Shown: piece after piece, positions 1-64,000 of the stretch
Layout of the letters: the number at the start of each line of letters is the position of its first letter
Numbering within the stretch: the stretch's first letter is position 1
Program-made: the position numbers and the translations under genes
Assembly (NCBI RefSeq): GCF_040938485.1
Contig: NW_027271462.1
Coordinates: forward strand, 186,001 to 250,000
Direction: 5' to 3'
Length of the DNA: 64,000 bases
Origin: Diadema antillarum
Lineage: Eukaryota
Notes under the pieces: generated by a model
What the model saw: only the letters and a program-made list of their open reading frames with translations
Databases searched by the model: none
What the model was told of the DNA's origin: nothing

Positions 1-13600: not shown

Positions 13601-16600
13601 TTCCCTTGTCCCACATACAATATCATTGTCACATCATTTCTATTAACATGTTTGAACTCTAAAAAGTGCACAGTAAACTCAAGATACATTTTAACACTTA
13701 GCTGAACCCACAAATTAAAAAATAAAAATAAAAACACACACTTATTTTTGTCACTTTGCTTCCACGACATCAGAGAATTTAGTAAAAATTCATGTCATGG
13801 CCATGTCATCAAGATGGCTATCTCACATATAGCACATCACACCATATGCCTTTTATAGACACATTTGCTACCACTCCAGCTATGATTGGTCCTCCGTGCT
13901 GTTTTAATCAAGCATGGATAGATCTGCAGATGTGAATTTACTTTGACTAATTCTAATGTCTTTTTGGGCATCAGTGCATATTTCAGATAAGATGTGCACA
14001 CTGCCCTCATCCTACACATACAATGCCCCTTTACCCACCCCCTCCTGCTCTACTTACCCCAAATGATGGCCTGGCAGTGCATGTGCTCAGGAGTGTACTT
14101 CAGGAGCCGGTTCCGCCCGTTGTGGTCCTGGATGGAGTAGAGAGGGATCGTCTGGAAGCGGCGCCACCCCACCGAGAAGATGAGGGGGTCCCTTGTCTTC
14201 AGGATTCTGGAATACCACCGGTGCTTCTTCACTCGCATCTGAAAGGAACAGATACAGAAACATGCAGATGAGCAGACAAACAGACAAACAGACAGACAGA
14301 CAGACAAAAAGAAACACTGATTGAAAGAAGTTGTTAACATAAGAAGCAGAGTCATAAGAGAGCAGCGACTAAGGAAATAGAGAGACATAATAAGAATGTT
14401 ATAATTATATACTGTATACGCCGAATATTTCGCGAGGTTTTTATTTTCGCGAATTTCGCGAGTCAGGTGCCATTCGCGAAATTAAAGACACGCGAAAATA
14501 TTGACTCTGATCCCGATGTGAATGTGACGTATGCGTGTCCACTTCTCCGTTTAGTACGGGACTCCACGATCGCGAATTTCACCACTCGCGAAATTGTTGG
14601 GAAGTCCATATTCGCGAAAATTTAAACTCGCGAAATATATGGCGTATACAGTAGATGATGAAATTCACAATTCTCAAGAATTATTCCACAAGAAAAACAT
14701 TTCATCTAAAAAAGGCTCAAAAGTGGTTATTCATATTTTGTGGTATAAATAGTACGTAGCTTGATGTAATACACCTGTGAGGTCCATGTCTCGAAGACTC
14801 TTGGGAATACACTAACACAAGTTCTCCTACTTCCTCAAAGTACCATTGACATCCTCCACAGTACAGATACCAGAGATGATGACAGTGTCAAGTGGGGGAC
14901 TATCATCTCACCTGTACGTAGCCCACTGCCTCCTCGCTGTTCAGCAGACCGCCGAGGATGATGGGATACGTCGGGTCAAAGTTCGTCACAAATTCACAGG
15001 GCATGCTGGAAATCTATGCAAAGGGAAATACATGCAAGAGTACACTTTGGTCAAATAATCATTCATAGCAAGCATCTGTACATCTCTGAAAATCCTCTCT
15101 TAAATTGCACATAAAGGTAAGCTGAACTAATATCAAATATTTGTCAATCTTAACATTTTATATTCCAGCTAAATGAACTGTGCAAGATGGAAAAATCAAA
15201 GGCTTCACACAGGTTTCAAATTTCTTTTATGTCAAGGTAAGAATGGGACACTCTTTCATCTTCTGCTAGATGTTGCTTGACCCCCCAAACTCCAAGACTA
15301 ATAACTTGATCTTAGAGGAATTGAGAAGCAAGCAATCTCATAAATCTGACAGTACAATGTAGATGGGTTTCATCTTGAAATACATGTATATCTTCAATTA
15401 GTGACATACTCAAAGCGCATGATACATGACACCCATAGCGATGTACAAATTGGAACTATGACATTGTTGGAGTGTTCACATAGCCTCATTCTCTTCCCTC
15501 TTGAACCATTTGCCCAGTTTTACTTAAATATTTCTGACCCATTTCATTCCTTTAAATGACTCCTGTTAAAGATGATCATTCTCATTCAGTGCACTTTCCC
15601 TTACCATTAATCAATCTTCTTATCATTAATTTCACTTTTCTTCTCTTTTTTGTATAAACTTACCTCCACCCTAACATACATGCCCGCCCTGAAGCCCTCG
15701 TACTGTGTGCGAATTTCGTCGTCCATGTCAGCAAATTCACTCCGGTTTAACTGGTGAAGTCAGAGAAAAATCTGATTAGTTGGGTGGGGGGAACTTTCCC
15801 TTTAAGTCACAAAAATTTGGTAAGTAGAAGGACGTGAAGACAGTAAAGAGAAAGAGAGACAGACAGATAAGATACAAAGTGTTCAATTCACTTCATATTG
15901 ATTATCATTCATGGGAGTGAGAGCAAAGAACTTGACATCTTAGAGAAAATATCAAAGCTTCAGGCTCCCTCAATTGAAAGTAAGGGAAAATTATTAGATG
16001 TTCATTCAGAGGCTGTTATTGCAGTCAAGCAAATTATCTATCGATAACAGTCTCCTTCACCTGTGTAATGTAGTAGATCACCGCTATGGTCTAGCACCCC
16101 CTGTTGCTGAAATGTAAGTGAACAACAACAATGGCAGAATAAACAACAAGAAGTGAAACGTCAAATTCGCTGTAGTACATATATATCTCACTTCATTTGG
16201 TCGTCCAAATATGTAGTCTATAGATCTGTTAGCTGCTAACAAGGACTACACAAACTCTACATCCTGTACACCTTCAGATACAATGAAATTTTCATACATT
16301 CAATCATACCTATATCTTTAAAGTACTAATGTTAACATTTTGATGTGAAAATTGATGATTTTGTTGTAATGATTTCATTCTTGTGTACAAGTGGAGAACT
16401 AAAACAAACAAATTTGAAAGCTGTGATGTGTGATCAATAACACACACTCAAATCTAGGTTTACAAGAGGAGATTCCTTCAAGATCAAGCTTTTATTGATA
16501 GGATTTCCTGGCAGCATACATTTCATAATCTGTAAGCAAACAGAACAGCTTCAAGAGACCACCCTCTCTCTCAACTCACATATATCCCTGATGGAGAATA

Positions 16601-19600
16601 AAGCTTTAGGTCATATACAGATTGTTTTTGTTTTCTGTTTTTGTTTTTCCTTCCTTGGCTTATTTATAAGAACCCAGATATATGGACAAAACAAAATCAT
16701 GGAACATAATCTTACAAAGTTTCTATTGTCTAATGAATAACTATCAAAACCATTCTGCAGGCACCAGCACACGGTCAAAATAAAGATTCCTCACCTGTGC
16801 CTGTTGATTCATCTCCTCCTTTAGTTCGTCAAAGTACGTCTCGCCGCCTTTGTTGTCGTAGTCGGCGTCAAACAGCTCCTTCAGTTTGCGCTTCTTCTCG
16901 GCTCGTTTCTCTGCCAAGGTCATGTCTCGCTTGGCCTTCTTCTTCTCCTCCACCACTTCATTGTCGTCGTCGTTCCCCTCGTCGCTGCTCTCGTCGACAT
17001 CGGAATCATCGACTGTTGATGCAGGATTCCCCTTGTGGACTTCACCGGTCTCCAGGTCCTCAAAGTCACCGTACAGCTCATCTGTGACAGTGGAGCAAAA
17101 CTGAATGGTTAATTTCTGTACTTTGCCATTTATAAACCATGCTGGCAGTTTGATCTGGATTATTTGGCATACCAAGAAAAACACAAAATGACAGTGCTGA
17201 ATACACATTGTTTCTTGAAAAGTTTACATTCAAAATTGTTAATCATATGGGCACTGCTCAACTTTACAAATTCAGAATTTTGAGATGAGAAAATCAAACA
17301 CTCCCAAGAATCTTAACAAATGTGATTTGCAAGATGTACATCATTGTACTGGGCAATCACATTGTAAGCCTCTTGACATGGTTCCCTAAACAAGACTGAA
17401 GTGCTTTCAAAGAGGAACTTTCATTCATTTGCAAAAAAAAAAAAATAGTACACTAATCTCTTGAGATGAAGATGTTTCTACATTTGCTAAGTGAACATAC
17501 ATATATCCAAATGTGACAATGCTTGTCATTTATTGAACTTAAATACAATATTAATTAGTCACACATACACAAAATAGCTGGCTTTGAGACTTTGTAGCTA
17601 CTTCAAGATTTTTTTTTTTTTTTTTTATCAAGGACAAAAAAGTTCAGATCTTTTTTTAGACCCAAGTGCAACTTCCTAAGTTGAAAAGCAGTTTCAAAAC
17701 AGCATCTAAGCAAGGAAATTCTACACATTAAATCTTTGAAAGATAGATTCATTTTGCAGGCAAAATTATCATGAGCTTTCATGAAATACTGCCCTCTACA
17801 GGTGACATCCTTACCATCTTGATCAAGGAGAGTCTTTGCGTCTTCTCCCTCCTCCCATTTTCCAGTCACAAAACAGTCTGCGATGAGATTCTTTATCTGA
17901 ACAAAGATTGGGCAACAAACAAAGATAAGGGAGAAAGCATACTATTTTATTGGTTTCAAACTATTCCAGCAGCATCGAATATATAGCTTTACTTCACCAG
18001 AAAGTAGTTCAAGTTTACTGTAAAACATGATATATTCGCGGCATGAAAATTTCGCGAAATGGAGCCGTCGGCCTTTCTCGCAGCATGAAATTTTCGCGAA
18101 TTGCCACTTTCGCGCGCATTTTAATTTCGCAAATGTTGGCGCTCGCAAAATTCGCGAAATTAAAATGCACGCGAACATTCCTCGTTTTACAGTATTCATT
18201 ATGAAGTGTCCAAACTTTATGAACAGAATAAATGTCCATACATAAGATTAGGTATTAAATACCTGCTATCAACAATAACATCAACTACAACTCCCCTAAA
18301 AAGTCATTAAAATCCCCTAAAATTTGATGTGAATATTACAACTGCAAGTTTTGCGACTCAATTCTTATATCAAAAGGAAATGTACGTAGATTCCAACACA
18401 AGTTACAAGGATCTTTTTGAGGTAACGTTTTGATTGCCTAATCTAAATTACATGTCAATGTGATGGATAATACCAATTGTAGAAACAAAATTTTTTAGGA
18501 TTTTAGAACCTTATTATCACTTGCATAATTTTACTGGCATTGATCGACTAGTATTTTTTTTCTTTTTAAACTACTCTCTCCTTCTACGACTTACTTCCTG
18601 CGAAGTCCAGTCCCGTACTACCTCTATGGGGAAGGCTGAACTGTCCAGGTCATTCATCCCTTTCCGTAGCTTCTTCTTCCGCGAGTCTGCGGTCGTCTTG
18701 GCAACAGAGAAGAGTCCTCCGAGTTCCTCTCCTTCTTCATCATCAGAAGATGCCGCCTCAGCCACTACAGAGAAAAATTCTTTGTAATTTACGTGTAGAA
18801 AGATATATTTTTTACTTTCATTTCTTGCACTTTTCTCACAGAAGGCTTTCCTTGATATTCCTAGGACATACTTTCAAACCACAGGATAACAATTCTGCTA
18901 TGATAGTATACATCAATAGTTTTATCATCTGACAGATAGCAACACTGAGATGTCATATTATTATAATGTCACATGATGGGGGATCTTTCAAATGTGGAGT
19001 TATGACTGTCTTGCAACAAGGTACCTTGATTCAAAGTCCACTGTCAAGGGTCAGAGTGTTTGCCTCTAACCCAAAGGGATAACATCACGACAAAAGCCCG
19101 ACTAGTCCTACCATCTAAAACTACACATGCTACCGACCTATTGTACATTGTAGTTAGCTCATCTCTTCCTTCTCATGCCCTCCCACCACCCCTTTCTTTC
19201 TGCCTATACATTTTGTAGCTGAGAAGCACTCACCATTCCCATACACCAGTCTACGGAGGTTGGGCGTCTGTGACTGCTGTCTCAGGAAGGCCTGCGCAGC
19301 CTTCTGGGCGAGATTTTCTTTCCACTTGAGGTGACCTATACCCAAGGGAAAGATAACACTTGTAAAACCACTAGCAAAATACTTCCCACTAAATTAGACA
19401 CACCATATGTCACCATACTCCAGAAGACAATACAAGTAAGATCAAAGAAGGCAATTTTTAAATCTATACATCTGTCTCTGCAACAGAATACAAAGAGTAG
19501 CGATAGACATGAAATCTTTGACCACATTCACAATGACAACACATTATAATCAAAGAGAACCAGACAATTTTAGAACCTAGTAGAATATAGTGTCTGGAGT

Positions 19601-22600
19601 GTAGTCTTCTTGTAAGTCATACAGTATACCCTTTGACCCCTAAAATATCTGTTCTGTACCTTATTACCAAACTGTCCTAAAATCATCATCTACGCATCAT
19701 AAGTGCTGAATTCTGCTGTTAAATCTGCATTTTAGACGTACAAGACTTAGTGAAATTTTCAGCTTTCACCATGACTTTCAACACATTCCGAAGTTTTTGG
19801 CCCAATTTTGCTTTGCAGGATACTCTCTCATGCTATATAAACATAAACTTACTCCATAATTACATCCCTGCTAGATCTCTACGCTCATCCAACTCCGGTT
19901 CTCTGATAATTCCAAGATTCACTACAATATGGGGCACACGAGCACTCTGCAGAGTGGATTTGGCGCTATATAAATCATATCAATTATTATTATTATTATA
20001 AAAGCATAAATTTGATGAAATGAGAGGTAGATATGGGGTAAGAATATTGTATGCAGTCTTTCCGTCCATGCCCATGCCAATGCCAGCTTTGTGGCCTGAG
20101 AACTATTTTCTCCGCCACCTCACTACGGGTTGCAATCACACACTGGTATCAGCTATCTAAAATGCAATGCACACTTTTCTCAAAAAAAGATTTCATTCTT
20201 AGAGAAACAATTTTTTTTTTTTTCATAAGGATAAAAACTGGGTAAAGGATCAATAACATTTAGATGTTAAAACAAGCTTTTATCACTATTTTTCCTGTCA
20301 AAATCATACAAAGATACATACAATATATTTACCTTCCTCATCTTCCTCTTTGGTGTCAGACTCATCATCATCATCTCCTTCTTTATCATCTCCCTCATCA
20401 TCTCCCTCATCATCCTCATCATCCTCATCATCCTCCTCATCCTCCTCATCTTCTGTGTCCTCCTCCTCATCGCTGTCTTCTTCTCTTTCTTCAAACTCAT
20501 CTTTGCTCTGGTCTCTTTTCTCCACCTCCTCATCATCGTCGTCGCTGGACTCGTCAGAAAAGTCATTCTCCAAGAACCGAGTGCTGTCACCTTCCTTTCC
20601 CTTTCCCTGCACAGACTTTCCTTTCTTAGTTCTTTGGTCTCCCATCTCTTCAGATAAACGGTTGGAGTCTCTCGGTAATGCGAGGTTATCATTTCCTTTT
20701 GGGATGGTCTTTGAGATTACAGTTTTAGTCCTCTTGTCCTCAGCACTGCTCATTTTCACCTGATTGCCTCTCCTGTTGCTTAAATGTTCCTCCCCCTCTT
20801 CTTCCTCCTCCTCTTCTTCCTCCTCCTCCTCTTCATCATCGTCGTCATCATCATCATCATAATCATCACTGTCTTCATCATCATCACCATCACTGCCAGC
20901 TTTTGTCCTGTTGCTATGCTGAAGTGATGACTTTGTTGCTAAAGCATTTTTAGTTCTCACTTTCTTTGTAGAAATCACATCTTCTCTTTCCAGTTCATCA
21001 TCACTGTCTGCAAAGGCAAGATCTTCCACATCCTGCATAACAAAATGAATAAAATTATTAACCCTCTCTGTACCAGGGATTTTGGACAGTGTGTACAATG
21101 CTATGGGGTTTTTCTGTGACAATCAGCACTCAAAGCACGCAAAGAGTTAACCTTTCAGTCACTACAGGCTGTACCTCCATTCTAACATTGACAAATTACA
21201 AAATATGGTTCAGAACAGTGATAACATTGTAAACTAGAATGTGTGGAATTTGAACAACATATTGTATATCACAAAACAGAAATACTGGTTAAATGAATTA
21301 GTGCAAACTAAGACAATGCATTGTTAAAGGGCATGTCTGCACATATTTGGCTTAAAAGTACAACTCATTGATGCAAAATGCATTTCACTATGCTACAGTT
21401 GGTTGTACCTTACAGGTCCTGTTTACCTTTGGGAGCAGTGATTTTAAAAATGTTCAAGATATGACATTTGATGCATATGTGTAGGTCTGTTGTATCACAA
21501 AACATCCTACCGTATAAAATTTTCACAATAAATCCAAATATATTTAAGGAGATATAAGTATTTTTCTCATTAAACCATAACTGTAGATGGTTTAGTCAGG
21601 AAACATTTTTATTATAACTATTGTTCACTTTTTGTGTATTTAACAATACTTAACATCGATTATACGGATTCAAATTTTTACAGTGGTTGTTTCTATCCCG
21701 AACTCACATTTTAGAACTACATATATCTTAAAACACTAATGCTGGCTTTTTGTTACATCTGCAAATTGTAAATTATGCCTTTAAACCGAGATCAAGCGCA
21801 TAAATATGAACATATCAGCTTTTTAGGAAACATTAGAATTTTGAAGGAATTTTGAGTCAGAAGAGTGATACTCTTGTTCCCTCCATATCTACTGCTGATA
21901 TTGTACACACATTTTTCACATACACGTACAATGTAACATCATTGTGACATTAATACTACCATACCATTTTTGCCTTTTTAGTCCTCTGTTCCATTCCAGT
22001 ACTGTGTAGGGAGATCTTCTGATGCTGATATGCACACACAAATAAACATGACAAAGACACAATGTATCAAAAATACAAACAAAATCACTACATCAGTTGG
22101 AAGGTTTATTTCATTCTAAATGAAACTTGACCATTGACACTGCATTCAATCCATTTAAATCAAAAACTGAAATACAGTGAAATGACAACTCCTTCACTTC
22201 ATAAGATTTCCCTTTTATCACAGTGTTATATTTGCAGACAAGAGAAATCAAGCAGCAGTAAATAATATCCATTTTTTGACAGCTACACTAGAAGAGCCAA
22301 ATATCTTTTTCCATGTCATTTTGCATTGTCACTGCGCATATGAAAGTGAGCTCTGATTTAAAGACAGGATAAGCTGTTTACACAATTACATGTTGTATGT
22401 ATATGTACATTCCAGAAATCAAGTCATGAGTGTATCTTATACCTCTTGCTAGATCCCTCTTAAAACACCATAAATTGCAAAATACACACTCTGGGCATTT
22501 CATACTATTATGAATACCAGTACAGTACACTAACACTAGAAATAGGAAACTTTGGGGCATTCTGTAAAACAAGGAATTACATCTCATCATGAGATTGATT

Positions 22601-25600
22601 TCAATGACAAATTGATGGCTTACCTTAAATTTACTTTCTTCTTCTTTCTCCTCATTCTCTTCATCATCGTCTTCAAAGCTGTCACCATCATCCTCCTCCT
22701 CCTCCTCCTCCTCTTCCTCCTCTTCATCTCCATCTTCCTCATCATCATCCTCTCCCTCTTCCTCTCCTCCTCCAAGAACAGCTTTCCTCCTCACCCTCCC
22801 GTCCTCCGCGGTGATGCGCTCCTCCTCCGGTAGGGCAAAGTTGGTATCCATGGCGACCTCTTCGGAGGACACCGGCTTGGAGTCAGCAAAGAGGGCCAGC
22901 TTGCTGGCAGCCATCTTGGTGTCCAGAGTCTTCTGGGTGCCGATCAGACTGGAGACCAACTCGTTGGTGGATTGATCCTCATCCTGTCATTAGTTGAAAA
23001 GAAAAATAATAAAAAGAAATAATAAAACTGTGGTACGAACAACTTAAAATGTAGTACTATCTACAGACTAGCAAATAAGCATGGCATTGCAGCAGCACAA
23101 ATGTGGCGAGACCCACAATTTACAAGCTTCAATATTCAAGGGGTACCCTGTCTCCATCCTCTAATTTTTGATCACCAAAATAGAAATTTCTGCAATTCCC
23201 ATCAAAAATATAATGTACCCCTTTTTTTTATAGATAGCTTGCGTTGATATTTCTTTACTTTCATGTGTATTCTGGGTATATGTTATTGATTATGTTGAGA
23301 TGGAGAAAAATATAATAACTTGAACTTGAACTTGAACTTGAACCTCCATGTGTGCATCATACATGAGTGATATCTATGCCAATGAAATGGGTTACTGAAA
23401 GTAGCAATAAGTAAACAATAAATAAGAGAAGACATAGAATACAAATCATCCTACAGTTCTACTTGTTTGTGTATAAGAAGGTACATAAGTCAACGATTGA
23501 TAAAACGCAATGAAATATGCTGGTACAGCAAGATTATTTTTACTTTTACATTGCAGTGAGAAAAAAATGCTAACTACCGTGTATGCAACAATCATCTTGC
23601 ATTCCTTCAAGTGAGTCATTAGCTTCTAGTTACAAATGATGAATACAATATTCCAGCAAGTAGATGTACAAGTCATGGAGAACATCATACCTCAACGTTC
23701 TGACTATGTGGCTTGTGGCTGCCCAACTCCACGTAGACAACATCTTTGTCATAGACGATCCCGCCGACTCCAGACATGGGTGCATAGATGAGTCGCTCCT
23801 TCTCATTCAAGGAGCGTTTCTTCTCTTTGTTCGGCAGGGGGCAAGGGTCAGGCAGAAAGGAAACATCCTTCAATCCGAAGTCACCACATCCTAAAAAAAA
23901 AAAAAAAAAATTAAAAAGCAGACATAGTAGAAGTAACATCACAATGAAATGACTTGTAAACATGAAGGAGGCAATTTTAATGATGAAAAGAGAAATTTAG
24001 ATAATTTTTGTATATGAATTCTCATAAGACATGGATTTTGTTAAAATCTTTACTTGACAGTAATCAAAACTTTGTTCTGAAAACCTTTTATATAGTATGC
24101 CTACATTGAGCGTGATCTGGGTATATGTGTGTGTGTGAGTGTGTTGCGTGTGTGTTTGAAATTATGTCTATACTGCATATGCATACACGTATAAACACAC
24201 CTCCTGTGTAGTTGGGATGCTGGTGCATGCGTGATTTCTCTGTTCATCTCAAAACAAATTCATATTCCTCAATATCAAATTTCAGAACAACGATGAAAAT
24301 AAAGTTTGCGTTAGGTTCTTGTATTTTCTACTGGAGTACCAGTGAATACATTTTACAAGGTTTTCTCTCTTTTTTTTTTGCACGTTGAAAAAGTGAAAAT
24401 AAAGTTTCAATTGAATTGAATTGAACTGAACTGAATTGAACTGAATTGAATTGAATCTGAAAACATCAGAAAGATAGAAAGAGACAGACAAAATTATTGC
24501 ACAAATTATTTTCAAAAATTGGCATTCAATTATCTTTTCCAATCATCCATTGGAAACAGCACCAAATCAAGTGGTTAAACTTGTAATTGGCATTATTGAC
24601 TGCAAACAAGAATCCAGTATCCCTAGTCCTACCTGGAATGTGAACGGAGCTATTCTGCCTGAGTGGGATTCCTCGCATGTAACCATAGAGGGCGACATTG
24701 CGGTCACATTTGGGATTCTGTCTGATGAGTTCGGGACTGGTCAGGTCTTCCATTCTGCATGACAAAGAAAGGGCACAGCATGAAAGGAAGAAATTGTATC
24801 AGTTACTTTCATATTTTATAAACTTATAACATGACACCACTTTGATTTGTTTTTCTCTCAGCTATTTTTCTCCCACTTTTGCTTTCTCCCTCACCCAATT
24901 ACTTCTGGTTGTGTTTCAGTATTTCTCGTTTGTTTATTCCACATTACTTTGGGATGTGTCTTCAATGAATTAACACTGAAGTTCTAGGTGCCTAAAACAC
25001 AGTCTCATGACATCAAATTATTTTCAGAGCGACTAAACATGATATTTAGTGTGGATAAACAAATCTTGTCTGTCCTTTCCATTGAGGTTTGCACGACATC
25101 ATGACAACTGTACTGCAATGTCTTTCAAACATATATTCTGATCCAACATTTGTCAGAAAGTACAGAGGGTTGAGTCAACCCAAATATACAAATAAATAGC
25201 AATCAAACAACCGATCAAAAATGGCAGCTCACCTGTCAGCGATAATGTAGGGATGTGTGTTCCTCCAGACGAGGGGTCTGAACTTCATCACAGAGATGAA
25301 GCGACCCAGGTTGTGGACTTCTCTCCTCTGGTAGTCACCGTGGACCATTCCCGACAAGTAGAACAGCTTGGCTCCCTAGAGAATGAAAATGATGATTATC
25401 TCTCTTGAGTAAGTTTGTGGGATTTCCTTTTGCTGGCTTCCCATATGAAATACGACTCTTGTAGTTTGAGAGATGTCTTTTTTGCTTTATTACATACTTT
25501 AAGGTGCTGAGAGGGACAGTAAGGTGGCTATCATGCAGCCTATGATTATGTAATGTGAATAATCATTTCAGTGTCATTAAACACTGCATGAACAGATGTA

Positions 25601-27796
25601 CAGTCATTTTGAGCAACTTGCAAAATTTTTGAGGAATTCAGGACACTAGGTCAATCAGTGATACAAACTTAGAAGAATCTTTGCTGTGAGAATTATGGTT
25701 TTTCATTGTGTTTTTCAAATCTATGCAACTTTTCTAGATTTGTGTTACCCTGGACATGTGATAAGCAAAGTTGTTGAGAAATGCCAAGCTTTGGTTTGAT
25801 GTGAATTGTATGACAAATCCCTGATTTTTTTTTCTTTCTAATGATGAGAAGCTACAATACAGCAGAGGTATGACTTGTGCATACAAAACAATGACAGAAA
25901 TGTGGAATTTGCTCACAAATCCAGTAAGGAACACTGTTTGTTAGTCAATTACCACATAAAATCAAGCTGCGTGATTTATCGATCAGTTTGGGCGAATTTG
26001 TGTATTTGAGCAGAATATGCAAACTAGGCATGCCGTCGACTGAGTTGGGTGTGCAAACGTAACACATAAAGGGTTAATGTCATTCAGTCCTATTTGACAT
26101 TGTTTTTATTTTGCTCAAAGAACAGGTTATAGATATGACCCCACCCACCTGGTAGACCTCAGTCCAGAACCGGTGTTTGAGTCTCTTCTTTGTCTTCTTC
26201 AGCGCCTTGTTGTCCTTCATCATGTCCAGGTGGGTCAAGACACCCATGATGCGGGGGAAGCCGTGCACCTGGGCAACGTTCAAGAACTCAAAGGTCTCCA
26301 TCTCAAACCCAAAGCTGGCGTCAACCAGCAGCAGGGCCTAAAATGAAATGGGCGAGGTGGGAGAAAACAAAAAATGGGAGAATAGAGGGTTGAATGGCAG
26401 CATACCTGTCTAGGATGAAAAGTCCACCACAAGTGACATTCATTGCTAAATCAGGACACAAATTCCCATAACAGGATCATAATTCTAGCACTACATCAGT
26501 AGAGGGCAAGGCACAAAACAATCAGATATGAAACTTTGAAGGTGTCACTATGAGATCTGCACTTATTGTAACCTTCCCCAGTCTCTCAAATATGAAAAAG
26601 GCTACACACTTGCTTCTACTCTTGCCTACAATTTATGCCTCTTACATGAGGAAAATCATTGTAGGGACTGGGAAAAGAGTATTCATTGTACGCAAACTTC
26701 TGACAACATTCGTCTCCTGGGCCAGAGGGAAAAAAATATATATTTTAGTAAAACTTCATTTTTTTTTGCCACAAGCAATGTCATCAGGGTTGAAATATGC
26801 TTCAGTCCACTCAAATCTGAGCTCTAAAACATGCAATGAACACTAGCCACTTTTCAAATACAAAAATGCAACAAGTCATACTCTATTCAATCTACCAGCA
26901 TTGTGCATCTATGCAAATCAATAAGACACCCAGAGCAGTACTGCAGGGAATACTCAGTAATTTTCCTGCTTTCATATCGCAATTTGCTATGCATCTTTTA
27001 TATGACTGCCATACAAAATTTCTTGTGTGTAGCAGGTTTGTTCCAAAGGACTGTACAGAACTTCCCATTGATCAAAACTGCTTAACAAATTTTGAGAAAT
27101 AAAATGATTCCCTGTACTTGTAACTCACCAGATCAGCAACTTTGGCGATATCGATCATGCTGTTGATGTCATTATTGCACTCAATAAGAGTAAGGCGCCT
27201 CTTTTTGCCTGTGATGGGAAAAAAAGGGAACAAATATCCAAGAGATGTGAATCACAGTGTAAGATTAAACTTTTAACAATCACAACAATCTTCATAGTGC
27301 CTAAGCCAAGGACGGAGATGAGGACAGCATTCTGATAACATCAGCACATAGAAAAGAAATTAATTTGTTCCAGTGGCATGTACAGTAGGTGATCCTTTCC
27401 TACATGCCAATCAATGAAATAAAAGATATAATACATTGCAGTAGTCAAAAAAGTANNNNNNNNNNNNNNNNNNNNNNNNNNNNNNNNNNNNNNNNNNNNN
27501 NNNNNNNNNNNNNNNNNNNNNNNNNNNNNNNNNNNNNNNNNNNNNNNNNNNNNNNNNNNNNNNNNNNNNNNNNNNNNNNNNNNNNNNNNNNNNNNNNNNN
27601 NNNNNNNNNNNNNNNNNNNNNNNNNNNNNNNNNNNNNNNNNNNNNNNNNNNNNNNNNNNNNNNNNNNNNNNNNNNNNNNNNNNNNNNNNNNNNNNNNNNN
27701 NNNNNNNNNNNNNNNNNNNNNNNNNNNNNNNNNNNNNNNNNNNNNNNNNNNNNNNNNNNNNNNNNNNNNNNNNNNNNNNNNNACTGTAGTAATAGT

Positions 27797-27837
<41 letters not shown>

Positions 27838-38369: not shown

Positions 38370-38945
38370 GAATTATATGAATATGGAAACGTAAATATGT
38401 TTTTTTCTTTTCTTTTTTCTTTTTTTTTTGGGGGGGGGGAGGAGGGGGGAGGTGGCAGGGGCCGGTGCTTCTTACCCCCTCCTTTTTTAAATTTATGCTA
38501 TAAGGGGGGTTTCTTTCACAGGTTTTGTGACCTCAACAAGAAACGCTATAAATGATATATAAAACAAAAAACAAGAGAAAAGTATACAAAAGAGGATTCT
38601 TCAGAATGTAAAAATTGTAACTAAAACAGATATCGAAGAATAATTTTATCTACTCCTTACAAGGATACTTAAAGCCACACACTTAAAAGCCATATTATGT
38701 CGTTTAACATACACAAAACCAACACATTTAATGGCCTAAATTTGTATATACAAATACATGAAATCACATCGAACAGAGATATTCATTTACTTCAGAACTA
38801 TCATTGATTCACGTCACTACCAACATTCTATTCTCAATTCTAAAAATCAATTGCTTGTTTAAGCGAACAAAAATTATGAAAACTTCTATTCAACCGGTTC
38901 AAGGGCACCAAAATACTGCAAACCACGTCCTTCCTGGTGGTCTTC

Positions 38946-39257
38946 TTATCGTTTCGATGAAGGAGAGTCCAAACGACAAAGAAGAATATCTAGGAGCGTT
39001 TGGCGGAAGAGGGGCTGAGTGATGACGTAACAGAAGGGATTGAGGATGCTGTTGGTGTACCGCAACCAGACGAAGGTCTGCAACAGCGGACCGGGGAGGT
39101 TGGGCGGTAGGATGAGGGTTGGACGAACCGAATAGCAGACAACCACGATACTTTGGGGCAGCCAGGCGATCACCATGGAAACGAAAATGAGAGTCAAGGT
39201 TCGAGTGGCCCTGGTCGCCTCGGACGTAGACTCTCGGTTCTTCACGCTATGTTTTTC
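38946..39257 (-). CDS. Same GPCR, exon 2, TM6-TM7 and C-tail (total 421 aa)
   Basis: Acceptor tag|GAA phase 0; RATRTLTLIF..AWLP (TM6), WLRYTNSILNPFCY (NPxxY), F..TL..IL.C helix 8. Confidence 0.92.
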   Translation of the reverse strand, partial: EKHSVKNRESTSEATRATRTLTLIFVSMVIAWLPQSIVVVCYSVRPTLILPPNLPGPLLQTFVWLRYTNSILNPFCYVITQPLFRQTLLDILLCRLDSPSSKR

Positions 39258-41158
39258 CTATAACAGGAGAAAGTGAGAAAACTTGTTTTTTTCTTTTTCA
39301 TTTTGACTTAATGTTGCTCGTCATCTAAATTCAGTTACTGTCTTTTTCCCCTCAACGAAGGAAAAGCACACTAATTGTATATAGAAACTAAGTTGCTTTA
39401 CCATGTGATTTTCCGGTTTGGTCATATCTCTTGTTTTTTTCGCGAGTCAAAATAGTTTGGTTTTTTTTTTCACACGTTCTCATTTTCTTGTATTCTTTGT
39501 TTGTCGACTGTTGCTGTTGTTGTTTTTGGTTTGGATTATAAAGCAGTTATTTTCTTTGTCAATAGTAGAATTTCACAATTTTTTCGTCATCTTTGTATCA
39601 TAACTCTAGTCACGAAGAAATATTTTGAAAGAAGCTGTGCGACGAAATCGCGATCAAATAATCTCTGTGCGGCATTCATTATTTCAATCAGTGACATTAC
39701 AAAACCTACACTGTTTTATAAATGAACACTATTAATAAAGTGACATTTCGTTATGCGCAAATTGTTGTAAGAGATATCCTAAAACCATTAGGCCTATGTG
39801 CTGTAAGATCACCTTTATTTTCGAAATGTCAAAGCAGTCTGACTTGTTGAAACATGGATAATCGCGTTACCATGGCAACGTTTTGTCTGCTCAAGGCCGA
39901 GTCATCAAAGATGCCTTGCGATATCCATCACCCTGGAGAAATACTTTCAATTACTCCTTGATCAGTGTTGATGGAGTGTAATGAGGTGATGTATATTCTT
40001 CTTAAAGCCCTTTCTCTGCATTCTCTCGTAAACAAGGTTGATACTATACTCCTGATAGCAAAGATAGCAGTGTCTGGGATGAAACATTGCTGCAAGAAAG
40101 GGAGGGAGCGATTTCTACGTTGTGAGTGTGCATGTAATGTCATCAGAGCAACTATAAGGACGTTCAAGTTCAAGTTCAATTTCGAATTTATTCGTTTTTC
40201 CACAAAAAAAAGTGATATAAACATAAATCTCACTTTCTTGAGTGAGAGGAACAATGCATGTAAATTTGTACGAAGAAAACAACAATAATGGGAAAAACTA
40301 ACAGTATCAATACATTGCAATAGTTGCCGAGGTAACGAAAGTGAAAGAATTGTCAATATGCACTGTGTGAAAAAAAACCGGAGGGGACGTCGTGAATGTA
40401 CCCATAGATATGTAAATGATGCTGAGGTTGTGCATAGACAGTAAAAGACAGCTATTTATGCATATAAATGTATTGTAAAAAATAACGTCCCAAATAGATT
40501 TTACGGAGCCGAAAATAAAATCAAGATCGAAGAAGAAAGGGAAAAATGGAAAGAATCTGTTATCTCTTTGTGCTATTCCATCTCATATTGTACAAGCTTT
40601 GCAGATCAGATCTGATCTCTTGTTGGTGGGTGGTTTTATGGTAGAACATGCATTCTTTGATATGAGTGCGATACTTAAAAAGACCTACTTTTTTCCGAAG
40701 TTTTGACGAGTGTGCTCTTACGGCGTCCTTCGGGAAATGAGTGGTTAGTTGGAGTTAGACTTTTACTGTACTCAGCCCAACTTTTCCACTAACCACTGAT
40801 TCATTCTGAATCTATTGTGATGTGTTTCTCTGTTATAATATATTATGCACGGACTTGCAGAATAACAGCCAGTGGCTGAGCAAAGTCCTTTTATCACCGT
40901 GTTGAAGTAAACTGAAATGAAAAGGAAAGGAAATTAAAAACATGCTTACAAATCGTCGATATTGAGTAAGTCCTTCCGTTTCAGGATCACACTTACAATT
41001 AAGAAAGAATGCATGGTGTAGAGTGAAACCAACCATCACTAAATGTTCTGCAAACGAAAATCTTTAATGGTTCTCTTTCAGCTTATCATTTATTCGCTGA
41101 CTCTATTCGTTGTCAAAGTAAGTACAATTTTTTATTTCTTTAAAGAAATAAGAGGACA

Positions 41159-41475
41159 GGGGTAGCTGTGGCATAGTGTTTGAGACTTCTGACTCCCAAT
41201 CGCGAGACCCGAGTTCGAATCCCGCCCAGTGCTTACGTCCCTGGACAAGATGTTTTTACCCACCATGTCCTTCTCGACCCAGGTGTATAAGTGGGTACAT
41301 GGCAACGCTAGGGTAATAATAATGGCAGAGCCCTCTTGTAGAACAGCGGTAACACTGAAGAGGCTACCCTAGATGAATAAGATATTATTGTTATTATCAT
41401 CATTATTATTATTATCATTATAATTATCATTATCATTATTATTATTATCATTATTATTATTAGTAGTAGTAGTGG
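41159..41475 (+). mobile_element. tRNA-derived SINE
   Basis: Pol III A box TGGCATAGTGT (41169-79), B box GAGTTCGAATCC (41211-22), central GTCCCTGGACAAGATG...CTCGACCCAGGTGTATAAGTGGGTAC domain, (ATT/ATC)n tail. Confidence 0.8.
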
Positions 41476-42628
41476 TATTAAAGTCGGCAAATTGTTGTTG
41501 GCATTCGACGACAGATTGTCAACCAGTTTTGTCGGCTGGAGGTATTAAGTGTTACATTGAAAACCATCAAACCATTTACGGACCAATTTGGAAGGCAAAG
41601 GATATAATCGGTCTTTTATTGGTCGTTTGAATGAAGGTCGCCGACCTCTTCAGGAATTGTTTTCAGTGATTGCCGGCCCTTAAAGTTGCCGACCAATTAA
41701 CGATTGCTAGCTAACCATTTGCCAGGTGGTCGCCAACCAGAAAACAAGAACAACAACCACTTCCAACTTGTTGTAGATCCTGGAATCGCTTGAAGAGTGC
41801 CCGCGTCTACATGCCAGGGTACTCTGAATTGGTGCTCATACATTGGTCCACCCCTTCCTCCCCAAAAAGAACGACAAAGACCATAGCCGCAAATCCCGAA
41901 CTCCAAATTTCGAAATATGTTTTTAACACCGATTTTGACATTATTACAGAGAATAGATGAACACGAAGTCCATCATAGGGATTCGATTATATTAACATGT
42001 ACTTGTATGTGGTACGATGGAGTGGGCTCTAGTATTGTCAAATGTTCAAGTTCAAGTTCATTTTATTGCCTCAGATGGAACCAAAGATAAATTCAAAAAG
42101 GCGAACCAGGCGATCCATGAATAATGCTTTCTGTAATACTATGGGCCACTGACTATCATTAATCCATGAAGAGCTAGTATCTTAGATTCTTTCTCTTCTT
42201 ACTTCCTGTCCAACCATCAACCCTCTGTGTGCCACATTCATTTTATTTCCGTAAGCAGATAAGTAAATAAAATTCGTGCATATTTGATTCAATGGCACAG
42301 AAAGGATTAAAGCCATGATCGGGAGTTCCCCGAGTAGGATTGATAGAACGGTCCTACATCTGTTTAGTCTTAAACCTTTCTGTGCCACAGACTTTGAACA
42401 GTGCGTACAACGCTGTGGGGGTTTCTGTGTCACTTGGTATCCTAACAACACAAAAGGTATACACTTTGGATTGTTGCCGAAAGCAGTACGGCCTGCGAAC
42501 CTCAACAACAAATCGACAACAAATTGCTAGTGTTTTTCATAAAGCGCTGAACAGTAACCGGCAATTTGGCAACAATTCTGCGAGCAAGTGCCAATTGATG
42601 ATCCCTTTTTTTACGTATATCCCTTACG

Positions 42629-45318
42629 AAAAAGTCCTGTGGTACTCCTGTGGTAATTACCACAGGACGGTACCACAGGACAGTACCACAGGACAGTACC
42701 ACAGGAAAGTACCACAGGACAGTACCACAGGACAGTACCACAGGAAAGTACCATATGCAGGACAGTACCACAGGACAGTACCACAGGAATTGTCCTGTGG
42801 TATTTTGGGACATACCACAGGACAGTACCACAGGAATTCCTGTGGTATTTCGGGACGTACCACAGGGCAGTGCCACAGGAAAGTACCACAGGAATTCCTG
42901 TGGTATTTTGGGACGTACCACAGGGCAGTACCACAGGACTAGTACCACAGAACAGTACCACAGGAACTGTCCTGTGGTATTTTGGGACAGTACCACAGGA
43001 CAGTACCACAGGTCGATCATTACCACACAGCATTACCACAGGGCAGTACCACACAGCATTTCCATGGTACCACAGGAGAGTACCACACAGGATAGATCGA
43101 AAAAAAAAATCTGGGAGAATTTTAGCCACATATCAAGGAATATTCCTGATAGGTGAGTGATGGATTTCAGGACAAACATGGCCCTACTTAATAACCTGTC
43201 CTACTCCTAACATGTAACCTCAAACGAGAGTCTAATGGCTAAGTGCCAATCTAGTCCTATAATAGATCTATATAGTCATATTCTATTCCTAGGTAGCCAT
43301 CGACCGTATCAGTACATATATATATGGCCGTCTATCCGTAAAGCATTAAGGCATGGTTACTAAATCGATTATACTTTATTATCAAGATATGAAATTACAT
43401 TTTCTTAACAATATCTATGATATTGGGAATAACATAGCATAATTAGACAATCTTTCATAAAGTTCAAAGTAAGTTCCATCATTAATACTTTGACTTTTTA
43501 AGTCATATATGTATTTTCTAAAATCTAGAGTGCTTTTTATGAATATTCATGAGCTATGTAAAAATTTGTACCACAGGAGTACCACAGAAGTCCTTATGAA
43601 ATTTCTCATGCTTTACATCAGCACTTTTACTAAATAGGTAATACTGTATAGGAGTATAGGACAGGATAAGTAATGGGAAATCAATTGTTATAATTCATAG
43701 CATAACTCATCTATCAATTAATTGAGGAATATTAATATGTGCTTTTTTTTGTTTGTATTTTTGTTATAAATATCAGTTGATTCTGCCTTACAATTTTCCT
43801 GTGTGGTACTCCTGTGTGGTACTGCTGTTTGATATTCTCCTGATGTGATAGTCCTCTGGTATAAAATGTTAAGAAAAAAAAAAAGAATATCCTGTAGCAT
43901 TTTTCTGTGGTACTTACGAATTTAATTTGCTGTGTGGTACTTCTGTGTGGAATAGCACCATATTATGATTTTCCTGTGGGATTTTGGACAGTTCCTGTGG
44001 TACTCCCCTGTGGTATACATCGAAAATTACCACAGGAATTCCTGTCATACTGTCCTGTGGTACGTCCCAAAATTCCACAGGACAATTCGTGTGGTACTGT
44101 CTTGTGGTACGTCCCAAAATACCACAGGACAAGTCATGTGGTACTGTCCTGTTGTACTGTCCTGTGGTATGTCCCAAAATACCACAGGACAAGTCGTGTG
44201 GTACTGTCCTGTGGTACCATCCTGTAGTACTGTCCTGTGGTACTGCCCTGTGGTACGTCCCAAAATCCCACAGGACAAGTCGTGTGGTACTGTCCTGTGG
44301 TACTATCCTGTGGTACTGTCCTGTGGTACTGTCCTGTGGTACGTCCCAAAATACCACAGGACAAGTCGTGTGGTACTGTCCTGTGGTACTTTCCTGTGGT
44401 ACTGCCCTGTGGTACTGTCCTGTGGTACGTCCCAAAATACCACAGGACAAGTCGTGTGGTACTGTCCTGTGGTACTATCCTGTGGTACTTTCCTGTGGTA
44501 CTGTCCTGTGGTACTGCCCTGTGGTACGTCCCAAAATACCGCAGGACAAGTCGTGTGGTACTGTCCTGTGGTACTTTCCTGTGGTACTGTCCTGTGGTAC
44601 TGCTCTGTGGTACTGTCCTGTGGTACTGCCCTGTGGTACTGTCCTGTGGTTCGTCCCAAAATACCACAGGACAAGTCGTGTGGTACTGTCCTGTGGTACG
44701 TCCCAAAATACCACAGGACAATTCCTGTGGTACTGTCCTGTGGTACTATCCTGTGGTACTTTCCTTTGGTACTGTCCTGTGGAACTACCCTGTGGTACTG
44801 TCCTGTGGTACGTCCTAAAATACCACAGAACAAGTCGTGTGGTACTGTCCTGTGGTACTATCCTGTGGTACTTTCCTGTTGTACTCTCCTGTGGTACGTC
44901 CCAAAATACCACAGGACAATTCATGTGGTACTGTCCTGTGGTACTGTCGTGTGGTATACGTCCCAAAATACCACTGGACAATTTGTGTGTATACTGTCTT
45001 GTGGTACTGTCCTGTGGTACTTTCCTGTGGTAATGTCCTGTGGTACTGCCCTGTGGTACATCCCAGAGTACCACACGAGCCTGTGACACAGTACCACACA
45101 GTTCCTGTGTTAAAATATATTTCTGTGGTACATTGTGTGTTGGTACCAACCAGTACCACAGGGAGTACCACATGAGCCTGTAAAACAGTACCACACAGTT
45201 CCTGTGGTAACATTTATTTATGTGGTACAGTACCACACAGCTCCTGTGGTAACATTACAAGTGTGTGGTACATTGTGTGGTACCGACAAGTACCACAGGG
45301 AGTACCACAGGACTTTTT
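42629..45318. mobile_element. Foldback-like element: long inverted arms of 13-bp (TACCACAGGACAG) tandem units around an AT-rich spacer
   Basis: Termini AAAAAGTCCTGTGGTACTCC / GGAGTACCACAGGACTTTTT; units mostly in one orientation at 42657-43090 and the opposite at about 43790-45060; spacer about 43090-43790. Confidence 0.8.
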
Positions 45319-45509
45319 TGTTAGGATGTTGATCGCAAGGCGTTCTGTAGTTTGCAAAACGTTGGCAACTATCGGTAATCATTCGGCAACTAATCGCCCA
45401 TCAAAACATGTCAGAATTGTTTATTTTGTTTGTCAAAAGTTGGCACTGCTTTTTGATTTGCTTATGTGGTCGGCGACTAGCCTTCGTACAAGTGTAAACG
45501 ATGCCTTAC

Positions 45510-46463
45510 CTTGGGTGTGTCCAATACGACTTCCTTTGGTGTTTCTGTAGTCTCTACGTTGCTACCAGACTCTTGGGTCTTGAAAGTGACCATCTCACTT
45601 ATTTTTCTCTGCGCATTTTCACCGTTGACATCGTTGTCGTCGTCGTCAAAGCCTGCGTCGTCGATAGCAAATGATCTAGCGGACTCGGGCTTGACGGTCG
45701 CCGCCCCGTCCTCTGCGGTGAAGCGTTGTCCGTCCGTCGACACGTCCTTCGAGAACATCTTCCTGACGAACCTGCCCCCGATCACCTGGCGTATCTTGAT
45801 GTAGATGCGAAGATAGAGAACGGCTACGACGACGAGCGGGAGGAAAAAGGAAAGGCAGATCGACACGATGGCGGGCACGGTTTGGCGGGCATAGCCAGCT
45901 ATGCACTGACTCGTGTTGTCCACGTCGACCGCGAAGTCCCATCCGGTGCAGTAGGAGAGCCAGAACCCCCCGCACAGGAGCCAGGTTAGGCCGTTGGCCA
46001 TCAGCGCTTTGCTCCTGCTACGCGACGTGTAGTGCTCGATGGGATGGTACGTCGCTTGATGGCGATCGATGCAGATGACGACCACGGTGATGACGGACAC
46101 TGTGAAAGCCACCTCGCGGACACCAAGGTAGACTCGACAGGCAGTCGTGGAGAAGGGGAATTCCCTCTGGTAGGTATGGATGATCGTGACGACGAGAAGA
46201 ATTCCCACGAGGACATCGGACACGACCATGTTTATTATGTAATAATTGTTGTAGGTGCGAAGTCGTTCTCGAGCCGCAAACGCAGCCAGGCACAGCGAGT
46301 TGACGAAAATGATGACCAAGCAGTAGATAGACGCGAGAATCATACCTTCCATATTTGTATTTTCTCGTAAATCGTCTCTCACGGGCTCTCGTACGGTGAC
46401 GAATTCCTCGACGATTTCAGTGACAAGAAGTGTTGTCAGATTAGTTTCGCTGATCGTCGCCAT
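45510..46463 (-). CDS. Class A (rhodopsin-like) GPCR, aminergic-like (muscarinic/histamine-type) orphan; exon 1, TM1-TM5 plus ICL3
   Basis: 318 codons: TM1 N (FVNSL), NNYYIINM..SD (D2.50), C3.25, DRH at 3.49-3.51, W4.50, FFLP..LY; donor AAG|gtaagg. Confidence 0.93.
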
Positions 46464-46700
46464 GGGAATTAGATCTCAACACGGTCTAGGCAGGTACGCT
46501 TCTCGTTCAGCACCAGGTTATCAGTGGCACGGTTGTACGTCCTCAACTCGTGGACAAGAAACTGATATTGAAAGAACAAATACGCAGTGACCATGTCAAA
46601 AAGCAAATACATTTGAATTATCTTACAAAACAAAGAGAGCTAGCAAGATGAGAGAGTCAGAATTATAGAGACAGAGATAATATGGCAAAGCAGCGGATGA

Positions 46701-46741
<41 letters not shown>

Positions 46742-47379
46742 ACGATAAAAGAGGAAAAGACAACCACACTCACGCAGGAGCAAAAATATGCATTTGATTT
46801 ATTTTTTTTTTCCGCCGACAAAACGAATGTATAAGGGACACAGAGGTTTATCTTATGAAACTAAAATTCTCAGTGAAGATGGCCAAACTCTTGTTGCGTA
46901 CCCTTTTGAAGAAATCCATTAAAAATGTATGATGAGAAATGAGGGCACAGGTTTCTGGAGTCCAACAACGCATTCAATTCCCGTATAGCCCCCGGGCATG
47001 AAAGAATGGTGAATGATTGGTTTCTCTCTAATACCAGCCGTTTTATATTTCGCAACAATCAGTGATCTCGATGCTCCATGCAATAATTATGTACGTTGCG
47101 GTCAATTTCCATCTAATGATCAAATTGTATTGATGCCTTACATGTTGTCATGTAGTAGACAAAAAGTCAACCAATTTGTGTCAACTGCGCGGGCCAGCAT
47201 GATGTATTTTAAAGATACATGTATAAGAATTCAGATTTGCCAAGGCTAAATATGCGGCTTGGGAGAATGGGGTGGGGGGGGGGAGGGAGATGGGGAGTGA
47301 GATTGATAGGATATGAGATGGTATTGGGCGGATGCATAACCATGTTCCACGCCAAGAGGGTTAGGGAAAGTACGTGCTA

Positions 47380-47430
<51 letters not shown>

Positions 47431-47557
47431 ATAAGAAAAGGAAAACTGACCAGAAACAAATGATGAATAGTGAAAACTTTGAGCAAAGAAATGGGTTGGA
47501 AATGGAAACCTTTTTTCTTAGCACAAAGTTTTCACTGTATATAAATAATACATATTG

Positions 47558-47602
<45 letters not shown>

Positions 47603-47668
47603 GAGCTTGCTTCCAAAAGGTGCTAAATCCTTCATTTTTCAATGGATTTATCGCCTTTTGGTTGCAAG

Positions 47669-47721
<53 letters not shown>

Positions 47722-47802
47722 AGAAGATTGAGTCGAATGTTATGATTAAAAGAAGAATGAGTCTCAAATACGCCATCTGTAGATCCAACAAGAAGGTTTT
47801 TA

Positions 47803-47924
47803 TTCACAAAATTTTCAGCCTGCCTCAGGCCTTCGTCAGTGTAGTGGATACTAGGAAAATGTATACTAGGACAGTGTATACAGTACACTGACGGAGGCCT
47901 GAGGCAGGCTGAAAATTTTGTGAA
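47803..47924. repeat. Inverted repeat, 41-bp arms, 40-nt loop
   Basis: TTCACAAAATTTTCAGCCTGCCTCAGGCCTTCGTCAGTGTA (47803-43) vs reverse complement of 47884-924: one mismatch. Confidence 0.95.
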
Positions 47925-48404
47925 GAAATTCCAAGATGAACATATATATACATAATAACATTATATCTTAATATATGATATCAAGGGCAGGCGTTGTTTA
48001 ACATCCACATTGTCGCTTATAATTATTTTGCATACCAGTTATTGAACCGATGATAACGGTATCCAATTTTACTTTGTCTGAAATGTACTCGCATATCCAT
48101 TAATGTAACTATTAGATTTATTTCGTTTAATCATGCGTACATTTCGAAGAAGTATTGTGTAGATTTACTTCATCAATTTAAATATTACGTGATAAAGAAA
48201 GAAAATGACTCTTCCCTTTGAGCATTCATGGTGCTTGTAGTCACTATCATAAACCAGTATTATTCTTTAATACCGTCAAGAGAATGTTCTGTTGGTTTAC
48301 AGACCATAGGGATAATCTTTCCGAAGTGGTTCGATGAGAAATAACTATCTGTAAGAAGGAGACATTGTGCGCCAACCCAACAACCATCCTACATCAGTCT
48401 GCAC

Positions 48405-49508
48405 ATTAAAACCCTTCCTCCACCTCCTGCACCCCTACTCCCTCCCTCCACCTTTATACAAACGCCCAAATTCCATCTGCACCCCTAAAACACCCGCACC
48501 CGTCTTCCATTTGCGCCCCTACACCCCTCCTCGTATTCTGCACTCCCTACACCCCTTCTCCATATGCATCCTCTGTACAACTCTCCTCCATATACACCCC
48601 ATATACACCCCTCCTCCATCTGCACCCCTTCACCCCTCCTCCATCTGCACCCCTACACCCCTCCTCCAACTGCACCCCTACACCCCTCCTCAATTTGCAC
48701 CCTGCACCCCTCCTCCATCTGTACCCATCCACCCCTCCTCCATCTGCACCCCTACACCCCTCCTCCATTTGCACCCCTACACCCCTCCTCCATCTGCATC
48801 CCTTCACCCCTCCTCAATTTGCACCCTACACCCCTCCTCCATCTGTACCCCTGCACCCCTCCTCCATTTGCACCCCTACACCCCTCCTCAATTTGCACCC
48901 TGCACCCCTCCTCCATCTGCACCCATCCACCCCTCCTCCATCTGCACCACCCTACACCCATCCACCATAATTATGCACCCCTACGCCCCTCCTCCATCTG
49001 CACCCCTACACCCTCCTCCTTTTACACCCGTACACCCCTCCTCCGTCTGTACCCTACACCCCTTCTCCATATGCACCCTCTGTACAACTCTCCTCCATAT
49101 GTACCCCATATACACCCCTCCTCCATCTGCACCCCTTCACCCCTCCTCCATCTGCACCCCTACACCCCTCCTCCAACTGCACCCCTACACCCCTCCTCAA
49201 TTTGCACCCTGCACCCCTCCTCCATCTGCACCTATCCACCCCTCCTCCATCTGCACCCCTACACCCCTCCTCAATTTGCACCCCTACTCCCCTCCTCCAT
49301 CTGCACCCCTACACCCCTCCTCCATTTACACTCCTACACCCCTCCTTCATCTGCATCCTTACACCCTTCATAAATTTGCACCTTGCACCCCTCCTCCACC
49401 AGTCCTGCACCCTACACCCCTCGTCCATTTGCACCCCTACACCTTTCCTCCATATCTGTACCCCTATTCTCCTCCAATTGCACCCTATGCCCTTCCTCCA
49501 CCTTACAC
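48405..49508. repeat. C-rich minisatellite, about 25-bp unit (CCCCTCCTCCATCTGCACCCCTACA)
   Basis: About 1.1 kb of degenerate tandem copies; explains the Pro/His-rich ORFs. Confidence 0.9.
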
Positions 49509-50575
49509 TTAATGTACGTCAAAGCCGGATGAAAGAGAAGGATGTTGTTTGGCTTGTCTCAGACATGGGCGAAAGTCATATTTCCCAAGCCATGGGCATG
49601 CTGTCTGGGAGTAATCTCTCTGAGTGGAAGTGCTTGAAGTCAAAGTGGCCACGAATGACTTGGAATCCTTTGTAAAGCACAAAAGTCTCCCATGAGCTTT
49701 GCCGCTTTATGGGGTCGGGCGGTCCATTTTTTCAAGTATAAATTTCATGGGATCAGTTTCAAAATATCCATCGTTCTCTTTCAGATCATTCTCCCTCCCT
49801 TACTCCCTCTCCCTCCCTCTCTTCTCCGTCTGTACCTTTCTTCTTTCTCTCTTTTCCCGCTCTTTCTCTCAGCATTACTCTTTCCTCTTTTCTGTAGCCG
49901 TCTTATTTTTCGTTTTTATTCATCCGGCTCACTTCAATTCTGTCACCACCAAGCGCATGAAATTCAAACACAAAGTCTTCCGTCAGAAATACGAGAAAAG
50001 AAAATCGATGTCTGATCATGTGTCGTTTTTTCTTTGTGTGCACTGTTTTCTCTCGATGCCCCTACACACCTGTATGCACACACAGACACACACAGACACA
50101 CACGCACGCACACACACAGACACAGACACACTTATTAATTATTTACACTTAGCGATTATAATAAACATATGGTCACATAATTTATGCTAATAGTGTTCGT
50201 TTGTTATTTCGTTTATTCATTCCAATAAAAGATCAGTGGTTACAAAGAACACGAACAAAAATCATTCAAAATGAAATCAACGACATAACGCAAACAAACA
50301 AAATTAGAGTTTACACTATTTGTCATATCAAACATTTCATGTAAATGAAAATGAGAACTAGAGAAAATCCTTGAGGCCTTGTATGAAATACGTTCTCTCA
50401 ACAAATAGCATTTGTTGTTACTGAATTTCAAAGATGTCCCTTGTTATTTAATTTCTATAGAATGACAAGGCCTTCATTGTCTCTCTTTTTTCAATATAAC
50501 AAAGCGTAGAGTACCAACGTGTAATGTCACAGCTATTCATCGCCATAGAAACTGGTTTTCAATTAACAACCTCAC

Positions 50576-50640
50576 CTGGCCTGAGTGGTTACGCTCGCAC
50601 CTGGTTTCAACCCAAGCTATAACAAAAGACTGCGACATCA
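50576..50640 (-). other. Possible 5' UTR exon of the GPCR
   Basis: Donor CCAG|gtgagg at 50576/50575; matching pyrimidine-rich acceptor (ttgttctttcaatatcag) at 46562 upstream of the ATG. Signal-only evidence. Confidence 0.25.
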
Positions 50641-51082
50641 TCACTTCACTTCTCCATTGTGACGTTTGTTCACTATGTGCGAGATTGAGAACAAGAAGTT
50701 GGATAATGATATTATACTGAAAAAAAAAACGTGCTCACCAAAGTCATACAATGTTGTGTATGCACACTATCACACGGATCAGCCCATCATACTGCTGATC
50801 AGCGGGTGGGGCCGGCATGCTTACACATTCAAATTACATGAAACATTTCCAACTATAAAGTAAACCTGACATTATATATACCAACAATAAATGGTTCCTT
50901 TGTTATCAGTGGAAGTAATAAATACTGAAATTTATCTACAGTAGTAAACATGATAAAACAACATCCTACGTTCTGTGAAAAGCCAGTGTTCGCCAACAGA
51001 CATATCTCTTGCTCACACATTCAAATTACATGCAAAAAACGTAAGAACAATGGAGCCCCTGTCACTGTAAACTTGGTATACG

Positions 51083-51531
51083 CAGGGCTCGACACTAACG
51101 GTGGCCCGGTGGCCCGGGGCCACCAAAAATGAAAGTCGGGCCACCAAATTTCAAAAAAGGGCAAATTTGGTGGCCCGCCTCGGGTCACCAAAATTTTTTG
51201 AAAAGTATGTCAATAAATTCGTAACCTTTTGCGCCGGAAATTAGCAGTTAAATTTGTTTAAAGGATGGATGAAAAGGACTGAATGAGTGCCTGAGAGTGA
51301 GTGTTGCAAGTTTGTTGAAGTTTATTTATAAGTAGATATGTCCAACTTCTAATTCTTACTATCATAAACTTAAATATTTGACTCATAAAAAAAGGACTTT
51401 TAATGTTTTTTATTGCTTTTAGTTTGGGGGGGGGGACACCAAATTTTTCTCTCGGGCCACCAAAAATTTGAAATTTAGGATTTTGGTGGCCCCATCAGGC
51501 CACCAAACAAAAAAGTTAGTGTCGAGCCATG
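51083..51531. mobile_element. hAT-like MITE
   Basis: TIR CAGGGCTCGACACTAAC / GTTAGTGTCGAGCCATG; subterminal GGGCCACCAAA repeats; flanks gtatacg/gtatatg resemble a degenerate TSD. Confidence 0.75.
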
Positions 51532-51558
51532 GTATATGTATGTATCAACAATGTGTGG

Positions 51559-51609
<51 letters not shown>

Positions 51610-52521
51610 TGTGTGTGTGTGCTTGTGTGTGTGGCTTTGAGTGTTGTGTGTGTTAGTATGATTCTTATTTTCATTTCATTTTTATTTCATTTATTCATTG
51701 TCATTTTCAACAATAATAATACAACAAGTATTTGACAATAAAACACATCATTCTATAAAGAAAAAAAAACTGCATCGTTCTGCGAACTAGAATAAGCAAT
51801 TTAGGTGCCATTGCACGCTTCAGACAGTCTTGTCTCGTGTATCAGAATGCACTTGTTCGATATCTTTTTTTCATACATGCATATACTGCAATAAGCCAAG
51901 CAAATAAAGTACCTCAAAGTTGTTTGCGTCATGCGGTGATGGTACTGTTTGTTATGCTGAAATCATTTTGCAGAGAAAATAACCCTGGGGCTTTAAATGG
52001 GGCGTTCGATGTCGCCAGAAGTGGACCGGCCAGTATCCAGGGCAGTTGGCATGATAAAATGAATGTCTGGCTGATTTCAGTTGCATTGTTTTGAGTGGTT
52101 ATTGATTGTTTCATTCAGTTCATACATAAACATCGTAGTATATCAAATCAGAATTGCCTGCAAAATTGTGGGAGGCTTTTACATTTGTGAAATATTTACA
52201 TTATGTGATTCTTCAGTAAAAACGTCTACTTTATATTTCTGTCAAGAGCAGCGAAGCACGTTCAGACTCCGTTTCTGATTGATTGGTGAACTTCCAATAT
52301 TTATTCATGGATTTCATTTATATCAATTCATTTGCGGGCGTGCCACCAATCATCTGCCAATAGCACAGATTGTAAAATTTCTCCACTTCTGAAAATAAAA
52401 TGATTGTAACAAATCATCAACGTTCTCATCAAAATCTAAATAAACGTACGTGAAGAGTACTTAAAGAGTACTTCAAAGAAAGAGACATATCTGTATACAA
52501 AAACATACATTACACGGTATC

Positions 52522-52879
52522 TTAAAGGCATTACTTACCATTTTGCAGATGAAACAAAAACCCACCTTTAGTTCTAAAATGTAAGTTAGGGATAGACACA
52601 ACCAATGTAAAAATGTAAATCAGTTTAGTCATAGCATTGTTAAATATACAAAATGTGAACAATAGTTATAATAAAATAGCTTCTGGAATAACCCGTCTAC
52701 AGTTATGGTTTATTGAGAAAAATTGTGATGTCTCCTTAAATAGGCTTTATTGCGAAATTGGCATATGGTAAAGATGGTTTTGTGATACAACTGACCTAAA
52801 CATAATTATGCATCAAATGTGATAACTCGAACATTTTTAAATCACTGCTCCCAATGGTAAACAGTACATATACCCTTAA
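52522..52879 (+). mobile_element. TTAA MITE family, copy 2
   Basis: TTAAAGGCATTACTTAC...CCCTTAA; homologous to reverse complement of 21410-21784. Confidence 0.75.
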
Positions 52880-53186
52880 GGTAGAGGTGGAGGACTTGAC
52901 TAGGATAACGGCCTCTACCCAATGTGGTATCTTGCAATTCTCTCTTTTTAACTAAAAGAACAAAACACGCATATAGAATAAGCATCTTGAATTGTTGAAC
53001 CTCAAGTAAATTCTGCATTAAGGCGAGGAGGGTAACGCAAAGGGATATTGACAGAGATGAAAACGAGGGGACATAGATGTTAGTAGCAGTTACTTGTAAA
53101 TACATTTTCCTTTGAATGATAAAACGGGGATGTCGAAGGTTGAAAGAATAGCACTGATAACGACAACCAAACTCTTAAAATCATCC

Positions 53187-53453
53187 AACGTCCACAGCAA
53201 ACGAAAACCAGTGTATTTTCTTTTTCTTCAGAAACACTTCAACAGTGATAGAATACATTGATGTTATCTATTATTACTTAGAAAATAGGGTTCAAGATGA
53301 CAAAGCTGTCTCTTTTTGAAAACGTCCACAGCAAACGAAAACCAGTGTATTTTCTTTTCTTCAGAAACACTTCAACAGTGATAGAATACATTGATGTTAT
53401 CTATTATTACTTAGAAAATAGGGTTCAAGATGACAAAGCTGTCTCTTTTTGAA
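53187..53453. repeat. Near-perfect 134-bp tandem duplication
   Basis: 53187-53320 repeated at 53321-53453 with a single T deletion. Confidence 0.92.
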
Positions 53454-53995
53454 TTTTGACTTTTCACTGACCAAAACATAATACACGCACACACCCATAC
53501 ACACGCACACACCCATACACACGCACACCACACACGACACACCCTTGATCTGTTTTGATTTCATTCAACTCATACTTGGATTAGCCCATTCTGGGTACAT
53601 GAACACTGACAATGCAAATACAATTCAGAAACAAAAACGAATCAGTTTTCAATATAATCATGCTGCAAATAGTCTCTCTATCTTCAACATGAATAATGAA
53701 TCAGTTGTAAATCAAGCCCACTGGTAAATTCTTCACGAGAAAATATAGACATATGCAAACATATCTCCCTTGAATATATTGGATTATATGATTTCACTTA
53801 TAAGATCATATACCTTTTTAAAAAATACATTGTATAAACCAATAATGAAATCATTAAGATATAAAAACCCAATGAATCCTCCCCCTCCCAACCAAAACAA
53901 ATCTTCATCTTCTTATCCTAAATAACACACGGCACAAGACACAACAAACAAACACAGAAACAAACACAGAAACAAACAAACACACACACAAACAC

Positions 53996-54029
<34 letters not shown>

Positions 54030-54309
54030 CACAAACTCCTTTTCTTTTTGCAGTTGACTTTAGAGATTGAGGATGCATCGACAGAAAAAAAGGTCATTAA
54101 TAGGAATGAAGGATAGGCAGAGTGGATGAGAGGAAGAGACAAAAGGCAAGGTGATGAAAGATACAGCTGTAGATAGATTGGCAGATAGATGCAAAAGGAA
54201 AGGGCATTCCTCTTTTAGTAGTCATTGCCCCCTCCCCCCCCCCCCCCCCCCCTCCCACCCCCTCCTCCTCATCCCTCCTTCCGTTCCCTGCCAATGTGTC
54301 CCAGTCCGT

Positions 54310-54625
54310 CCCCCTAATTCGTCAAGTTTGATGGGCAGGAGACTATTCTCGCCAAACCGAGCTTCACTCGTGACAATTTCAGCTGACAGACGCGGCGTAT
54401 TTTCTCTCCTTCCTCATCCACACCGCGTGGCGGGACAACTACATCAGCTCCAAAGGTATACTCCCGTGTGTGGGTGTGCGAGCATGTTGTTACAAACCGC
54501 CATACAAAAAACCTTGGGAGTAAACAAGTGAAAGACGGATATCGCATCTTTTTCTTGTTCTCGAAAACAGGGGATTTATTATCAAGGACAAGACGAATCT
54601 TGAAGCACATAATTGTCTGATCTAG
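54310..54625 (+). other. Possible non-coding first exon of the plus-strand membrane-protein gene
   Basis: CpG-richer block after C-rich promoter-like tract, ending in consensus donor CTAG|gtaagt; no convincing ORF. The start is approximate. Confidence 0.25.
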
Positions 54626-55394
54626 GTAAGTCAGTAAACCTATTTGTTCGAAGTGATGGCATTGTGTTTCTATCACCGTGAAAAATTACACCTGTTTACG
54701 CGAATATTCCATCGCACTGTTTTCTGTTTACCACTAATTACAGGGAAGACGAGAAACTCGTTCAATTTGCTTGGACAAAAAAACGATGGGGGTCTTCGGC
54801 TGATGTCTTTTAGTTTTATCTAACAAGATGAACACCATGGGCAGATGGGAGCGAGTTAATTGCCTTTCGGAAGGCAACGATGCTGAGTTTTGGCTCGAAA
54901 ACACAACTATTATCAAGAATGTAGTACAATTTTGTTCTTCATTTTACTTCTTTTCGTCAAGGGCAAGAAAACAAACATCACTTTGTCATAGGCAGTTAAA
55001 TGGCCATTGTATTCTCATTCATAATTCAACGTTGGCTATTACATTGATTACTGTTTGTCCATGGATTCTTTGCTAGAATTATTAATCGGGAATTGTTTAT
55101 AGTAATTGGAAGTTGATGCCGGTGTTGGTGTATAAGGCCCTATACTTTGTATATCTCTCTATATCACAACGCTTATGAAAGCATTATAATTATGTTTGCC
55201 TTGGAATATGATAAAATATAAGGATTTAAGCGTTTGCGGCTCAGATAACAGCTGTAATAGTTAATTGGGGGTCAAATAGTGATTAGCGCAGCTTAGTTAC
55301 GAGGCGAAATGGTTACCGCAAAATTGCTTTGAAACAAGCCGCCACGAGTGTGAATGATTATAATTTATCTTGAATACCGGCCTTCAAAAATATG

Positions 55395-55796
55395 AAAGGG
55401 ATAATATAGTATTTGTTGAGATGAGGATTCAGTTTTTAACTTTTTGCGAGATACTTAGAAACCACTTTATGAATTGTTAAAGAGTATACAATTGTAAGAA
55501 GAATTCAAAGTTTTTTGATGAAAATCGGTTTTGAAATGGCTGAGATATCCAAAAACAAAGTAAAACAAGGAGACCCTAATAAAAGGTGGGTCCCACCTTC
55601 TATTAGAGCAGCTTTGTTTTGGATATCTCAGCTATTTCAAAACGAATTTTCATCAAATAAATTTCAAATTCCTCTTAAAATTATATGCTCTTACATATTT
55701 CATGAGACGTTTCTCGTTATCTAAAAAAAAATAATGAGAAAACCCCCCTTGAAAACCCGAAGCCCCATCTCAACCGAAACTATACCATCCCTTTAA
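55395..55796. mobile_element. Palindromic TTAA MITE, copy 2
   Basis: AAAGGGATAAT...TATACCATCCCTTTAA; central GTGGGTCCCAC; aligns with 37954-38369. Confidence 0.8.
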
Positions 55797-56565
55797 CCTA
55801 AAATATGGAATCAACGGAGACGAAAGTGAAAGAGAAAAGGAAGGGAGGGGGTCTTCTCGAGCAATGATTACTTTGACTGACCTTTAACCTATGATGACGT
55901 AAAGGATGTCATCAAGGATGATGTACCAATTAATGCGGCAGTGACTGCAAATTCATTATTATCATTAACTGCTTTTCCCGGATCGGGTAATTTCCTTTCA
56001 CGACTTTCAATCAGAATTAAATCCCTCCGAAACTACGAGTAGGCCGACATTCTCAGTGAAGATGATCACTTTTCAGGGTGATGATGGAGTGTAAGACACT
56101 TTATCTACTATATTTACTCTATAAATGCTAAATGTTTAGATTGGATATAGCACTGTTCCGGTGTCACTATGTCTGAGTTTCAAAGTTTGGGGTCAAATGA
56201 ATTGATACACATTCTTGTGTTTATCTAACTACAGAAAAAGAGGTATAAAAAGAGCCTTCTTATTTTGGTATTAAGTTCAAATAACATTATGTGTTAGGGC
56301 CCAAAATTGTGTGAAAATCTTTCCATTCGCGCTTTAAAGGCAAAATTATCTTCCACAAATGAATCACTCAAACAACAAAACGAAAAAATTATGGTTCCTC
56401 TTTGCACCCTTATGATTAGAGTATAATAATGCGCTGTTTATTACACATGGCGTAGTCACTGCAGACCGTTGACCAAATAACCGGCGTCGTCTTTCGTAAT
56501 TGTAGAATAAGCCAGATAGGTTATCAGCTGCAGTAATATGCGTGTCGTTGTTTGGGAATTTACTA

Positions 56566-57673
56566 TAAGAGGGAGGGTAACCCAGTGTTTGTGTGGAATC
56601 AGTGAATGCAGCAATATTAGTAGAATACATCAGCGCAGTTCACTGCAAAAAGTCCGGTGTTAAATATGAAACACCGAGCTGGTGTTAAATTTCCGGTGTT
56701 CATTCATGGTGTTAGATTAACACCGTCGGGTGTCATTTCAAAATTTCAAATTGTTTTTTGAATGGTTTCTTAGTTACTGCACTTCTTGTTAATTTTGAAC
56801 TTCAACAAGACGATAAAGAATTTTCCGATAAAGTACTTGATTTTTGAAAAAAATCTGTAAATACATTAACACCACAGTAACACCAGTTGGTGTGGTCCCC
56901 TATTGAAGCTGGACGGGTGTTATACCATTGAAATTAACACCACCAATATCAAATCAACACCATGCGGTGTCATTATTGAATTAACTCTAGCGCAGTGTCA
57001 AAAATATCACCAGCCACAGTGTCAAATTAACACCACGAAGTGCCAGGCGAACATTTTTTAACACCGTCACAATACATTTTCTACACCTGTGGGTGTGGTC
57101 CTCTATTAAAGTTTGATCGGTGTTAGATTTGACACCCATGGTGTTAAATCTAACACCGATGTTTTTACAGCGTTTGAGGAAAATCAGACGACCAGTTCAA
57201 AGTTATGATCTTAAAAAAAACATGGTCCCGCCATCGCAGGATGAGAAGACTACAAGTACAACAGTTCGTGACGTCACTGTATAGTACGATGATATAAATA
57301 AAATATTAAAAAAAAGAATTGCTCAAAATAAATTTTCTTATGAAAAGTACATATTCCCTTGTTATTGACATAAAATATGTAAAGGGTAATATCGTTCCCC
57401 TGCCTTCCGAAGAGGTATAAATCCAAGCGCTCTTTCATTTTGCTTGGAACTGAAGACATGTTGAATTCTCTTTACATTTTCTTTGTAAGTAGTTGTGCTG
57501 CAGTCACGTCACTTCATCTGTAGTCTTCTAACCCAGCGATCGTCGTATGGCGGCACCGAAACTTTAGAAAGTCGTAACTTTTGAAAGGATTGTCCGATTT
57601 TGCTCTTCACGTGTTCTACTGACATTGCTGTATCAACTCACACAACATGTATTTGGATAAATAGTCCCTTTAA
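56566..57673. mobile_element. TTAA-type MITE interrupted by nested CACTG element
   Basis: Right arm ends AGTCCCTTTAA (57673); its reverse complement matches sequence on both sides of 56641-57172. Confidence 0.6.
56641..57172. mobile_element. CACTG-terminal (EnSpm/CMC-like) MITE with AACACC/GGTGTT subterminal repeats
   Basis: CACTGCAAAAA ... TTTTTACAGCG termini; TT directly on both sides (2-bp TSD). Confidence 0.8.
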
Positions 57674-60600
57674 ATTGTTCAACGATGAAACACTCGCTGT
57701 GACAGATGAGTGTAGTTCTGTCAGCAGGCGTTACACCTTCATGAATGCACTATCTCTTTTCAAGATGGTCAGGCAGAAACCAACTTGATAGATGAACAAA
57801 CATACTAGAATGAACAAATCTCATCGCAAACTTCGGGTGGACACACTCTCAATGCAAGTATTTTTTTTTTGGTCATTGCAGTTATCGTTTAAGAAAAGTC
57901 CAGTTAACATAAAAGAAATAACTAACTGAAACAAATTTTACAGCTAATATTATTCATCACCAACAATCCAGAACTGACTAAAGTAAAACCATAGTCTCTT
58001 TGTGTGTGGTTTTTTTTTTCACTGAGTCAAGTAAAGCTAGTGTAAGGGTGTGTGTGTGTGTGCGTATGTGTGTGTGTGTATGTGTGTGTGTTTGGGTGCG
58101 TTTGTATAATACATGACGGTAATCTAGCGCGATAATAATTCTTCTACCACGTTTAAAGACCTCGTTATAGAATTCAGAAACCTTAAACTTGCAATATTAT
58201 TTCTAGATATGAACTGTGATTCAAATAGCAAGGGAGAATGAAGATTCATTGACGTCTTTAGGTCTGCCTCGCATTCATGAAATTCAAATCGTCAGAGGAA
58301 TTCCAACCCTGTCCCAAATTCCATGCAAATTTTCTGACCGATCACATAAACTTCGGCCATCCTTGCTGCCTTACGTGCAATAAACTTTGCATAATTGGAG
58401 AACGGCGCGGCGCCCAGCTTTTTCCCCTCGCCAAGTTTGCCAGAGTACCTCGCTCGGTATGCATTTTGGATAGTGGCGAGATTGATTGTGGATTGATTTT
58501 GAGAGTGCCGAGGTATACTCGAGGGAGACTCGTGCATCTCCCTTTTTTGTTCGAGAGTCGTGTGTTTGCTCAGTCACTTAAGCGAGGAATGCACACAATC
58601 TTCATTCGGCATCTTGTTTTACCAGCCGCGGCCAGTGAAGGAGGACGCGTGGTGTTTGTCGCGTTCCCGCACCATTTTCTTTCTAAGTAGGTAAAGCTAC
58701 CCCAACCACATATGCGAAGATGACGGTGTCACGTATGGGGAGAGGAGAGGCGAAGATGGATGGAGGGAGGGAAGGAAGGAGCTTTATATTAGGAGTTAGA
58801 GAGGATAGACAGATAAGTAGATAGAGTGATATAGAGAGGGAGAGAGATGATAGTAAATTGAACGTGGAACTTCTGGTTGCACTGCCGATAGTGCATGACG
58901 TTGTCATGGATGCAAGCATACTATTATTATTGAAACAAAGTTCATGGGCCTTCTTCAGAGTGACGCTGCCGCTGCCGACGATTCGAAGCAAACACGACGT
59001 TTCTTAACTTACTCTTCTAGATCAATATTGTTTCTTGCTTGGCGCATCTCCAAAGAGTATACCCACGCGACAGCCTGACAACGTCTCCAACTATACGTTT
59101 GCCGTATCGACTGCTGTCCAGAATTGATGGAATACCGTCTTGTTACCAACCATTTGGGCTCTTTCAAGCCTTTGATAATTCAAATGACAGTGTGAGAAAA
59201 AACAAACAAACAAAGAAAATGCTAAGTGAGGGTTTCCTCCCTGTAAAGATGGCACAATTATATCGAGGTTGACCGATACACACAATGTGAAATATAACCA
59301 CGTTTACGTTAGAATTTCCGTCAATCACAATGAGTACACAAGTATGTAAATTTGCAAAGTTGAAGAAAGGCATGTTGTTTCTCTGAAGAAAGAAAAGTAA
59401 GTCTATGAGTTTGGGAAAATTCTATAAGGTTGACAATAGGCAAATATTTGACGTTAGAGACACTTTCTCTTTTGTGGGAGTGCGAGAGGGAAAGAATGAA
59501 CAGATATCATAATGTGTGTGTTTGAATAATGTGTGTATATGCAACTATATCTGTTTGGCCATTGCTAAAACACTCAGCAGCACTCAATACATCCTGAAAA
59601 TAACTATATGAAGATGTCAAGGTGTCTCAGTTGAGGAGAGAGCGCTATTGTTCAATGTTGTTAGGACGAAGGAAATATTGCAAAACAAGAAAGATACGCG
59701 CTGGCTCTGGTGGCAAAAGAATTGATTGTGACAGTAAAAGTTACAGGGTATAGCATGTTAAAATGGGAGGGAAAAAGAGAAATTGAAAAAGGAATAGAGA
59801 AGCTTTTTAGATTCCCTCAATTTTTCCTTCCCTTCCATATTTATCTGAAGTTCCTTTAAACTCGGTCAACGACGACAGCTGCCAGCATGCTCAACGTTTT
59901 AAGTGCAGAAAAAAAAGATAGTGCCGTCATTTCATTCAGCTTTTTTTTTTGTTTTTTGTTTTTTGTCAACATATGATCTTGTCGAGAAATGAGAGAACAA
60001 CGATGTACATAAGTTTGCGTTCGTGTGTGTATTGGGTGCATATGGCAGATATACCTAGTATAGTGAGAAAGAGAAGGAGTGAAACCAAAGGGGAATTGTG
60101 TATGGGTGATTGTGTGTGCGTGTATGATGTGTTTGCGTACAACCAAAAAGTAGCATGTGTATATTAAAAAAAAAGATGTCTGGTGTGTTATGGTTTTACT
60201 TCGCTGTGTTTGTGGCAGGGTGGACAAGATAATATAAGCATGAATGATGATGATAATGATGATGATGATGATGATAATTAGGTAGAATTACATGTAAATG
60301 TGTAGGAAAGGATTAGGCAAGTTAAACTGATTCTGTTTTCATGATATTTTTTAAATCTTCAGATTTAATAGATGAGGTGAATATATCAAACACATAATGT
60401 CCCTTTAATAACCGATTCCATGCAATGACATTACCATGATTGCGCCAACTCAGTAGACCGTGTTTCCCAAGGGTCGTTTCTCGTAAGCTGATCTATTGTT
60501 CATTAATCCAAAAATGAAATAGGGTTCGTCGATCAGGATGATTCTTGCATTAATCCGAGGGTTAATTTATTCCGAGAACAGGAGGAGGTTCGTTTCTCCG

Positions 60601-61098
60601 AAGCTGAACAAGGGTTCGTTGATCCAGAGATGATATAAGGTTCTTTAATCCGAAAATAAAATAGGGTGTTATTCTGAAAACTGAGCTGCGCGAGATTCAT
60701 TGTTGCCAATACTAGATAAAATTAATCTAAAGATAGTTTTATGTAATAGTACAAACCTGTTGTTCAGTGTATTTTGATTTTATTTGTTTTGAAATATTTT
60801 TGAAAGACTACACCGTAATTAAAACTTTTGTTCATTATCATTGTAGGAAAACAGAACCCTCTTTTCGGATAAAAGACCTCTTTCACTACAATCGATTCTT
60901 CGGAATAGCGGACGTTAAAGGAATAAAAAATGTGGGGAATAACGAAATGAATAGATTTACATCTGGTGGTAAAAATTAAGTTTGAAGTCAGATCTCATCA
61001 GATCTCATTATAAAGAAGAGAGTAAAGTTTCACCCCTAAACCGCTCAGTGCCCCTTGAATAATGTATACGTGTAATAATTATATACTTCATGTTGCAG

Positions 61099-61652
61099 GA
61101 GATGACGTGATCGAGAACTCGACAATGAGTGGCGTTCAGGAGCTGAATCTGACCTCCTTCGACATAAACCGCCATCAGTCTCCGATCTTGACCTCCGGCC
61201 TCCCTCATCACTCCCACGAGTTCGACAGCGCGTTCTACTTCGACATCTGGACCCTCCTCGCCAGCGTCGGCCTACTTGTGGTTGTCGTTCTCATCAACGG
61301 GGTCGTGTTTCTCACATGGCGACGTCAATATATCCGCGGCGGCTACGCTGCCGCCGCGGCCGCTGACATTCACGACAATCATTTCTACTTCCCGAACTCG
61401 TCGGGTAACATCAGCTTCATCGACGTGGGAATGGTAGAAGAAACAGCGGATACGAAGGGCTTGCTGACCACGCTGCCTCTGGTAGTCGAAGATGTGCTTC
61501 CAGAAATCGTCAAAGCTGGAGACTCGTCGCGAAAGAACCAAAGCAGACCTGCCAGACAGGTAAAGAAGTGGTCGTCACTGGGCTCGACACGCAACCACCA
61601 ACTCGACAATGATCCCGACAACGGAGATGACGGAAAAGTGTTAATAGAATGA
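61099..61652 (+). CDS. Exon encoding an unidentified single-pass membrane protein (175 aa if ATG 61125 is the start)
   Basis: GC-richer open frame after acceptor catgttgcag|; ACAATG start context; N-glycosylation sequon NLT, one hydrophobic helix IWTLLASVGLLVVVVLINGVVFLTW followed by stop-transfer RR; stop TGA 61650-61652. Confidence 0.65.
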
Positions 61653-61693
61653 AGTGATGACATCATGACGTCATGTATACTATCTATATCTAT

Positions 61694-61728
61694 ATCGCTT
61701 CTCGGCCTTTTGGCTAAGATCATGTGTA
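61694..61728 (+). pseudogene. 3'-truncated U2 snRNA fragment (U2 nt 1-35)
   Basis: ATCGCTTCTCGGCCTTTTGGCTAAGATCA is identical to U2 nt 1-29, then tGTGTA (34/35 match); the rest of U2 (Sm site, stems II-IV) is absent. Confidence 0.85.
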
Positions 61729-63849
61729 TATGTATATATTCCGATGTTGGTACATAACGCATCTTTTTTGTTTTTGTTTTCACTATAAAGAGCATCATTT
61801 TGTTAATCTTGAAAAGTGATGACTTCTTCCAGCGAATCTCATTATGTTTTCTTTAATCTGCATTATATTGTACCATAACTACAGTAATTGTTGGATAAGT
61901 GTGGAGATATAACATTTAGAATTATATCAATCTTCAGCAAAATGTGCATTGTGTATCGATATACAGAGACCAAGTCCAAATCCCTACATTCACATTATGT
62001 CATTTGCTGAAACTTTTTAATGAATTTTTAAAATAAATCGAAATTGAAGAAAAAAAATCTTTTGCTTAATAGGGTTTCTATGATTTACAATGTGACGAAA
62101 TTTTGTCAGTGCATACCTCTATATACCACACCATGTTATTATCTGTAATAAAAATGATGGGGAAGTGTTAGGTCAGCGTTAAATAGAGCTGAAAACCATT
62201 GTAAAACGAAGAAAAACGGAGGTAACGTTTCTTGATACAGTTTTCGATTTGGGTGTGGGGAAATGCTGAAGTTCGAAAAAACGTGCAAAGTTCGGTGAGT
62301 TAATTGGTACTCCTAGACTTAAGAACATGTCTTGTTCAAACTTTTAAGCAGTTGGAATGATGCTGCTTAAACTGGAGCTCCGGCCTCCTCCGAGGCCCAA
62401 ATCCCATATTCAGTGTTTGTATAATTCAGGCTTATATAAAAAGAAAATGACGAGAGAAAACTGTTAGAGACATGAAACATCTTCCCACGGTCGTGAGAAG
62501 TGTTCCTCTTTCGGAAAACTTCTTCCAATACGCCAAAGGGGGAACTTTCCTTCTTTGATGGCGAGAGTTTTATCATGACTGTAGACAAAAATATGAGTAG
62601 TGCAATCCTTTTTAGTAAAAAGTCGAGTCTCTTTGCCAAGAAAAGGAATGAGAAAGGAAGACGGGGTCAATTGTTTGAGAAAGTTTCAAGTAGCTTGGTT
62701 AGGAAGAAATAAGAGCGTGGTGAAGTGAAGAACTATGAAGTCGATGTCAGAGTCCTGGACCAAAAAAACAACAACCCCTGACTAATGTCTGTGGGGTGTA
62801 AATGTGTTAATATCGATGTGGAAACTTTGAAAACACTTGTGGTGCATTAACTGGAGAGACATCAACACTCCTATCTGATGAAGTTGAATTGGATGAAATT
62901 GAATGATCTTTGTATACTTACTACACCACAACGATTAGGAGGCATGGAAAAAATAACATTCTACACGGCTATCGATTAAAACATGCCTCTAGGTCTTTAC
63001 TGTTTAAAATGCTTTGCTGAAACATCCTCATCGTCTGCTTAGTATATATCAGGCGTTAGGTTAGGGTATTCCCGCATACTGCCGCCACTTGGATTCCTGC
63101 ACTCCATGCTGTATCAACATGGACATTTCCCGCCAATTGGGTCAAGGGTATTTGCCCCGAAATATTCGGCTGAGCTTTGGCTGGAGTGTCTGATGGACAG
63201 GAAACGCAAATACTTGCTCGCGGGACATGATGACCCTTCACGATCGCAAGTCATCTGCGCGCAACGCGGAGCTCTCGTCTTACGTGTCTCCTTGGTACAA
63301 GTACCGGACCCTTCTTGCGACACCTCCCACCTCCTCCATCTCCCCCCCCCCCCGTCTCTGTGCCTCTTTTTCTCTATTTCTATTCATCTATTTCGTATTC
63401 TCCAAAAATCATTCCCTCTCTACTTGTTCTTCTCCACCTGTTCCGATCTCCCCCATCCAGTTACTCTATCCTTCCCTCCACCCTTTTCTCCTTCCCCTCT
63501 CCGCCTCCCCCTTCATTGACAACCTTGCTCTCTTAAGTCCTTGTGCACCTCTCCCCCACCTCTCTAGCTCTCAGTCCCTATGTCTGTCAGTCTGTTTCTT
63601 CTTTGTATGTCTTTTTGTCTGTCTGTATGTCCGCCACTCTCTCTCTCTCACGCCAGCGCAAGTTATATGCTTATCTTTTGGACAATAGTGTCTCAAAAAG
63701 ATTTGATTATGTTGTGTTCTCCTCTCTCTTTCGGCCTCTTTTCTCACGCAAACAGAATTTAATTCAGACATGCGATCTTTCTCACATTGAAAAGCTCACA
63801 CACATCCTCCGGCGACTTGTAAGCCAAAACAAAAGAAGAATTTTGAAAG

Positions 63850-63881
<32 letters not shown>

Positions 63882-64000
63882 CAAAAACATGGGCTGCATT
63901 GAAATTAGTGCTCCCTAAAAGAACAATATTGTATGTATCTGTTTTGACGCATAAAAAAGACACAAAGGTGCAGCCGACATTTTGTCTTCCTTACTAATTC

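What the first reader, a model, noticed from the sequence alone, without database searches (positions are those of the whole stretch)
42629..45318. 2.7-kb foldback-like element built from a 13-bp unit with internal mini-hairpins, inside the GPCR intron
Seen: matching inverted termini (AAAAAGTCCTGTGGTACTCC); arms of many TACCACAGGACAG units in opposite orientations; and a roughly 700-bp non-coding spacer that holds stray units (43570). A recurring higher-order block, GTCCCAAAATACCACAGGACAAGTCGTGTGGTA, is itself a near-perfect hairpin. The arms are very unequal (about 0.45 vs 1.5 kb), implying arm-specific array expansion. Established: sea urchin TU elements and Drosophila FB elements have modular inverted arms made of short tandem repeats. 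Inference: this is a non-autonomous foldback family whose unit is a transposase-binding site. The GPCR pre-mRNA would carry a long dsRNA/cruciform-forming structure. I could not find a target-site duplication.
Basis: partly seen in the sequence, partly recalled or inferred. Interest (0 to 1): 0.7.

Follow-up and report, generated by a model that had tools for sequence, protein, structure and literature searches.

The report
Polymorphic foldback transposon in GPCR intron
This 2.7-kb stretch is one copy of a gene-less "foldback" jumping gene with several hundred copies in a sea-urchin genome; it sits in a receptor-gene intron on only one of the two assembled chromosome copies, so it is real but a fairly ordinary kind of mobile DNA.

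Summary
The element spans window 42621-45325.

It has three parts: a 475-bp short arm, a 690-bp non-coding middle and a 1,540-bp long arm. The arms are built from a 13-bp unit, GTACCACAGGACA, in opposite orientations.

It belongs to a dispersed family:
- The terminal 20-mer occurs 979 times in the 1.75-Gb assembly, against 0 for the control.
- 33 of 38 listed terminus pairs lie 2.6-3.9 kb apart.
- 13 of 16 copies have matching 2-bp flanks of any sequence.

The short arm is constant across copies. Only the long arm varies.

The second haplotype contig, and contigs from two sequencing runs, lack the element at this site, so the insertion is polymorphic.

No copy encodes a protein, and I found no autonomous partner. 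The 2-bp duplication rules out membership of Drosophila FB/Mutator, Galileo/P and piggyBac, and also sea-urchin TU if my recollection of its 8-bp duplication is right. ISL2EU-like or CMC-like enzymes remain the best guesses.

The transposase-binding role of the unit and dsRNA formation in the pre-mRNA are inferred, not shown. The scan has noted other foldback families in this genome, but not this one.

The parts
42619..42620 (.). Left copy of the 2-bp target-site duplication (AT)
   Evidence: Direct reading. The same 2-bp rule holds in 13 of 16 copies.
42621..42658 (+). Left (short-arm) terminal inverted repeat, starting CCCTTACGAAAAAGTCCTGTGGTACTCC
   Evidence: Aligns with the reverse complement of the right end over about 38 nt with 2 substitutions and 1 indel. 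It is identical in other copies. Junction contigs of other copies end exactly at 42621.
42621..43095 (+). Short arm: 28 cores of the 13-bp unit (22 inward, 6 flipped). It includes perfect 22-bp palindromes at 42646-42667, 42826-42847 and 42884-42905.
   Evidence: Its length is constant (440-485 bp) in 7 copies.
43096..43785 (.). Non-coding AT-rich middle segment with two stray units at 43569-43590
   Evidence: No meaningful ORF and no Rfam family. The genome search gave at least 816 first-look candidates; the 39 scored copies other than the window's own are 92-97% identical. This copy differs by 1.3% from the family majority.
43786..45325 (-). Long arm: 84 cores (66 in the arm's main orientation, 18 flipped), organised in higher-order repeats of 34+13n bp. 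The distal roughly 280 bp (45044-45325) is a distinct domain of variant units.
   Evidence: Length varies from 1.47 to 2.70 kb between copies, and higher-order periods differ between copies.
45289..45325 (-). Right (long-arm) terminal inverted repeat. Its reverse complement reads CCTAACAAAAAAGTCCTGTGGTACTCC; the consensus has one more C at the tip.
   Evidence: Contigs of other copies end at 45325 or continue as ...GTTAGGG.
45326..45327 (.). Right copy of the 2-bp target-site duplication (AT)
45510..46463 (-). GPCR exon 1 (318 codons, TM1-TM5 and a long third loop), ending at the donor AAG|GTAAGG
   Evidence: Pfam 7tm_1, E = 6e-28, profile positions 2-183. Donor read.
39258..45509 (-). GPCR intron (6,252 nt) that hosts the element. 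The element makes up 43% of it and starts 184 nt from the donor.
38949..39257 (-). GPCR exon 2 (TM6-TM7, NPxxY), following the acceptor TTATAG|G in phase 0
   Evidence: Pfam 7tm_1, E = 2e-9, profile positions 190-260. Acceptor read.

Best explanation
The stretch is one copy of a young, non-autonomous cut-and-paste (class II) DNA transposon with foldback architecture.

A transposase supplied in trans, not yet identified, would recognise the roughly 38-bp terminal inverted repeats. It probably also recognises the arrays of the 13-bp unit GTACCACAGGACA behind them. It would excise the element and reinsert it with a 2-bp staggered cut that has no sequence preference. That cut produces the 2-bp duplication.

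The two ends are built differently in every copy. One end carries a fixed array of about 28 units. The other carries an array of 84-162 units that grows and shrinks by unequal exchange or replication slippage. The repeating module there is one flipped unit (34 bp) plus n direct units (13 bp each).

This copy inserted into the intron of a GPCR gene on one haplotype only.

Shown: mobility, family, TSD, architecture and polymorphism. Inferred: the unit as a binding site, the type of enzyme, and folding of the transcript into long dsRNA.
For: Family size. The terminal 20-mer occurs 491 times forward and 488 times reverse, against 0 for the reversed control. Of 38 listed inverted pairs, 33 are 2.6-3.9 kb apart. 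The middle segment has at least 816 candidate copies; the 39 scored copies other than the window's own are 92-97% identical.

Shared layout. Every copy examined has a short arm, a middle and a long arm, in either orientation.

TSD. Matching 2-bp flanks occur in 13 of 16 copies. The sequences vary: tt, aa, cg, ct, ca, at, ta, tc, ga.

Empty allele. Haplotype contig C2926 joins window 42611 to 45327 with 10 bases between. The same junction appears in contigs of two sequencing runs from different samples.

Age. Divergence from the family majority is 0.9-2.8% for most copies and 1.3% for this one.

No coding capacity. ORFs occur only inside the repeat arrays. Longer copies are explained by nested insertions or tandem dimers.

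Array dynamics. Higher-order periods equal 34+13n and differ between copies.

Precedent. Tandem repeats inside long TIRs carry transposase-binding sites in Galileo, as cited in PMC4079207.
Against: No transposase gene was found linked to these termini:
- None of the terminus pairs more than 4 kb apart in contigs C1-C74 contains an ORF.
- The top 30 DDE_Tnp_4 loci and one CMC locus contain no units.
- Genome-wide coordinates of DDE_Tnp_4, piggyBac and Transposase_21 hits do not coincide with listed termini.

The empty allele is not a clean pre-insertion site. Next to the left end it reads CGGTTGTTGTT, where the filled allele has TACGTATAT. This locus alone therefore cannot confirm the TSD.

Three of the 16 copies break the 2-bp rule. 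One fits 3 bp, one is a recombinant dimer, and one is unexplained.

All sequencing evidence came from short contigs, not long reads.
Confidence: 0.88

Rival explanations
1. The mobilising enzyme is a PHIS-type (ISL2EU-like) transposase, and the family is a non-autonomous ISL2EU derivative.
For: ISL2EU and its relatives make 0-4 bp TSDs, including 2 bp (PMC12730594 and PMC10045372). The genome holds many young DDE_Tnp_4 genes, including about 19 identical 551-aa frames.
Against: No units and no CCCTWAC termini lie within 1.5 kb of the domain match in the top 30 DDE_Tnp_4 loci. There is no DNA similarity to the element. No canonical terminus lies on contig C41, or near the two 551-aa copies on contig C7. 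Only 150 of 531 candidates were scored.
Confidence: 0.3
2. The enzyme is a CMC-type (CACTA / Mirage / Chapaev) transposase. The asymmetric subterminal arrays would be the equivalent of the En/Spm subterminal repeat regions.
For: The CMCT clade makes 2-5 bp TSDs (PMC12730594). One copy here fits a 3-bp duplication. From my own knowledge, En/Spm has unequal subterminal arrays of a 12-bp protein-binding motif in both orientations, and an A-rich 13-bp TIR.
Against: CMCT termini are mostly 5'-CA..TG-3', whereas these are CCC..GGG. Only 16 Transposase_21 hits exist. The one fetched (L073) has no units. Those on contigs with complete terminus lists (C15, C51, C70) have no terminus nearby.
Confidence: 0.2
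3. It is a piggyBac-derived non-autonomous element.
For: Its termini, CCCTTAC / CCCTAAC ... GGG, are piggyBac-like. piggyBac has 5'-CC..GG-3' termini (PMC10045372). The ends are asymmetric, and the genome holds about 30 intact 620-aa piggyBac genes.
Against: The defining TTAA duplication is absent in all 16 copies. Only 1 of 62 sites of the sister family that shares the outer TIR is preceded by TTAA. No piggyBac hit lies near any listed terminus.
Confidence: 0.04
4. It is a local inverted satellite or an assembly artefact, not a mobile element.
For: Foldback arrays are hard to assemble. No long read was examined.
Against: There are 979 terminus matches on many contigs, with the same three-part layout. 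The boundaries are sharp and flanked by 2-bp duplications. An empty allele is present in the assembly and in two runs.
Confidence: 0.01
5. The empty allele is an excision footprint, not a never-occupied site. The (GTT)3 filler would have been copied from the adjacent GTT during end joining.
For: The difference between the alleles abuts the insertion point exactly. It looks like a deletion plus templated filler.
Against: The empty allele carries the other haplotype's SNPs at 42430-42480. It recurs with those SNPs in a second sample. A 2-bp indel further left (TTTTTTTACG versus TTTTTTCG) cannot come from end resection.
Confidence: 0.15

Closest known systems
Sea urchin TU elements (Liebermann et al. 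1983; Hoffman-Liebermann et al. 1985). Details are from my own memory; the papers were not available here.
   Same: Both come from echinoids. Both are foldback transposons whose inverted arms are built from short tandem repeats around a non-coding middle segment. Both are modular and heterogeneous in length.
   Different: As I recall, TU elements make 8-bp duplications and have roughly equal arms with a 15-bp outer repeat. This family makes 2-bp duplications, has a 13-bp unit, and has arms unequal by 1:3 to 1:6. No sequence comparison was possible.
Drosophila FB / FB-NOF, and Tetris of D. virilis (PMC4079207)
   Same: Long inverted arms made of tandem repeats. The middle is non-coding. The autonomous partner is often not found. 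Repeats expand within the arms.
   Different: FB and Tetris give 8-10 bp duplications and are assigned to Mutator. This family gives 2 bp. Its arms are strongly asymmetric, and each higher-order repeat contains a flipped unit.
Galileo (P superfamily) of Drosophila
   Same: It is foldback-like, and tandem repeats inside its long TIRs carry extra transposase (THAP) binding sites (cited in PMC4079207). This is the best precedent for the binding-site reading.
   Different: Galileo makes 7-bp duplications (my own knowledge) and has autonomous copies. Neither holds here.
En/Spm (CACTA) subterminal repeat regions
   Same: Unequal subterminal arrays of a 12-13 bp motif in direct and inverted orientation at the two ends, a short A-rich TIR and a short TSD (my own knowledge, plus for TSD range).
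   Different: The termini are not CACTA. The arrays here are ten-fold larger. No CMC transposase is linked to the family.
ISL2EU (PHIS) transposons
   Same: A 2-bp target duplication, and young copies present in the same genome.
   Different: No shared termini, units or internal sequence were found with the DDE_Tnp_4 loci examined.

Membership tests
Foldback-type non-autonomous DNA transposon (structural class) | Long inverted arms made of short tandem repeats | tested here: met
   A 13-bp unit gives 28 cores in one arm and 84 in the other, in opposite orientation.
Foldback-type non-autonomous DNA transposon (structural class) | Dispersed multi-copy family with defined termini and a target-site duplication | tested here: met
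   979 terminus matches against 0 for the control. A 2-bp TSD in 13 of 16 copies.
Foldback-type non-autonomous DNA transposon (structural class) | No transposase gene in the element | tested here: met
   ORFs occur only within the arrays. Longer copies are nested insertions or dimers.
Foldback-type non-autonomous DNA transposon (structural class) | Evidence of mobility (presence/absence polymorphism) | tested here: met
   An empty allele on contig C2926 and in contigs of two runs.
Drosophila FB / Mutator-type foldbacks (including Tetris) | 8-10 bp target-site duplication | tested here: not met
   The TSD is 2 bp. The 8-10 bp figure is from PMC4079207.
Sea urchin TU elements | 8-bp duplication and roughly equal arms with a 15-bp outer repeat (recalled, not verified) | tested here: not met
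   Here the TSD is 2 bp, the unit is 13 bp and the arms are 475 versus 1,540 bp. The TU papers could not be read, so the definition rests on memory.
Sea urchin TU elements | Sequence similarity to TU1 arms | not testable with these tools
   No TU sequence was available. The unit was not found in the paper library.
piggyBac | TTAA target-site duplication | tested here: not met
   No copy is flanked by TTAA. Only 1 of 62 sister-family sites has it.
piggyBac | 5'-CC..GG-3' termini | tested here: met
   CCCTTAC... / ...GTTAGGG. The criterion is from PMC10045372.
Tc1/mariner (ITm) | TA target duplication | tested here: not met
   Only 2 of the 13 duplications are TA.
PHIS / ISL2EU | 0-4 bp (ISL2EU: 2 bp) duplication | tested here: met
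PHIS / ISL2EU | A DDE_Tnp_4-type transposase within elements that carry the same termini | tested here: inconclusive
   None was found near listed termini or in 30 loci.
CMC (CACTA / Mirage / Chapaev) | 2-5 bp duplication | tested here: met
CMC (CACTA / Mirage / Chapaev) | 5'-CA..TG-3' termini | tested here: not met
   The termini are CCC..GGG. The criterion is from PMC12730594.
CMC (CACTA / Mirage / Chapaev) | A linked CMC transposase | tested here: inconclusive
   There are 16 Transposase_21 hits. One fetched locus has no units. Several others lie on contigs with no terminus. Three loci were not checked.

The most novel reading that the evidence does not exclude
This family, together with two smaller families that share the outer 14 nt of its terminus, may represent an undescribed lineage of animal cut-and-paste transposons.

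The shared outer terminus is CCCTTAC(A/G)AAAAAG. The two sister families carry TACCATGG-type sites where this one has TACCACAGG-type sites. The lineage would combine piggyBac-like CCC...GGG ends with a non-specific 2-bp duplication.

Its transposase would not be recognisable by the Pfam models for Harbinger/ISL2EU, piggyBac or CACTA. The conserved outer TIR would be the cleavage module, and the diverged inner repeats would be family-specific binding modules.
Probability: 0.15. Interest if true: 0.6.

Novelty: new member of a known kind. Interest (0 to 1): 0.35.

Why it matters
The kind of element has been known since the 1980s, so the interest is limited to three points.

First, foldback architecture appears here with a 2-bp duplication. 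That supports the view that foldbacks arise independently in different transposon lineages (PMC4079207).

Second, the family is a clean example of arm-specific array dynamics. One arm is frozen at about 28 units in every copy. The other ranges from 84 to 162 units, with copy-specific higher-order repeats.

Third, the insertion is heterozygous in the assembled animal. The filled and empty alleles of the same GPCR gene form a built-in control. They could be used to test whether 2.7 kb of hairpin-forming DNA, 184 nt from a splice donor, affects splicing, RNA editing or small-RNA production.

Tried and rejected
Search for an autonomous partner:
- I fetched all terminus pairs more than 4 kb apart in contigs C1-C74. 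They proved to be a tandem or recombinant dimer (L031), nested insertions (L032, L033, L036, and L025 with a LINE tail), a copy with a very long arm (L034) or a truncated copy (L011). None has an ORF.
- Pfam scans of the genome for DDE_Tnp_4, Transposase_21 and piggyBac gave no units in 31 fetched loci and no coordinates coinciding with termini.
The remaining candidates could only be compared by coordinates. I did not try to obtain the same letters through another tool.
- A full census of termini was abandoned, because each pattern search lists only 100 places.

Other dead ends:
- One pattern search was wasted because terminal N positions are ignored.
- The clean empty-site pattern found nothing, because the empty haplotype differs locally.
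- The TU-element papers and Yuan & Wessler 2011 are not in the library.
- The unit sequence matches only unrelated human primers in the literature.
- Rfam finds nothing.
- Earlier scan notes hold no record of this family.
- No listed run is on record as RNA (the record does not give the kind for X3 and X5), so expression, editing and small RNAs could not be assessed.
Full report
OBSERVATION

The core TACCACAGG occurs 79 times in the 64-kb window, all between 42636 and 45311. Dinucleotide shuffles give 0.45. With one mismatch allowed there are 114 cores:
- 28 in a left arm (42621-43095), 22 pointing inward and 6 flipped;
- 2 stray ones at 43569-43590, in a 690-bp AT-rich middle;
- 84 in a right arm (43786-45325), 66 in the opposite orientation and 18 flipped.

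The commonest 13-mer is GTACCACAGGACA in both arms. Inverted matches of 70-95 nt between the arms are 88-96% complementary. TRF reports the 13-bp period and higher-order periods of 47, 60, 86 and 172 bp. It can form either of two small hairpins, at -11.3 and -13.3 kcal/mol. Three perfect 22-bp palindromes made of two units lie in the short arm.

TRUE ENDS AND TARGET DUPLICATION

One end reads CCCTTACGAAAAAGTCCTGTGGTACTCC. The other reads, as reverse complement, CCCTAACAAAAAAGTCCTGTGGTACTCC. The two ends align over about 38 nt. In the window the element is 42621-45325, and its right tip lacks one G.

Immediately outside the ends, 13 of 16 copies carry the same dinucleotide on both sides: tt, aa, cg (twice), ct, ca, at (three times), ta (twice), tc and ga. 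The window copy has AT at 42619-42620 and at 45326-45327. These are direct duplications, not inverted ones, and show no sequence preference.

Of the three exceptions, one fits a 3-bp duplication (AAT). One is a 5.56-kb dimer with only outer termini. One is unexplained.

FAMILY

The terminal 20-mer, with up to one mismatch, occurs 491 times forward and 488 times reverse in the 1.75-Gb assembly. The reversed control gives none. Among the first 100 places there are 38 inverted pairs. Of these, 33 are 2.61-3.92 kb apart, with a median near 3.0 kb.

The middle segment gave at least 816 first-look candidates. The 39 scored copies other than the window's own are 92-97% identical. In a 465-bp piece of the middle, 19 copies differ from the majority sequence by 0.9-6.7%. 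The window copy differs by 1.3%.

All copies share the same asymmetric layout, in either genomic orientation. In seven clean copies the short arm is 440-485 bp (27-31 cores). The long arm ranges from 1.47 to 2.70 kb (84-162 cores). Same-orientation cores are spaced 13 bp apart, or 34 bp across a flipped unit. The higher-order periods seen in different copies are 47, 60, 73, 86, 99, 112 and 125 bp, all equal to 34+13n. They differ from copy to copy, with 92-96% internal identity. The long array therefore keeps changing by duplication of modules, while the short array does not.

The assembly appears to hold both haplotypes, because many hits come in equal pairs. The number of distinct loci per haploid genome is therefore somewhere between about 250 and 490.

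INSERTION POLYMORPHISM

A second contig, C2926, matches the left flank (window 41452-42611) and the right flank (45327-46500) at 98% identity. Only 10 bases lie between the two matches. A pattern search printed that site as GATGATCCC TTTTTT CGGTTGTTGTT GTTGATCGT.

Contigs from two public runs of the same species label, from different samples and studies, contain the same junction with 10 letters between (records 2 and 11). The second sample also carries the C2926-type variants at 42430-42480.

The element is therefore present on one haplotype and absent from a common second haplotype. The empty site is not simply flank plus AT plus flank. Where the filled allele has TACGTATAT, the empty one has CGGTTGTTGTT. 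The empty allele belongs to a distinct SNP haplotype and also differs by an internal 2-bp indel. I therefore read it as a diverged, never-occupied haplotype (about 0.85) rather than an excision footprint (about 0.15).

In the same run data, contigs of other family copies stop matching exactly at 42621 and 45325 (tables 7 and 8). This confirms the boundaries.

GENE CONTEXT

- The ORF at 45477-46463 (minus strand) matches Pfam 7tm_1 positions 2-183.
- The ORF at 38949-39257 (minus strand) matches positions 190-260.
- Exon 1 ends at 45510, at AAG|GTAAGG, after exactly 318 codons.
- Exon 2 starts at 39257, after a pyrimidine tract and TTATAG, in phase 0.
- The intron is 6,252 nt. The element fills 43% of it and begins 184 nt from the donor.

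Folding the pre-mRNA strand of the element gives -1326 kcal/mol, against -802 +/- 9 for eight dinucleotide shuffles (z about -59). There are 412 short-arm to long-arm pairs and uninterrupted helices of up to 46 bp. This is a prediction only. No run on record as RNA covers the locus.

WHAT MOVES IT

No copy encodes a protein. Terminus pairs more than 4 kb apart in the first 74 contigs are explained as follows:
- a dimer (L031);
- nested insertions, namely a satellite-bearing element in L033, a MITE in L042, a LINE tail in L025, and non-coding inserts in L032 and L036;
- a very long arm (L034);
- truncation (L011).

Genome scans with Pfam DDE_Tnp_4 (151 hits), Transposase_21 (16) and piggyBac (116) gave no hit near any listed terminus. 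The 31 loci fetched hold no unit, no CCCTWAC terminus and no similarity to the element. The remaining candidates could only be compared by coordinates.

The 2-bp non-specific duplication excludes:
- Mutator-type foldbacks (8-10 bp; PMC4079207);
- piggyBac (TTAA);
- Tc1/mariner (TA).

It is compatible with PHIS/ISL2EU (0-4 bp) and with the CMCT clade (2-5 bp, but usually CA..TG ends) (PMC12730594 and PMC10045372). The CCC...GGG ends look like piggyBac, but no copy has TTAA.

My split for the enzyme is ISL2EU-like 0.3, CMC-like 0.2, piggyBac-like 0.04, and another or an undescribed type for the rest.

SISTER FAMILIES

Two other termini share the outer 14 nt:
- CCCTTACAAAAAAGAACCATGG occurs at 62 sites. 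The upstream flanks vary, so it is a true end. Only one site is preceded by TTAA.
- CCCTTACAAAAAAGTACCATGGCTTTACCATGGTA occurs at about 20 sites.

Their inner motif, TACCATGG(TA), shares TACCA/TGGTA with the unit here. This fits a conserved cleavage end plus family-specific binding repeats, but their structure could not be read.

COMPARISON AND VERDICT

In architecture this is a foldback element like sea-urchin TU, Drosophila FB, Tetris and Galileo. It is not a member of any of those families, because the duplication length differs. The TU figures come from my memory; the papers were not available. The best functional precedents for repeated units as binding sites are Galileo (cited) and En/Spm (my own knowledge).

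The scan had already noted other foldback families in this genome, which earlier notes attribute to the sea urchin Diadema antillarum. It had not noted this one.

The finding is a well-supported but ordinary mobile element: a new, unnamed family of a known kind. Its modest points of interest are the 2-bp duplication, the fixed-versus-variable arm asymmetry and the heterozygous intronic insertion.

Noticed in passing
G000, e.g. C146:6250-6271(+), C15:6816677-6816698(-), C62:368002(+); 62 sites in all: A second family has the terminus CCCTTACAAAAAAGAACCATGG. It shares the outer 14 nt with the element studied here. Upstream flanks vary, and only 1 of 62 sites is preceded by TTAA. Each locus shows only one such end. 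Its length and content are unknown.
   Followed up: partly
G000, e.g. C66:193770(-), C113:1650212(+), C498:30769(-); about 20 sites: A third terminus type, CCCTTACAAAAAAGTACCATGGCTTTACCATGGTA, has the same outer TIR. It is followed by two copies of the palindromic site TACCATGGTA.
   Followed up: no
L031 (G000:C7:2278709-2284664) and its duplicate at C7:2349448-2355003: A 5.56-kb head-to-tail dimer of the element with only the two outer termini and non-matching flanks (tt versus ag). This suggests recombination between two copies or between arrays. The whole structure is duplicated 70 kb away on the same contig.
   Followed up: partly
L033:1100-3727: A 2.6-kb insert sits in the middle segment of another copy. 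It carries five tandem copies of a 346-bp repeat at 99% identity and is flanked by TA. It looks like a nested satellite-bearing element.
   Followed up: partly
L042:763-1143; L025:1-930; L036:900-7400: Other nested insertions in family copies: a 380-bp MITE with AGGGATGGTACAG inverted ends; the 3' end of a LINE with a poly-A tail; and a 6.5-kb non-coding insert inside a long arm.
   Followed up: partly
G000, e.g. C795:660222, C7:2220614, C41:635911 (DDE_Tnp_4); C640:1281385, C30:8821081 (piggyBac): About 19 loci have identical-scoring DDE_Tnp_4 domains in 551-aa open frames. About 30 loci have piggyBac domains in 620-aa open frames. This indicates very young, probably active DNA transposon families in the genome.
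   Followed up: no
window 42636-45311: Every unit contains ACCACA / TGTGGT, the core of the RUNX-type binding consensus (my own knowledge). With roughly 100 units per copy and several hundred copies, the family adds tens of thousands of such sites.
   Followed up: no
window 41400-41480: The (TAT)n / 18-bp repeat at 41383-41462 belongs to a dispersed repeat. The first 81 bases of the left-flank query hit dozens of loci at 76-95% identity.
   Followed up: no
window 43089-44013: Two small runs of unknown kind (X3 and X5, about 26 million letters of contigs each) contain contigs of the family's middle segment at 95-99% identity. They also contain a piece of GPCR exon 1 (45701-45905). If these are RNA runs, the family's middle segment is transcribed somewhere.
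   Followed up: no
window 45510-46463 (minus strand): Exon 1 of the GPCR ends in a long acidic third intracellular loop (the FDDDDND stretch and its surroundings). The whole receptor is a simple two-exon gene.
   Followed up: no
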